DNA from: a virus
Taxonomy: Duplodnaviria > Caudoviricetes
IMG/VR virus record: IMGVR_UViG_3300013426_000023
Location: 32,001-96,000 of that record
Length of the DNA stretch: 64,000 nucleotides
Direction: 5' to 3' (one strand)
A program made the position numbers and the translations under genes. Below are positions 1-64,000 of this stretch, one piece after another (positions within the stretch are counted from its first letter, which is position 1; the number at the start of each line of letters is the position of its first letter). The notes under the pieces are model-generated. The model searched no databases. It had not been told where the DNA came from and saw only the letters and a program-made list of their open reading frames with translations.

Positions 1-3000
1 ACAATATCAAAATCCTTTGAATCATAAACACCTTCTTTAAGATGTTCAAATGCAGTTTGCATATCATCTGTCCACAAACCCATCATATCTAACATTGCCC
101 TATAGGAACTAAGACTTCTATATGCTTGAGCATCTGTTTGATTTATATCTTTAAATTTATCAAGTATTGTAAGAGCTTCTTCTTTTGAAAGCCTCTTTTC
201 TTTTACAGCTTGTTCAATATTCTTTTTAATATCTAAATAATTAGTTGAAGTAATTATATTATCTTTGATATATATAGTTCTTTCAATTTGTCTTCCATAT
301 TTAGAATTAATATTTAACTTTGAACCAGCAGCATAAATTTCTTTATATCTTTTTTGAAAATCAACACCATTTTTATAATAAGCTAAATCTGTTGTTGTTA
401 TCTGTATTATTTGTGATGTTGCAAAATTTTGATTCCAAAAGTACTCTTCCAATTTATCCATAGCTGCTTCTTGTGTAGTAGCTACTCCCATATCTATAAG
501 TTGTTGTGCTAAATTTCTATCATTATAAGAATCTAAATATTCTTTATAATTATTATCCATAATTTCAGAAATAGCAGAATTTAGAAATTCATCAAGAGCA
601 TCTTTATCTTCTGATAAAGCATTTATTGCTTCTTTAAAAGACATTTCAATTCCATATTCATTGACATAATCTCTATTTTCATCAGTTATTTCAGATTTTG
701 TAAAAATCTCATAATCACTTGTCCTATAGTACTTATTTGTATTTAATTCTGGAAAGAAATTAAATAATTTACCTCTTTTATCAAAATTTTGTATCTTCAT
801 TATACCAGATTGGTCTCTATTTTCAACAAGTTTTATTCTTTCAATCTCTTGATAAATAACTTGTCTAAACATAGGAAGTAATTTTTGTTTAAATGTACCT
901 TCATTATCAGTTACTTGTTTTGTAAATCTAATGAACATTGCTACTGGAGAATCTGAAAATATAGGAAAATTATACCAAGCATATTGTTTCTTTGCTCCCT
1001 TATTCTCTGGTATACTAAAATATTCAGTTAAAAAAGCACTCTTTATTTGATTTGGTTTCCAATCTTCATAACTATCTGAATCCAATGTATTTATTTCTTT
1101 TATTGCAATGTGTGACCTTACATCTGAATCAGATTCTATTTGTCTTAGCCATTCATTCTTCCATTTATTATTTTCTTTATCATAAAACCAATTATAAGCT
1201 TTAAATTCTTTATCAAGATATTCTTGTCTTCTTTCGTCATTTAAAAACTTTTTTATTTGAGTGTTTACATAATTAGGAGCAGAATAAGAATAATAGGTTT
1301 TACCATTATTTCTAAAAGATTGTATGTTATCTAATTCTGTAACAGTACCTACTAATTCTGCAATATTAGTATATTGTTCTTTTAAGTTTTCAATTAAATG
1401 GTCATTTTCATTTAATTCTTTTGCTTTATTAAATATTTCCTTAAGATTTCTTATTAAACTAAGAAGATTATTTTTACCATTTATATCATCAAATAAATAA
1501 GATATATCATTCTTAGATGTATTAAAACCAACCATTCTAAGAGCATTATTTATATTGTTGTAAATAGTATCAAGATTATCCTCATCAAAGTCTTGTATTA
1601 ACTTAAAGGATTTATTCATTAATCCAATACCAGTATCACAGTTTGAATCTATTATTTTACCATTACTGTCATAAATACTATTATTTGACATCATATCATT
1701 ACTTTCATAATTTCTAATAACATCTGTCATAGTACTATCAACACCTACAGCTTGATTAAGAGATATTGTTTCTGTAACACCTTTTTCTTCATTAAACTTC
1801 TGAGTCCAATATGGTATGAAATCTTTTCTAAAATCTGTATAAAATAAACTTATTAACTTAGGGTCTTCTAAAAGTTTATCTATTACTTGATTAACCCAAG
1901 TATATTTTTGAGCAAGTCTTTCCAATGCCAACAATCTATAATTACCATTTTCAAGCCTACTAAAATCATTAGGGTCAATCATATTTGATAAAGCATTTAT
2001 AATAGTTGCATGAGCAATATCTTCTCTTACATATCTTGTGAACCCTAAATCATCTACATCAATACTACCATCAGGTCTTAATCTCTTAATGTCTCTCAAT
2101 ACAGATTTAGTACCTTGTGATATTGATATATGTGGGTCTACTTCTCTTACTTTAAAGGACCAACCATCATTTCCACTTACAGCTTGTCCATTTTCATTAT
2201 CTCCTGTTTGTTCTTCGTCATTATTATTTTCTGTTTCAGTGTTTTCAATAGTAGAATTGTCTTCATCTTTATTTTCTTTATCTATTACTATTCTAACACC
2301 TTCATTCATTTCAATATAATTACAAGCATCTTCAAGAAGATAATCAAAATAGTCTAATGTATTTTGGACTTTTTCTCTTATTAATTTTGGTTCTTGTCCA
2401 TATAATTCTTGAATTTCCTCATCAGAATAATCAAGTATGTCAGAGAATAAAGATTTAATATTGTTTGCAATGTTACTAAATCCAATTTCACTTATTGCAA
2501 ATTTTCTACCATTTGTATCTTTAAGTCTAAGAAGTTTTTGTTCTCTTTGCTTCTTTATTTCTTCATTCTCAGCATTTGCTATTTCATCTTCTGTTTGTTC
2601 TATTAATTCATCATATATAGAATCAAGCTGATTACTAAATTCTCTCGCTATTGAATTTACTCTATCTGTATATTCTGTTGTACTAAAAATTCTTGCTATT
2701 TTTACATAAGCACTTTCTGTATCAATTTTTACATTTCTTTCAGCATCTATATATGGTACATCTTCTTTTTCTTCATTACTTATATCAATTTGGATTGGTC
2801 CTTGAATTTTTGCTGTATCTTTTGATAAATCGTAAGGTTTCACATCATTCCAAAATTTAAACCATTCTTCACTTATATAAACATTTTTAGGCATTTCTCC
2901 TGCTGCTTTGAAGAAACTAACCATTTCTTCGCCAGTATAACCATTTAAAGTTTTCTTCTGTATTCCATTTCTATAAGCAATTTTAAATTGTTTACTTGGT

Positions 3001-4784
3001 ATCCTCTTCGCAGTTTCATACATTTTTTGGATATTTGTAATTATATCTCTTGGAGAAATACTTCTAAAACCATTATTAGCTTTTATTCTAAGGTCTTTAG
3101 TAGGTAAAGCATAACTATTTCCTTGAATACCTTCACCTTGACCATAATGAGCACCAAATTGTTCTCTTGCTATTTTTGCAGAACCAGCACCATGTCTTCC
3201 TTCAGGATTTGAACCAAATACAAATATTGTATTACCATCATTAGTTATATTACCTGTATAATGATTTACATATTTATTTTTCATTTCAAACCTATTTTTA
3301 AAAGAAATTTCATCAGAAATATCATTTCCTTGTTTATTTCTATATGTCCATTTTGATGGAGCATTTACTGTAGTTTTTATACCTAAATATTGACCTGCTT
3401 TTGCTCCTGCTTCATCAATACCAGTTTGTCCTCCAGTTCTTATTTCAGATATAGTAATTCCTTTATTTTGTAAACCTTTAATAATATCTATTAATTTAAT
3501 ATCATATTGGAATTGATTTTTACTTAATGAATAAATACCATTACCTGCTATATTAAGTTTAATATCTTTTGTTTTACCTAATGCAGTCATTTGGTTATAT
3601 ATAGAATCAACTATATCATTTACATTTTTAGTTATATTAGAAGATACATATTTACCTTCTGCACTATATTTAGTTAATTTTTCACCAGCTGTATCAAAAT
3701 TTTCAGCTAAAGCTATTGTTATATCTGACCATTCAATATTTTCTCTTGTTCTATCAGAATATTTAGATGAAGTTGATTTAATGAAATCTATACCTTTTAT
3801 ATTAAGGTTTTTATTAGTTTTCGGATATATACCTATAGAATTTAAACCATCTTCTGTAGCTCTAGTTTCAATAGCTATTTTATCAAGTGTCATTAAATCT
3901 TTACCTTGTTTCCAATATACAGCTCTATCATTATGTTGCACATGACTATTTTCATGTATTAGTAACATTTTTATAATGTTTTCTTTATTTTCAAGAGCTT
4001 TAAATATTTCACTTTTATCATATCCTTTTGATATTAATTCTTTTAATACTTCTTTCTTTTGTTCAGACGATTTTGATTTAATGTCACCATTAAGATAATG
4101 TCTAATCTCATCAGTGGTTATTCCTTCTCTAATAGTTATTTCATTAGTTTTAGAATTTGTACCAGCTAAAATATTATTTGCTGTAACAGGAACAATTTTA
4201 TAATTTATAGTTGTGTCTGTTCCATTGATATTAACAGTTATAGAATTTGTTTTAGGCTTAAACTCTTCCTTAAATCTCATTTTTGCCTTTACCATTTTAT
4301 CAAATGCCTCATCAAGATATTTATCTCTTGTTGTTTGGTCTAATTGTGTAATATCTTGATTATTTTCAAATAAAGATTTATAAAGATAGAGATTAAATGT
4401 ATAAATTGCTTTTGGAGAATCAAATTCCTGAGCATTTTCAATCATTTTCTTACTTTTGTATGTTGTGTTATACCAAGTATTGGCACTTATATTATCATTA
4501 AAAGTTCCTAATTTAAATCTACCATTCATTATAGTAACAATTGGAGCATTTGGTTTAAGCTCAATTGTATCATAAATAGGCAAGTCCAATTCTGCAATGG
4601 CAGCTCTTTCTTTATTATTTTCAATATAATGTTTTATATCATTATCTGATGGTCTAAGATAAGCATTATTAGCAATAGATTTCATTGTAGATATAATATT
4701 ATTTAATATATCTGCGTCCATGTTTAATCTTTTTGCTTGTTCTCTTATATCTTTAGTGATAAAAGTACAAAAAATTCTATTCAT
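1..4784 (-). CDS. Giant virion RNA polymerase polyprotein (crAss-like), 3' end outside the window; N-terminal accessory domains
   Basis: ATG at 4784 (MNRIFCTFITKDIREQ...). The frame matches at both ends and in the stretches translated by hand; it is absent from the ORF track, consistent with no in-window stop. Near the left edge it reads INQTDAQAYRSLSSYRAMLDMMGLW, resembling the TD(G/A)Q segment of crAss-like RNAP. It has its own Bacteroidota-type promoter. Confidence 0.8.
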   Translation of the reverse strand, partial: MNRIFCTFITKDIREQAKRLNMDADILNNIISTMKSIANNAYLRPSDNDIKHYIENNKERAAIAELDLPIYDTIELKPNAPIVTIMNGRFKLGTFNDNISANTWYNTTYKSKKMIENAQEFDSPKAIYTFNLYLYKSLFENNQDITQLDQTTRDKYLDEAFDKMVKAKMRFKEEFKPKTNSITVNINGTDTTINYKIVPVTANNILAGTNSKTNEITIREGITTDEIRHYLNGDIKSKSSEQKKEVLKELISKGYDKSEIFKALENKENIIKMLLIHENSHVQHNDRAVYWKQGKDLMTLDKIAIETRATEDGLNSIGIYPKTNKNLNIKGIDFIKSTSSKYSDRTRENIEWSDITIALAENFDTAGEKLTKYSAEGKYVSSNITKNVNDIVDSIYNQMTALGKTKDIKLNIAGNGIYSLSKNQFQYDIKLIDIIKGLQNKGITISEIRTGGQTGIDEAGAKAGQYLGIKTTVNAPSKWTYRNKQGNDISDEISFKNRFEMKNKYVNHYTGNITNDGNTIFVFGSNPEGRHGAGSAKIAREQFGAHYGQGEGIQGNSYALPTKDLRIKANNGFRSISPRDIITNIQKMYETAKRIPSKQFKIAYRNGIQKKTLNGYTGEEMVSFFKAAGEMPKNVYISEEWFKFWNDVKPYDLSKDTAKIQGPIQIDISNEEKEDVPYIDAERNVKIDTESAYVKIARIFSTTEYTDRVNSIAREFSNQLDSIYDELIEQTEDEIANAENEEIKKQREQKLLRLKDTNGRKFAISEIGFSNIANNIKSLFSDILDYSDEEIQELYGQEPKLIREKVQNTLDYFDYLLEDACNYIEMNEGVRIVIDKENKDEDNSTIENTETENNNDEEQTGDNENGQAVSGNDGWSFKVREVDPHISISQGTKSVLRDIKRLRPDGSIDVDDLGFTRYVREDIAHATIINALSNMIDPNDFSRLENGNYRLLALERLAQKYTWVNQVIDKLLEDPKLISLFYTDFRKDFIPYWTQKFNEEKGVTETISLNQAVGVDSTMTDVIRNYESNDMMSNNSIYDSNGKIIDSNCDTGIGLMNKSFKLIQDFDEDNLDTIYNNINNALRMVGFNTSKNDISYLFDDINGKNNLLSLIRNLKEIFNKAKELNENDHLIENLKEQYTNIAELVGTVTELDNIQSFRNNGKTYYSYSAPNYVNTQIKKFLNDERRQEYLDKEFKAYNWFYDKENNKWKNEWLRQIESDSDVRSHIAIKEINTLDSDSYEDWKPNQIKSAFLTEYFSIPENKGAKKQYAWYNFPIFSDSPVAMFIRFTKQVTDNEGTFKQKLLPMFRQVIYQEIERIKLVENRDQSGIMKIQNFDKRGKLFNFFPELNTNKYYRTSDYEIFTKSEITDENRDYVNEYGIEMSFKEAINALSEDKDALDEFLNSAISEIMDNNYKEYLDSYNDRNLAQQLIDMGVATTQEAAMDKLEEYFWNQNFATSQIIQITTTDLAYYKNGVDFQKRYKEIYAAGSKLNINSKYGRQIERTIYIKDNIITSTNYLDIKKNIEQAVKEKRLSKEEALTILDKFKDINQTDAQAYRSLSSYRAMLDMMGLWTDDMQTAFEHLKEGVYDSKDFDI

Positions 4785-4813
4785 ATTACTTACTATTTTA
4801 ATTTATTTGTTTG

Positions 4814-4844
4814 CAAAGTTAATACTTTTATAGTTAGTATCAAA
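4814..4844 (-). promoter_or_regulatory. Bacteroidota sigma-A-type promoter for the RNAP polyprotein
   Basis: Minus strand TTTG-N19-TAACTTTG, 30 nt upstream of ATG 4784. Confidence 0.7.
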
Positions 4845-4865
4845 ACTTATTATTATTTATGTTAA

Positions 4866-4910
4866 TAAAAAATAGGGAATCCATAAACAAATAGTTTATG
4901 AACTCCCTAT
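4866..4910 (-). terminator. Intrinsic terminator ending the replication operon
   Basis: Minus strand ATAGGGAGTTCATAAAC-TATTT-GTTTATGGATTCCCTAT followed by a T-run, just after the thyX stop. Confidence 0.75.
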
Positions 4911-4917
4911 AACATTA

Positions 4918-5793
4918 TTAACATATTTCATCAAATGATTGTTTTAGCTTATGTGCTAAATCATACATTTGAGGGTCTACAGTTGATACATCCCTTAGTT
5001 CAAAAAAATGTTCCCAATCTTTATCAAATCCACACATATATAGTTCTGTCTTAACATTATTACTTAACACTACTCTTGCTTGTTGAGGTGTTTGATGTTC
5101 CTTTAAGAGAGAGAAATATGTGTCTTCATTTTCATAAGCACTAATTAAAAACTTTTCTGATATTGTTGTTTTACATTTTATTTCTTCTGGATATATATTT
5201 TGATAATCATTATAAGTAAAGTTACCTTCTTTAATATTCATCCAACATGGAATAATATAAGTAACTTGACCATCAAATTTCTCTTTATTATATGCACAAT
5301 ATCTTTGACTTTCCATCACGAAACTAAATGCTCTATGCCTTGTAAGCTCCTGTGCAATTACCCTTGATGTTATGAATCTAACTGTAATTCTCTTAGGGAA
5401 GTTATCATCATTATTCTCAACAAAATAATCAACTAATCTTGGACATACTTTCAACATTCTTAGATAATATGCATAGTTTGTAGTGATATACATATTTATA
5501 CCTACACGTACAAATCTAATCCACATAAAATTATACAAATTATTTTCAATAAGTACATCTTTTAGTGCACTAAATGTTGGATAAGACATCTTTAAGTGAA
5601 CAGTACCAAATTCAAATGTAGTGGTATGTCCCTTGCTACTAAGCATATCTATGAACTTAAGATATGATTTATCTGTAATCTTATCTTCGCTCTTATAGGA
5701 GATTCTTGCACATCTTTCAATATGTTTCTTGATTCCCATTAAAGAGAAATCTGTTTGATTAATGATTTCAAAGCTTTGTTTAATTAACTTCAT
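4918..5793 (-). CDS. thyX: Flavin-dependent thymidylate synthase
   Basis: RHRAFSFVMESQRY ThyX motif, GHTTTFEF, PQQARVVL, FFELR. Confidence 0.92.
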   Translation of the reverse strand: MKLIKQSFEIINQTDFSLMGIKKHIERCARISYKSEDKITDKSYLKFIDMLSSKGHTTTFEFGTVHLKMSYPTFSALKDVLIENNLYNFMWIRFVRVGINMYITTNYAYYLRMLKVCPRLVDYFVENNDDNFPKRITVRFITSRVIAQELTRHRAFSFVMESQRYCAYNKEKFDGQVTYIIPCWMNIKEGNFTYNDYQNIYPEEIKCKTTISEKFLISAYENEDTYFSLLKEHQTPQQARVVLSNNVKTELYMCGFDKDWEHFFELRDVSTVDPQMYDLAHKLKQSFDEIC

Positions 5794-5795
5794 AG

Positions 5796-6368
5796 TTATA
5801 CATAATCTAAAAGTAAAACACGTTCATTATCTTCAGCGTAATAATAATAAGTTTGCCTTGCATATCTATTGCTAAGTTTAGCAAACTTCTTAGTACCAAA
5901 TATATATTGATACCATTTAGCACTAACACTTGCATGATATTCTTTGACTTCTATAGAAGGTTTGAGAAGTTCTTTCCATTCCCAATAGATGATAGCAGAA
6001 TCAATATGAATATCCTCAAATAAATAACATTGAAGAGTATTTATAAAATAAATAAACTTTTCAGTTTGAATCTTATAGTCTTTTGGCTTTACTCTCTCGT
6101 CAAGTATTATTCTTAAATAAATAGTATTATCAACAACATCATTGAATATTTTAGCAAGAGCATCAATATTTATTAAACCATAATCTACTTTATTATGAAC
6201 TATATGCCAATCAGTACCAACTAATCTAATTCTAATATCAAAATATCTAACTCCAGCATCATATTGAGCTTTGATATTCTTATCTTGACATTTATTCCAA
6301 AGTCTTGTAATCTTCCCCCAAAAGTTCTTTGGAGGAAGGTAAGAAAATGTATTATGAGAACCAATCAT
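5796..6368 (-). CDS. PI-PLC X-domain phosphodiesterase-like protein
   Basis: IGSHNT...CQDKNIKAQYDAGVRYFDIRI...H matches the PI-PLC X-box pattern. Confidence 0.75.
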   Translation of the reverse strand: MIGSHNTFSYLPPKNFWGKITRLWNKCQDKNIKAQYDAGVRYFDIRIRLVGTDWHIVHNKVDYGLINIDALAKIFNDVVDNTIYLRIILDERVKPKDYKIQTEKFIYFINTLQCYLFEDIHIDSAIIYWEWKELLKPSIEVKEYHASVSAKWYQYIFGTKKFAKLSNRYARQTYYYYAEDNERVLLLDYV

Positions 6369-6556
6369 AACGGCATATCAATATAATTTTGAGTATTATG
6401 GTCATATATATCTGGTTCTTCTTCTGTAACCATATATGACACTTCACTATCTTTAAAATTATTTGCTTTAAGCCAAGCAGTAGCTTCCATATCTTCAATG
6501 TCAGCTACCTCTATCTGACCAGCAGCATAATTCAATATACTTATCCACATAGTCAA
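6365..6556 (-). CDS. Hypothetical protein
   Basis: Packed in the operon, ATGA overlap with the next gene. Confidence 0.6.
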   Translation of the reverse strand: MTMWISILNYAAGQIEVADIEDMEATAWLKANNFKDSEVSYMVTEEEPDIYDHNTQNYIDMPL

Positions 6557-6883
6557 TCATTCTAAAGTTATACACTTCTCATCAACAACCCAATCAGACA
6601 GGTCATTAATCTTTGCCTGTATGTTCTTGATGTTTTTCCTTTTCTTATATTCCTCAAGGAATGCCTTCATCTGCTCTGGTGAGTAATACTGAGTATCAAA
6701 ATCACTCATCAGTTTTCTATCATCATCTTCATCACCTTTACTTATGGTAAGCTTCACAGTCTTACTCATGGTAATACTGACAGTAGCTTCCACTGTGACT
6801 TCCTTTTCTTCTTGATTCCAAGGAGCATTATTCTCCTCACTTTGCATTAGTGTTGGTGTATTTGAACTCATATTATTCAGCAT
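6557..6883 (-). CDS. Hypothetical protein (NNAPWNQ motif; likely start 6871)
   Basis: Operon context, acidic phage-type protein. Confidence 0.65.
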   Translation of the reverse strand: MLNNMSSNTPTLMQSEENNAPWNQEEKEVTVEATVSITMSKTVKLTISKGDEDDDRKLMSDFDTQYYSPEQMKAFLEEYKKRKNIKNIQAKINDLSDWVVDEKCITLE

Positions 6884-7062
6884 TTAATACTATTTGATTG
6901 CTCCACTATCATGTCTCTAAGTTCCTTAAACTTCTTAGCCACTTTTGGGTCAACCAATCTATTGTCCACAAAGGAGCAGCTTGAAGTATATGTCATATAT
7001 AAGTCACATATCTTCTTAGCTACTCCATATATAAGTCTCTTCCTATTCTTGTTAGTGTCCAT
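6877..7062 (-). CDS. Hypothetical protein (start revised to MDTNKNRK)
   Basis: ATG at 7062 follows the stop of 7064..7264, removing the overlap in the track call 6877..7191. Confidence 0.55.
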   Translation of the reverse strand: MDTNKNRKRLIYGVAKKICDLYMTYTSSCSFVDNRLVDPKVAKKFKELRDMIVEQSNSIKC

Positions 7063-7063
7063 A

Positions 7064-7264
7064 TTATTTAACTTTAGTAGGCTTTCTTGGCTTTCTCTTA
7101 GGTTTATCCAACTCAATGTACCTATCACATATCTCAATGATTCTCCTTGCATAGCTTGCAGCAGTGCTGCTATATTCTGCACATTCCTCATTGATTGTGT
7201 CAGCCCATGACTTAATCTGAGTTATTGATAGCCAAGCCTCTGCTATTTTCTCTTTCTGTGTCAT
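7064..7264 (-). CDS. Hypothetical protein
   Basis: Tiles between neighbours; basic C-terminus. Confidence 0.6.
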   Translation of the reverse strand: MTQKEKIAEAWLSITQIKSWADTINEECAEYSSTAASYARRIIEICDRYIELDKPKRKPRKPTKVK

Positions 7265-7266
7265 AG

Positions 7267-7707
7267 TTATGAGATATTACATAAAACTTTCTCAAAGTCT
7301 GTATAGTTATTCTTAATATCTGATACAAACATTTTCATGAAGTTAAGGTTCTCTACATTAGAGAGCATATCGTTATATTCTTCCTTGTACTGTACTAACT
7401 GTTCAATACATTCAGAGTTACCTGATGAGTGTAACTCATACTCATGTATCTTATGAAATAAGTCCTCAATCTCTCCGTCAAGCTCCACTATGGCATCCTT
7501 AAGGCTCTCTTCAGTAAGTTGGGTATATACACCTTCATTGCCTGCCCATACAGGATTTAGAGCCTCAGATATTGCTGAGTAAATAGGATGATTTCTACTG
7601 AAGGAACAGAATAACAAAGGCTTGTTTACCTCACTAACCAAGGGGACATCCTTTGGCTTGTCACAATTGCCTTTTGGCACTAAATAAATGTTCAGATAAC
7701 TACTCAT
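7267..7707 (-). CDS. Hypothetical protein
   Basis: 146 aa, operon context. Confidence 0.7.
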   Translation of the reverse strand: MSSYLNIYLVPKGNCDKPKDVPLVSEVNKPLLFCSFSRNHPIYSAISEALNPVWAGNEGVYTQLTEESLKDAIVELDGEIEDLFHKIHEYELHSSGNSECIEQLVQYKEEYNDMLSNVENLNFMKMFVSDIKNNYTDFEKVLCNIS

Positions 7708-8185
7708 TGTTTAATCCTTTCTTTAATTGTTTAATATGGTCTTGTAAATAAAATAGAGCTTTCTCACAATCCTCAATCTCTTTCTCCTTTGAGGAATATC
7801 CCTTTTCTTTCTTCAAGCCAGCTCTCCATAGGTATTTTATCACATTACCTATATCAAAGTTATAATGTCTCACTATGTCTATGCACTCCACACCACTTGG
7901 ATGAGAGTTGTAATAAGATGGGTGATTTACCTTGTCTTTGTTTGCATTTTCATCTTTATAAACCATACAATTTTCCAGTATATAGTCCTTTAATATTGTA
8001 TCATAAGAATTATTTTCATCATATATAGACAAACAAGCTTCATTGATATCTTTTACTCTATACCATTTGAATAATACGATGTTTTTCTTATTTGTATTAT
8101 GTACAAAGTTAATAGAATCACCTATTTTCAGATTGTCATATTCTTCTTTTGTCATAATTACCAAAATAATGATTGTTCTTGACAT
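7700..8185 (-). CDS. DUF3310-domain protein (likely start 8155)
   Basis: DKVNHPSYY...ECIDI...GNVIKYLWRAGLK...EDCEKALFY is the DUF3310 pattern. Confidence 0.8.
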   Translation of the reverse strand: MSRTIIILVIMTKEEYDNLKIGDSINFVHNTNKKNIVLFKWYRVKDINEACLSIYDENNSYDTILKDYILENCMVYKDENANKDKVNHPSYYNSHPSGVECIDIVRHYNFDIGNVIKYLWRAGLKKEKGYSSKEKEIEDCEKALFYLQDHIKQLKKGLNNE

Positions 8186-10038
8186 TTTAGCTTGAATAAT
8201 ATCTTACTTGCTTCTTTAATATAATATCTATAATTAATATCTTTAGGAAATTCCTTTATTTCATTTATATCATTACAGATTGTTACTCCTGAAGCAGTAA
8301 GCATATTAGCAGCTTTTTTAATCTCACCATTTTCATCAAGCTCACATTTATATAGATAACCACCATTGGTAGATATATAATATCTATTGATATGAGTGAT
8401 GAACTTATCTAAATATTGTACTGTAAATTTCTTATCAACTTTCTGATATGTAATGAAGTCATTAATATCTCTGCTATTTCTAATTGTTTCCTCAACAGGT
8501 ATATTATCTGCTAAGTTAGCATTAATAGCTTTTGGTATTATCATTGCATTCATACCTTTACCTAATGTTACAGTATCAATAAATAGACCTTTTTTCTTTA
8601 ATAATTTAGGGTTATGTGAGTCTTTGTAACCCTCAAGAACACCTAAATAATCATTGATAGCAAATTGATAAAATCTCTCAAATCTATCTTCTTCAAGCTC
8701 TAATTTAGTTAGATTCTCCCACCATTTACAAACAGCTTTAAATTGTTTTTCATCTTTTTTCTTTCTAAGTACAAAAAGACCATCTGTATTAGCTTGTATA
8801 ATCTTACAACCTATTGCTATTAATTTTTCTGCAAGCATCAATAATAACAATTGTCCATTAATTCTAATTCTCATTACAGTTTTAGGAGAATAACACCAAG
8901 AAAATTCAGATTGTAAGTTTCCTGACAAACCATTAATACTTAATTTTAATGTTAAGTTTTTCAATTCATTGCCATTATGTTTAGCTTCAATTCTTTCATC
9001 TTTTATTCCTTTATATACTTCAAGAAATTCCTTACCAAGATGAGGTGGATAGAAACCATATTCTATAATTAAACTTGGATACAATGAGGCAACATCTACA
9101 TCACTGATAACTTCCTGATTATCAGCTATATATACACTTGGTTTATTAACAGAATGAATACCCCCAACTCCAACAGAATATTCAAGATTATCCATAAGGA
9201 AATGTTTATTATATCCTTTTCTATCTGGTGATACAACTTGTTGTTTCATCTCTTTTAATAAATCTTGTAATATAGGAGTGTCATACTTAATAAAAGGAAG
9301 AATAATTTCATTCAAATTAATCTTATCACATGGACTTCTTAAATCTTTAATATCATTCCAAGTTTTATGTGTCTTTTCAAGATATTTAGTTTTAAGAATC
9401 TCCATACCAAGATTAACACCATCTTTATTAAGTGCTTTGATACCATATTCTTCCTCAATATTAAGTCTTAACTTAATATCATTCTCACATCTATATAACA
9501 ACTCTTCAGTTGAATTTACATCATTTATATTGTATTGTATCATCTTAGGAATATCTCCTACTGGTATAGGAGCTTCAAAATCACCATCATATTCCTGCAC
9601 ATTAGGATATTTCATGGTTACTTGCATTTCCTTTAATCCTACTCTCAACTTTTGTGAGAACAACATAGTTAATAAATCCAACGTTTCAAAATTATTGGTA
9701 TATTTCCATCTTTTCCATTTCTCTAAATCTCCCTTAATAATAGTTTGACTTAATTGAAATAAATTATATTCAATTTCTGTTCTTGTAGCTTTTTCAATTG
9801 AATTTTTATATTCAATAATGAAATTTACAATAGGATTATCATAATGAATATTATTATATCCACAGAATATAAACTTCTTATCTAAAAATAATGAAACTAA
9901 ATCTGTGAGATTATTCTTTCTGTCAGATAACTCAAAGAATTGAAACTCTTTTGTCTCAGTGTTTTTGATAGTAAGACTAAAACAATTTGGAAATATCTCA
10001 ATATCATAGACTTGAACTATTAAACCTTTTATTATCAT
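8158..10038 (-). CDS. Family B DNA polymerase with 3'-5' exonuclease
   Basis: Exo motifs YDIE, GYNNIHYD, YNINDV; polymerase motifs DVASLYPS, KLSINGLSG, QANTDG. Confidence 0.92.
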   Translation of the reverse strand: MIIKGLIVQVYDIEIFPNCFSLTIKNTETKEFQFFELSDRKNNLTDLVSLFLDKKFIFCGYNNIHYDNPIVNFIIEYKNSIEKATRTEIEYNLFQLSQTIIKGDLEKWKRWKYTNNFETLDLLTMLFSQKLRVGLKEMQVTMKYPNVQEYDGDFEAPIPVGDIPKMIQYNINDVNSTEELLYRCENDIKLRLNIEEEYGIKALNKDGVNLGMEILKTKYLEKTHKTWNDIKDLRSPCDKINLNEIILPFIKYDTPILQDLLKEMKQQVVSPDRKGYNKHFLMDNLEYSVGVGGIHSVNKPSVYIADNQEVISDVDVASLYPSLIIEYGFYPPHLGKEFLEVYKGIKDERIEAKHNGNELKNLTLKLSINGLSGNLQSEFSWCYSPKTVMRIRINGQLLLLMLAEKLIAIGCKIIQANTDGLFVLRKKKDEKQFKAVCKWWENLTKLELEEDRFERFYQFAINDYLGVLEGYKDSHNPKLLKKKGLFIDTVTLGKGMNAMIIPKAINANLADNIPVEETIRNSRDINDFITYQKVDKKFTVQYLDKFITHINRYYISTNGGYLYKCELDENGEIKKAANMLTASGVTICNDINEIKEFPKDINYRYYIKEASKILFKLKCQEQSLFW

Positions 10039-10526
10039 CTCTTAAATTCCATTTTTTTGAAATCAAGTATATATTTATACTTATTAAAGAACTTAGAACC
10101 TAATATACCATGCAATGTAACGCCTGTTGTTTGTTTTACAATATTAAATGTTTGAGTTAAATTATTAACAAGAAATTCTTCCTTATAATTCTTTTCATTA
10201 TAGTATAAAGTGATATATCCTGATTTAGCACTTACAGGATTACCTTCCATACCATATATATTATGAGGATTGTCTATAGGTTCAAAAGGAATCTTTTTAT
10301 TAACAACTAAATTTTCATTAATGATACAATTAGTACTTCCTGTATCTAATAAAAAATTAAATTTATTGTTTCCAATATAAAAAGTCACAATAGGCATATC
10401 TGTTAATTCAAAAGATTGTCTAAAAGACATAGTATCTTTGTTATGAACATAGGAAGTATAAAAGATATATATTCCACATGACATTAACAAAAGATATAGA
10501 AATACTGTTATATATATCCAAATCAT
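10035..10526 (-). CDS. Membrane-anchored retropepsin-like aspartic protease
   Basis: N-terminal hydrophobic helix, FLLDTGS and GILG motifs. Confidence 0.85.
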   Translation of the reverse strand: MIWIYITVFLYLLLMSCGIYIFYTSYVHNKDTMSFRQSFELTDMPIVTFYIGNNKFNFLLDTGSTNCIINENLVVNKKIPFEPIDNPHNIYGMEGNPVSAKSGYITLYYNEKNYKEEFLVNNLTQTFNIVKQTTGVTLHGILGSKFFNKYKYILDFKKMEFKR

Positions 10527-11005
10527 CTTACTCCTGTACTACCAAAACCACCTCTATTATTACCAAGATTATCTACCTTGACAATCTTAACACCATTACT
10601 AAATAACCACTTTAATTTCTGCCATATAGTAGCTTTTTGTGACAACTGAATCCTAAACTGACAGATTCTATCTCCTTTGTGAATAGTAGTAGCTTTCAAA
10701 GCTTTTGCAGGAAACTTCCATTCATCATTGTTACCTTGATATAACCAATCAATAATACCCTCAGAGTTAATACACATGATGTTAAATTTCTTAGGAGTAC
10801 TACTTCTTGGCAATACATGAGCTTCAAAACCTTTAGGTAGTTGCATTGCAATTCCAAGTGGAATATATTTAATCTTTCTTGATTGAACCTCTGTACCTTT
10901 GAACTCAACATCCTCAGCAGCTCTAAGGTCAATCCAATCACCTTCCTTGATAATTTCAGGAAGACTACCTTTCACTAATTCCTTTACTTTAATTTTCATT
11001 TTCAT
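10523..11005 (-). CDS. dut: Trimeric dUTPase
   Basis: DWIDL, PRSS, GIID..YQG, GDRICQ, RGGFGSTG. Confidence 0.93.
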   Translation of the reverse strand: MKMKIKVKELVKGSLPEIIKEGDWIDLRAAEDVEFKGTEVQSRKIKYIPLGIAMQLPKGFEAHVLPRSSTPKKFNIMCINSEGIIDWLYQGNNDEWKFPAKALKATTIHKGDRICQFRIQLSQKATIWQKLKWLFSNGVKIVKVDNLGNNRGGFGSTGVR

Positions 11006-11528
11006 TTAATTGATTTAATTTATTAAACTTATATGTTAAGTCTGTTAAAACTATCTCATTTTTATTCATATTTTCGGTTCTAACCATATCTATTTTATAG
11101 AATCTTTGATTAGTATTTATATTATTTAATCCTCCCATAGAATTTATGTAAGAACCTACTTTTATATAGTCAAGTACTAATAAAGATGTTTTATTAATGG
11201 AAGTAATTAAATCTTCACCACTATACCAAGCTCTTTTTATATTAGGATATTTTACCATTATATGAGTAAATATCTTATTTAACCATTCATAATCTTGATT
11301 TCCTCCTAATATACATATACAAGTGATACCGCTATTATATAATATCAGTCTATCAAGTTCTTCAATAGTTAAATCAATACCTTTATTTTCCCAAAGATAC
11401 TTGGAATGACAGTCTTTACAATGTATTTGACATCCAGATATACTAATACACAAAGTAACTTCATCAGGTACTTCTGAAAATGTTACTTTACTATCAATAT
11501 ATTTTAAACTATTTATCTTCCACTTCAT
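10989..11528 (-). CDS. nrdG: Anaerobic ribonucleotide reductase activase (radical SAM)
   Basis: SGCQIHCKDCHS CxxxCxxC, YIKVGSY, TNQRFY; near nrdD. Confidence 0.9.
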   Translation of the reverse strand: MKWKINSLKYIDSKVTFSEVPDEVTLCISISGCQIHCKDCHSKYLWENKGIDLTIEELDRLILYNSGITCICILGGNQDYEWLNKIFTHIMVKYPNIKRAWYSGEDLITSINKTSLLVLDYIKVGSYINSMGGLNNINTNQRFYKIDMVRTENMNKNEIVLTDLTYKFNKLNQLNENEN

Positions 11529-11901
11529 ACCATGATTTATTTAATTGATGAAAACCATAACTTATTAACTCAAGGAAGTTCTTTGTCTCTTCCTCATTAA
11601 GGTCAAGGGGTCTATCACCCACATAACCAAAATTATAGCATTCATCCTCTTCATTCCAATCAAAGGATGCTATTGCATAATTAAATTCTTTGCTTGTAAA
11701 GCAGCTCCTATGTATCCTGCACCCTGTGTTCTTTGGGTCACAATAGAACTCATGGTTTAATTTTACATAGTTCTTTTCCTTGCCAAAGTGTTCATTAGGA
11801 TAGTACTTAACTATATGCCATGAGACAACAGAAGGCTGCTTACATAAGTAAGTAGCCTTCATTATCCCTAAGTTACCAATTCTCTTAGATATTTTTTCCA
11901 T
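11509..11901 (-). CDS. Hypothetical protein inserted between nrdD and nrdG
   Basis: Likely start MEKISKRIG at 11901; overlaps both neighbours; visibly GC-richer. Confidence 0.65.
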   Translation of the reverse strand: MEKISKRIGNLGIMKATYLCKQPSVVSWHIVKYYPNEHFGKEKNYVKLNHEFYCDPKNTGCRIHRSCFTSKEFNYAIASFDWNEEDECYNFGYVGDRPLDLNEEETKNFLELISYGFHQLNKSWYEVEDK

Positions 11902-14035
11902 TACTATAAACTCTTGTTTTTTGTTCTTTCTGTCTACCATCAGACCAATTGGAAATCTTAGTTAAATACCCAATTACTCTATCCCACAATGATATATTGG
12001 TAGAACCACATTTAGGACATTTATTAAATGGTTGTTTTGCTATATAATGACAATCATTACATTCACAATTAGGAACATTAAATGTAAAGTATTGACATTT
12101 GTTATCTGCTGCATATTTAAGTATCTTATCATATTGTAGTTTACTTAGATGTGAATCTAAATTTATATGACATGCTGCACCGCCATCAAGAAAATCTCCT
12201 ATGTAATTCTTACCATGTAATCTAATCTTTTCAAAAATTGAAATATCATCGTTTGGCTTAAATATATAACTAGCATAAAGATTAGTATCTTCTGATACTT
12301 TATAACCATCTTCTTTATCCCAATTATAGTTCTTAATAGCTAAACTTTCAGCAGGTACACACTCAGTATTAAATGTACATTTTTTTGTCTTATGAAGTTT
12401 ATTTTGTTCCTGTATAGTAGAGAAGATAATCTGACAGAATTTCATATAATCTTTATTATCCCTACATTCAATTCCAAGGAACTCTGCTGCTTGATTCAAA
12501 CCATTTATGCCTATTGTAAGATATTGTTTATTCAAGTTTATGAATCCTGCTTTATATACAGGAAGTAAATTGGAATTATACATATCCCACAATAATTCAT
12601 TATATGCAGTCTGATACTTATATACTCTGTCAAGAATATTTATAAGATACTCTTGTATATCTTCATAAGGCATATCATCAATTTTATCATATCCATTACT
12701 TCTATAGCAATCTTGAATAATCCTATTGAGATTAAGAGTAATAACAGACTTACTACCTGTTTGAACTCCCATATTACCATTTGTAAAGTTAAATTCTTTG
12801 GTAGTAATCATGTTCTTTAATCTACAACAAGAAGAAAGACTATCTACAGTATCAGAAATATATGTAAAGAATGAATGTCCTCTTGCATATTCTTCTGTTA
12901 CAAAATTAGCAGAATCCTTATCAACAAATTCACCATTCTTATATACTAATGCAAATGATTCAACAGGAAAAGTTAATATACATTTAAGTCTTTCAGCATT
13001 GAACCATTGCATAAATTCTTTTTGAATCCAACTGAGTGATTCCCAATCTGGTTTAGTACCATCTGGAAAATAGAAATCACTAAACATTCCCTCAAAGAAA
13101 GGTTTATCAAAATAAGAAAAATTTACAAATGCAGATTGTAGTCCTCTTGCAGCAGCTGGTTGATTTATTGAATATATAACTTGTTGCCAATATTGATGTA
13201 TTTGTTTCCTTATTGTTTTTTGTCTTACTGAGAAACTATTAGTTATTGTTTCATCTGGCTTAAGATAAAATAAAGGTCCCCATTCTTTCTTACAAAAATA
13301 TGTAAAATAAAGCAAAAATTCTGATGTTGCAACAGCACCTGCAAACATTGCTGATGTAGCAAATATAAGATTTATATACATACCACAGAATGAATCCAAA
13401 TTCTTAGGTGCTGCACTAAGACCTCCTAAATATTTTAATCCATTTATAAGGAATGGATACATTGTTATACTACAACAATATGGAGCTACAGCACCTGCAA
13501 ATGAACTTTCATCATGCTTATATATGATATGATGTTCTAAGTCTCTTATATATTGTTTACTATCAAAATTTGGATATAATTCCCTTAATTTATCAGTAAT
13601 CATTCTTCTTGATATTTGAATGTTATCTTCTTTATGAATCTCAGCATTCAATACACCAATATTCTTACTACTTACATTACTATTATCATCAACTGTTGCA
13701 TTTGCAGTATTATTCGATTTTTTGTACTTATTGATGAAATTTTCTTTTCTTTTTGTCCATTCCCTAAGATTCTTATGTTTCTCTCTATATAGTATATAAG
13801 AATTAGCAATAATAGGATAATTACCCATAAGATAGTACTCAACAGCATCTTGAACATTTTCTGTTGTAAATTCATCAAACTTTAGACTATTTGCAAAGTC
13901 CTTAAATTCTTGTTCATTGAATTTATCTTCCTCCTTACAGGAAACAAAGGTTTTTCTAACAGCATTTACTATCTTGTTAGAATTAAATTCTACAGTATCT
14001 CCATTTCTTTTTCTTATTACATAATTTAAAGACAT
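11885..14035 (-). CDS. nrdD: Anaerobic (class III) ribonucleoside-triphosphate reductase with ATP cone
   Basis: N-terminal IRKRNG ATP cone, SSCCRL, CNDC/CPKCGS zinc site, RVIGYL glycyl-radical motif. Confidence 0.95.
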   Translation of the reverse strand: MSLNYVIRKRNGDTVEFNSNKIVNAVRKTFVSCKEEDKFNEQEFKDFANSLKFDEFTTENVQDAVEYYLMGNYPIIANSYILYREKHKNLREWTKRKENFINKYKKSNNTANATVDDNSNVSSKNIGVLNAEIHKEDNIQISRRMITDKLRELYPNFDSKQYIRDLEHHIIYKHDESSFAGAVAPYCCSITMYPFLINGLKYLGGLSAAPKNLDSFCGMYINLIFATSAMFAGAVATSEFLLYFTYFCKKEWGPLFYLKPDETITNSFSVRQKTIRKQIHQYWQQVIYSINQPAAARGLQSAFVNFSYFDKPFFEGMFSDFYFPDGTKPDWESLSWIQKEFMQWFNAERLKCILTFPVESFALVYKNGEFVDKDSANFVTEEYARGHSFFTYISDTVDSLSSCCRLKNMITTKEFNFTNGNMGVQTGSKSVITLNLNRIIQDCYRSNGYDKIDDMPYEDIQEYLINILDRVYKYQTAYNELLWDMYNSNLLPVYKAGFINLNKQYLTIGINGLNQAAEFLGIECRDNKDYMKFCQIIFSTIQEQNKLHKTKKCTFNTECVPAESLAIKNYNWDKEDGYKVSEDTNLYASYIFKPNDDISIFEKIRLHGKNYIGDFLDGGAACHINLDSHLSKLQYDKILKYAADNKCQYFTFNVPNCECNDCHYIAKQPFNKCPKCGSTNISLWDRVIGYLTKISNWSDGRQKEQKTRVYSNGKNI

Positions 14036-14054
14036 TATTTATATTATTTAAAAG

Positions 14055-15101
14055 TTATAAGTTTCTGTTTATCCAATCAACTACATCGTTTGAACCTTCA
14101 ATATTAATTCCATTAGGTACTTTTGCTCCTATAGAGAGATAATAGTTAAGCTCTTTACCTATCTCCCATGGTGCTCTTAGTTCAATTTGTTTATTCTTAC
14201 CAAGATATAAAGTACCTTCTGCTTTTGTATATGGGAAATCCCATACCAGAGGTATCATATTTGATTTTGATATTACTATATCTTTATAATTAAGAATCTC
14301 AAAGTCTTTGAAATAATCATCTTTCTCTATTACTCTTTTAAGTACTTGATAATATAATCTACATTGATAAGAATACCCCCATTCTATGAATGATTTATAG
14401 AAGTTATATGAAGGTTTATATGATGTTTTTACATCAATAGGTTGTATAGTTTTATTTTTATAATCTACTCTAATTACATCAAACATTACTACATAACCTA
14501 CATTATCAATATTAGCTTTAAACTTCAATTGATATAAGTTTTCACAATCCTCAAATGGATTATTAGGTTTAAACCAAAGTTTTGTTTGAGGGCTATTAAT
14601 AAGTGCATCTGCCATCTCATGTGCAGTATTATTAAGTTCTGTACTAATAATTTGTTTATCTTTTGCAAGATATAATAAATTATAGTAATCTGATGCTTTT
14701 TCTCTTATTACTTTAGCTCTTGTTTCTGGTTTCCAATTTAGCTGATATTTATTTACTTCTGTTTCATTAATAATAAGATTATCTGGTATCTTGTGAATAC
14801 TATCATATACATCATTATACTGATTAAATAATGATTTTACTATTGTCTCTATAGTAGATGTAATAGGTGGAAACTCTGCTACAAGATATCTTCTCTCATA
14901 TTCTTCTGGTGGGTCTGTTGTTAAGCAATCCACTAATGAACCTAACAATAAAGAAGGACTTTCAACTTTATCAAATAATGTATCTAAATGTTCAAATCCT
15001 TCTTTTGCAAACCTTGATATTGTACTATAATGAAGTTCCTTACTATTTCTATAAGTTTCTTCATCCCAGTTTAATGCTAATTCTTTAAGACTCTTCTGCA
15101 T
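14055..15101 (-). CDS. PD-(D/E)xK exonuclease (RecE/Exo VIII-like)
   Basis: YST.S.F, LLGSLVD, FD...IDVKTS, YSYQCRLY. Confidence 0.7.
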   Translation of the reverse strand: MQKSLKELALNWDEETYRNSKELHYSTISRFAKEGFEHLDTLFDKVESPSLLLGSLVDCLTTDPPEEYERRYLVAEFPPITSTIETIVKSLFNQYNDVYDSIHKIPDNLIINETEVNKYQLNWKPETRAKVIREKASDYYNLLYLAKDKQIISTELNNTAHEMADALINSPQTKLWFKPNNPFEDCENLYQLKFKANIDNVGYVVMFDVIRVDYKNKTIQPIDVKTSYKPSYNFYKSFIEWGYSYQCRLYYQVLKRVIEKDDYFKDFEILNYKDIVISKSNMIPLVWDFPYTKAEGTLYLGKNKQIELRAPWEIGKELNYYLSIGAKVPNGINIEGSNDVVDWINRNL

Positions 15102-15627
15102 ATTTCTTAAATATTTCTATAGCTTGTAATAATTGTTTCTTACTATATATCTCAAAGTAAATACTTCTTTGTCCTGTATTATTATATATATCATCAAGAT
15201 ATTGTCTAAATAACTTTTTCTTAAAATAGAAACAGTCATTTTCCATACCCTTAGCTTCAATCCAAACATCTAAATTTTTATATTTTAAATAGAAATCTGG
15301 AGTATAAGTTATTGGTAATATCTTATCTGATTTTAATGTAAGTAATTTAGGACTTGGTTTACCTAATAATTTTACTCTTTTTTTATGTTGAGAATCAGTT
15401 TCTTTATCATAAAAAGGAGTATTACTATTATGAAAATCTATAAGATGTATTTTGTGAGGCTCATATTGAGGCTTAAATCCCTGCTCAAGAAGTGTATTGT
15501 AGCACATCTTCTCAAGCATGGATTTGAAAGTAATATTCTTAGTCTTGACAATAGTTGCATTTCTAATTTTTTTATTAATCTTTTTGCTTTGTATCATCAA
15601 GTAATGTTTTAAGAATTGTTTTAGCAA
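15085..15627 (-). CDS. PD-(D/E)xK endonuclease (T7 endonuclease I/DUF1064-like)
   Basis: FKSMLE...YTPDF...WIEAKG. Confidence 0.75.
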   Translation of the reverse strand: MLKQFLKHYLMIQSKKINKKIRNATIVKTKNITFKSMLEKMCYNTLLEQGFKPQYEPHKIHLIDFHNSNTPFYDKETDSQHKKRVKLLGKPSPKLLTLKSDKILPITYTPDFYLKYKNLDVWIEAKGMENDCFYFKKKLFRQYLDDIYNNTGQRSIYFEIYSKKQLLQAIEIFKKYAEES

Positions 15628-15904
15628 TTATATTCATGTCAGAATTATCATCAACATTAATAATCTTTACATTCATTCCGTTAATCTTTTTTGAATAAAT
15701 CTTAAAATTATTCTTCTTTTTCTTCTTTTCTACAGGAACATCCTTTACATCAAGTGCATTTCTTTTCAACAAATCCTCAATAGTACCTTTATCAACTACA
15801 CTATTTGATTGCCACTTCTTACCATCTTCTGTTTTAATGATAGTTACAAATTCATTTCCTAACTTAACTTCTGAGTTAGTTCCTTTAATAAAATACTTCT
15901 TCAT
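15575..15904 (-). CDS. Hypothetical protein
   Basis: Operon context. Confidence 0.6.
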   Translation of the reverse strand: MKKYFIKGTNSEVKLGNEFVTIIKTEDGKKWQSNSVVDKGTIEDLLKRNALDVKDVPVEKKKKKNNFKIYSKKINGMNVKIINVDDNSDMNIIAKTILKTLLDDTKQKD

Positions 15905-16550
15905 ACCAATTAATTTTGTTATTTAAATGTTTATTAATTTCATCCCACAAACTATGTCTTAACTTCTGTGAAGTTCTTGCATAGTAAGAAGGATGCTTTT
16001 CTTTTATTATATAGTTATGTTTGTATATATATGGTGAGAAAGTCTGTGCAATCTCACCAAATAATACATAAACACAAGCTGTCATATATCTAGATGTATT
16101 ATAAATTACATTAGATATGAAATTTCTCCACACATTTACATGAGACATAGGATTTCCTGCTGTGCAAGTTAATGCAGAATTCAACATAAGTACCCCTTGT
16201 TTCTCCCACTCTTGAAATGAGGGGTCAAAGATAATACTATTATGTGGAATTTCATAATCAATAACTGATTCCTTTATTACTTGTAATGATGGAGATAGAT
16301 TCTCCTCAAGTGTATTACTATCATTACCAAAAGCAATTCCAGTAGCTTTCCCTAATTGTGGATATGGTGATAATCCTAATATAACTACTTTTAACTCATT
16401 CAATTCACAACGATGAAAGCAATTGAATATATCATTATAAGCAGGACAAAGTAACTTATTGCCAGAAATAGAAGGATTACAAATGCTTTTGTAGAGTTCA
16501 TTTTTATCTATTATTTTTGACCAATTACCAAAATATTCTTCAAATGTCAT
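15885..16550 (-). CDS. ung: Uracil-DNA glycosylase, family 1-like
   Basis: KVVILGLSPYPQ..ATGIAF, W..QGVLMLNSALT, HPS. The usual GQDPY reads GLSPY. Confidence 0.85.
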   Translation of the reverse strand: MTFEEYFGNWSKIIDKNELYKSICNPSISGNKLLCPAYNDIFNCFHRCELNELKVVILGLSPYPQLGKATGIAFGNDSNTLEENLSPSLQVIKESVIDYEIPHNSIIFDPSFQEWEKQGVLMLNSALTCTAGNPMSHVNVWRNFISNVIYNTSRYMTACVYVLFGEIAQTFSPYIYKHNYIIKEKHPSYYARTSQKLRHSLWDEINKHLNNKINWYEEVFY

Positions 16551-17542
16551 TTAACAACTCTATTTTGTATTTGTTTTAATGCCATGTCGAGAAGTTTATT
16601 TGTGATTTGTTCTTTCACACAACTATCTGGTAATTTAATCTTATAAGGACTATCTTCCTCTGTACCCATAAGCCCCTCATAAATCACTTTAGGAACATAT
16701 TCACATTGGAATCCAGTTTTTACATCATAAGGAATACAATTACCTTCATTATCATATTTTGCAAAATCAATAGGTAAATAAGCACAAGACCTTAATTTAC
16801 CATATTCATTATTATTTCCAAATTCACTTACTTCTCCAGGCACTGCTACTACATCAGCAGGATTTATCAAACATACAATACCAACACTGCCAAAATAATC
16901 TTTTTTTATCCAAGAACAACCTGCACTGTGTAATCCTCTACTACAAGTAACATTACTATTTGAATCACATTTTTCTCTTGGCATTGTTACCATTTCACCA
17001 ATCTTAATACTAAATTTATGACTATGAGCATCAGTAAATATAGTATCTTTTGTTATTGTACTATTTTTATCTTTTTTATCTACATTTCTATAAGTAATAA
17101 AAAATCCACTTCTCTCAATCTTTAAATCATGTTTAATAAGAAATGTATATAGTTTATTTCTACACAATTCATCAGTATTTAAACACAATAATGTCCAAAA
17201 ATTCTTTAAAGTTTCAAGAAGAATTTCATTATTATCATTTTCAGCTTTAATAATCATTTTAGCTAAATCCTTTGGAACAGATAGTGTACTTACTTCTTTC
17301 CAATAAGCACAATCATCTTCAAAAGTAAGGATTGAACTTTCTTTTAGCTCATTTATAAGCTCTTTATTAGAAGCTAATTCTTTACTTTTGTCATCAATTA
17401 ATAAAAGAACTTCTTCATCAGTCTTACATTTTCTAATTTTCTGATAAAGTTCTTCATTTACTTCTTTTGTAATGGTGCTACCATTACTTAGGGTCACTAT
17501 ACATTGATTCCCCAGCTTTAAAGTTTTTACCATAGTCAACAA
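16547..17542 (-). CDS. rIIB-like protein
   Basis: GFFITYRNV, VTMPREKCD...CSRGLH, INPADVVAVP, GKLRSCAY; follows rIIA. Confidence 0.8.
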   Translation of the reverse strand: MLTMVKTLKLGNQCIVTLSNGSTITKEVNEELYQKIRKCKTDEEVLLLIDDKSKELASNKELINELKESSILTFEDDCAYWKEVSTLSVPKDLAKMIIKAENDNNEILLETLKNFWTLLCLNTDELCRNKLYTFLIKHDLKIERSGFFITYRNVDKKDKNSTITKDTIFTDAHSHKFSIKIGEMVTMPREKCDSNSNVTCSRGLHSAGCSWIKKDYFGSVGIVCLINPADVVAVPGEVSEFGNNNEYGKLRSCAYLPIDFAKYDNEGNCIPYDVKTGFQCEYVPKVIYEGLMGTEEDSPYKIKLPDSCVKEQITNKLLDMALKQIQNRVVK

Positions 17543-19754
17543 AATATTTAATTATTTTATTATTTTGTAATTTTATAAAACATTCATTATTTATGTTTTT
17601 CTTAAATATATATAATAAGACAAATGATATTATATCATTATATAAAGTATAATTATAACAGGATAAATTCTCTGAAATATTATCTTTAATATATTTATCC
17701 GCTTTTAAATATAAATTATATAATTCTAAAATTTTATTTTTTATTTTTTCAGATTCTGCATTCGTTGAATATCCTTTTAAATCTAAATTATCTAAATTCT
17801 TTAGTATTCCAAAACATCTTCTAATTTCAGATGTATCAATAGAACCTATATCAAATATATATTTTACTCTATTAAATACACTATCAGGTAAATCTTTATA
17901 AGATACTAAACTACCTATAAGGTTATTCTTAGAATTAAGATAATCAAGTTCAGTTATTATATGATTTTTATATTGGCTATTCAATAATTTCTTATACATT
18001 GTATTATTTATTAAATAATACTCAATATCATCATTTTTAGCTAATTGAAGCACTAAATTAGAACTGCCATTACCATATTCTCCAAGTATTATTTTATGTT
18101 TATTTACAAAAAAATTATCTAAATCTTGAACTTCTTTTTTCTCTCTATAATCATTATAATATACTTTATAAAATATTAAAATATTATTTATAAACTTATT
18201 TTGTTTTATTTCATCTTTCTTATCTTGTATATATTTTTGAATTTTCTTATCATTATAATCAAGTTCTATCTTAGGAATTGAATTTAAGTCATTAAATATG
18301 TTTATACACATTGAATCCTTAACAGATTGTGGTATTTTATTATAAGTTATACTATCATATATAGTATATAGTTTGTGATAAAAAGTTTGTAAAGTATTTA
18401 AATCGCTATCTTTAAATATATATATCTGTTTATCACAAAACCTTTCTTTTATATAATTTTTTAAATAATTTGTTAATTTGGAAGTATTTTTTAATTTCAA
18501 AAATACTGTATTTGATTTTAAGCTTAATATGTTGTTACCTGTTCTTGAACTATGATTTTTAATATATATAGCAGATATAGAAAACAAATCCTTAAAATAT
18601 GTATAATATACTTTATTTAATAAATAATTTTTGATAAAATCTGTAACAAGAACGTTATTATAATAATATTTTAAATTAAAACTTACTGAATTATTACTTT
18701 CTGCTGATATATCTAAATTAAATATATTTATAAAACATGTTTTATATAATTTATTTTTTAATTCCCATAAATTAGTACAATGTTTATATTTTTCTACAAC
18801 AGGTTTAATATTTGTATTAAGTTCTTTTAAAGCTTCTCCTATTCTATTATTTATATTACTGATAGTTTCATTTGTATATTGTATAGCTTCTCTATTAGGT
18901 GTTACATTTAATTCTCCTATATTGAATTTAAATACAAAACCTGTTGTACTTAATTTATTTATTTCATTTATATATTTATTATTAACAATCTTAAGATTTA
19001 ATGGATATAATACATTTCCAAGTAATATTTTATTTGATACAGATGTATTAAGAACTTTATAATAAATATATTCTTTTATTTTATATTCATTAAAATCTTT
19101 TATACAAAAATTAATATATTTATATTTATCATGATAATTTTCATTAGATTCGCTTATGTATTTAGCAAATACATTTGGAAAAAACTTAATGTAATCTAAA
19201 GCTTTTATGTATTTACCAATGTTAGTATCATTAAAATTAACAGATACTTCTAAACCGTTTCTATCATTTGTATCAGTAGTATTAACTAAGTTAGTAATAA
19301 TATCATTATTATCTTTAGTCATGATATAAGTATACTTCTTACCATTATGATAATTAACGATAGTAGCCATATTAGATACTGCCATAGGAGTAAGATGTCC
19401 TAATCCCCACATACCAATATAATCATTACTATTCCTTTTTGATGATGCTCCAATATTACAATATAAGTTTTGAAATTCTTGCTCTGTCAAACCTGTACCA
19501 TAATCTCTTATAGTTATAGTTTTATTACTACCATTAAATAAAATAATTACAGGTTCATTTGTATTACCTGCTGCAACATGTGCATCCCAAGCATTTGAAA
19601 CAATTTCTCTTATAAATGATTCTTCTGGCATTGAATAGAAGTTAGTACTTAAAATACTTGTAATAAAACTAATATTTTCTGCTTGTATTGTTGCTTTGTA
19701 GGATTTCATTTCACCTGTTTTCTCAATGACAGATTCTAATTGTTTATATATCAT
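17484..19754 (-). CDS. rIIA-like protein (GHKL/HATPase N-terminus)
   Basis: REIVSNAWDAH, IRDYGTGL, SSKR..IGMWGLG, GELNVTPNREAIQY. Confidence 0.85.
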   Translation of the reverse strand: MIYKQLESVIEKTGEMKSYKATIQAENISFITSILSTNFYSMPEESFIREIVSNAWDAHVAAGNTNEPVIILFNGSNKTITIRDYGTGLTEQEFQNLYCNIGASSKRNSNDYIGMWGLGHLTPMAVSNMATIVNYHNGKKYTYIMTKDNNDIITNLVNTTDTNDRNGLEVSVNFNDTNIGKYIKALDYIKFFPNVFAKYISESNENYHDKYKYINFCIKDFNEYKIKEYIYYKVLNTSVSNKILLGNVLYPLNLKIVNNKYINEINKLSTTGFVFKFNIGELNVTPNREAIQYTNETISNINNRIGEALKELNTNIKPVVEKYKHCTNLWELKNKLYKTCFINIFNLDISAESNNSVSFNLKYYYNNVLVTDFIKNYLLNKVYYTYFKDLFSISAIYIKNHSSRTGNNILSLKSNTVFLKLKNTSKLTNYLKNYIKERFCDKQIYIFKDSDLNTLQTFYHKLYTIYDSITYNKIPQSVKDSMCINIFNDLNSIPKIELDYNDKKIQKYIQDKKDEIKQNKFINNILIFYKVYYNDYREKKEVQDLDNFFVNKHKIILGEYGNGSSNLVLQLAKNDDIEYYLINNTMYKKLLNSQYKNHIITELDYLNSKNNLIGSLVSYKDLPDSVFNRVKYIFDIGSIDTSEIRRCFGILKNLDNLDLKGYSTNAESEKIKNKILELYNLYLKADKYIKDNISENLSCYNYTLYNDIISFVLLYIFKKNINNECFIKLQNNKIIKYFVDYGKNFKAGESMYSDPK

Positions 19755-19787
19755 GTTATTTATTTTTAATATTCAAACAATATAAAT

Positions 19788-19810
19788 AAAAAAGGGAGGT
19801 TTTACCTCCC
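19788..19810 (-). terminator. Intrinsic terminator
   Basis: Minus strand GGGAGGT-AAA-ACCTCCC followed by T6. Confidence 0.7.
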
Positions 19811-19825
19811 AAATTTTATAATATT

Positions 19826-20095
19826 TTAAAGTAGTTCACTATACTCAGAATCAAGTAATATCCTCTTTTTATGAAGAATCTCTACTAATTTCTGAAATGG
19901 TGATTTTTTTACATTAGAAATGTTATGTTCTTTTGACTTTTGCACAACATTATCAACTTTTTTAGCTGTATTAGCTAAAATTATTTTCTCAAGTTTATCT
20001 GTTGATACCTGTGTAAAGTTTCTACCATAGAGTTTCTTTATTTTATCTTGAAGGTTAAGTCTCTTAATACCTTCATAAGCTTCTTTTCTATTCAT
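19826..20095 (-). CDS. Hypothetical protein
   Basis: 89 aa, followed by a terminator. Confidence 0.7.
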   Translation of the reverse strand: MNRKEAYEGIKRLNLQDKIKKLYGRNFTQVSTDKLEKIILANTAKKVDNVVQKSKEHNISNVKKSPFQKLVEILHKKRILLDSEYSELL

Positions 20096-20118
20096 AAATT
20101 TAATAGTTTAATTGTGAA

Positions 20119-21141
20119 TTAAAAAAATGGTAAATCATTATCTATTTCCTGTAAGAGAGAAGAATAAGAATCTTTAAATTCTTTAATTAATCTCTTTTTT
20201 CCAAAAAAATGATATATATCTGACCAATCCTTAGCTTGGTCAATTTTAGGACATTTTAATATAGAAAGTCCTGTTTTTAAAGATAAGTTATTTGCATCTT
20301 TTATACCTGCGTTATCTCCATCAAAAGCTATATAAATATGGTTAAATCGTTTTCTCAATATTTGTAGTGCAGTATCAGATAAACCTGTAGTCTCTGATTG
20401 CACATAAACACATGGAATCTGAACATTTGACCATAGACAAAGTGCATCTTTTAATGATGAGCATATCAATAACACATCTGCTGTCTCTGGTAGTTTAGAC
20501 CAAAGTCCTATAACACTCTTGTCATTGGAATTAGTCCATTTATAACCATTTTTATTATAGGGTTGATAGATTTTCTTTGTTATATTTCCTTCTTTTCTTT
20601 CAACAAAGCAATAAGCATATTTATCACAAGCAAACACATATCTTTTATTATCTTTATATATAATTTTATGAGAAATAGGATATACTTCTGTGTACTTTAC
20701 AAGATTTACATTACAACCATAACTCTCCCAATACTCAACATCATAATTTCTCCAATCCCTTACCTTCACTTCAAGTCTAATTTGACTGTTATTACTGATA
20801 GTAATATTGTGCTTAAGGTTAGATTTTTGAATATTAATCTGTTGAGTATTAATGTTCATATCACTACATAATTTGTTCAATAATTGAGGAAATGATATAT
20901 TATATATCTTCATCAACAAATCAAACAAAGAACCTTGCTCTCCTGTAGCAAAGTCTTTATAATGTATATGCTTTCCATCACTTGAATATATACCAAATGA
21001 TGGTTTATCATCTTTCCTTAAAGGGCTTTTCATCCTAAAAGGAACTTGAGTTATACCAAAGTAATAATTAAGAATTTGTCCTTCATTAACTTTGGTGAGT
21101 ATATCTTGTAAAGAGGCAGAAGTATATCCCTTACTTATCAT
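20119..21141 (-). CDS. DNA primase (TOPRIM)
   Basis: SPLRKDDKPSF N-terminal domain, SSLKDALC, FDGDNAG, KDWSD. Confidence 0.85.
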   Translation of the reverse strand: MISKGYTSASLQDILTKVNEGQILNYYFGITQVPFRMKSPLRKDDKPSFGIYSSDGKHIHYKDFATGEQGSLFDLLMKIYNISFPQLLNKLCSDMNINTQQINIQKSNLKHNITISNNSQIRLEVKVRDWRNYDVEYWESYGCNVNLVKYTEVYPISHKIIYKDNKRYVFACDKYAYCFVERKEGNITKKIYQPYNKNGYKWTNSNDKSVIGLWSKLPETADVLLICSSLKDALCLWSNVQIPCVYVQSETTGLSDTALQILRKRFNHIYIAFDGDNAGIKDANNLSLKTGLSILKCPKIDQAKDWSDIYHFFGKKRLIKEFKDSYSSLLQEIDNDLPFF

Positions 21142-21155
21142 AACATCAATATATT

Positions 21156-22100
21156 TTAAGCATTATCCCAAGGTGAAGAGGTAGGAGCTGTACCACTAAA
21201 AGGAAGTGCAGCATCACTATTATTAAGATTAGTCTCCTTTACACTATATTCATGTAAAGGATTATTATCAAACTCAGTAGTTTGTAAACCTCCTGCATTT
21301 TTCTTGCTCTGAATATCCGCATCAATCTTAGCCCAATTATTGCTGTTATTCTTTAGAGTATAATTAGTATAAAGAGTACTATACTGCTTGCCATCATCAG
21401 TAGTTCTCACACCAATCATAGCCTTAAACTTATTATTAGGCTGAAGAGTTACAATATCCTTAAGCTCTGAGAAATTACCACTAAAATAATCCTTAATATG
21501 GTCTAATCTACACTCAGAATCTGATGGATTATCAACCATTACCCACTCATTATTTACATACTTTTGACAAGATGGAATATTAAGATAATTCTGCAAGAAC
21601 ATTGTCAATGGTTCTTCACCAATAAATGCTGGTCTATAATTTGCACTGATGTTAAATTCATGACTTACACCATCCTTTTCATAAGTAGGAATTTTATGAT
21701 TCTTTACATCATCCTGTGTAGCCCATGCAGTTCTTCCGTATTCATCAATTACTTGACACTTAGTATTATCACGGTTAGTTCTTACTTTATTTTGAATAGT
21801 AAATCTTGCAGTAAAGAACTCCTCAATTCCATTATTTGTCTCAGGGTCAGCTTGACAAATAAATGTAACATGAGCTGTTTGTACTTTATTACCATCATTA
21901 TCGGTAATTTCACCTACATATTCTTGGTCTTTTGTAATCTCTCTATCATAGAGTTTACTCAATTGTTCCTTAGTAGGATTAAAGGCTCTTACAAAGAAAG
22001 AGCCTTGACCAATATATTTCTTAAACTCCGCTGCTTCTGTACTTACTTGTGACTTACCAAATGCCATAAATAAAAAGGATGTTTTAATGTTATTATTCAT
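21156..22100 (-). CDS. Putative ssDNA-binding protein
   Basis: Lies between the AAA ATPase and primase; flexible C-terminus ending LPF...SPWDNA. Confidence 0.5.
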   Translation of the reverse strand: MNNNIKTSFLFMAFGKSQVSTEAAEFKKYIGQGSFFVRAFNPTKEQLSKLYDREITKDQEYVGEITDNDGNKVQTAHVTFICQADPETNNGIEEFFTARFTIQNKVRTNRDNTKCQVIDEYGRTAWATQDDVKNHKIPTYEKDGVSHEFNISANYRPAFIGEEPLTMFLQNYLNIPSCQKYVNNEWVMVDNPSDSECRLDHIKDYFSGNFSELKDIVTLQPNNKFKAMIGVRTTDDGKQYSTLYTNYTLKNNSNNWAKIDADIQSKKNAGGLQTTEFDNNPLHEYSVKETNLNNSDAALPFSGTAPTSSPWDNA

Positions 22101-22127
22101 TTCTTTAAATATTTAATATGTTAATAA

Positions 22128-22598
22128 TTAATCTAAATTCTCTGGAAATACTTTTTCTTCTGTACTATTTTCTACATTATCTATACTACTTGTAGACTCT
22201 GTTGATTCTGTAGTGTTTGTAATATCAACAGGTTCTACATTATCAACAATAGATTCTACTGATGATTCTGATTCATTTACTTCCTCTACAGGAACAACAA
22301 ATGTAAGTACTCTTTTCTTAAGTTGATACTTATTATCTTTGTCCATCTTAGGAGTACCATCCTCATTTACTTGTGGAATATAGTCACACTTAATGAGCTG
22401 ACCAGATGTATAACCAGTGAGATTCTTTACACCATTCTCTGATGATTCAATAAAAGTATTAAGGTCTTCCTTCTCTTTTGTAAGTTCCTCAATTTTCTTA
22501 TCAATTGAATCAATCTTCTTATACATAGGAAGATTATTCAAAAAGATTCTCTTAATACTAGCAATTTCTCTACTTGTAAGTTCTGTTAATGCTTTCAT
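22128..22598 (-). CDS. Hypothetical coiled-coil protein with acidic tail
   Basis: 156 aa, operon context. Confidence 0.7.
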   Translation of the reverse strand: MKALTELTSREIASIKRIFLNNLPMYKKIDSIDKKIEELTKEKEDLNTFIESSENGVKNLTGYTSGQLIKCDYIPQVNEDGTPKMDKDNKYQLKKRVLTFVVPVEEVNESESSVESIVDNVEPVDITNTTESTESTSSIDNVENSTEEKVFPENLD

Positions 22599-22676
22599 TT
22601 TAATTTAAATTTAATATATTAATATTATGTTATTTCCTCCATTCATTAATTTTTTATTTTTTTACTAAATATACAA

Positions 22677-23360
22677 TTATCCATTGTAATATTCATCCAT
22701 TGCCTTTACGACAAGTCCTAAATCATTAGGAATAAAATCCTTATCAAACATTTCTGCTGGTGATTTAGCTGGTATCTCAATGTTTCCATCAAGACATTTA
22801 TGAGTATAAAATCCATATATAGGATTTTTATTCTCATCATATTTTACAGTTGAATATAACAACATTGGAACAACCTCAATAGGATTATATGAATTATCAA
22901 TCAATTTACCTATTGTTGAAGGTTTATAACCAACAATAACATTGTCTGATACTATATCTTCACTATGCATGATAAGAAATACATTCATATTCTCTCTCAT
23001 ATTTTCAGCAGTACTAATAATACTTTGAAAATGAGAAGCCATATCTACAAATTTATTAAAGCCAGTCTGTTTAGCTGTCTTGAAATATTCCTTTCTCATA
23101 ATATAAGTTGCATCATCAATTACTACATTTCTTACATTATGAGCTTTATCACTAATAGCTTGCATATAGGATATAATATCACTAAAACTATCCAACATGA
23201 ATAGATTTTTATTCTCTGTATTATAAATCTTTCCACTACCTTTAAATGGTAATTTTTTCTTTAATACATTGAATATAACTGTTGATTTTGGGTCTAATGT
23301 CTTAATAGAAGTTGATTTACCACAACCAGACTTACCCATGATTAAAACTACATTTGCCAT
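22677..23360 (-). CDS. AAA_24/Sak4-like ATPase
   Basis: Walker A GKSGCGKS, Walker B VVIDD, AKSP...IPNDL. Confidence 0.85.
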   Translation of the reverse strand: MANVVLIMGKSGCGKSTSIKTLDPKSTVIFNVLKKKLPFKGSGKIYNTENKNLFMLDSFSDIISYMQAISDKAHNVRNVVIDDATYIMRKEYFKTAKQTGFNKFVDMASHFQSIISTAENMRENMNVFLIMHSEDIVSDNVIVGYKPSTIGKLIDNSYNPIEVVPMLLYSTVKYDENKNPIYGFYTHKCLDGNIEIPAKSPAEMFDKDFIPNDLGLVVKAMDEYYNG

Positions 23361-23389
23361 ATTATTTCTTCTACTTCTTATAGGAATTG

Positions 23390-23421
23390 CAAAAATAACA
23401 TAAATATTTTACTCAAGCAAA
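23390..23421 (-). promoter_or_regulatory. Bacteroidota sigma-A-type promoter
   Basis: Minus strand TTTG-N20-TATTTTTG upstream of the ATPase. Confidence 0.6.
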
Positions 23422-24581
23422 CCTTTAACTTTATTTATTATACTATACATAAGCATACTAATAGACGTCTTAACATCATTAGTACTTCTTATTTTATGAA
23501 GATACTTATAAACTTTGTCAAGTTCTACCTTATTATTAGGTAATGGTAACTCATCAAAGTAATTAATAGCACCATCAAAGAATAAAGGACATATACCATT
23601 AGATTGTCCATTTCTATTTAATACTACCTCAAGTACTCTAAAATTACCTTTTAATTGTTTAATATCATATCCTAAATACTCAGGTAATTCATAAGAGAAA
23701 GGATTAGTAATACCTAACATTATACTACAATCCTTAGCTGTATATTTACTATCACTTAAACCAGCCATTGTAGGTCTAATCTTATTATTTTTAAATGCAT
23801 CAAGATTAGTAGTTTCTGTTGATTGCTGTTGAACAGCAACAGGTATATAATTATATCTATTTCTAAATATAATCATATATTCACTATACTTATTAATACA
23901 TTCTCTAAGAGTCATACCTCTCTCCTGTTCCAACAATGATATATGGTCAGTAATTATAAATACATATTCATTAGGATTATCTGGCTCATAATAATCAAAA
24001 CATTCTCCTTCTTTCTCTTGACCCCATTCATCCTTATATTTATATTTTTTCTTATGTGTTTTACCATGTGTATCTGCATAAGATTTTACTGTTTTCCAAA
24101 TACCTGTTGGATTTCTATCTGATTGAAATGATACTACTTCTTCATAATAAGACATTATATTTTTATACTTATCTGAATTAAGCAAGTCTAATATCTTAGT
24201 GTCAACTGGTTTCTTATTATCAGTTGATTTTAGATTTGTAGGACTTATCCTAATATTATCAAATATATATAATAAATATGCCATAAACCTAAGAGTTATA
24301 GCTTCTTCAGTTTCTTCCAAATTATAATAAAATATCTTAGGTTTTATTATGTCTTTATGTTTATATGAGTACAATATAGTATTATATACAAATAGAAAAT
24401 TTGTAAATTGTGTTTTACTTGCTTTTGTTGCACCACTAATTAAATAGTATGTCCCTTGTTCTATTCCAGGAATTTCACTTCTAAACCTATTGAAAGGAAG
24501 AGGAATACAATTAATTTCTCCATTAATTATTTTCTCTCTTCTTTTCTTTAGAATATTAAGTACTCTTTCTCTTAAACTCAT
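23409..24581 (-). CDS. DnaB-like replicative helicase
   Basis: GATKASKT Walker A variant, IITDHISLL, VQQQ, LSDSK, VLNRNG. Confidence 0.85.
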   Translation of the reverse strand: MSLRERVLNILKKRREKIINGEINCIPLPFNRFRSEIPGIEQGTYYLISGATKASKTQFTNFLFVYNTILYSYKHKDIIKPKIFYYNLEETEEAITLRFMAYLLYIFDNIRISPTNLKSTDNKKPVDTKILDLLNSDKYKNIMSYYEEVVSFQSDRNPTGIWKTVKSYADTHGKTHKKKYKYKDEWGQEKEGECFDYYEPDNPNEYVFIITDHISLLEQERGMTLRECINKYSEYMIIFRNRYNYIPVAVQQQSTETTNLDAFKNNKIRPTMAGLSDSKYTAKDCSIMLGITNPFSYELPEYLGYDIKQLKGNFRVLEVVLNRNGQSNGICPLFFDGAINYFDELPLPNNKVELDKVYKYLHKIRSTNDVKTSISMLMYSIINKVKGLLE

Positions 24582-24907
24582 TAGAATGTCTTAATATAAT
24601 CCTTTTGATTCTGTAAGTGTTCAGCATTCTTATTAAGAGTATATTCAAGATTATCTTTGTATTTACTTATAATCTTGATTCTATTTGTAAGAATTTCATT
24701 ATATTTTACGTAAGCATTTTTTTCAGCTCTTGCTCTTGCAAGTTTTTTACCTTTTTCTAAGTTAAAATCCTCATTTTTAGCAATTGCAACACCTACAGTA
24801 TTAATTTGGTCAAAAGGAACACCAAACTTTGCGTTGCATACTACTACTTTGTTACTCTCATCTACCTTGAATGAAAATTCAAGTTGTCTCATTTTAAAAT
24901 TTTCCAT
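24581..24907 (-). CDS. Hypothetical phage protein
   Basis: GVAIAKNEDFNLEKGKKLARARA; coupled to the helicase. Confidence 0.7.
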   Translation of the reverse strand: MENFKMRQLEFSFKVDESNKVVVCNAKFGVPFDQINTVGVAIAKNEDFNLEKGKKLARARAEKNAYVKYNEILTNRIKIISKYKDNLEYTLNKNAEHLQNQKDYIKTF

Positions 24908-25003
24908 TTTACTTTTAAATTTAATATATTAAACAATAAAGTTATTTATTAATAATAATAGGAGTATCTTCTTTAAAATATTCCCAAGTTATATAGTTAT
25001 CTG

Positions 25004-25624
25004 TCATTTTAATTCTGTTGTCCAATCATTTGAAATATTATCTTCTTGACCTTCATTTTCAATATAAGATAACAATTGAGAATTATCTTCTGTAGAACCA
25101 TCAATACCAGTAGTTCTTTTACTTATGAAATATTTAAGAAGTTGCATGTATCTATAGTTACCATTAAATGAATTAACATATTTTTTAACTGCATTTATTG
25201 CCTGTTCGTCTGTGAAATCTACTTTGAATTTTCTTACTAAATTTTTTAATCTTAATGCTATTATATTAGTAGAATCTCTCCATTGATAAGCAGTTCCTTC
25301 TTTTCTCCCTTTTGGATATAATTCTCTCAATTTATCTGCCAATACAACAAATCTATCTTTTAATTCATTTTCTACTGGAACTAGTTGCTGTATTTCACTA
25401 TTAAGTACTAAAGCTTCTATTACGTTTATACCATATTGGTTTATCTTTACATTCTCAGCATATCCTCTACTAATAAAATCATATTGAATCATACCTTTAT
25501 TACATAAGGATTTAAATGTAGAAAGCTCTATCTTCTTTTTAAAATAGAGAGAAACAAGATACATACATTCATCTATAGTTAATCCTGTTTCTTCTATTTT
25601 GTCAGTATCTATTATTATTTTCAT
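25004..25624 (-). CDS. Putative HTH/replication-organiser protein
   Basis: LRELYPKG...YMQLLKYFI; upstream of DnaB; function inferred from context. Confidence 0.45.
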   Translation of the reverse strand: MKIIIDTDKIEETGLTIDECMYLVSLYFKKKIELSTFKSLCNKGMIQYDFISRGYAENVKINQYGINVIEALVLNSEIQQLVPVENELKDRFVVLADKLRELYPKGRKEGTAYQWRDSTNIIALRLKNLVRKFKVDFTDEQAINAVKKYVNSFNGNYRYMQLLKYFISKRTTGIDGSTEDNSQLLSYIENEGQEDNISNDWTTELK

Positions 25625-25633
25625 AATGACTAT

Positions 25634-26854
25634 TTATATTTTAACTTCCTTAATTTTACTAATATCACTTAAATTTATTATATATTCTTTATTGTAATTC
25701 TCAAGCATTTTATTTTTTATTTCTTCATCTCTTGAATTTACAATATATGGTATAATAATATATGGATTTTTACATCTTAAACTTCTACCTACACGTTGAA
25801 TACCAATAATTTCTGATGCATTTAAATTTGCAAATATAGCTACCTTACAATCTTTTAAATTCATACCTTCATCAAGAATATGCACAGCAGTTATATGTTT
25901 TATCTTATTATTATTAAAATCATCTAATGTCTTTAAAGCTTTTGATGTCTTACTATGTATTGCATTACTTCCAAGTATTTCAGATTGTTCAATATTATTG
26001 CAGAAAGTTAATGTTCTTTGTTCCTTTAAGAGAGATAAAATATACTTTACTGTATTATTCTTATACATTGAAAGCCATTTTAATCTATCTCCTGCTGACC
26101 TTAGCCATTTATTTTTAATAGCTATTGACCTTGAAGACATAAATCTTTTTTTATACCAATCTATCTGGTCTGACATATAGGAATAATATTGTCTTGCAGT
26201 ACAATGAATAATTATTTTTCTATTAGAAAATCTTTTTATATAATTCCATCTTTCTTCAAAATTACATTCTATTGGATTATTACATCTTGGATTTTTGATA
26301 ATAGTATATTGTCTGTTTTTTGTATCTAACTGTATAGGAATTGTAATTATTGTAGGAGTAGGAAGAATGTTATCTTCTATAGCATCATTTAATGTATTTT
26401 TTACAATATTATAAGTACCAAAACTTTCAAAGAAATACATAATTTCTTTAGGTAATGTAGCACTTAATACTATAATTTTTGATGTAGGAGAAATCTTCAT
26501 ATCTATAAAAGTTTCTCTTCTTGCTTCAGACATATGTTGAGCCTCATCAAATATCCATATATCAGCATATCTATTACATTTATCTATACTATTATAACAT
26601 TTAATATCTATACCTTTTGAATGATAGTCCCATTTTTTTAGTTCATCCTTCCAGTTATTTATTAATGCTCTTCTAGGAACAAGAATATTAACTGTAATTT
26701 GTTCTTCTCCTTGTTTGATAAGTTTATCTTCTATAGCCTTTATACAATCAATAGCAATTTTAGTCTTACCACTGCCTGTACTAAGTTGTAGAATTGTTGT
26801 TCTTACGCTAAAAATCTTTTTTAGAGTGTTATTTAGCAGTTCTTCTCTTGTCAT
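25634..26854 (-). CDS. Superfamily 2 (DEAD/Res-like) helicase
   Basis: TGSGKT, FDEAQH, LSAT, LDEGMN, QRVGRSLR. Confidence 0.9.
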   Translation of the reverse strand: MTREELLNNTLKKIFSVRTTILQLSTGSGKTKIAIDCIKAIEDKLIKQGEEQITVNILVPRRALINNWKDELKKWDYHSKGIDIKCYNSIDKCNRYADIWIFDEAQHMSEARRETFIDMKISPTSKIIVLSATLPKEIMYFFESFGTYNIVKNTLNDAIEDNILPTPTIITIPIQLDTKNRQYTIIKNPRCNNPIECNFEERWNYIKRFSNRKIIIHCTARQYYSYMSDQIDWYKKRFMSSRSIAIKNKWLRSAGDRLKWLSMYKNNTVKYILSLLKEQRTLTFCNNIEQSEILGSNAIHSKTSKALKTLDDFNNNKIKHITAVHILDEGMNLKDCKVAIFANLNASEIIGIQRVGRSLRCKNPYIIIPYIVNSRDEEIKNKMLENYNKEYIINLSDISKIKEVKI

Positions 26855-27261
26855 TTAAGTATCTTTACTTTAACATGTTCTACATTTATTCTCTTTGAAT
26901 CTTTTGGATGTATGAGAATATCAATCCTATGTTTATGTCTTTTATTCATAATATCCTTTACTTGATATTCTCCATATCCTTCTATATATACTCTTTTAGG
27001 CTTTCCTTTTGGAAATAACCATAATAAGTCTCTTGAGATTGCACACCATTTAATTTTATTGTTTCTTAAATGATATAAATTTATCTTTGAACCATCAGAA
27101 GTAACTAATGGTTCATTATTACATTGTGATTTAATTGGCTGATAGCAAGTCAATGTCACATGGGTTGTCTGTGCACAGCATTTCATGCAGGTAAAACATA
27201 GCATTCCTACCAACATAACAATCCATAATGCACATCTATAATTTATTCTTATTTTATACAT
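26851..27261 (-). CDS. 3D-domain (MltA/RlpA-like) protein with N-terminal signal/TM segment
   Basis: TLTCY...TSDGS...CAISRDL...VKDIMN...IDIL. Confidence 0.7.
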   Translation of the reverse strand: MYKIRINYRCALWIVMLVGMLCFTCMKCCAQTTHVTLTCYQPIKSQCNNEPLVTSDGSKINLYHLRNNKIKWCAISRDLLWLFPKGKPKRVYIEGYGEYQVKDIMNKRHKHRIDILIHPKDSKRINVEHVKVKILK

Positions 27262-27269
27262 AACATTTC

Positions 27270-27653
27270 TTATAATATTTTCTTGTCAAACTTTGACATT
27301 AACACTACAATGCGTTTGTATTTAGAAACAACTAACCCAAAAGGGACTAATCCGTTTTTTGCTCCATTAAGAAACTTACAATCAAATCTCTTTAGTCTGT
27401 CATTCCATACTGTTTCAACAACACTTCCTGTCTCTAAGTTAGATATGATGTCACCAACATAAATATCTTTCCCATTCATATCCTTTTCACCTGTGTACTG
27501 GCAGACGGTGGAAGGGTCAACAACATGTGAGCCTCCATTAATAGGAGCAATCATAGTCACTTTTTCTGCATGAAGCAAGTCACCTTCCACCCATTCTCCA
27601 TTGTCAAGTTTCTTAGCCTTGAATTTAATATCTTCTAATCTCATATTAGTCAT
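27270..27653 (-). CDS. YopX-family protein
   Basis: IKFKAK..NGEWVEGDL...VDPSTVCQYTGEKDMNGKDIYVGDI. Confidence 0.85.
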   Translation of the reverse strand: MTNMRLEDIKFKAKKLDNGEWVEGDLLHAEKVTMIAPINGGSHVVDPSTVCQYTGEKDMNGKDIYVGDIISNLETGSVVETVWNDRLKRFDCKFLNGAKNGLVPFGLVVSKYKRIVVLMSKFDKKIL

Positions 27654-27827
27654 TTTAATACATATTCCAAATCAAATACAAAATCTCCTAACAAGTCTAT
27701 TTTCTTTCTTATTAGTTCTGCTTCCAAATCAAACTTGTGTTCAACACAAAAATTTAATTCACTCAACAGTTTATCTCTTTCAGACTTCCATTTAGCCAAA
27801 AGCTCATTTTTTTTCTATCTTTTCCAT
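27650..27827 (-). pseudogene. 58-aa ORF interrupted by a frameshift in an A8 tract
   Basis: ATG GAA AAG ATA G-A8-TGA stops at once; with A7 it reads MEKIEKNELLAKWKSERDKLL...ECILK and ends in an ATGA overlap with yopX. Confidence 0.6.
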
Positions 27828-27844
27828 ATCACTCTTCTTTAAGT

Positions 27845-28039
27845 TCAACAATAGACAAGCTCAACTGGCTTATCGTTAAAACTCAGTTCTCTTCCTATCA
27901 GCTTCTTGATTGAGCCTTTGGGAAGTACAACTAAATTATAATAACCACCTGTAATCCATAATGAACCATTCTTAGTTTTTGTAAGTTTTGCATCGGAAAT
28001 GATTTCATTTCCATTACCATTAATTCCAACCCATGCCAT
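27845..28039 (-). CDS. Hypothetical phage protein
   Basis: LPKGSIKKLIGRELSF..PVEL. Confidence 0.7.
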   Translation of the reverse strand: MAWVGINGNGNEIISDAKLTKTKNGSLWITGGYYNLVVLPKGSIKKLIGRELSFNDKPVELVYC

Positions 28040-28041
28040 AA

Positions 28042-28445
28042 CTATTCCTCCTCTTTTATACCAAATGGAGTGCCATCTGCAAAGGTGTAATTTTCCATTA
28101 CCCCCTCATAGTCCCATCCTCTATTTCCGCAAATACTTATATCATCTTTTTCTTTATCAATGCCAGTAACCAGTATTATGTCCTCACACTTCTTGTCAAG
28201 CAAATATCCACAAGGTTGATGCTTCAACATCTCATTCCAGCATTCCTCTTTGTTGACAAAAGGACGGTAGGTAGGAGGGGTATTGATGTGAAATTCATAA
28301 TCAGAGCTATTTTCGAGATTTATCTCATCTCTTACAGCATACCATAATGATTTCATGCCATTAGAGTTTCTTCTGAACTCTATATCTTTACCTTCCGCAA
28401 AAGCTTGCAAGATAGGCAATAACTTAGCAACTTCTTCTCTTGTCA
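28042..28445 (-). CDS. Hypothetical phage protein (start revised to MTREEVAK)
   Basis: YRPF..ECWNEMLKHQP...TFADGTPFG. Confidence 0.7.
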
Positions 28446-28457
28446 TTGTTTGTCCTC

Positions 28458-28679
28458 CTAAATAAATTCTGATTTCATCCAATCTTTTAGCCCTAGAATA
28501 GATTGTTTTGTATTGCTGTTTACTCTTTCAGTCTCACTGTCTATCTTCCAGTATAACTCATTAATCTTATTCAATATATCACTTTTCTCTTTGTTCCACT
28601 TGTAATTGTAGAACATAGTTACAAGATAGCAGAATGCTATAATGCAAGCTAAAATAATTATAGTTATTTGTGTACTCAT
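28458..28679 (-). CDS. Small membrane protein (start revised to MSTQITII)
   Basis: One N-terminal TM helix; the upstream extension in the track overlaps the Tad2 gene and a hairpin. Confidence 0.6.
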   Translation of the reverse strand: MSTQITIIILACIIAFCYLVTMFYNYKWNKEKSDILNKINELYWKIDSETERVNSNTKQSILGLKDWMKSEFI

Positions 28680-28729
28680 ACCTCTTTCTATTTGCCCTCT
28701 CCCTGCTGTCACCAAGGAGAGGTGGTTAG

Positions 28730-29038
28730 TTAATCTGTTACTACTTCCCAATCTTCTGCAAACACATCTGATACAGAAGGCACCCAAGAATCAGCTCTAC
28801 CATCGGGGTTGATAATCAGCATCTGATTAGTATAGTCAATGTGTGGATTCTCACGCTTCATCAAGATGTCTTTTGCCGACTGAGGAAGAGACTGCATCTT
28901 AGGGATGATGTCACCTGTAATGTGTGCAGGAACTTGCTTGACAACAAACAGACCTTTACCATTCCAACCACTACGGCGAATAGCTTCACCTTTCTTTAAG
29001 TGCTCAATAGCACAACCAAAATTAAATTTTTCTTTCAT
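28730..29038 (-). CDS. tad2: DUF2829 / Tad2-family anti-defence sponge protein
   Basis: FNFGCAIEHLKKG..IRRSGWNGKGLFV ... WVPSVSDVFAEDWEVV is the DUF2829/Tad2 signature. Confidence 0.8.
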   Translation of the reverse strand: MKEKFNFGCAIEHLKKGEAIRRSGWNGKGLFVVKQVPAHITGDIIPKMQSLPQSAKDILMKRENPHIDYTNQMLIINPDGRADSWVPSVSDVFAEDWEVVTD

Positions 29039-29064
29039 ATTACTACTATTTAGCCCGAAGGCTG

Positions 29065-29478
29065 TTAAACATTTATTTTACTATCTAAACCTAATCCAAA
29101 GAGAAGGTGCTGTAGTTGATGAAGCCAATTTATAGCATTGCCCCCTTTAACTTCTATTTCATTATTGTAACAGAATGGGTAGAATGTTTTCTCTTCAACA
29201 TAATATCTTAACTGGATTGATACTAAAGATGGATTATGGTATTCATAATATTCAACATCATCATAATTTTGCCTTTTATGATGTTTTCTAAGTTCCCACT
29301 CATTCTTTTCAAGAATCTCTGGAGTAATAGGAATGCCTTTTATATCGTTTACATTTTTTACTTCTTGCCACTTAATATTATCATTATAAAAAGTGGCATA
29401 ATAATCATCACTCTGTTTTATAGTTCGTATACTACCATCAATGTAGACAATATCATCCTTTATATATTTCTGTTTCAT
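29065..29478 (-). CDS. Hypothetical phage protein
   Basis: GIPITPEILEKNEW...LHQLQHLLFGLG. Confidence 0.7.
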   Translation of the reverse strand: MKQKYIKDDIVYIDGSIRTIKQSDDYYATFYNDNIKWQEVKNVNDIKGIPITPEILEKNEWELRKHHKRQNYDDVEYYEYHNPSLVSIQLRYYVEEKTFYPFCYNNEIEVKGGNAINWLHQLQHLLFGLGLDSKINV

Positions 29479-29480
29479 AC

Positions 29481-29669
29481 TTACTTTCCTTTCTCAACGA
29501 ATATTACATTCTTGCCATCTGAACGATTACCGCTTTCACACATTAGGAAACAAGCTCCCCTCACTGGTGTGTCAAAGAAGAAACACCCTTCGCAAGGATG
29601 CTTTGGGTTGTTAAATGTATTCTCCTTAACCTCCAAGATGATTTCTTCACCAACCTTATATTCCTTCAC
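29481..29669 (-). CDS. Small Cys-rich protein
   Basis: CEGCFF...C...C...RSDGKNVIF. Confidence 0.7.
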   Translation of the reverse strand: MKEYKVGEEIILEVKENTFNNPKHPCEGCFFFDTPVRGACFLMCESGNRSDGKNVIFVEKGK

Positions 29670-29851
29670 TGCTCACCTCCTATCTTGTCAAGTTTGTCAC
29701 AAATAAATGAAGAACCCATAGCACATGCAAACACCAATGGTATGTTCCATAATGAGCTACTGCTCACTCCTGTATACTCAATCAAATTCTGTAACATGAC
29801 AAATGTCAAAACAAAATAACAAGTGAAACGCTTAATCAATGTCCAAATCAT
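29666..29851 (-). CDS. Small two-TM membrane protein
   Basis: Hydrophobic; ATGA overlaps at both ends. Confidence 0.6.
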   Translation of the reverse strand: MIWTLIKRFTCYFVLTFVMLQNLIEYTGVSSSSLWNIPLVFACAMGSSFICDKLDKIGGEQ

Positions 29852-30213
29852 TTCTCACCTCCTTTCTGCTCTAACAAATCATCAATGTAACACCAATGTT
29901 TTATTGATATTTTTTCAACAAAGTGCTTCCAAAACTTAATTTCTTTTATTTGGAATACAGAGGAGAACCCACCATATTTATATTGAACCAATATCCACTG
30001 TTCATATCCTTCTGGCTCTTCCCCAGCAGGATGCCACAGGTCTTTCAAGAACTCTTGGATTGCCCAGTGAGCACCTTCTGAAAAAGCATTTTTCAATTCA
30101 GGTTTTAATGACATTTTCCAGTTTCTACCTATGATTTGGCAATTGTTGCTTGCACCATAGGTGCTTGCAGCTTCTTCCATCTTCTTTTCGTCTAACATAA
30201 TCAATCCTCCCAA
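29848..30213 (-). CDS. Hypothetical phage protein
   Basis: GAHWAIQEFLKDLWHPA...WCYIDDLL. Confidence 0.7.
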   Translation of the reverse strand: MGGLIMLDEKKMEEAASTYGASNNCQIIGRNWKMSLKPELKNAFSEGAHWAIQEFLKDLWHPAGEEPEGYEQWILVQYKYGGFSSVFQIKEIKFWKHFVEKISIKHWCYIDDLLEQKGGEK

Positions 30214-30914
30214 TTATCTGTTGTACCAATCAACTTTGCTGTCTCCTCATTGTAAGGAATACATTGCTTATAGTCATCATCAACGCAAACATACCAATTA
30301 TTACTATCTTTGTGACTAAAAATGTCGCATTTCCAATGATTGTCATTGTTATCTTTCACCAACACTTTGTCAAATGGCTTTGGATTCCACTTAGGCTTGA
30401 TAAGTTCTACTTCCAAGGTCTCCATGTTTAGTTTGCCACCAAGTCTCTCTTCAATGGTGTTGAGGAAATATTCCCCTGACTCTTCATCTTCCTTCATGAA
30501 CAAAGAAGTCAAAGGCTGGTTCTCTGACAGATACTTGATGTTATTCTCATTCCTGCTATTCAACCAATGTTTTGCCTTGAATTGAGTATAGTCATCATTA
30601 TACCAGCCTTCAAAGACACATTCACATGTACCCTCATTGTTAGCCAGCACATCGCCTTTCTTCCAGGCGAACTTACCCCAGTCCCTCATGGCATTGGAAG
30701 GAAAGAGCATCATTTCACCACCTGCGGTATATCTGCCGTATTTGTCAAAAGAGTATTCTCCAAACTTGTTTTCCGTCCAAATTGCCTCCACGCTATCCTC
30801 ATTATCTGAAAGATAGCCAAAGTTCGTCTTCCCGACCATAGGGGAATATAAAACAGTACCTTTTGGCATCTGTGCCAATATCTCTGCTATGTTAATTAAT
30901 TGATTATTTTTCAT
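30201..30914 (-). CDS. Hypothetical phage protein
   Basis: INIAEIL..PKGTVLYSP ... KPFDKVLVKD...QCIPYNEET. Confidence 0.75.
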   Translation of the reverse strand: MKNNQLINIAEILAQMPKGTVLYSPMVGKTNFGYLSDNEDSVEAIWTENKFGEYSFDKYGRYTAGGEMMLFPSNAMRDWGKFAWKKGDVLANNEGTCECVFEGWYNDDYTQFKAKHWLNSRNENNIKYLSENQPLTSLFMKEDEESGEYFLNTIEERLGGKLNMETLEVELIKPKWNPKPFDKVLVKDNNDNHWKCDIFSHKDSNNWYVCVDDDYKQCIPYNEETAKLIGTTDNWED

Positions 30915-30939
30915 CTTATGTTATTTTAATTGTTTGTTG

Positions 30940-31140
30940 CTATAATAAATGTTGTAATCTATATGTAAGTAATTTCCTACACATTCTTATCTTGGTGTCA
31001 TAAAGTTTACTATTGTCTTTCTTATAATACCATAATAATATCTCTATTCTGTTGATACAATGATGTATCTCTATATATGGTCTATAGACAGACAGTACTA
31101 TAAATGACAATAGGATTGTTGATGAAATAAATATTATCAT
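30940..31140 (-). CDS. Small membrane protein
   Basis: Hydrophobic N-terminus. Confidence 0.5.
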   Translation of the reverse strand: MIIFISSTILLSFIVLSVYRPYIEIHHCINRIEILLWYYKKDNSKLYDTKIRMCRKLLTYRLQHLL

Positions 31141-31165
31141 GACATTATAATTTAGTAAAAAACTA

Positions 31166-31193
31166 ATAGAACTATCTTCACAGACAGTTCTAT
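31166..31193. repeat. Intergenic hairpin
   Basis: ATAGAACT-ATCTTCACAGAC-AGTTCTAT. Confidence 0.5.
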
Positions 31194-31255
31194 GACAAAT
31201 ACTCTTAATACTCTAACAAAAAGTAAAATTAACTAAAATATATTCGTATGACACA

Positions 31256-31564
31256 TTATTCATCAAATACTTGATAGCTGTCCAATACACCACAGAAATT
31301 TTCTGCAAGTCTATTTAAATGACATTCAAGTCTTTTAACCTTAGACATTCTTACCCAATCTCCAGACTTCATCCATTCAGGACTTTCCTTTGAAGTCATA
31401 TAGTTATATGCTTCCGTAGTAAGGTTAATCACTCTTATTCTTACAGGAGAAGGAGACATCTTGAAGTTAATGTCTGTTGGATTCATACCCTTTGGTTTTA
31501 CAGTGAAGTTTACTGATTTTTCAACTCCACCTTCCTTAATGTTTACTGAAACTTTAATATCCAT
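31256..31564 (-). CDS. Hypothetical protein
   Basis: 102 aa. Confidence 0.7.
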   Translation of the reverse strand: MDIKVSVNIKEGGVEKSVNFTVKPKGMNPTDINFKMSPSPVRIRVINLTTEAYNYMTSKESPEWMKSGDWVRMSKVKRLECHLNRLAENFCGVLDSYQVFDE

Positions 31565-31796
31565 AATATTTATTTTTGTTATAATGTTTTAATTCGTTAA
31601 TTGTTTCCAATGCAAAATCTATTGCAGATGACATAAGAACAAAAAGCCTCTCATTGTCTTTTATTGAAAGAAGTAAATCTGTGACTTGGTTTATCTTTGC
31701 AATTTCCTTTGCATTTGTCATATTGTATTTATCGACAAATGCTTTTGTGACCTCATTACTATGCTTCATGATGCCATGTAATTTCTTATCCTTCAT
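31554..31796 (-). CDS. Hypothetical protein
   Basis: 80 aa. Confidence 0.65.
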   Translation of the reverse strand: MKDKKLHGIMKHSNEVTKAFVDKYNMTNAKEIAKINQVTDLLLSIKDNERLFVLMSSAIDFALETINELKHYNKNKYYGY

Positions 31797-31944
31797 TGTT
31801 ATGAATGTTTTATTAAAAGGTTAACAGTTTACTTTCATTTGAAAGAAACTGTTATGTAAAGAAAGTCAGTTAGTTTTCTTCTTGAAAATTTCCCTAAAAA
31901 GTCAAATGTTCTTTATGGACTGAACTTAGTTTAATATAACCCGT

Positions 31945-32061
31945 TTACTGATTTTTTAATGTCTTAACAGTTCTTGCAGTCTCTATGACAGATAAATTAT
32001 TATCATCATACACTTTAAAATGTTGTGAAAGTGTAACTAAAGCATAAAGTTCTTCACCCAT
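31945..32061 (-). CDS. Possible 38-aa ORF (MGEELYALV...)
   Basis: Hand-translated; may be a decayed gene continuing past TAA. Confidence 0.3.
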   Translation of the reverse strand: MGEELYALVTLSQHFKVYDDNNLSVIETARTVKTLKNQ

Positions 32062-32546
32062 TCCTCATACAATGCATCTCTCAATATGGTCTTGAAGTTT
32101 GGGTTATCAACCACTGACTCTGCATCCTCTTTCTGATAGAAAAGAGGAGTAAAGCCAGTATAACACTTTGCAGGTAATACTTCAAAAACACGAGTATCAG
32201 CATTGTAGGCTATATAATAGCCTTCTTTACTACTGCTAAATCCCTTGTTAACATCTTTAAATATTTTAGAATTATAGTACCTTACAATATTAAATAGCTT
32301 TGCAAGTGCCCATAGCTTTTGAAATTGAAGGTTTCTAAATGATGCAAACTTATTTATTATCCTGGCATAATCAGTAGCATCTGAGGTTCCTATTTTAACA
32401 TCCTCATAAGAAATTTCCTTCTTCTTGAATACTATACTGCCTTTTTCTAAATCAGTGTTCTGCTTGTCAATCTCCATTCCATTTGGGATTTCTATTTTAA
32501 ATGTGATATTTTTCTTTTCCATGTCTTTAAGCTTGATGTTCAACAA
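32037..32546 (-). CDS. Hypothetical protein (likely start 32522)
   Basis: IEIPNGMEIDK...ALAKLFNIVRYYN. Confidence 0.7.
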   Translation of the reverse strand: MLNIKLKDMEKKNITFKIEIPNGMEIDKQNTDLEKGSIVFKKKEISYEDVKIGTSDATDYARIINKFASFRNLQFQKLWALAKLFNIVRYYNSKIFKDVNKGFSSSKEGYYIAYNADTRVFEVLPAKCYTGFTPLFYQKEDAESVVDNPNFKTILRDALYEEWVKNFML

Positions 32547-32550
32547 AAGC

Positions 32551-32598
32551 TCCTGTAGGAAGTAGAATGGATAGTTCCATCACTACTCTCCTATAGGA
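32551..32598. repeat. Long imperfect intergenic inverted repeat
   Basis: TCCTGTAGGA-AGTAG-AATGGA-TAGT-TCCAT-CACTACT-CTCCTATAGGA. Confidence 0.55.
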
Positions 32599-32632
32599 AC
32601 AAAATGCAAACAAAAAATTTAAACAGCAATAT

Positions 32633-32917
32633 TTAAATGTACTTCAAATATTCATATCTTACAGGTTGAAGGTTTCTCAGGTTCTCGAACATAATCCATT
32701 TCTTCAAGTACTTGGGATTATTACATAGAAACTTTGTGTTGTCACTCACAAGCAATACATATTTGTATCTATTGATAATCTCCTCACATAGCTGAATGTT
32801 GCTGATGGACTTGTTCCTTGACAGCCTTATGTTGTTCAACCTATAATATCTTCTAAGGGCAAACAACAAGTCAGCCCCTCTCTTTCTTGTAAGTACCATT
32901 TTATTTTTTACTTCCAT
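32633..32917 (-). CDS. Hypothetical basic protein
   Basis: 94 aa. Confidence 0.65.
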   Translation of the reverse strand: MEVKNKMVLTRKRGADLLFALRRYYRLNNIRLSRNKSISNIQLCEEIINRYKYVLLVSDNTKFLCNNPKYLKKWIMFENLRNLQPVRYEYLKYI

Positions 32918-33071
32918 ATAGTCCTATAATATTAATAATTGTACCCACTAAAAACATAACAAAAAAGAAAAAGAATGTACTATTTATTGTCATACAATAA
33001 GCTGACAAAATAGTTAATATAATACCACATATCGTAGTAATATAATAAAAGATATTTGATAAATATTTCAT
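32901..33071 (-). CDS. Small two-TM protein (56 aa, below track cutoff)
   Basis: MKYLSNIFYYITTICGIIL...GSKK; ATGA overlap with the upstream ORF. Confidence 0.55.
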   Translation of the reverse strand: MKYLSNIFYYITTICGIILTILSAYCMTINSTFFFFFVMFLVGTIINIIGLYGSKK

Positions 33072-33193
33072 TTTAGTTTTTTATTTTTAATAATCCAATC
33101 CATACGATTGTTAATAACTTTGAAGTTGTTAGCTTCAGAAAAAGTGCAAAAAGCTCTTACTATTTCGTTTGTGCTATCTAATACATAATACAT
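33068..33193 (-). CDS. Small protein (41 aa)
   Basis: MYYVLDSTNEIVRAFCTFSEANNFK... Confidence 0.55.
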   Translation of the reverse strand: MYYVLDSTNEIVRAFCTFSEANNFKVINNRMDWIIKNKKLK

Positions 33194-33209
33194 ATTATAA
33201 ATAATTAAA

Positions 33210-33240
33210 CATCAGATGTAACAAAGAGTTACACCTGATG
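33210..33240 (-). terminator. Hairpin, possible terminator
   Basis: CATCAGATGTAAC-AAAGA-GTTACACCTGATG. Confidence 0.5.
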
Positions 33241-33271
33241 TGAATTAAACATTTACTTATAACAATAATAT

Positions 33272-33436
33272 TTACTTAAATAACGGTTTCTTCTTATATT
33301 TCTTTGATTCCTCGATTGATTCAAGGAAATATAATTCAGCTTTAGCATTTGTAACTTTAGTTACATGACCATTCTTAACGACAGTCTTTGATGTTTCATT
33401 GTAGCAAATAGCTACTTTCTTACAATATTTTTCCAT
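33272..33436 (-). CDS. Small protein (54 aa)
   Basis: MEKYCKKVAICYNETSK...KKPLFK; A-rich leader. Confidence 0.6.
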   Translation of the reverse strand: MEKYCKKVAICYNETSKTVVKNGHVTKVTNAKAELYFLESIEESKKYKKKPLFK

Positions 33437-33455
33437 TTTATTAAGTATTAAATGT

Positions 33456-33635
33456 TTATGAAAGTTGTTTTACTTTAAAAGCAATAGCTTTAAATTTTAA
33501 TATATGTTTATGTAATGCAAAATATTTACATTCTGCAATACCTTCTTTTATAGTTTTGTTAGACTTGACTGTTCTTACTAAATAATAATTTGGTTTAAAC
33601 AATCTATAAAACTTGATTAAATATTTATGTTTCAT
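33456..33635 (-). CDS. Small basic protein (59 aa)
   Basis: MKHKYLIKFYRLFKPNYY...; ATGA overlap. Confidence 0.5.
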   Translation of the reverse strand: MKHKYLIKFYRLFKPNYYLVRTVKSNKTIKEGIAECKYFALHKHILKFKAIAFKVKQLS

Positions 33636-33823
33636 TTCTTTGTTTTTAATAAGTTATTTACTAATTTCTGTTTCTTTATTGAACTCTCAATGATGTCAAG
33701 AATGTCAATAACATTTTCTAATAGAGATTTATCTACAGAATCTAATAATTCTTTATTATTATTAATAAGTACTGCAATTCTTGCCATATCAGTACAAATA
33801 TATTCAATATCTTTGAAATTCAT
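33632..33823 (-). CDS. Hypothetical protein
   Basis: 63 aa. Confidence 0.6.
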   Translation of the reverse strand: MNFKDIEYICTDMARIAVLINNNKELLDSVDKSLLENVIDILDIIESSIKKQKLVNNLLKTKK

Positions 33824-33827
33824 AGTT

Positions 33828-34109
33828 CTATTTATTTATTATTTTAGGATTATTTTTTGTAGAGAGATATTTATTAATAATAATCTGTCTTGCAGATAAA
33901 TAATCATCTCCTCTATCACCATCAAAATATGCTTCATTCTCATTTTCAATATCGTCAAAGAGAAATTCAGCAGCATCATAATAATTTCTCAAGTCTATTA
34001 GTTCTTGATTATTCTTATTAAATACTTTGTTTTGACAGTTTATTGTGTATACACTTAGACATAGTAATGTTGTACTTACTATTGCCCATATTAATAATAG
34101 TTTTTTCAT
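33828..34109 (-). CDS. Secreted/membrane-anchored hypothetical protein
   Basis: MKKLLLIWAIVSTTLLCLS signal-like N-terminus. Confidence 0.65.
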   Translation of the reverse strand: MKKLLLIWAIVSTTLLCLSVYTINCQNKVFNKNNQELIDLRNYYDAAEFLFDDIENENEAYFDGDRGDDYLSARQIIINKYLSTKNNPKIINK

Positions 34110-34113
34110 TGTT

Positions 34114-34269
34114 TTATAGGTTTATTATATCTCTATTAAATATTATATCTAATATATTTGCAATTATACTTAATAGTAAAAATATAATTGCTCCTATCTT
34201 AAAACCATTGTCTATATTTGAATAGACAATTATAAGACAAAAAATAAGAGTAAGAAGAATTAAAAACAT
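34114..34269 (-). CDS. Small two-TM protein (51 aa)
   Basis: MFLILLTLIFCLIIVYS...; fills the gap between called ORFs. Confidence 0.45.
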   Translation of the reverse strand: MFLILLTLIFCLIIVYSNIDNGFKIGAIIFLLLSIIANILDIIFNRDIINL

Positions 34270-34299
34270 AATTATAATGTTATTAATAACAGAAGAATA

Positions 34300-34515
34300 T
34301 TAATATATATTCTCTATTGTTGTCATTACTTCATTAAGAATATTACTTTTCTCTTCTTGTTTTAATAACATTTTAATAGTATTGACCAAATGGTTGTTGT
34401 CCATATCCTTGATAGAAATTTGTCTACCATCTTTGGTAGTCCAATAGATAGAGCCAGAGTTGCGCTGTCTAAGCCACAACTCCAGCTTTAGGTCTTGTAA
34501 TGTTGCTTGTTTCAT
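34300..34515 (-). CDS. Hypothetical phage protein
   Basis: WTTKDGRQISIKDMDNNHLVNTIKML. Confidence 0.7.
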   Translation of the reverse strand: MKQATLQDLKLELWLRQRNSGSIYWTTKDGRQISIKDMDNNHLVNTIKMLLKQEEKSNILNEVMTTIENIY

Positions 34516-34517
34516 GT

Positions 34518-34712
34518 TTATTTTTTGTTTTCTAATTCAAGATTATCTCTAATAATGCAGCCAACATCACCAAGATTATCAACTACTGCTTCCAAGGCAG
34601 TAGTGATTCTCTTGTTGTCGTTTGCACTAAAAGATGTGTTGCCTTTATGTCTAAGGATGATATTTACCAATGCTTCAACTTCATCCATAAGTAAATTGTT
34701 GTACTTGCTCAT
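34518..34712 (-). CDS. Hypothetical protein
   Basis: 64 aa. Confidence 0.6.
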   Translation of the reverse strand: MSKYNNLLMDEVEALVNIILRHKGNTSFSANDNKRITTALEAVVDNLGDVGCIIRDNLELENKK

Positions 34713-34752
34713 TTATTCTTTGTAATATTTAAAGGGTTAAACTATAGCTGAC

Positions 34753-35049
34753 TTAATATAGTAAGTCATCTATAATCTTATATGCTTTAATAGTTTCTTC
34801 ATTCTTGTTATGTTTTAAAATATCAAGAACTTGCTCTAATTTATTTTTAATCTCAATAGAGAGATTAACAGATATTTCTTGAATAGCCTTAAGTTCACCT
34901 AAAGTAGTCTTTTCTGGCTTAACTCTACTAAAATTAACATCTTCTATCTTACCACAATGCTCTAAAGCATAAGCAGTAGCTTCAATAGCTGAAAGTGTAT
35001 GAGTTATTTTCATATTTTTATAATATTTATTACCATTATGTAGTATCAT
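34753..35049 (-). CDS. Hypothetical protein
   Basis: 98 aa. Confidence 0.6.
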   Translation of the reverse strand: MILHNGNKYYKNMKITHTLSAIEATAYALEHCGKIEDVNFSRVKPEKTTLGELKAIQEISVNLSIEIKNKLEQVLDILKHNKNEETIKAYKIIDDLLY

Positions 35050-35196
35050 AATTGTTTATTTGTTTTAAATGTTTTTAACTAATAAAATTAATAATATTTT
35101 ATAATAGAATATAAAACAAATAGTTTTATATAAAAGTATAAAATGCTATTGATTTTTGTATTGATGTGAAAACAGTATTACATAGATAAGTTATTA

Positions 35197-35225
35197 AAAT
35201 AAGAGTGTTGGGTTTCCCCAACACA
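35197..35225 (-). terminator. Intrinsic terminator after the first early gene
   Basis: Minus strand GTGTTGGG-GAAA-CCCAACAC-TCTTATTTT. Confidence 0.7.
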
Positions 35226-35239
35226 CCTACTTTAGTCTC

Positions 35240-35521
35240 TTACAGTGTATATTTGTCCTTTACACCATTTCCAACTACCATTAAGCAAGGTACCCATGTT
35301 GCACCATCATCAATGCTGCATTCAGCATATTGCAAGTCTGCTGCCTGACCTCCAGCTTCAATCTTTGCCATAGCTGGCTTTGAGATGTAGCCTGTGATTT
35401 CACCGCATACAAAGAAGAAACTATTAGGTTTCTTAGGGTTTTCCCTGATGTGCAAAGAATCGTTGTTAATTGACTTCAAAGATTCAACACTCATTCTGTT
35501 TCTGCTAATAATTGCATTCAT
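35240..35521 (-). CDS. First gene of the leftward (early) block, hypothetical
   Basis: 93 aa, own terminator, next to the divergence point. Confidence 0.75.
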   Translation of the reverse strand: MNAIISRNRMSVESLKSINNDSLHIRENPKKPNSFFFVCGEITGYISKPAMAKIEAGGQAADLQYAECSIDDGATWVPCLMVVGNGVKDKYTL

Positions 35522-35553
35522 AGTCTAATGTTTTAAATGTTAATAATGTTAAT

Positions 35554-35615
35554 GGTCACAGGGGATTATCCCAAAGTGCCGAAGGCTAGGGGGGGTTTGG
35601 GGTGGTTATCCCACA
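35554..35615. other. G-rich structured element at the divergence point (candidate early promoter, origin or terminus signal)
   Basis: GGGATTATCCC palindrome, GCC-GAA-GGC hairpin, G7 run and a second GGTTATCCCA copy in an otherwise very AT-rich context. Confidence 0.4.
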
Positions 35616-35673
35616 TTCATGTAACTCCAATAAAATTTCAAAAAAAATAAAAAATAATTTTTTCACTTATTTA

Positions 35674-35705
35674 TTTGATAATTTAAAATTTTATTTGTAC
35701 CTTTG
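35674..35705 (+). promoter_or_regulatory. Bacteroidota sigma-A-type promoter
   Basis: TTTG-N20-TACCTTTG. Confidence 0.75.
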
Positions 35706-35711
35706 CATTTA

Positions 35712-36042
35712 CAAGGAACATATAAGTACTTGCAGAGATTAATCAACTCTATAAACCATAGATTGACCCAATATAGTAGGATTATATTTGAATGCAGCAA
35801 ACTGAGAGAATAAAGGGTATCAGTAAAGGCTACAGGTAAGCATTCCTAGAGATAACAAGAGTGAAAAACAATAATATATAAACGGGATATAAGACTACTA
35901 TATGGAAGCAAGCCATAATGCTGGCAGGGTCTCTTTATATAGTATAGATAATGATTGATTTATTAATGCAAGGAATTAGGATTAATATATTAGAATATGA
36001 ATGGAGTAAAAAGAGTGGTAATTAAGTTTATTACTCTTTTTT
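35712..36042 (+). ncRNA. Putative structured, rod-like non-coding RNA
   Basis: Lies between a promoter and a terminator; the ATG ORFs found are at most 18 codons; seven nested helices pair the 5' and 3' halves (see findings). Confidence 0.6.
36008..36042 (+). terminator. Intrinsic terminator
   Basis: AAAAAGAGTGGTAA-TTAAGT-TTATTACTCTTTTTTT. Confidence 0.7.
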
Positions 36043-36050
36043 GTTTTACA

Positions 36051-36082
36051 CTTGTAAGAATAAAAAATTATTTATATCTTTG
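36051..36082 (+). promoter_or_regulatory. Bacteroidota-type promoter for the late block
   Basis: CTTG-N20-TATCTTTG, 26 nt before ATG 36108. Confidence 0.7.
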
Positions 36083-36107
36083 CAGTAAAATTTAAATAAT
36101 ATTATTT

Positions 36108-39100
36108 ATGTGGAATAATTTAAGTATACAAGATAAAGCTTCATATATAAGAGAAGCAGTAGCAAATGGTATATATAATAGAAGAGATATTATCTCTAAC
36201 TATAATTCATTTGCCAAGGGTGGCTATAAGCCTTCAGATAAAGTAAAGAAAGATATAGCTACTTGGGAAGGTTCTTCAATGAAAACAAACAGAAGTTTTG
36301 AAGCTGAGGCAAACGACTTTAATAAGTATTTACCTAAAGGAGCTTTAAACAAATTAACACAATCACAATTAGATGCACTATATTCTTATTCCTATAATGT
36401 AGGAGCAGGAAATTTCAATAAAAGAGTAGTACCTGTACTTACACAATATTTGAATGGTAAAGCTACTAAAGAAGATGTGCAAAAGTCTATGTGGGCTTCA
36501 AAGGATAATGAATTAAGAGGTCTTACTAGAAGAAGAAATTGGGAGAGAGAAGGATTTGGTGGTAATTATAGAACCATGTTTACTGGTACAGGAGGAACAC
36601 CTAATTATTATGGTTATAGAGATTCAAGAATACCTAGTTCAGATTCTACTAATCAAGTAGCACAATTTGATGATAATGTCACTAAACCCACAGACTTTAT
36701 ATCAAGTGTAAATGGATTTACTTTAGACCAAATAAATGAAGCTATGAATAATAGTACATATAAGCCTATTAATAATGTAGAAAATCAAGAATCTTCTCTT
36801 CCTCCTACAGGAACAGCGTTTACTATACCTTCATTAAATACAATGTATAATCCTATAGAATCAGCTAAACCAGATTATAGTTATACACAATCAATACTTA
36901 CAGATTTTGATAATACGCTGTATGGCAATGATATAAATGACGAGGATAATATGTTTGATAAAGGTGGTAATCTATTTTTTGTTGGAGGACAACAACAAAG
37001 AATAACTGAAGCAAAACCTTATATATTTAAAAATGGAAAACTTGTAGCTAATCCTCAATATCATCAACCTGATAGAGGGGTAGCTTTACCATTGGGTTTT
37101 CCTTCAATTTTTAATGCAAATAAAGACTATTTACCTGACCCATTATTTAATATATTAACGTTAGGTAGGAATATATATAATATAGATTATAAAGGACTTA
37201 AAGAAGCATATAAAGTATTAAAACAAAAATACACAAAAAAAGGTTTTAATTTAAGCAAGGAATATCCAGATTGGGAATCAGCTTTAAAAAAGGTATTTGA
37301 TGAACTTGGAGACTTTTTAATTCCTGGACTTAAATATGGTGGTAGTTTAAATAAATTTGAAGATGGTGGAAATGAAAATGAGGATAAAGGTTATAACTAT
37401 GTAGATGCAGATAATCTAAGACATAAAGATTTTTTAAATCTTATCAATGTAGATGGTAAATTAATGGATAGTGATAACAATACTTATAATTTACAAGCAT
37501 TAGATAGAGAACATACTCCTGTAATACAAGGTACTAATATGTTAGCTAAGAAAATGGCAGAGGACATGGCTTATGCTAATGCTAAAAAATATTTTGACTC
37601 TAATACTACTATTGATTTTATTAATGCTGCTACATTAGGCTTATTAAATAGAGGTTCTATATCACAAGATGCTAGATTAATAAAAGATGCTTATAATACA
37701 GCTTTTGGTGATATGACATATGACCAATTAATTAATAGTGCAACATTAGGAAATGAAGGTATATTTGAAAATCCTTTATATAACACATTAATAGATTTTG
37801 CTATTCCTTTAGGAACTTATGGTACTAATCAATTATTAAATACAAATAAAGCTAAAAATTTAATAGCATCGTTAGTAACAAAAAACTCATTACTTCCTAA
37901 GAATTTTTCCCCTAATTATCTTTCAATTAATATAAATAATGGAGATAGTGATTTAATTAAAAATATTCATAATAAAAATTTAGCTGAAAAATTAAGGACT
38001 GCTTATTTAACTAGATTTGGAGAAAATAAAGTATTGAATTTAAATAATAATTATTTTAGAAGTTCAAAACAATTACCTACAATAATGGAAGAATTTAATC
38101 CTTATCAAAATTATCCTGTAGGAGAGTATACATCTAAGGAGATACAAGATTATTATAGTCAAGTGATGTTACCTCTAATGAAAAGATATAATATATCTGC
38201 TCCAAAGAAAGTAAAGCCAGCAATTATTACAGTACCTGATAATATTAATAAAAATATAAGAGGATGGTACAATCCTTGGTTAGATATTCCATTTTTAAGA
38301 GCTGTGGGAATAGATGGTAAATTAACAAATAGTATAAAAAATGGTTTATTTAATTCTACATATCTACACGAGGCAGCTTCTCATGGTACTGATGAATTAT
38401 TGGATAATCTTAATTTAATGTCAAAATATAAATTTGAATCATTTCTACCAAATGATTATGTATTTCATCCAAAAATAAGTGCTTCAAAATTAGGTGAAGA
38501 ATTTAGAGCAACAATGAATGAGGTAAGACAATCATTGTTAGAAACACGTAAAGAATTTAATGGCTTAGATTATTTTTATCCACAAGGAAAGGATTTAGAA
38601 AAAGCAATAGATGATATAGGTATTAATTTATTAATGAATAAAATGGGTATTACAAATGCATACGGTGAAGATTATTTTAATGCTTGGAATAATTTAAAGA
38701 ATAGAGCTAACAATGGTAATTTAAGAGACATACAAAATTTAATTAATTTTGAAAATAATATTAAGGATGCTTTTAAATATCTTCCTGCTATTGGAACAGG
38801 TGTTATAGGTACAACAGCCTTAAATAATAAGGAAAAAGCATTAGGAGGACCATTAAATGCTTATGCAGGGGGAGGAATCTTAGATATAATAAGTAATTTC
38901 TTTACAGACAATAAACAATCTCAAATTAAACCAAAAGTATATATAAGTTTAAGTGGACAACATTTTAAAACAGCACATGAAGCTGCTATAGATAATTTTA
39001 ACTTACAAAAAGGTAGAGGAAAATATGCTCCAAAGAATATAAATTATATTGTAAAAGCAGGTGATAGTTTATGGAATATTGCTAGAACAAATAATACTAC

Positions 39101-40427
39101 TGTTAATAATTTAATGCAATTAAATCCTAATTTAAAAAATAATATTATATTTCCTAATCAGAATTTAGTAATAGGAAAAAAGCAAGGAGTTAAAGCTTAT
39201 AATATAAGAAAACAATGGGAAGCAGATAAAAAATTAAATAATAATTTATCAGTCATACAAAGCGTAAAACATGATAATAATTATATTGTTATAGATAAAA
39301 AGAATAGTTTATTAAATGTATTTGATAAAAATAATAAATTGATATATAAAACAAATGATATAAGTACTGGTGCTTCAGGAAATGATTATAATACTATAAC
39401 TTATGTAGATAAAAGTGGTAATATAAAAAGTGGTAAAGGTAATAATTCTACTCCAGCAGGTATAACTAAGATTACAGGTACAGGAATTTATCATGGTTAT
39501 CCTTCTTTTACAAGAGGTAGAAGTAAAGGTTCAAGTTATGAAGATATAGCAAGTTCTTTACATTTTGGTAATACTTCTCAACAAAGATTATCTAATGGAT
39601 GTGTAAGAATAGGAGGTAATACTTTAAATCAATTAAGCAAGTATATTGATATTGGAACAGATGTCTATACATTACCTGAAAAGAAAGGTTCTAAATTTGT
39701 TGCTAAAGATGGAAAATTAAGTTTTGTAGCTAATAAACCTTACGGCAAAGACATAAAGGGAGACCCTAAGAGATTCTGGGATGATTATAATATTAGCATA
39801 AATAAATCATATTCACCTTTAAAAATAGTTTCAACTGTAAAAGGTAACAAGGAATATAAAGAAAATGAAAGAAGATTTATAGATACCTTAATAAACAAGA
39901 AACAAGAATTGATGAAAAGATTTAATCTTGATTCTGATACATATAATCATATAGCAGAATTATCTTTAGGCATTGCAAATCAAGAAAGTAAGATGGGTAC
40001 AGGTACTTCTCTCAATCCAAAACATAATTATAAACTTAAAACTGCAATTCCATGGTTAGTAGATATAATGAAATCTTTTTCTGGTGGTGCTGTATCTAGA
40101 GGTTATGGACAAGTGAAACTTAAAGGAGATAATAAAAAACTTAGAGATATTTATAATAATTTAGGTATTAATGAAAATAATATATACTCTGCTGAAAATG
40201 GAGCGTTATCAATATTAGCAAGATTAGCTTATATGTATAATACAGAAGTAAAAGGAAGAAAATTTAAAGGTGCTAATGGTAATATAGACCCATATACAGC
40301 TCTTATATATAAATATAATGGAAGAAGTTCTGCATTAAAAAAAGGTGATGTAAATCCAGATAATAATAGTTATATAAAGAATGTAAGAAAATATGCAGCT
40401 AAATATAATATGTATTCTATTAGATAA
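36108..40427 (+). CDS. Multidomain (probably virion cargo) cell-wall protein: GH24-like lysozyme, zincin, LysM, L,D-transpeptidase, SLT-like domain
   Basis: LTQSQLDALYSYSYNVGAGNF...GLTRRRNWE; HEAASH; YIVKAGDSLWNIA...LMQLNP LysM; STPAG...LHFG...SNGCVRI; ANQES...RGYGQVK...KYNG. Confidence 0.8.
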   Translation: MWNNLSIQDKASYIREAVANGIYNRRDIISNYNSFAKGGYKPSDKVKKDIATWEGSSMKTNRSFEAEANDFNKYLPKGALNKLTQSQLDALYSYSYNVGAGNFNKRVVPVLTQYLNGKATKEDVQKSMWASKDNELRGLTRRRNWEREGFGGNYRTMFTGTGGTPNYYGYRDSRIPSSDSTNQVAQFDDNVTKPTDFISSVNGFTLDQINEAMNNSTYKPINNVENQESSLPPTGTAFTIPSLNTMYNPIESAKPDYSYTQSILTDFDNTLYGNDINDEDNMFDKGGNLFFVGGQQQRITEAKPYIFKNGKLVANPQYHQPDRGVALPLGFPSIFNANKDYLPDPLFNILTLGRNIYNIDYKGLKEAYKVLKQKYTKKGFNLSKEYPDWESALKKVFDELGDFLIPGLKYGGSLNKFEDGGNENEDKGYNYVDADNLRHKDFLNLINVDGKLMDSDNNTYNLQALDREHTPVIQGTNMLAKKMAEDMAYANAKKYFDSNTTIDFINAATLGLLNRGSISQDARLIKDAYNTAFGDMTYDQLINSATLGNEGIFENPLYNTLIDFAIPLGTYGTNQLLNTNKAKNLIASLVTKNSLLPKNFSPNYLSININNGDSDLIKNIHNKNLAEKLRTAYLTRFGENKVLNLNNNYFRSSKQLPTIMEEFNPYQNYPVGEYTSKEIQDYYSQVMLPLMKRYNISAPKKVKPAIITVPDNINKNIRGWYNPWLDIPFLRAVGIDGKLTNSIKNGLFNSTYLHEAASHGTDELLDNLNLMSKYKFESFLPNDYVFHPKISASKLGEEFRATMNEVRQSLLETRKEFNGLDYFYPQGKDLEKAIDDIGINLLMNKMGITNAYGEDYFNAWNNLKNRANNGNLRDIQNLINFENNIKDAFKYLPAIGTGVIGTTALNNKEKALGGPLNAYAGGGILDIISNFFTDNKQSQIKPKVYISLSGQHFKTAHEAAIDNFNLQKGRGKYAPKNINYIVKAGDSLWNIARTNNTTVNNLMQLNPNLKNNIIFPNQNLVIGKKQGVKAYNIRKQWEADKKLNNNLSVIQSVKHDNNYIVIDKKNSLLNVFDKNNKLIYKTNDISTGASGNDYNTITYVDKSGNIKSGKGNNSTPAGITKITGTGIYHGYPSFTRGRSKGSSYEDIASSLHFGNTSQQRLSNGCVRIGGNTLNQLSKYIDIGTDVYTLPEKKGSKFVAKDGKLSFVANKPYGKDIKGDPKRFWDDYNISINKSYSPLKIVSTVKGNKEYKENERRFIDTLINKKQELMKRFNLDSDTYNHIAELSLGIANQESKMGTGTSLNPKHNYKLKTAIPWLVDIMKSFSGGAVSRGYGQVKLKGDNKKLRDIYNNLGINENNIYSAENGALSILARLAYMYNTEVKGRKFKGANGNIDPYTALIYKYNGRSSALKKGDVNPDNNSYIKNVRKYAAKYNMYSIR

Positions 40428-40446
40428 GTTAATTAATCTTAATTTA

Positions 40447-40478
40447 TTTGGTAGTATAAAATATAATGTTTATCTTTG
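40447..40478 (+). promoter_or_regulatory. Bacteroidota sigma-A-type promoter
   Basis: TTTG-N20-TATCTTTG. Confidence 0.75.
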
Positions 40479-40496
40479 CAAAGTAATTTAGTGAAT

Positions 40497-40883
40497 ATGA
40501 AAAATTTTATATTATTTATATGGCAATTACCACAGATGATTATTGCATTCATCTATCAAATGTATCTAATATATAGTAATAATTATTTAGGTGCTTATGA
40601 AGAAAATGACAATATAATACATCAATGTGTGATGAGAGGTGCTGTAACTTTAGGTAATAATATATTCATTAATGTTGGTACTTTCAATATGGAACAAGTA
40701 CTTGAACATGAATATGGACATACAATACAAAGTAAGATTCTTGGTCCTTTATACCTTATAATAATAGGTATTCCAAGTATTACTTGGGCAGGACTTAGAA
40801 GACTAATTCCTTCTCTTAGAGAATATAGTTACTATTCTTTTTATACAGAGAAGTGGGCTAATAAATTGGCTAATAAAGCGTAA
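40497..40883 (+). CDS. Membrane-associated HExxH zinc peptidase-like protein
   Basis: IWQLPQ, GAVTLG, HEYGHTIQS, FYTEKWAN. Start moved to ATG 40497 because the TTG start lies inside the promoter. Confidence 0.7.
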   Translation: MKNFILFIWQLPQMIIAFIYQMYLIYSNNYLGAYEENDNIIHQCVMRGAVTLGNNIFINVGTFNMEQVLEHEYGHTIQSKILGPLYLIIIGIPSITWAGLRRLIPSLREYSYYSFYTEKWANKLANKA

Positions 40884-40895
40884 GCTTATTAAATG

Positions 40896-40925
40896 TAGGT
40901 AGGAGTGATGACCTACCTACTTATA
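40896..40925 (+). terminator. Intrinsic terminator
   Basis: GTAGGTAGG-AGTGATGA-CCTACCTAC-TTTAT. Confidence 0.6.
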
Positions 40926-40984
40926 TTAACCCTCATAAATATTAAATGTCGTGTATTCCCCTTGAGGGTTTTATTGGGGAATAT

Positions 40985-41057
40985 TGGGGTATAGTATAAA
41001 GGTAGTACGCAAGATTTTGGTTCTTGGTCTGTGGGGGTTCAATTCCCTCTACCCTAA
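40985..41057 (+). tRNA. tRNA-Gln(UUG)
   Basis: Acceptor TGGGGTA/TACCCTA, anticodon arm CAAGA-TTTTGGT-TCTTG, GGTTCAATTCC T-arm; no encoded CCA. Confidence 0.9.
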
Positions 41058-41063
41058 CTAAAT

Positions 41064-41138
41064 AGTTCTTTAGCTCAGTTGGATTAGAGCAACAGCCTTC
41101 TAAGCTGTGGGTCATGGGTTCAAGTCCCATAAGAACTA
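41064..41138 (+). tRNA. tRNA-Arg(UCU)
   Basis: AGTTCTT/AAGAACT, ACAGC-CTTCTAA-GCTGT, GGTTCAAGTCC. Confidence 0.93.
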
Positions 41139-41355
41139 CAATATAAAGTATTGCAGAGTACTATGTGAATACAACGTAACTCCAAGGCTTTAGTCATTGT
41201 CACTATGTAAGTTTAGCCCTTGTGGAAGTCGTAGAGTCCTTGTCTTAAGGGAGGCAGAGATAATCCCTTATATATTATAGATTGTTTTCATAGATTTAAT
41301 ATATTAAACTAAGGTTTTCTACTCTACTTTTCCTTAATAAAGTGGAGTGCTATAA

Positions 41356-41429
41356 TGCCTCTTAGCTCAGTTGGTCAGAGCATTAGACTGTTAATCTAGG
41401 TGTCGCAGGTTCAAGTCCTGTAGAGGCAG
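41356..41429 (+). tRNA. tRNA-Asn(GUU)
   Basis: TGCCTCT/AGAGGCA, TTAGA-CTGTTAA-TCTAG, GGTTCAAGTCC. Confidence 0.92.
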
Positions 41430-41473
41430 CAATAGTTTTAGGTAGCAGTTTTCCTTAATAAATTGCTATGAAT

Positions 41474-41547
41474 ACTCACTTAGCTCAATAGGTTAGAGCA
41501 CTCGGCTTATACCCAAGTGGTTAGGGGTTCAAGTCCCTTAGTGAGTA
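41474..41547 (+). tRNA. tRNA-Ile(UAU)
   Basis: ACTCACT/AGTGAGT, CTCGG-CTTATAC-CCAAG (one C-A mismatch), GGTTCAAGTCC. Confidence 0.82.
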
Positions 41548-41549
41548 CT

Positions 41550-41816
41550 ATGAAATGGATATTAAAACTTATACAGAATAATACTGGAGTATCTTCAAAG
41601 AACTTCTTTCTTATTGCTGTAACTATAGTAGGTATAATATTGTTGATAGTACCTATAATAGTATTATTAGTTGAGGTGTTTACAACAAATACAATACATA
41701 CAGATTTAAATGGTATGGCTGCATATATTGCAGCAGTTGCTGGTGTATTTGCTAGTGCTGGTATTACAAAGGCATGGTCAGAAAAATATGAGAATAATGT
41801 GGTTAAAAGAGAGTAA
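41550..41816 (+). CDS. Two-TM holin-like membrane protein
   Basis: MKWILKLIQNNTGVSSKNFF, two TM helices, charged tail. The track start at 41517 lies inside tRNA-Ile. Confidence 0.6.
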   Translation: MKWILKLIQNNTGVSSKNFFLIAVTIVGIILLIVPIIVLLVEVFTTNTIHTDLNGMAAYIAAVAGVFASAGITKAWSEKYENNVVKRE

Positions 41817-42015
41817 TAGAGATAAACATTTTTTATATGCTATACCAATAGGTATAGTATTCACTATACTATGTGTATTAGGTGTAGCATCTGGTTTAGA
41901 GTTTAAAGATAAACTATATGGAAATAAATGGGATTGGTTAGATTGGTTAGCTACTATATTGGGTGGTTTAATTGGTCAAGTTATACAAATATTTATTATT
42001 TCATTACTCCTATAG
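41797..42015 (+). CDS. Small membrane protein (KH...D...T..G pattern, YfiM/VanZ-like)
   Basis: MWLKESNRDKHFLYA...EFKD...WDWLDWLATILGG. Confidence 0.65.
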   Translation: MWLKESNRDKHFLYAIPIGIVFTILCVLGVASGLEFKDKLYGNKWDWLDWLATILGGLIGQVIQIFIISLLL

Positions 42016-42024
42016 GAGTAGCTT

Positions 42025-42097
42025 GCTACTGTAGTTCAATTGGTAGAACACTTGATTTGTACTCAAGTTGTTGAGGGTTCAAGTCCTTTCAGTAGCT
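42025..42097 (+). tRNA. tRNA-Thr(UGU)
   Basis: GCTACTG/CAGTAGC, CTTGA-TTTGTAC-TCAAG, GGTTCAAGTCC. Confidence 0.92.
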
Positions 42098-42124
42098 CTA
42101 TATAAACTTTAAATTTGTATAGAT

Positions 42125-42235
42125 ATGAAGACTGTATTAAAGGTAACAAAAAAATGGTTTAAGGCATATATAGATGCCTATGCTAAGGTAATGAAACCTC
42201 TTTATGAGAATGGTGTATGTCCATTACCTTTGTAG
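42125..42235 (+). CDS. 36-aa small protein
   Basis: MKTVLKVTKKWFKAYIDAYAKVMKPLYENGVCPLPL, followed by a hairpin and a terminator. Confidence 0.55.
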   Translation: MKTVLKVTKKWFKAYIDAYAKVMKPLYENGVCPLPL

Positions 42236-42289
42236 TAATTAATTGATATTTAAAGTGTTAAGAGCAATATGGCTCTTACACTATGTTTG

Positions 42290-42312
42290 AGGAGGATTAT
42301 ACCTCCTTTTTT
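42290..42312 (+). terminator. Intrinsic terminator
   Basis: AGGAGG-ATTATA-CCTCCT followed by a T-run. Confidence 0.7.
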
Positions 42313-42348
42313 AATGTCTGTTAATATAATGTTAAAGTATGTAATTTA

Positions 42349-42380
42349 CTTGCAAAATATAAATATTTGTATTATCTTTG
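42349..42380 (+). promoter_or_regulatory. Bacteroidota-type promoter upstream of tRNA-Leu
   Basis: CTTG-N20-TATCTTTG. Confidence 0.7.
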
Positions 42381-42399
42381 CAGCAGTTAAATAATTAAT

Positions 42400-42485
42400 G
42401 GCTTCATGATGGAATTGGTAGACATTTCAGACTTAAAATCTGATGAGTAGTAATACTCGTAGGGGTTCAAATCCCCTTGGAGCTA
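42400..42485 (+). tRNA. tRNA-Leu(UAA)
   Basis: GGCTTCA/TGGAGCT, TCAGA-CTTAAAA-TCTGA, long variable arm GAGTA-GTAA-TACTC, GGTTCAAATCC. Confidence 0.92.
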
Positions 42486-42506
42486 CTAATATAAAAGAAG
42501 AATATT

Positions 42507-42692
42507 ATGACAATAAGAAAAGAACAGCAATGGCAAGCAGAAAGTGACGCTAGAACTCTTGCTGAATATCAAGAAATATTAAGTGATAAAGCAAGACTTA
42601 AAAGAGCAACTACTGCTGCAAAAAAACAAGCAGCTAATCTTACAAAAAGAGCTAATGCTATGAGTAAGGCTGCTAATAGAGGAAGGAGGTAA
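42507..42692 (+). CDS. Small basic protein
   Basis: WQAESDARTLAEYQEI..DKARLKRA. Confidence 0.7.
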   Translation: MTIRKEQQWQAESDARTLAEYQEILSDKARLKRATTAAKKQAANLTKRANAMSKAANRGRR

Positions 42693-42693
42693 T

Positions 42694-42846
42694 ATGACTA
42701 AGGGTTTATTAAAAACATTAAAAGTTATATCAGCCTACAATTCAAATGAGTTATGTAAGTTTGTAAACGCAAATGATATATCTCAAAATCAAGTAGTAAA
42801 TATAGTAGTCAAAAATGATTTAATGCATTTATTTTATTACAGTTAA
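42694..42846 (+). CDS. Small protein (50 aa)
   Basis: MTKGLLKTLKVISAYNSNELC...LFYYS; tiles between neighbours. Confidence 0.6.
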   Translation: MTKGLLKTLKVISAYNSNELCKFVNANDISQNQVVNIVVKNDLMHLFYYS

Positions 42847-42847
42847 T

Positions 42848-43072
42848 ATGGAGGACAAAAGAAAAGAATATAATAAAGAGCCTGTATATTACTGTGCAAG
42901 ATGTCTATCTCTTAGAATACTTGGTGTAGAAGGTATGGAAGGCTTAGATTATTGTGATGAATGTAATTCAACAGAAATAAAGGAAACTACAATAGATGAG
43001 TGGAATAAAATGTATGAGAATAAACATCATCACTCTTATTTAGATAATTATAGTAATAACAATAAAAATTAA
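42848..43072 (+). CDS. Zinc-ribbon protein
   Basis: YCARCLSL...YCDECNS. Confidence 0.75.
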   Translation: MEDKRKEYNKEPVYYCARCLSLRILGVEGMEGLDYCDECNSTEIKETTIDEWNKMYENKHHHSYLDNYSNNNKN

Positions 43073-43079
43073 TTTTAAA

Positions 43080-43397
43080 ATGGAGAAAAAAATGAATGTT
43101 GCTCCTAAAGAGCAGAGTGCAGAAGTTAATAAGGAAGAAAAGAAGCTTACTTATGAACAACTTAATGGCATTGCAAATCAATTATTCCAAGAGAATAATA
43201 AGCTAAAGGCAATGGTTAATAAACTCTCTGACCAATCAGCATTTGCTAAGTTAGATTTCTTATTTAAGGTTGTAGATAGTGCTTATGCTTTCCCTGCTGA
43301 TTTTAGAGCTGCTTGTGCTAAGGAGATTCAAGATGCTATGACTACTCCTATAGAAGAATCTAAGGAAACACCCAAAGAGGAAACAAAGGAGGATTAA
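43080..43397 (+). CDS. Conserved crAss-like hypothetical protein
   Basis: KLTYEQL...KLDFLFKVV. Confidence 0.75.
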   Translation: MEKKMNVAPKEQSAEVNKEEKKLTYEQLNGIANQLFQENNKLKAMVNKLSDQSAFAKLDFLFKVVDSAYAFPADFRAACAKEIQDAMTTPIEESKETPKEETKED

Positions 43398-43398
43398 T

Positions 43399-43788
43399 AT
43401 GCAGAAACCAGATAGTTTATTAAGAATTGACTGTGATGATTTACAGCAATTCTTTAAACTCTGGTTTAAGTTCTTAGAACCACTTCATCATCTTACTGAT
43501 AGAGAAGTAGATGTACTTGCTTGCTTATGTAAATACAGATATTTATTAGGTAAGAAAATCATGGATGATGAAATACTTGACAATGTATTATTTAGTGAAG
43601 ACATTAAGAAAAAAATTATAGAAGACTTAGGAATGTCTTTACAATATTATCAAGTCATTATAAGTAAGTTAAGAAAGGTAAATCTATTAAAAGAAGGTCA
43701 TATAGAACCTAGAATAGTACCTAATCTAAAAGAGGATAGAGGTAATTATACTTTAATGCTTAACTTTATAATTAAAGACAATGCTTGA
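43399..43788 (+). CDS. Putative HTH DNA-binding protein
   Basis: LTDREVDVL...IIEDLGMS..YYQVIISKLRK. Confidence 0.6.
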   Translation: MQKPDSLLRIDCDDLQQFFKLWFKFLEPLHHLTDREVDVLACLCKYRYLLGKKIMDDEILDNVLFSEDIKKKIIEDLGMSLQYYQVIISKLRKVNLLKEGHIEPRIVPNLKEDRGNYTLMLNFIIKDNA

Positions 43789-44056
43789 TGATATATTTAA
43801 AGAAGTGTCTGAGAGCTTAGGAATACCAGAAGATACAGTAAGTAAAGTATATAAGGCTTATTGGAAAACTATAAAAGATTATATTGAGAGTTTGCCTCTT
43901 AAAGATAATCTTACTGAAGAAGAGTTTCTTAGCCTTAGACCTAACATTAATATTCCATCTATAGGTAAACTATATGTTACCTATGATAGTTATAAATATT
44001 TAAAGAAATATTATAATGAAAATTATAAAGACAAAGAAGATACAACCAACATTTGA
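43781..44056 (+). CDS. HU/IHF-like DNA-binding protein
   Basis: IFKEVSESLGIP..TV..V ... INIPSIGKL. Confidence 0.65.
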   Translation: MLDDIFKEVSESLGIPEDTVSKVYKAYWKTIKDYIESLPLKDNLTEEEFLSLRPNINIPSIGKLYVTYDSYKYLKKYYNENYKDKEDTTNI

Positions 44057-44438
44057 TAAAGTAGTTACTACTTTCAATACATATACTGAGGATTGCTTAG
44101 TAGATGATATTGTAATACCTAAAGGTACTTTTATGGTAGAACAGAAAGTATTGGCTGCTGGACCTAATTCTCCATTTAAGGAAGGTCAGATGATACATAT
44201 TAATCCTATTATGTATGGTCATAGAAAGCATCAAAAAGGTTCATTGAAGGATGGTGTAATTACTGATAATCCTATTACTGAATATTCTCTTCCTGTTATG
44301 CAACTTGCAGACAAACAAGTATTGCTTCTTGATAGCAGGGATATTGATTATATCATATCAGAATATGAAGAGATTGAAGCAAAGAAACCAAAGAAGAATG
44401 CTATTATAATGCCTAAACCAAAGACAATAATAATGTGA
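44016..44438 (+). CDS. GroES-like co-chaperonin
   Basis: KIQPTFDKVV, VLAAGP...KEG, LLLDSRDI. Confidence 0.55.
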   Translation: MKIIKTKKIQPTFDKVVTTFNTYTEDCLVDDIVIPKGTFMVEQKVLAAGPNSPFKEGQMIHINPIMYGHRKHQKGSLKDGVITDNPITEYSLPVMQLADKQVLLLDSRDIDYIISEYEEIEAKKPKKNAIIMPKPKTIIM

Positions 44439-44467
44439 TTCTTGTTCATAACTATTATTTATAATAC

Positions 44468-44503
44468 AGCCTTAGTCTTAATTAATTTAAGGCTAAGGTT
44501 TTT
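44468..44503 (+). terminator. Intrinsic terminator
   Basis: AGCCTTAGTCTTAA-TTAAT-TTAAGGCTAAGGTTTTT. Confidence 0.65.
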
Positions 44504-44515
44504 AATTTTAATTAT

Positions 44516-45070
44516 ATGAAACTTATAAAAATAGATAATTATGAATTAAAATTCAGTGATGAATTATTATTATTAAAACCTTTTAGAGTATTGTATAATG
44601 CAGATAAAACTGTTGATAAGAATCATTTCTTAGACTTTTTATCAATACTTTATTATGTATATGACCCAAGAAGTGAATTTAATTATATAGTTGATGAAGA
44701 TACTAGACTTGAAGAAGTATGTAACGCAAATGGCATTAATAAACCAAAATTTACTAAACAAGATTTATCATGTATAGAACTATATAAGAAAATGACTATA
44801 ACTTCTTCATCATTACTTCTTGAAAGAACAAGAAAAACTTTAGATAAAGTAGGAATGTTTCTTGAAAACATAGATTTGACAGAAGAAGATGATAAAGGTA
44901 AACCTAAATATACAGTACAATCTGTAGTAGCTGCTACTAAATTAGTTCCTCAATTAGTAAAAGAAGTCATGGAAGCTGAAAAAAGTGTTGCAAAAGATAT
45001 TGAAGAACAAGGTAGAGCTAAAGGTAATAATGGTAATAAAAAATTAATGGATGATGGTATTTTATTATGA
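44516..45070 (+). CDS. Conserved crAss-like protein upstream of terminase (possible small subunit)
   Basis: YYVYDPRS...DDKGKPKY; position only. Confidence 0.5.
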   Translation: MKLIKIDNYELKFSDELLLLKPFRVLYNADKTVDKNHFLDFLSILYYVYDPRSEFNYIVDEDTRLEEVCNANGINKPKFTKQDLSCIELYKKMTITSSSLLLERTRKTLDKVGMFLENIDLTEEDDKGKPKYTVQSVVAATKLVPQLVKEVMEAEKSVAKDIEEQGRAKGNNGNKKLMDDGILL

Positions 45071-45393
45071 GAATAGAAGATTTAGATAATAAACAATTTG
45101 AATTGTTTGGTAGTAAGTATACAATTAAATTTGTAGATACTTTAGATGAACCAGATAGTGATATTAGTCATTATGGACTTACTACTAATCCAAAGTATCT
45201 AATTGAAATTGCTAAAAATGTAAAAGGTAATCTTCAATCAGAAGATGAACTATATCTTACATTAGTACATGAAATAGTTCATGTTATATTGGATGTAGGT
45301 AACTATTGTAATACTTCTGGTGATGAACCTTTAGTAGAATGGACAGCTAGATGTATTATATCATTATTAAAACAAAATATATTATGCAAATAG
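45067..45393 (+). CDS. HExxH metallopeptidase-like protein
   Basis: LTLVHEIVHVIL...DEPLVE. Confidence 0.7.
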   Translation: MRIEDLDNKQFELFGSKYTIKFVDTLDEPDSDISHYGLTTNPKYLIEIAKNVKGNLQSEDELYLTLVHEIVHVILDVGNYCNTSGDEPLVEWTARCIISLLKQNILCK

Positions 45394-45722
45394 AAGATAT
45401 AACTGAAGTGTTAAATCAATACTTAAAGAAATCCAGACAAGAACTTAACTTAAACATAGGAGGTAAATTTGTAGTAAAAAGAAATATTATTACAAAGAAA
45501 CCACCTATATTTAAGAAATTTATCATTGAGTTATATTATATTTCTTCTATAGGAGACAACAAGCTATGTATAACAATAGAACAAATAGAAAAATGTCCTT
45601 CTAATTCAGAAAATACATATTGGAACGAAGTATATAAATCTTATGTTCTTGAGATATTTAAGTTTATTAAAAGTGAAACGTTTAGTAGGTTAATACATGG
45701 AATCGTTAATACCAACAAATAA
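45384..45722 (+). CDS. Hypothetical protein (likely start MQIEDITE)
   Basis: Operon context. Confidence 0.6.
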   Translation: MQIEDITEVLNQYLKKSRQELNLNIGGKFVVKRNIITKKPPIFKKFIIELYYISSIGDNKLCITIEQIEKCPSNSENTYWNEVYKSYVLEIFKFIKSETFSRLIHGIVNTNK

Positions 45723-47943
45723 ATATCAAACTTCTATAACAAGTGAATTGCTTGATAAATATCCACAAGAAGTACAGGAACAATTCTTGGAATTTATAAA
45801 TAATGTACCTTATATAAGAAATTTAATATCTCCAAATAGACCATATACAAAAGATTTACCTAAAGATAAAAATGGTAGAGCTATAATAGATTTGACAAAT
45901 CCACCTTTACATGAAAATATGGATTATTTTAAGCCTACTGCAAAAACTTATCAAAAGTATGGAAAGGTAAGTACTTTAAGACCTAATCCTAATCCTAATA
46001 GTGAATATGGAAAATGGATAAGGGAAGAAGTAAGAAGATGTTATGATGGATATATTAGAGAAGATGGTGAATTTGTTACAGGGGATATGTATTATTTCCT
46101 TAATTATTGTCCTATATTATTAAGTAAGGTTGTAGATGGAAAGAAAGCACTTAGAGTATGGGACTTTCCTGAATTTTGGGAAGGTCACTGGCTTAAATTT
46201 AATTATATAGAAAAAGCTAGAAATGAAGGTCATCATGGTGCAGAATTGGCTAGTAGAAGTAAAGGTAAGTCATTTACTTTGGCATCAATGACAGCAAAGA
46301 GATTTGTGTTAGGAGAATCAAGGGAGGTTAATAGGGAAGTAAAGTGTTTAATTACTGCATATCAAAAAGAATACTTAGTAAAAGATGGTATATTGAATAA
46401 GTTTCAGTCTTATATTGATTTTGCAGCACAGAATACTGAATTTCCTACAAGAAGATTAAAGTCTTCTTTACAAGACATGTCATGGAAAATGGGATATATA
46501 GACCTTGATACTAATACACAAAAAGGTACGTTAAATGAAGTACTAGGAGTATCATCAAAAGATGATGAATCAAAACTTAGAGGTAAACGTGGAGTACTTA
46601 TAGGTATTGAGGAGTTTGGTTCATTTCCTAACTTATTAGGACTTTATGGAACATTAAGACCTTCTGTAGAGGAAGGTGATGTTACTTATGGTCTTATATA
46701 TGCACAAGGAACTGCTGGTGATGATGATTCTGATTTTGCTGGAGCACAAGAAATAATGTATAATCCTATGGGTTATAATATGGAAGCAATACCTAATGTA
46801 TATGATAAAGAAGGACAAGGTAGAAAATACTTTACCTATTTCTTTCCAGGCTTCATGAATAGAAAAGGTTGTTATGATAAAGATGGTAATAGTGATGTAG
46901 TAAAAGCATTACTTGAAATATTAATGAATAGATATAAAGTAAAGTATAATTCTACTGACATTAATGCTATTACAAAGACTGTATCAGAAGTACCTATTAC
47001 ACCACAAGAAGCTATTATTAGAACAAGAGGTAATATATTTCCTGTAACTGCAATAAATGAAAGATTAAATGAAATAGACAATAATCCTAATTTCTTTGAT
47101 GATGTTTATGTTGGTAAATTAGTAATGAATAGTAGTGGGAAGGTAGAATTTAAACCTACAAATGATATACCAATAAGAGATTTTCCTACTAAAGATAATA
47201 AAGTTGAGGGTGCTATTGAGATATATGAAATGCCTGTAAAACAATCTGATGGTAATGTAAATCCAGAAAGATATATAGCATCTCTAGATAATTATGAGAA
47301 TGATACTGCAAATACAATGTCATTAGGTTCTATATTTGTATTGGACTTATGGACAGATAGAATAGTAGCAGAATATACAGGAAGACCTATGTTTGTAGAT
47401 GACTTAAATGAAATAGCAAGACTAATTTGTTTCTTTTATAATTGTAAACTATTGTATGAGAATAATAAGAAAAATACATTTGCTTATTTCAGTAAGATGA
47501 ATTGTTTATATAAACTTGAAGATACACCAGAATATCTTAAACAAAGACAATTATTAAAAACTGTTGGATATGGTAATACTGCTAAAGGTGTAAATGCAAT
47601 ACCAGCAATTAAGAATCATGGTTTTTTATTAATTAAAGATTGGTTATTAAAACCAGTAACTATCACTGCTCCTATAGGAGCAAATGGAGAAGAGATAGAA
47701 ACTACTGTTCCAAATCTTCATTTTATAAAGAATAGAGCTTTATTAAAGGAATTATCATTATTTAATCCAGATATAAATGTAGATAGAATCATGAGTATGG
47801 TTCAATTAATGATATTTAGAGAACAAAAGATGATTATATATCAAGGAGAACTTGATGGTTCAAAAAGAGAATTTATTGATAAGAATTATATAGGAAATGA
47901 TGATTTTTTTAAGAGAAACTATGATGTAAGACATCATAATTAA
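45697..47943 (+). CDS. terL: Terminase large subunit
   Basis: ASRSKGKSF Walker A, IGIEEFG Walker B, GTAG, nuclease IASLDNY...YENN...VDRIMS. Confidence 0.9.
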   Translation: MESLIPTNKYQTSITSELLDKYPQEVQEQFLEFINNVPYIRNLISPNRPYTKDLPKDKNGRAIIDLTNPPLHENMDYFKPTAKTYQKYGKVSTLRPNPNPNSEYGKWIREEVRRCYDGYIREDGEFVTGDMYYFLNYCPILLSKVVDGKKALRVWDFPEFWEGHWLKFNYIEKARNEGHHGAELASRSKGKSFTLASMTAKRFVLGESREVNREVKCLITAYQKEYLVKDGILNKFQSYIDFAAQNTEFPTRRLKSSLQDMSWKMGYIDLDTNTQKGTLNEVLGVSSKDDESKLRGKRGVLIGIEEFGSFPNLLGLYGTLRPSVEEGDVTYGLIYAQGTAGDDDSDFAGAQEIMYNPMGYNMEAIPNVYDKEGQGRKYFTYFFPGFMNRKGCYDKDGNSDVVKALLEILMNRYKVKYNSTDINAITKTVSEVPITPQEAIIRTRGNIFPVTAINERLNEIDNNPNFFDDVYVGKLVMNSSGKVEFKPTNDIPIRDFPTKDNKVEGAIEIYEMPVKQSDGNVNPERYIASLDNYENDTANTMSLGSIFVLDLWTDRIVAEYTGRPMFVDDLNEIARLICFFYNCKLLYENNKKNTFAYFSKMNCLYKLEDTPEYLKQRQLLKTVGYGNTAKGVNAIPAIKNHGFLLIKDWLLKPVTITAPIGANGEEIETTVPNLHFIKNRALLKELSLFNPDINVDRIMSMVQLMIFREQKMIIYQGELDGSKREFIDKNYIGNDDFFKRNYDVRHHN

Positions 47944-47966
47944 CATATTCATTTAATACATTAAAT

Positions 47967-48002
47967 AAATCCACTTATATTAAAGTATAGGTGGATTTTT
48001 TT
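47967..48002 (+). terminator. Intrinsic terminator followed by a TATTTTTG promoter core
   Basis: AAATCCACTTAT-ATTAAAGT-ATAGGTGGATTTTTTT. Confidence 0.7.
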
Positions 48003-48037
48003 ATGTATTTTTGCATATAAAAATTAAATAGAATAAT

Positions 48038-50425
48038 ATGAGTATAAATAACATATTTCCAAGACAAACACTACCTTTTAATAAGAAAGGTAAAGAATGG
48101 CAAAAACAATGTGTAGATTTTGCTGATAGCAGAAGTTACTCTCATTATTCTCCATGTAGAAATAGTGTAAGAAAGAAAATTATTAATTATAATTTACTTA
48201 ATGGTAGATTAGACATGAGGGATTTACAATTAATTTTAAATCCTGAAGGTTTAAAAGTTGATTATATACCAGCTAAATTACAGCATTATCCTATAATGAA
48301 CTCAAAGCTTAATGTACTTAAGGGAGAAGAATCAAAAAGAGTATTTGATTTTAGGGTTGTTATTACTAATCCTACAGCTATCTCAGAGATAGAGGAGAAT
48401 AAGAAACAAGAGTATACAAATAAAATACAAGAATGGATTCAAAGTAATGCTACTGATGATGAAGCACAACAAGAATTAGCTTCAATTACAGATTATATGT
48501 CATATGATTGGCAGGACATGAGAGAGATGAGAGGTAATTTTGTACTTAATCATTATATGAAAGAATATGATATATCTTCAATATTTAATTCTGGTTTCAT
48601 GGATGCAATGACTGTAGGAGAAGAAATATATTATATAGGTATTGTAGGTGGTGAACCTGTAATAGAAAGATTAAATCCTACAAAAGTAAGAGTACTTAAA
48701 TCTGGCTTTTCAAATAAAATTGAGGATGCTGACATGATTATCATTGAAGATTATTGGAGTCCTGGAAAAATAATAGATAATTTTTATGATGTATTATCAC
48801 AAAACGATATTAAAAAAATTGAGGATTTTCCTAATAATTTAGGTACAGATAATACTGATAGAAATGGTAATATTGACCCTATGTATGGTGTACTTCCTGC
48901 AAGTGTTGTATATAGTGATGATGACAATGGAATGGAAGGAGAAAATACTGAAGATAAATTTATGCTAAATCTTGATGGTTATAATCCTACTATGATGGCT
49001 TATGATTATGCAGGTAATATAAGAGTACTTAGAGTATTTTGGAAATCAAAAAGAAAGATAAAGAAAGTAAAGTATTATGATGAGAATGGAGATGAACAAT
49101 TTAACTTCTATACTGAACAATATGTAATAGACAAAGATAGAGGTGAAGAAGAACAAGTACTATACATTAATGAAGCATGGGAAGGTACTAAGATAGGTAC
49201 AGATATTTATGTAAATATACAACCTATGCCGTGTCAATTTAATAGACTGAGTAATCCTTCAAGATGTCATTTTGGTATCATAGGTTCTATTTATAATCTT
49301 AATGATGATAAACCATTTAGTATGGTGGATATGATGAAACCTTATGCTTATTTATATGATGTAATTCATGATAGATTAAATAAGTTACTTGCAAGAAACT
49401 GGGGTACTTTAGTTAATCTTGATTTAGCTAAGATACCAAAAGGATGGGATGTAGACAAAGTACTTTATTATGCAAAGACAATGGGTCTTAATGTAGTAGA
49501 TTCATTTAAGGAAGGTACTTCTGGTGCTGCTACAGGAAAACTTGCAGCATCTTTAAATAATGCCTCTACAGGAGTTATTCAAGCTAATGATGCACAATCA
49601 ATACAACAATACATACAATTACTTGAGTTTATCAAGAATGAAATGTCTGAAGTTGTTGGTATTACAAAACAAAGAGAAGGTCAGATTAGTAATAGAGAGA
49701 CTGTTGGTGGTGTAGAAAGAAGTACATTACAATCTTCACATATTACTGAATGGGTATTTATAGTACATGAGAATTTGAAAAAAAGAGTACTTGAAGCCTT
49801 TCTTGAAGTAGCAAAGATAGCAATGAAAGGTAATAAGAAGAAATTTCCTTATATATTACCTAATGGAATGGAGAAAATGGTTGAAATAGATGGAGATGAG
49901 TTTGCAGAGTGTGACTATGGTTTAGTAGTTGATAATAGTGATGCTACACAAAAGTTAAACTCTCAAATGGAGACACTTGCACAAGCAGCTCTACAAAATC
50001 AATTATTATCATTCTCAAGTATTATGAAATTATATGGTTCTGCATCTATTGCTGAGAAAACAAGACTTATTGAGAAAGAAGAACAAGCTAAACAAGAGCA
50101 AGCACAACAACAAGCACAACAAGAACAACAAGCTCAACAAGAAGTATTACAACAAAAAGCACAGAGTGAACAAGAGCAAAGAGACCAAGAATATAAGATG
50201 AATCAAGAAAATAATGAGACTAAAATTATTGTTGCTCAAATTAGTGCTCAAGCAAAGGTTGATACTACTGATTTTACTCCAGAAGATAATAGTATGGAAC
50301 AAGCAAAGCTTGAAGAAAACAGAAGACAATTTAATGAAAATTTAAGTTTTCTCAGAGATAAGTCTGAAAAAGAATTAAATATAAAGAGACAACAATTACA
50401 TAAACAACAAGCAACTAAGAAATGA
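48038..50425 (+). CDS. Portal protein
   Basis: Follows terL; FPRQ.LP..KK N-terminus, GITKQREGQIS.RETVGGVER, Q-rich coiled-coil tail typical of crAss-like portals. Confidence 0.88.
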   Translation: MSINNIFPRQTLPFNKKGKEWQKQCVDFADSRSYSHYSPCRNSVRKKIINYNLLNGRLDMRDLQLILNPEGLKVDYIPAKLQHYPIMNSKLNVLKGEESKRVFDFRVVITNPTAISEIEENKKQEYTNKIQEWIQSNATDDEAQQELASITDYMSYDWQDMREMRGNFVLNHYMKEYDISSIFNSGFMDAMTVGEEIYYIGIVGGEPVIERLNPTKVRVLKSGFSNKIEDADMIIIEDYWSPGKIIDNFYDVLSQNDIKKIEDFPNNLGTDNTDRNGNIDPMYGVLPASVVYSDDDNGMEGENTEDKFMLNLDGYNPTMMAYDYAGNIRVLRVFWKSKRKIKKVKYYDENGDEQFNFYTEQYVIDKDRGEEEQVLYINEAWEGTKIGTDIYVNIQPMPCQFNRLSNPSRCHFGIIGSIYNLNDDKPFSMVDMMKPYAYLYDVIHDRLNKLLARNWGTLVNLDLAKIPKGWDVDKVLYYAKTMGLNVVDSFKEGTSGAATGKLAASLNNASTGVIQANDAQSIQQYIQLLEFIKNEMSEVVGITKQREGQISNRETVGGVERSTLQSSHITEWVFIVHENLKKRVLEAFLEVAKIAMKGNKKKFPYILPNGMEKMVEIDGDEFAECDYGLVVDNSDATQKLNSQMETLAQAALQNQLLSFSSIMKLYGSASIAEKTRLIEKEEQAKQEQAQQQAQQEQQAQQEVLQQKAQSEQEQRDQEYKMNQENNETKIIVAQISAQAKVDTTDFTPEDNSMEQAKLEENRRQFNENLSFLRDKSEKELNIKRQQLHKQQATKK

Positions 50426-53400
50426 CAGATATAAGACAATTAATAAAAAGTAATAAGGAAGAGATATTTCCACAGTCATTTGTAGAAGCTATAACAGAAA
50501 GAAGTACAGGTAAATCATTATCAGATATTCTTAGAGGATTCAACAATATATTTGTAGCTTATACTGATAATGAGGAAAATACAAGATTACAAGTACCTCT
50601 TACTTATAGAAAGCAAGGACTTACACTTACATATGTAAATGATAACACTGTCATAAGTGCTATTTATATAGGAAATACAATACTTGATGATGATTGGAAA
50701 TTAAGTAAGAATTGGAAATTGGTAAATACTTCAATTCCTTATTGGAAGATTGAAAATAATCAATTCAAATATTCTATAGATGGAAGTACTTGGTATGATG
50801 CAGGAGATATAAATACAAATAATATATGGTTAAGTGAAAATCCACCTATAGATACAACAAATTATCCTATTTGGGCAGACCCATCTGATACTTATATATT
50901 AAATAGTGATACAGATGAAATAAAGAATATAAAAACTCAGTTAAAAGAACTATCAACTAAAATAAAGGGTATTGAAAAACTTACTACAATAGGTGTTGTA
51001 GCTTCTACTGTTGCAGATAGTTATAGAAGACAGATAATGAGTACTGCTACTCCAGAAAAACCTGAAGATGCTACTGATGTTGATGATACTGATGATAGTG
51101 AAGATAAACCTGATACTTCTGACATAGAACCAACTACAACTCATATAGCAATAAAGAGTGATACAGCTGCTAATTTTACGAAGAATAAGCAAGATTTAAT
51201 AGATAGTGAAATATTGTTTTATACTGATAGAAAGAAAATAGCTATTTATTATAAAGGTAATTTCTATGTACTTGGTTCTTCAGGTGAATCTAGTGGTGGA
51301 GGTGGTCTTTCTGTTGATGAATTATATAGTCTTGAAATAGAGAATTTACTATTTACAAATGGTAATAAATTATATAGAGTAAAAGTAGATTCAGATGGTG
51401 ATTGGAGAGTATTGGAATATAATAAAGAACCTATATCTGTAGGTTCACCAGATGCAGCATGGGGAGTTTATATAAATTACTTATTGTGTATAAATGAAGT
51501 ATTTTGTGGAGGTAATAATACAGAAGGTACTATGGTATCACATAATTTTATTGAACTTGCCAATGCATCAAATACAGATATAAATCTTAATGGAATACAT
51601 TTATTGTATACTGATGGTTCACAAGAAGACCCATCAGATGTAGGATATATATGGAAAGTACTTGATTTACAAGGTACTATAAAGGCAGGTTCTACATTTG
51701 TAATAAGAGGTAATAGATGTAATAGTGATAAAGCAAGTTTTATAAAAGTACAAAGTTATGATATGGAATGGGATATTACATTTAATCAAGGTAAATCTTC
51801 ATTCTTACTTTGTGCAGGTGATAAGTATAAAGAACTGCTTAATAAGAAACAACTTAGAAATACTTGGAACAAAAATACTATAATAGAAGGATATATAGAT
51901 GCTTGTGGTTTTGGTGAAGGTGCTTCCGCTGAGGGTACAGGTAACTTCCTTGTAAATAGTGATTGGAATAACACGTTGTTTGTAAGATGGTTTATGTTAG
52001 ACCCTTGTAAGCAAGGTAATAAAGCATATTCCGCAAGAAGTACTTCTGCCCTTTGGACATATATAGATTTAAGCAAACATGATGAATATATGGGTAATAG
52101 TACACAATATTATTATCCAGATTATATAAAACAGCTTTATACTCCAAGAGCTTCTTATGAGAAAAAGGATTTCTTTACTAATAAAAATAAATTTGATAAT
52201 ACTAAACCTAATTATGTTTGTGTTACATTTGGCATACAAGCTACTGATAATGGTAATGGTGCTACAAGGTGTTTTAATTGGATTTCTGTTGGTTATTACG
52301 ATGAGTATTTGGAGTATAAAATTGAAGGTACAGATGAATGGAAGAAAGTTTATTCCATAACAAAAAATAATAGGAATAATACTGATGACATTAATAAATA
52401 TATAGATTATTATCAAAGACTTAAATGGACTACATCAGATGGTATGTGGGTAACTACACATAAATGTATAGTCAAAGGATTAAAAAAAGGTATTTATGAA
52501 TATAGAATTGGTAGAGATAATAATAGTTTCTATAAGAGTGAGATAAAAACTTTTACAGTTAAATCAGATTCTGATGTAAAAACATTTAGTTTTATACAGA
52601 CAACTGACCAACAAGGTTTTAATTGGGCAGAATATCAAGCATGGAAGAAGTCAGCTTATGTACTTAGTAATAATGAAAATAACTTTGATTTTACTATAAA
52701 TACAGGTGATATTACACAAAATGGAAATAGAGTAAATGAATGGTTAGATTATTATGATGGTAGACAATTTATTGATGACAAAGAAGAAATGTTCACAATA
52801 GGTAATAATGATTTATGTGGTCATAATAGTACAGAGCTTACAGATGGTAATGATAATACATCAAAATATAATCATATAAATGTATTAAGATACTTTACAT
52901 TTGAACTTGATATAAATAATAATTATTACTTTACATGGAATGAACAACAATATCCTATTTATTCAATGTATTCATTTAATTATGGTAATTATCATTTTAT
53001 ATCATTAAATTCTGAAATAGCACAAGCATCAAGTAAGATGTATAAAGATTGGAATACTGTAAGTAGTGGTGATGCAACTATGGCTAATGCCGCTAATGCA
53101 GCTATAGAGGATTGGTTTATAAAAGACTTACAATTATATACTAAAAATGATAATCCTACTAATTGTAAGAATTGTATAGTATATATGCATGAAATGCCAT
53201 TTACAATTGTTACATATGGTTTCATGACATCTACTGCTGAAAGAGTAGGTTCTCATTTAAATATATTGAATGATAAAGGATTATATAGATTCTCAAGATT
53301 ATTCAAGAAATATGGTATTAGATTAGTAATAGGTGGACATAAACATACATATAGTATATCAAAACCTATATATGATGCACCTACAGGTTATATTGATAAT

Positions 53401-53916
53401 AATAATCATATAAATAATAATATAGACCTTATGTCTGAATTACAAAAAGGTGATACCAGAAAACCTGTTATACAAGTTACTAAAGGTGAATATGTGCAGA
53501 GTAATGAATATGCAAGATATGAAATTGTTGATAAAATTAATGCTCCTACTTATGTAATGTCACAAGCTACAGGATATAAATTAATATCAAATAAGGAACA
53601 ACCTGCAAGTGATATAATAAATCCTTGGTTATTATCCTATTTTATGTCTACAGGTCAAAGTAATGCAAAGGAAAACTTAAAGCAACATTATCCTATGTAT
53701 ATAAGATATGATTTAAGTGATATAGATATAAAAGTAACTGCAAGACAAGTACAAAATGTATGGAATGTTAATATAACAAACAATACAAAGACTTTTGATA
53801 TGAATAGACAACTTACAGATTTAGGTGTAAAAAATATGACATTATCTGAAATTTCTGATAATGATATGACTGCTTATAATGTAACAGATAAAGAAACATA
53901 TACAATTAAACTATAA
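50422..53916 (+). CDS. Structural/appendage protein with lamin-tail domain and purple-acid-phosphatase-like metallophosphoesterase
   Basis: LTD INEVF...NFIELAN..TDINLNG; FN3-like RCFNW...HKCIVKGL..YEYRIG; TTDQQ, TGDITQNG, IGNNDL, MHEMPF, GGHKHTY. Confidence 0.75.
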   Translation: MTDIRQLIKSNKEEIFPQSFVEAITERSTGKSLSDILRGFNNIFVAYTDNEENTRLQVPLTYRKQGLTLTYVNDNTVISAIYIGNTILDDDWKLSKNWKLVNTSIPYWKIENNQFKYSIDGSTWYDAGDINTNNIWLSENPPIDTTNYPIWADPSDTYILNSDTDEIKNIKTQLKELSTKIKGIEKLTTIGVVASTVADSYRRQIMSTATPEKPEDATDVDDTDDSEDKPDTSDIEPTTTHIAIKSDTAANFTKNKQDLIDSEILFYTDRKKIAIYYKGNFYVLGSSGESSGGGGLSVDELYSLEIENLLFTNGNKLYRVKVDSDGDWRVLEYNKEPISVGSPDAAWGVYINYLLCINEVFCGGNNTEGTMVSHNFIELANASNTDINLNGIHLLYTDGSQEDPSDVGYIWKVLDLQGTIKAGSTFVIRGNRCNSDKASFIKVQSYDMEWDITFNQGKSSFLLCAGDKYKELLNKKQLRNTWNKNTIIEGYIDACGFGEGASAEGTGNFLVNSDWNNTLFVRWFMLDPCKQGNKAYSARSTSALWTYIDLSKHDEYMGNSTQYYYPDYIKQLYTPRASYEKKDFFTNKNKFDNTKPNYVCVTFGIQATDNGNGATRCFNWISVGYYDEYLEYKIEGTDEWKKVYSITKNNRNNTDDINKYIDYYQRLKWTTSDGMWVTTHKCIVKGLKKGIYEYRIGRDNNSFYKSEIKTFTVKSDSDVKTFSFIQTTDQQGFNWAEYQAWKKSAYVLSNNENNFDFTINTGDITQNGNRVNEWLDYYDGRQFIDDKEEMFTIGNNDLCGHNSTELTDGNDNTSKYNHINVLRYFTFELDINNNYYFTWNEQQYPIYSMYSFNYGNYHFISLNSEIAQASSKMYKDWNTVSSGDATMANAANAAIEDWFIKDLQLYTKNDNPTNCKNCIVYMHEMPFTIVTYGFMTSTAERVGSHLNILNDKGLYRFSRLFKKYGIRLVIGGHKHTYSISKPIYDAPTGYIDNNNHINNNIDLMSELQKGDTRKPVIQVTKGEYVQSNEYARYEIVDKINAPTYVMSQATGYKLISNKEQPASDIINPWLLSYFMSTGQSNAKENLKQHYPMYIRYDLSDIDIKVTARQVQNVWNVNITNNTKTFDMNRQLTDLGVKNMTLSEISDNDMTAYNVTDKETYTIKL

Positions 53917-53917
53917 T

Positions 53918-56900
53918 ATGGGAAGTTTAAAAATAAAAAATAATAATGGAGAGGATTGGAAAGTCCTCTCCTCAAATAATTCCAAGGGTATCTCAGTAAC
54001 AAATCAAAACTTACTTGAAGAAGGAATAAACTATACTTCAGTAGATGATGTACTTGAGAGACATGAGGAAGACATAGATAAACTAAAGAGAAATGTATCA
54101 TGGCTTGCAAAACATGGAGGTGGTGGTTCTGGAGGTTCTGGAGGTAGTACTGTAACAGAAGCTACTTGTAAAATTACTGTAAATGAAAAAGAAAATGGAA
54201 GTCAAATAATATTAACAAATAGTGGGCTTAGTATCAAACTTAATGATATAGATGTAAAAATTACTGGTAATTGGAAAGTATCTATAAGTATTGGTAGTAC
54301 ACAAATATATACAGGTAGTGCTTCATTCGTCAATCCTACTATATTACTTAGTGCTAATAAGATATATGATAATCTTACAAATCATACAGGATTACTTCAT
54401 GTAACAGCAACATATGAAGATGAAAATAAAGGTATATATGGTTCTGCTTCTTGGGATGGTACAGTAGTTGAAAGTAATGTAGAAATTTCAGTAGACAATC
54501 AAGATTATACTTACGAAGATTTAGTAGGTAAGGAATTGTCAATTAGATATTCATCTGGTGTAATAGGTAGTTATACACTTACAATTGAGGCGTATAAAGA
54601 CAATAACAAAATAAACTCAATTACTGAAAAAATAAATATAACTACATCAAGCTCAAGCACTATAAATAAGATAGTAACTGACCTTATTAAATCTTCAGAT
54701 GCAACATCTACTGTTGGTGTTTATACATTAAAATTCTATCTTACAAATGATAATAATACTGAAGTAAGTGGAGAAACATCTTGTAATATAACAATAGTAA
54801 GTGATGAGATTCTTATAGCTACTACATATATGAGTGAAGATATATTAAATCCTACTGAAGTTAGCTTGGATTCTACAATTAATACTAGATTTACTGCTTA
54901 CCTTTCAGGTGCTTCATTCTATAGTTATACTTATAGTATAGATGATATAAATCTTCTTACCTCTACAGGAACATTTGGTGAAGAGAATATAGATTTCTTA
55001 TCAATAAAATCACTTGATTTAAATGTTGATGATATTAAAGCTCTTAAACTAAGTATTAAGTCTGGTGATAATACAGCAACAAAAACATGGTATATAAAGT
55101 TTGTGCAAGCTAAAAATACATTACTTACTCTTGACAATAGTATTAATGCAGAAAATATATTTCATTTTGATAATACCCAATATTCTGAAGGAGTACAAGA
55201 TATAGAAAATATATTAAGTACAGGTCTTGTAAAAACAAATCTTAATTTACATTATTCAAATAGTCTATGTGGTATGAGAACTAATCAAACTACAAGACTT
55301 CCTTATTATAGAATAAGTAATGGATGTTATGGTACTTTAGGTCCTTGGATATTAAATGATGTTGAATATAACACTTTTAACTTGTTTAATAGAAAGAGAG
55401 AATTTACAATATCAATATGTTTTAAGGCTGATTATCATCCAGATGATAATAGAACTATATTCTTCATGGGTAGTACTTCTTCAAGTAGTGGTGAAGAAGG
55501 TAATATCATTAAAGGTATATCAATAGATGTTCATGATATATACATTAATAATGAGTCTGTTGCAAAACTTACAGATGATACAGTAAATATAGTTGATATA
55601 GTATGTAGACAAACTGAATATAAAACTATGGTTGGTGATGAACTACAAACTATTAATGGCTATATTATAAAAGTATATATTGATGGTGTAATGACTTCTG
55701 TAAAGGAATATAGCACATATATATTTGATAATACAATCTTTAATAATATATATCTTGGTGGTAGACCTTACAGTGGTAAAGATAAAGATGAAATTGCTTA
55801 TCTTTGTGATTGTTCAATATATTCACTTGATATATATACAACAGTACTTGATGAATATGATATAATGATAAAATACATCAATAATCAAGTAATATCAAAA
55901 TATGTTGATGGTGCTCCGAATTATGATATAATAGGTGAACAACTTAGATATAACTTCTGTTCAAGAAATTCAGATGGTACTGTAAATTCATTATTATATA
56001 ATAAAGCAATAGGTTCTTATGATATTAGTTTCTTATTATCAGGTAATAATCTTGATATAAATAAGCTTAATACCAATGCAAAGGAAATAGGTCTTCCTAT
56101 AATGCTCATTGATGTAAGTAACATACCAGATTGGACATTCAATAACTTTGTTCAACTACAAAGTGATGATAGTAGAAAACTTGCAGATGCAGATAATGTT
56201 CCTATACAATATTATGACCCTAATGGAAGTAATTCAAGTGTAGTGAAAATTTCTGGTTGTACTATTGCATTACAAGGTACTTCTACATTAAAAGATGCAG
56301 TTAAGAACATTAATATAACTGTACCTAATGATAGTGTATTTATACCAAAAGATACTTGGTTTCCAGAACAAACGTATACATTAAAAGCTGATGTTGTTGA
56401 TAGTTCACATAGTAATAATGCAGCAATAGGTAATTTTATAAATACTGAATTTGGTACAGATGTATTGGATAAAAATAATTTAATGCCTTTTGACAATACT
56501 GCAATATCAAATGTAAATGAATCAAACTATAAAAAGACGCAACAACCAAAAGTAACATTGAAACATACAGTTGAGGGATTCCCTATATTGTTGATTATGT
56601 GTTTTAATACTACTGATATAGGACAGATTTCTGTAACACCTTTAGGTATTTATTCATTTAACTTAGGTAGAAATGCATATAGAAATTTAGGATTTAAAAA
56701 ACTTGACTCAATTACTGTCAAAGATAGTACTGAGAAGATAGAAATTGGTACATATCCATTCTCAATGAATAATGTTCAATATAATGAAACTGATTCTGAT
56801 GCTAACTGGCTTGAGGTAGGAGCTACAGCTTCTGTACCACAATTACTTAATATAACTGAAAATAATGTTCTTCCTGATAATTTAGATTCTTCAAGAGGTG

Positions 56901-59900
56901 ATTTATGGCAATCTGATGATACTGTACTTGATGCAAGATTTGAGGTAAGGTATCCATCAAATAAAAATGCACATGATTATCAAAACTTCAAGGACTTGAC
57001 TAATATTATATCACAGATGCCTATAGAGCCTAATCTATACACAACAGAAAAGGGTAATATTACTTCTGTTGATATGAGTAGTGGTAAGGGTGTTATGGAA
57101 TATAAATATGATTCTACTTCTGAAGCATTTGTTGAGAAAGGTAGTAGATATAATTTCTATACTGACCCTAATGCAATGCCTCCTATAGAGGATATACCAC
57201 TTAGCTTTCCAAGTGCATTCTCATATTTTGTTGTTGCAATGTTATTTGGATTAGTTGATAATTTTGGTAAGAATCAGACATATAGAAGTTGGAATGGAGG
57301 TAAATATTATATAGATTTCTATGACCTTGACACTGCATTAGGTGGTAGTAATCAAGGTGCATTGGATATTGGTGCAGATACTTGGACAAAATATTTATAT
57401 AATAATATAATAAAAGGAAAGACATATGGTTATCTTGCAGAATCATTCAAACAACCTGCTACATTGACAGAGGATAATCAACCTACAGGTATATATTCAT
57501 CAAGTAATGTAATATCTGTAAACAGTAATAAATTATGGTTATCAATAGATAGTTATTATGTAAGAAGAGCATATGGTAGTGATTCTACAAGTAATTATTC
57601 ACAATATTGGAGTAATTTAAGAGAATTTCTTTATAATAAAGCTAAAAGTAAAGGCTATTCTACTTTCTCAGATTATTTTATTGAAGAATATTATAAAAAA
57701 CAAACAAAACAATGTGGCTGTTTGTTATTTAATTATGATTATAGGTTAAAATACTTAATGCAATTTGATAACAAAGAAGATTATTCAAAAACTTCATTCT
57801 TAAGTAAATTACATGGTAGAAAAATAGAATATTGTAGAGATTGGTTGAAAAAACATATAATGTTTCTTGATACTGTATTTCATTGGAGAAGTTCAGTCAT
57901 ATATAATTTCCCTAATGATGTTTCATCAGTATTAAATAATAATACTTATTCTGTTACAGAATATTTTCCTATGAAAGTAAATAAACCACTTGTTGTATAT
58001 AGTGGTCTTGGTGATGAAGTTAAATCGTTTTATTTCATGCCTAGAAATACTGCAATAAATATTAACTTAGGTAATATAAAATCACAATCAGATTTGACAT
58101 GGAATTTTGATAATTCTTCTTCTATAATAGAACTTGGAAATACAGTAACAAAATTGTCAGATATAAACATAAGAAAATTTGATAGTGCTTCAAATGCAAA
58201 TCCTATAACATATAGTGGACTTCCTTCATTGACAACACTTGATATGTCAAATGCAAGTGTAATAAATAAAGATTTCAAATTAAGCAATGTGTTTGATACA
58301 GCTCCTGTGTCTGAGTTAAGAGAAATTGATTTTAGTAATACAAAATGTACTAATAACGGTACTTTCTCATTAGATTTAGTTCTTAGTAATGGTGACACTA
58401 AATATAGAAAACTTACTAAAATAAACATAAATAATTCACAAGCTATAAGTAATCTTAGTATACCTAAGATACCACTACAGGAACTCATAGTACAAAACTC
58501 AGCAATAACTAACTTTGAACTTGTAAATCAAAAATATCTTAATGAGGTATCTCTTGATGGTTGTAATAATTTGACTACAATAGTTATAAGTGGTTGTGAT
58601 AAATATGAGAATATCAATCTTAGTAATCTTGTAAATGTAAGAAATGTTACAATAACAAGTAATATAAATTTAAAGACTGTTACAATTGATAATTTACAAT
58701 CATTACAAAGTATACAGATTGAGAATTGCAAGAACTTAGAAACAATAAAAATAAATAATTGTGATAAGTTAGTAAGTTCAGGTAGTAATAAACTTAGAAT
58801 AACTGAATGTAGCAATTTAAAAACTTTAGATGTTTCTTACTGTAGTTTATTACAATATATAGATATAAGTTCTGAATCATATAAGAATATAACAACTTTT
58901 GATGCATCATATACATCACTTACAAAATTAAAAAATGTAGATGGTGAACCTCTGAACTTATATGATTGGAATGCACTCAATGATGTTAATTTAGGTTATA
59001 ATACATCCTTGAAATCAGTACAATTTAGAAATGATAAATCAAATCCTGTTCCTTTTAAACATTCATTTTATGGATGTAATAATCTTGAAAGAGTTTATGG
59101 TTGTTGTATGTTATATGTAACTTCTCCTAATGCATTATTTCAAGATTGTAAAAAATTTAGTATACAAGGTATTAGAAGTAGTGAAGATGATATATTGACT
59201 TGGAATGGATTTAATGTATTAGCTACAAATTATGTTAAAACTGTATGGGATGTAAAACCAAATGCTACGTTTGATAACACTTTCCAAGAAGGTAAGAAAG
59301 TAACTAATTTTAAATTACAAAATACTTCAAATGTGTTAAATAATTTATTCTATAATACTAATGTTACAGCATTTGATGTATATTATATGTTGTTCATATT
59401 ATCACAAAGTCCAAACCAAAACTGTTCTATATTTTATACATTTGTATCATCAAATACAATAGATGCTTTTGATTGGGCAAAAGGTAGAGTATTTAGTGTA
59501 AATATGTTTAAAGGTTGTAAAAATTTAACATCATTTGGAGACCAATCAATAAGAGTGATAAATAATAATATCATGTTTTTACCTACAGGTATATTTGAAC
59601 CTCTTGAAAATTTAAATTCAATTATACAAAATGGTATAAATTATGTATGCTATAATGATATATTTAAAAGAACTGATAATAAAACATATCCTATAATAAA
59701 ATTTACATATTTTTATATACAAAATATTATACAAGCTGATGATAAATCAATAAATGCAGAATTATATGAAAATTATTCAAATTCAGATTGGATTAAGACA
59801 AACAAATTAAAATTTGGTGACTTTACAGGTGTATTTGAAAGTTTACCTAATTTACAAACAATAGACGCTTCCTTTAGTTGTCAATTTATTGATTATTCAA

Positions 59901-61633
59901 CTATAAAGTTTGGTAATAATAAGAATTTAAGTTCAATAAATAATGTATTTAAATGTAGTTATGGTAAAGGAAATATTGACTTACATACAATGTTTCCTCT
60001 TACAAATTACTCTAATTTTAGGTATTTAATTATGTCTTTTAGATGTAATGGTGTTGATACTGATTATGGTGATAAACCTACTATTTCATTTGATAATTCT
60101 TCATTTAATATGATGCCTAATGTATATAAATTAGGAGGTTCAATTAATAATGATTATGGACAAAGTAAATTGACTTATTCATTTGAAGGATTTGATAAAT
60201 CAATTAATGGAAATTTTCCAGTTGAAATCTTCAGTAATCTTCATAAACTTGAACAGTGTATTGGTATTTTTTCAAATATTGATTATACTGGAAATTCATT
60301 TGATTTCCCTGGAAATATGTTTATTAATTGTCCAAATTTAACAGCTATTACAGGATTGTTTGATAAAGCTAATTTTCCTATTAAACTTACATCTGATGGA
60401 TTTAAGAATTGTACTAAATTAAAAGATGTATCTTTTTTATTTAGGACAAATCTTTCTGTTACAAAAAGAAGTAAGATGATAACAAGTATACCTTATCATT
60501 TTTTCTATCATGGTAGTAAGAAAGTTACAAATGAAACAATTTATGGTACAAACCAAACAGAAAAACCAGATGAAAACTACAATTTAGATGAGTTATTGAC
60601 TGCAAAGAAATCATATGAAATTGTGAATAACAACATAACTAATATGGAGTATTGTTTTAGTGGTTGCATAAACTTACAAGAATATGTCAGAGAATCTACT
60701 ACATTACCAATATTAAATCCAGATTATTGTCCATTTAAATGGGAATATAAAAATAATTCTTGGATAGAGACTTCTGATGAAAATAAAAAACCATATATAG
60801 GATATTGGGGATTTGATGGAAATAATATTTATACTGATGGTACTACTTATACAGAAGAAAATACCGTTTATTATGACAATGATGTAGAATTAGCACAATC
60901 AAGTACAAATAATTTTGTTCCTACATTAAATTATATTTGTGCTCCAGACTTATTCAGATATTGTCAATCCAATGCAATAATAACTTACATATTTAGTTCA
61001 AATGGTCTTTCTTATGCAGGTAATGCATCAGGTGCAAATGCAACATCAGAAAGTGAACTTTATACTATAGGTATGAAAGGTAGAATACCAGAATATTTAT
61101 TATTACCTATATCAAATATCTATAACCTATCTTATATGTTCTATAATTGTAAGACAATTAGTCCTGTAATAAAGAATGGTGTTACATATCTTATACCTAA
61201 GAATTTCTTTAGTTATGCTCCTAATATAACTAATTTAAGCAAGACTTTTTCTGGTATGATGATAGATTATAATGTAAATCTTAATATATTTAGTACATTA
61301 CTTAAGTCTATAGATGTTAGAGGTATATTCTCAAGTTGCAAATATTTGAAAAAAGATACTTCAAAAAATACAATAAGAGGTATATTCAATACTAATAAGA
61401 TAAGTGCTTGTTCTGGTGCTTTTACTCCTTTTGATATAACTTTGAATAGTAGTATTTATGGTATAGATTTTAATAGTAGGATTTATTATATATCTAATTC
61501 AACAAGTAATGTTATATTTAGAGATAACTTTAATAAAGGTTTATTACAAACAAATAAATATGATAGAGTTTATTATGGTTGTAGTGATGCACAAGATTCA
61601 GCAATAAATTCATCACCAAACAATTATAAGTAA
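53918..61633 (+). CDS. Giant appendage protein: LamG-like, CotH-kinase-like and LRR/BspA-like regions
   Basis: FTISICFK...IKVYIDG..IYLGG LamG; LQGTST, LKADVVDSSHSNN, VEGFP, GIYSFNLG, VDNFGKN, FYDLDTALG CotH-like; LRR LxxLxIxxCxxL and NMFxxCxNL repeats. Confidence 0.7.
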   Translation: MGSLKIKNNNGEDWKVLSSNNSKGISVTNQNLLEEGINYTSVDDVLERHEEDIDKLKRNVSWLAKHGGGGSGGSGGSTVTEATCKITVNEKENGSQIILTNSGLSIKLNDIDVKITGNWKVSISIGSTQIYTGSASFVNPTILLSANKIYDNLTNHTGLLHVTATYEDENKGIYGSASWDGTVVESNVEISVDNQDYTYEDLVGKELSIRYSSGVIGSYTLTIEAYKDNNKINSITEKINITTSSSSTINKIVTDLIKSSDATSTVGVYTLKFYLTNDNNTEVSGETSCNITIVSDEILIATTYMSEDILNPTEVSLDSTINTRFTAYLSGASFYSYTYSIDDINLLTSTGTFGEENIDFLSIKSLDLNVDDIKALKLSIKSGDNTATKTWYIKFVQAKNTLLTLDNSINAENIFHFDNTQYSEGVQDIENILSTGLVKTNLNLHYSNSLCGMRTNQTTRLPYYRISNGCYGTLGPWILNDVEYNTFNLFNRKREFTISICFKADYHPDDNRTIFFMGSTSSSSGEEGNIIKGISIDVHDIYINNESVAKLTDDTVNIVDIVCRQTEYKTMVGDELQTINGYIIKVYIDGVMTSVKEYSTYIFDNTIFNNIYLGGRPYSGKDKDEIAYLCDCSIYSLDIYTTVLDEYDIMIKYINNQVISKYVDGAPNYDIIGEQLRYNFCSRNSDGTVNSLLYNKAIGSYDISFLLSGNNLDINKLNTNAKEIGLPIMLIDVSNIPDWTFNNFVQLQSDDSRKLADADNVPIQYYDPNGSNSSVVKISGCTIALQGTSTLKDAVKNINITVPNDSVFIPKDTWFPEQTYTLKADVVDSSHSNNAAIGNFINTEFGTDVLDKNNLMPFDNTAISNVNESNYKKTQQPKVTLKHTVEGFPILLIMCFNTTDIGQISVTPLGIYSFNLGRNAYRNLGFKKLDSITVKDSTEKIEIGTYPFSMNNVQYNETDSDANWLEVGATASVPQLLNITENNVLPDNLDSSRGDLWQSDDTVLDARFEVRYPSNKNAHDYQNFKDLTNIISQMPIEPNLYTTEKGNITSVDMSSGKGVMEYKYDSTSEAFVEKGSRYNFYTDPNAMPPIEDIPLSFPSAFSYFVVAMLFGLVDNFGKNQTYRSWNGGKYYIDFYDLDTALGGSNQGALDIGADTWTKYLYNNIIKGKTYGYLAESFKQPATLTEDNQPTGIYSSSNVISVNSNKLWLSIDSYYVRRAYGSDSTSNYSQYWSNLREFLYNKAKSKGYSTFSDYFIEEYYKKQTKQCGCLLFNYDYRLKYLMQFDNKEDYSKTSFLSKLHGRKIEYCRDWLKKHIMFLDTVFHWRSSVIYNFPNDVSSVLNNNTYSVTEYFPMKVNKPLVVYSGLGDEVKSFYFMPRNTAININLGNIKSQSDLTWNFDNSSSIIELGNTVTKLSDINIRKFDSASNANPITYSGLPSLTTLDMSNASVINKDFKLSNVFDTAPVSELREIDFSNTKCTNNGTFSLDLVLSNGDTKYRKLTKININNSQAISNLSIPKIPLQELIVQNSAITNFELVNQKYLNEVSLDGCNNLTTIVISGCDKYENINLSNLVNVRNVTITSNINLKTVTIDNLQSLQSIQIENCKNLETIKINNCDKLVSSGSNKLRITECSNLKTLDVSYCSLLQYIDISSESYKNITTFDASYTSLTKLKNVDGEPLNLYDWNALNDVNLGYNTSLKSVQFRNDKSNPVPFKHSFYGCNNLERVYGCCMLYVTSPNALFQDCKKFSIQGIRSSEDDILTWNGFNVLATNYVKTVWDVKPNATFDNTFQEGKKVTNFKLQNTSNVLNNLFYNTNVTAFDVYYMLFILSQSPNQNCSIFYTFVSSNTIDAFDWAKGRVFSVNMFKGCKNLTSFGDQSIRVINNNIMFLPTGIFEPLENLNSIIQNGINYVCYNDIFKRTDNKTYPIIKFTYFYIQNIIQADDKSINAELYENYSNSDWIKTNKLKFGDFTGVFESLPNLQTIDASFSCQFIDYSTIKFGNNKNLSSINNVFKCSYGKGNIDLHTMFPLTNYSNFRYLIMSFRCNGVDTDYGDKPTISFDNSSFNMMPNVYKLGGSINNDYGQSKLTYSFEGFDKSINGNFPVEIFSNLHKLEQCIGIFSNIDYTGNSFDFPGNMFINCPNLTAITGLFDKANFPIKLTSDGFKNCTKLKDVSFLFRTNLSVTKRSKMITSIPYHFFYHGSKKVTNETIYGTNQTEKPDENYNLDELLTAKKSYEIVNNNITNMEYCFSGCINLQEYVRESTTLPILNPDYCPFKWEYKNNSWIETSDENKKPYIGYWGFDGNNIYTDGTTYTEENTVYYDNDVELAQSSTNNFVPTLNYICAPDLFRYCQSNAIITYIFSSNGLSYAGNASGANATSESELYTIGMKGRIPEYLLLPISNIYNLSYMFYNCKTISPVIKNGVTYLIPKNFFSYAPNITNLSKTFSGMMIDYNVNLNIFSTLLKSIDVRGIFSSCKYLKKDTSKNTIRGIFNTNKISACSGAFTPFDITLNSSIYGIDFNSRIYYISNSTSNVIFRDNFNKGLLQTNKYDRVYYGCSDAQDSAINSSPNNYK

Positions 61634-61645
61634 TATGATATTATA

Positions 61646-61685
61646 AGAGAACTACTTAGACTATTGTTTAAGTAGTTCTTTTTTT
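61646..61685 (+). terminator. Intrinsic terminator followed by a TATTTTTG promoter core
   Basis: AGAGAACTACTTAGAC-TATT-GTTTAAGTAGTTCTTTTTTTT. Confidence 0.7.
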
Positions 61686-61718
61686 ATATTTTTGCACAAA
61701 TTAATAAATAATATAAAT

Positions 61719-63614
61719 ATGAAAATAATAGATAATATACAAAAAAATGTTCTTCCTCCTATTAACACAAGAGCATTATGGATAGATGAAGATAATTTAC
61801 TTAAGATATTTAATAATGGTCATTGGCAAGGTGTTGGTTTCACCAAGGAAGATGAGACTTTACTTGACAAAATTGATAAAGAAATAGGTACTATCAATAA
61901 TGATATTGATATTATTAAATCTGAAATAGATATTGCTGGTTCTCCATCAAAACATATTATTCCTCTTTTGATTGGTAATGATGATGAAACTAAAGCTTCT
62001 AATTTGAAGAAACTTCAAACTCTTACTGATGCAGCAGACCAAACATTCTTTGCTGATATTAATTATGGTTATGGTACTGCTTCTTGGTTGCCTACTAAAG
62101 GTGGTACTGCATTTATTATAAATGATGATGGTAACGCTTTAAGTTATACTATTGGTGCTGATGGTAGTTGTATTAAAAATACTGATAGTGATGTTGATTT
62201 GAAGAAGAGTATTGATGATAGTAAGTTTGTTAATAAAATAACAAAATTAAGTGAAAATGCTATTACTGAATACTTTGTTAAAAGTATATATGATAATAAA
62301 ATCTATTCTATTAGTCAAAGTTTAAAAAAAGGTACTGGACAAAATACAGGACATGTTTTTTTAGATTTTACCTTTCAATATGGAGATTATTTTAATACTA
62401 TAGATAAGTACGGCATTCATGGAAATACTGTTAGTCAGTATAATAATACTGATGACAAAATATATAATTACAGTTTATCTTGTGATGGTTTACAGTTTGA
62501 TATTAATGGAAACAATATAAGTTATCAGATTGTAAGACTTGGTAAAGAAGGATTAGTGTTTAGAGATAAAACTGTAAAGGATATTCCATCATGCAAAAAT
62601 TCTTTCATCCATATAGGAGATACAGATGATGCTACATTATATACTCAAGTAGCACCTATAACTAATGGTAAGATACCAAGTAGATATATTCCTGATATAA
62701 GTATTGATAAAAAATATTTATATACTGATAATACTAATTTGGTATTAGGTGGAAAAAATAACGCATCTTCTGTTCAATTGTTATTTAAAGGAGGAATTAA
62801 AATTGGAAATACTAATAGTTCTGGAAAATATATTACTACAGAATATAGCAATAATCAAGCAAGTAATAACTACTTCGCTACTGATGGTTCTATTCAATCT
62901 ATAACAGACAAAATAGATGAAGCAATAGAGAATAAAGTAGATGCTATTGATGGTGTAGCAGATTACCTTACTGTTACATCTCAACTTGTAGTTACGAGTT
63001 CTACTGCAACACAAGGTGGAGAATCTGGTGGTACTCCTGACGAAGGAATTACAATAACTCCAACTGGAATTATAATTGATACTGATTATGATAATGATGA
63101 TGGAATATTTTTAACAAATGGTACTGTAGCGTCTTTAACAGATAAGATTTCAGCTTATATGACGGCTCATCCATCATCTAGTTCTTCAGATGTAGGTTTA
63201 AGTTATAACAATACTTTTACTGGAGAGATTAATACATTCAAAGGAAGAGTTGCACTTGGAAGTGATAGTAGTGTTGTAAATCTGAAAGGAATAAATAGTA
63301 ATGATTTCAAAGGTCTTGAACTTGGTATTTATGATAATGCTAAATGTGGTATAAAGACTCATAGTGGAGAATCTAATGAATATTATGCTACTGATGGAAG
63401 TTTGCAAAATATTACTACTAAGATTGCTGAATACATTAAAGCTAATCCTGTAAATGCAAGTATAACAGCAGCTACTCCTACAGCAATAGGTGGAGTTAAA
63501 CAAATAGCTGCTCCTGCTGCATTAAGTGCAAGTGCATCAAATGCTGAGATAATAGCAAGAGTAAATAGTATAATAACAGCCCTTACTTCATGTGGAGTAT
63601 TTAAGGGTGCTTAA
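61719..63614 (+). CDS. Tail/head fibre-like protein
   Basis: PPINTRALWID...LKIF.NG.W N-terminus, APITNGKIPSRY, repeated ATDGS modules, C-terminal AATPTAIGGVKQ...VNSIITAL..GV; start moved to ATG 61719. Confidence 0.7.
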   Translation: MKIIDNIQKNVLPPINTRALWIDEDNLLKIFNNGHWQGVGFTKEDETLLDKIDKEIGTINNDIDIIKSEIDIAGSPSKHIIPLLIGNDDETKASNLKKLQTLTDAADQTFFADINYGYGTASWLPTKGGTAFIINDDGNALSYTIGADGSCIKNTDSDVDLKKSIDDSKFVNKITKLSENAITEYFVKSIYDNKIYSISQSLKKGTGQNTGHVFLDFTFQYGDYFNTIDKYGIHGNTVSQYNNTDDKIYNYSLSCDGLQFDINGNNISYQIVRLGKEGLVFRDKTVKDIPSCKNSFIHIGDTDDATLYTQVAPITNGKIPSRYIPDISIDKKYLYTDNTNLVLGGKNNASSVQLLFKGGIKIGNTNSSGKYITTEYSNNQASNNYFATDGSIQSITDKIDEAIENKVDAIDGVADYLTVTSQLVVTSSTATQGGESGGTPDEGITITPTGIIIDTDYDNDDGIFLTNGTVASLTDKISAYMTAHPSSSSSDVGLSYNNTFTGEINTFKGRVALGSDSSVVNLKGINSNDFKGLELGIYDNAKCGIKTHSGESNEYYATDGSLQNITTKIAEYIKANPVNASITAATPTAIGGVKQIAAPAALSASASNAEIIARVNSIITALTSCGVFKGA

Positions 63615-63624
63615 AAATTAGCTT

Positions 63625-64000
63625 ATGTTTTTTACAAAAGAAGATTTTCAAAGGATTGAAAATTACTTAAAAAATAAATCTATAAGAGATACAGAGTTTC
63701 CTACTACATATCATGTTAATGATATTGATACAATAGTAATAACACAAGATAATTATAATAAAAAATTATCAATAGGAAACTTTGTAAACTCTTTAGGCTT
63801 ATTTGATAAGTATAATTATTTTATTAATGTAACTGAAAAGTATAATGCTGAAAGTATTACTTTAAATGAAGCAATATCACTAATTCCATCAAAAGATAGA
63901 AGAAAAGGTGCTGTGATAACATTTCTCAATACAAAAGATACATGGGAAACTTATCAATTTATAGGGTCTTTAGTACAATGGAATATGCCAGAAATGTGGC
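63625..64000 (+). CDS. crAss-like tail/fibre-associated protein, 3' end outside the window
   Basis: MFFTKEDFQRIENYLKNKSIRDTEF...AISLIPSKDRRKGAVITF...WETYQFIG, open to the edge; missing from the track. Confidence 0.7.
   Translation, partial: MFFTKEDFQRIENYLKNKSIRDTEFPTTYHVNDIDTIVITQDNYNKKLSIGNFVNSLGLFDKYNYFINVTEKYNAESITLNEAISLIPSKDRRKGAVITFLNTKDTWETYQFIGSLVQWNMPEMW

Follow-up and report, generated by a model that had tools for sequence, protein, structure and literature searches.

What is encoded at the point where the genes of a crAss-like phage change strand, in a stretch that a promoter and a terminator enclose and that holds no obvious gene? CrAss-like phages dominate the human gut virome, the Steigviridae being among the most abundant human-gut viruses, and their takeover of Bacteroidales hosts is poorly understood. 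The window analysed here is a stretch of 64,000 nt that corresponds to bases 32001-96000 of a 106,063-bp virus record, which was judged complete. Its leftward genes end at 35521 and its rightward genes begin at 36108, and the rightward block contains a muralytic protein (1439 aa), six tRNAs, the portal and further structural genes. The portal is 57-62% identical to the portals of all Steigviridae/Asinivirinae genera, an identity from which we place the phage as a separate lineage within that group. A preliminary description had proposed that positions 35712-36042 encode a stand-alone, rod-shaped structured RNA of no recognised family. Our analysis indicates that the feature is almost certainly a genuine, uncatalogued non-coding RNA gene; whether it stands alone depends on the lineage.

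Promoter, terminator and coding potential

The promoter that had been described upstream of the RNA, at 35674-35705 on the plus strand, was found to be an exact match to the Bacteroidota-type pattern TTTG-N20-TAnnTTTG (TTTG, 20 nt, TACCTTTG), with the −33 TTTG at 35674-35677 and the −7 box TACCTTTGCA at 35698-35707. From its position the 5′ end of the RNA would lie near 35711-35714, and in the alignment the spacing from promoter to RNA was unchanged in all homologous loci. Most Bacteroidales rRNA operons share this −7 box, which is present in 71 of the 101 Bacteroidales 16S leaders that were fetched. Promoters of the host type TAnnTTTGCA also precede phage genes on both strands.

The terminator was likewise recovered, as a terminator-like hairpin on the plus strand at 36008-36042 with a 14-bp stem followed by U6. 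Because this stem has just two G-C pairs, a generic terminator scan omitted the hairpin. It recurs with altered stem bases in the related locus L014. Shortly after it, at 36051-36084, lies a second host-type promoter (plus strand; −7 box TATCTTTGCA at 36075-36084) that serves the 1439-aa muralytic gene at 36108 and is kept in L014 as well. Further promoters of this kind were found along the rightward block at 40471, 42373, 48006 and 61687.

Between the promoter and the end of the terminator, only tiny open reading frames had been reported, and in 35712-36042 these are just 20-46 aa long under code 11. Reading TAG as Q, or using code 4 (TGA=W), opened no credible ORF in the RNA region. No reading frame is conserved across the homologues described below, since the frames are broken by stops, by an indel of 4 nt close to the 5′ end and by a 1-nt shift in register (GGGTCTCTTTATAT versus GGGGTCTCTTATAC), and a small-protein gene was rejected for these reasons. 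ARAGORN found no tRNA, tmRNA or tRNA-like module in the region, which dismisses a tmRNA or tRNA-like RNA. A reverse transcriptase (PF00078), which would have suggested a link to retron or DRT-type non-coding RNAs, is absent from the genome.

Directly to the left of the RNA promoter, at 35560-35625, this genome of 28% G+C carries a G-rich island (GGGGGGGTTTGGGGTGG...). Comparable islands occur at the corresponding position in L014 and in phage cr128_1, and in phage cr85_1 right where the record begins. Possible roles of the island are those of an early promoter (for the virion RNAP), a terminus or an origin. The 93-aa gene upstream of the RNA, used as a synteny anchor, gave no tblastn match in 50,697 phage records.

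Fold, homologues and covariation of the RNA

The minimum free energy (MFE) folds from RNAfold were compared with dinucleotide shuffles for 35712-36042 and for 35725-35975. The whole unit folded better than its shuffled controls (z = −4.33), as did the part without the terminator (z = −4.46), and a fold as good was reached by 0/100 and 0/200 shuffles, respectively. The opposite strand gave z = −2.93. All helices that had been listed by eye were present in the MFE folds of both intervals. According to the alignments, the body of the RNA covers about 280 nt of the plus strand (35712-35990), and conservation stops near 35990, past a purine-rich tail (GGAATTAGGATTAATA). After a 5′ leader, the overall shape is that of seven stacked helices (P1-P7) with small loops, a branched head and the purine-rich 3′ tail.

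At the base of the rod, the 5′ strands of P1, P2 and P3 (35729-35734, 35737-35745 and 35748-35753) pair in nested order with the 3′ strands of P3, P2 and P1 (35943-35948, 35952-35960 and 35967-35972) in the MFE fold. These helices comprise the described pairs CTTGCA 35729/TGCAAG 35967, AATCAA/TTGATT in the P2 region and TCTATA 35748/TATAGA 35943, and they are backed by the re-pairing of the basal strands reported below. P4 (ATAGA 35758-35762 with TTTAT 35934-35938) is almost invariant and shows no compensatory change, and P5 (GACCC 35765-35769 with GGGTC 35927-35931) has changed on both sides; the block CAUAGAU...GGGUCUCUUUAUAU around the two is nearly invariant. In P6 (35771-35779 with 35895-35903) the window has ATATAGTAG/CTACTATAT, and AU, UA, GC and CG pairs occur across lineages: the 5′ strand reads TGTAATCAG, CATGGTAAG, ATGCTATAG or TATAAATAG in other lineages, and the 3′ strand matches each of them. 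The GA/GA internal loop (35780-81 and 35893-94) is conserved and separates P6 from P7 (35782-35789 with 35885-35892; TTATATTT/GGATATAA), in which two U-G pairs are invariant.

The head of the RNA starts with a distal hairpin domain (35790-35845). Here the inner arm P8 (GAATGC 35790/GCATTC 35840) encloses P9 (AGC/GCT) and P10 (CTGA/TCAG), as had been described. The domain also has an A-rich loop and invariant sequence (AGGCTACAGGYAAG; AGGCUACAGGYAAG). Both-side changes were seen in 5/6 pairs of P8 and 4/5 pairs of P10. It is followed by a conserved, purine-rich unpaired strand of 39 nt (35846-35884; AGAGATAA...AATAATATATAAAC), and the centre of the RNA is a multi-branch junction in which only one side has an open strand. 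Within the family, conservation peaks in the hairpin GCAAGCC-AURAU-GCUGGC at 35908-35925 (helix 11), which shows zero variation, adjoins GGG(G)UCUCUU(U)AUA and supplied the search word that retrieved the family. The RNA also contains a near-invariant 8-nt palindrome, AAGUACUU.

For part of the base, RNAalifold proposed a local hairpin, AGAG/CUCU (35735-35752), that replaces P2/P3 and covaries in lineages L122 and L007; its formation would compete with that of the rod, and the rod is restored in every lineage. No pseudoknots were detected in the RNA; an all-against-all column scan for them was swamped by phylogenetic correlation among the six lineages. Short direct repeats of about 9 nt (ACAAGGAAC/GCAAGGAAT) lie at the ends of the RNA, at 35712-35720 and 35968-35976; in all long forms of the RNA both become CTGTTGGAGTA/CTGTTGGAATA together (CAAGGAA versus GUUGGAR).

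Searching for homologues with blastn in 50,697 phage records returned a single genome, that of the uncultured phage cr85_1 (Kahnovirus oralis, Steigviridae; MT774390.1, our locus L001), which holds a longer copy of the RNA at 128-483. GenBank mis-annotates this RNA as the start of a protein: the 3′ third of the copy is included in the hypothetical-protein CDS QOR59440.1 (400-1086), whose start ATG falls within the invariant hairpin. In the window, the same frame meets a stop after 9 codons. The true start of the cr85_1 CDS is likely the ATG at 508, which would make the GenBank protein too long by 36 residues.

An invariant 20-mer retrieved 17 IMG/VR loci, and a 21-mer with one free position matched 37 metagenome loci, 34 of which contain the RNA. 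A gapped pattern of three blocks added one extra locus. Patterns of 14-15 nt gave mostly chance matches in IMG/VR and gained only L122 and pieces of two known contigs. The exact 21-mer was absent from the genomes of 185,579 species of bacteria and archaea (one genome each). Altogether, the whole RNA was found in 52 loci representing 40 distinct sequences, and fragments were found in three further loci. Where the source was labelled, nearly all loci were human-gut crAss-like contigs, mostly of 50-106 kb.

The homologues fall into six lineages and range from about 255 to 350 nt. The window clade has the short form of about 255 nt, and the cr85 clade, L007, L122, L267 and L263/L278 have long forms of 320-350 nt. 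In the long forms, an insertion of about 75 nt with two hairpins follows the distal hairpin, between positions 35846 and 35847 of the window, and the 5′ leader forms a hairpin of its own. A covariance model (CM R1) built on 17 representatives scored 223-395 bits in 40/40 loci searched, and on the window it matched 35724-35976 with 223 bits. With Rfam 15 at gathering thresholds, the window yielded only six tRNAs. At a permissive E<=10, the region 35500-36150 and the cr85_1 copy gave scattered hits of 11-20 bits, far under gathering, and the RNA matched no family, in line with the preliminary impression of an unrecognised one. A full-text literature search returned no description of this RNA, nor of any non-tRNA RNA gene in crAss-like phages.

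Covariation was tested on an alignment of 17 sequences (A3) with a structure of 63 pairs. Standard pairs filled 96.2% of the cells, and 25/63 pairs had changed on both sides (105 cells), values that were reached by 0/500 shuffles. When the 3′ partners were slid by 1-3 columns as a control, pairing fell to 35-45% with at most 4 double-change pairs. The hairpins of the long-form insertion covary too (helices 8-10), and throughout A3 the unpaired loops are more conserved than the stems. The pairing predicted for P4, P9 and P13, which show little or no variation, is unproven. Since P1-P3 lie outside the column alignment, their 5′ and 3′ basal strands were instead joined and refolded. The basal rod re-paired with differing sequences in 12/12 representatives, covering every lineage, with z-values of −1.4 to −5.2 against shuffled 3′ strands; in L272, for instance, P1 is doubly compensated from CAGGAU/AUUCUG to CAAGAU/AUCUUG.

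G-U cells outnumber A-C cells by 80 to 10, and therefore it is the RNA of the plus strand, in the sense of the promoter, that folds. Judged by these comparisons, the RNA structure is under selection. Together with the strand-specific G-U pairs and the conserved promoter, the covariation bears out the earlier proposal of a phage-encoded structured RNA. Around 40 natural variants and clear covariation make it amenable to structure probing, cryo-EM and pull-downs.

Setting and possible modes of action

The RNA gene is present once in the 106-kb genome. In 16/16 loci examined, it is the first element behind the first rightward promoter, at the strand switch, and in 10/10 loci checked a tRNA array follows 3′ of it on the same strand, at a distance of 0.1-5 kb (5.0 kb in the window, 0.7-4.1 kb in most loci and 118 nt in L267). 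Between RNA and array lie 0-3 ORFs that differ among lineages; the first ORF after the RNA encodes 1439, 690, 228, 192, 133, 87 or 84-85 aa depending on the lineage. This varying class of the first downstream ORF led us to reject a gene-specific riboswitch or cis-regulator. In L267 (9104-9629), tRNA-Gln begins 118 nt past the RNA with no ORF of 70 aa or more in between, and this layout of RNA plus tRNA array may be the ancestral arrangement.

A full consensus promoter precedes the first tRNA by about 100-130 nt in 9/10 loci checked. The exception is L267, which has −7 boxes before the tRNA without a canonical −33 TTTG, the nearer box being about 15 nt away. The −7 boxes of the tRNA-array promoters are identical to the host rRNA −7 box. 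Promoters of this kind (TACCTTTGCA or TATCTTTGCA with −33 TTTG) are located at 40447-40480 and 42373-42382 in the window, and likewise in L001, L002, L010, L249 and L266.

The claim that the RNA is a stand-alone unit holds for the window and L014, the only lineages examined in which a terminator and a fresh promoter follow the RNA. It does not hold for most relatives, in which the terminator is missing and an ORF begins about 5-40 nt past the RNA tail.

Of the modes of action that we considered, we tentatively prefer one in which the RNA is an abundant, stable molecule that acts in trans, a reading to which we assign a little less than an even chance. We favour it because the core of the RNA is intact even where its own terminator insulates it (window and L014), because separate promoters serve the tRNA array and the later genes, and because the neighbouring ORFs are interchangeable between lineages. 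The single-copy state of the gene is a further point in its favour. On the other side, most lineages lack the terminator, so that the RNA is formally a 5′ leader of about 300 nt of the first rightward ORF, and it always keeps its place right after the first rightward promoter.

As to expression level, processing, partner and biological role, we infer the following scheme. Host RNA polymerase would transcribe the RNA, in quantity, from the consensus Bacteroidota promoter. The transcript of about 255-345 nt folds as a long interrupted rod (P1-P7) that carries a branched head with invariant unpaired nucleotides. These invariant loops, the GA/GA loop and the conserved G-U pairs might bind a host or phage protein or the RNA's own copies. 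The rod might serve as a stabilising or processing stalk and allow the RNA to be excised from longer transcripts where a terminator is absent. The gene would then be one unit of a phage 'stable-RNA module' that consists of a strong promoter, the RNA, 0-3 ORFs and a separately promoted tRNA array.

The main rival is a cis-acting leader of the rightward late/structural and tRNA unit, which we regard as possible but considerably less probable. Such a leader could work through RNA-based processive antitermination or against Rho, in the manner of HK022 put or rRNA leaders, or it could be an RNase III-type processing or stabilising stalk for the first mRNA. It would account for the RNA being transcribed first after the first rightward promoter in 16/16 loci and for the lineages, most of the family, that run into an ORF without a terminator. 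Moreover, the terminator directly 3′ of the RNA in the window is the layout expected for a read-through test, the slot of the RNA holds another conserved non-coding stretch in phages crAss001 and cr128_1, and, as with rRNA leaders, the RNA lies directly behind an rrn-like promoter and heads a long unit with stable RNAs.

However, the window and L014 have a new promoter beyond the terminator, from which polymerases could reach the late genes without having transcribed the RNA. The tRNA array is separately promoted, and more promoters are spread along the block. The host boxA word GTTCTTTGAA, present in 61/101 Bacteroidales 16S leaders, is missing from the phage RNA, in which the closest word is GGGTCTCTTTATAT, and nhmmer found no similarity between the phage RNA and host rrn leaders. 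The RNA, at 255-345 nt, is also several times larger than put or EAR elements.

A self-assembling RNA-only particle of the ROOL or GOLLD kind, made alongside the phage tRNAs, is an unlikely alternative. ROOL and GOLLD are phage and prophage RNAs of unknown function that often lie near tRNA islands and form homo-oligomeric cages (PMC12286853). Like them, our RNA is phage-encoded, has an elaborate fold supported by covariation and no associated protein, and lies in the neighbourhood of a tRNA island (within 0.1-5 kb of the array in all ten loci checked). The palindrome AAGUACUU and the invariant loops could make intermolecular contacts. In contrast, neither the ROOL (RF03087) nor the GOLLD (RF01998) model matched, and sequence or structure similarity was not found. 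ROOL and GOLLD exceed 500-800 nt and contain multiple pseudoknots, whereas this RNA is two to three times smaller (255-345 nt), has a rod and a branched head with no pseudoknot detected, and is restricted to one human-gut Steigviridae-like group. They are the nearest known things to it, sharing its ecology but not its sequence, size or fold.

The preliminary description had also likened the interrupted rod to 6S RNA, that is, to a decoy that mimics an open promoter and sequesters the host sigma-A RNAP at the early/late switch. This idea found no support, and we consider it quite improbable. Of the other roles put forward there, that of a protein sponge or of an anti-defence RNA may apply. The two RNAs share an interrupted rod made of 5′ and 3′ halves, a large unpaired central region and a strong promoter, and the gene is sited between early and late blocks, going by the module timing in crAss001 (PMC8375218); in the relatives, the RNA may be co-transcribed with the downstream ORF. 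But 6S (RF00013), 6S-Flavo (RF01685) and all other families were unmatched at E<=10. Where 6S has a two-sided central bubble, this RNA has a branched junction whose open strand of 39 nt lies on one side, and relatives carry the 75-nt insertion right there. Only one word in the RNA resembles TAnnTTTG (35783-35790); it is paired and lacks conservation. As the promoters of the phage's own genes are of the host type, and host RNAP is believed to carry out middle and late transcription in crAss001 (PMC8375218), a sigma-A decoy would be self-defeating.

Even less credit is given to the idea that the RNA resembles Y RNAs in serving a Ro60/TROVE protein, the host Rsr, as partner or decoy. In Y RNAs, the 5′ and 3′ ends form a long stem with a highly conserved bulged helix, and the ends of this RNA, too, pair into a long stem with such a helix (P4-P5). 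A TROVE model matched the Bacteroides thetaiotaomicron genome that was used as a control, and one of the early genes of crAss001, gp96, codes for a Ro60-like TROVE protein (PMC8375218). Yet TROVE (PF05731) is absent from the genome studied here and from those of cr85_1, cr128_1, L014 and L007. We rejected the link to TROVE/Ro, as none of the examined genomes that carry the RNA has a TROVE gene. Y RNA families were unmatched in Rfam at E<=10, and the RNA is without the tRNA-like module, a further difference from Y RNA/YrlA.

Equally remote is an element that acts as DNA (an origin, a cruciform or a MITE-like inverted repeat) or a primer transcript of an origin at the switch: the cumulative GC skew is lowest at 34-36 kb of the window, a G-rich island lies just upstream and the long inverted repeat is flanked by direct repeats of about 9 nt, but the skew evidence is confounded because skew and gene orientation switch at the same point, and the excess of G-U over A-C, the better fold of the plus strand, loops more conserved than covarying stems and the single copy all speak against it. 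A mobile inverted repeat was dismissed on the same single copy per genome and covarying stems with G-U pairs. When the two longest conserved words were used to look for antisense targets, they occurred only once in the window on either strand.

A second non-coding stretch in crAss001 and the wider family

Another conserved non-coding stretch of about 330 nt occupies the same slot in crAss001 (MH675552; 667-998) and in cr128_1 (about 1360-1720). The synteny is the same: a G-rich island, an A/T tract, a TAnnTTTG promoter, some 300 nt free of credible genes, small ORFs and the tRNA array. Neither CM R1 nor blastn revealed homology between the window RNA and the crAss001-type stretch, and running CM R1 with filters off on the crAss001 junction gave junk alignments with deletions of 240-255 positions. 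The stretch has a higher G+C, and folded as a single sequence it does not outperform its shuffles (z = +0.5). It probably represents a further RNA gene, one that CM R1 fails to recognise. That the slot holds a different sequence in these phages could, on the other hand, point to a cis role.

The window RNA itself is a new family within a known kind, the large orphan phage non-coding RNAs, and at 255 nt a compact addition to the few of these that are tied to tRNA islands. A conserved RNA that is driven by an rRNA-like promoter beside a tRNA island adds an RNA player to the biology of crAss-like phages. An RNA gene at the strand-switch position may be general in the crAss-like group. More speculatively, Steigviridae phages might each carry a highly expressed, structured RNA gene that heads the tRNA island, with the window family and the crAss001 type as two forms. 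Such RNAs might then make up a new class of phage stable RNA and work together with the tRNA array on the translation or RNA-processing machinery of the host. We think this wider proposal possible though improbable. The action might, for example, be particle assembly or titration of a host factor, modes that have been suspected for ROOL and GOLLD but not proven.

Several further observations concern the crAss001 locus. The promoter of the slot, TATGTTTGCA at 651-660, overlaps the start of gp2. The stretches of crAss001 and cr128_1 share long identical blocks, such as ATGAGAAAAGGTTGAGGGTAAA and GCTCTTGGGG. A gap of about 900 nt without an annotated gene (95965-96869) lies directly downstream of the TROVE gene gp96 and could harbour a Y-RNA-like partner encoded by the phage. 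Finally, the non-coding stretch of crAss001 is followed by gp3, a 50-aa product annotated as a 'putative beta-fructosidase'.
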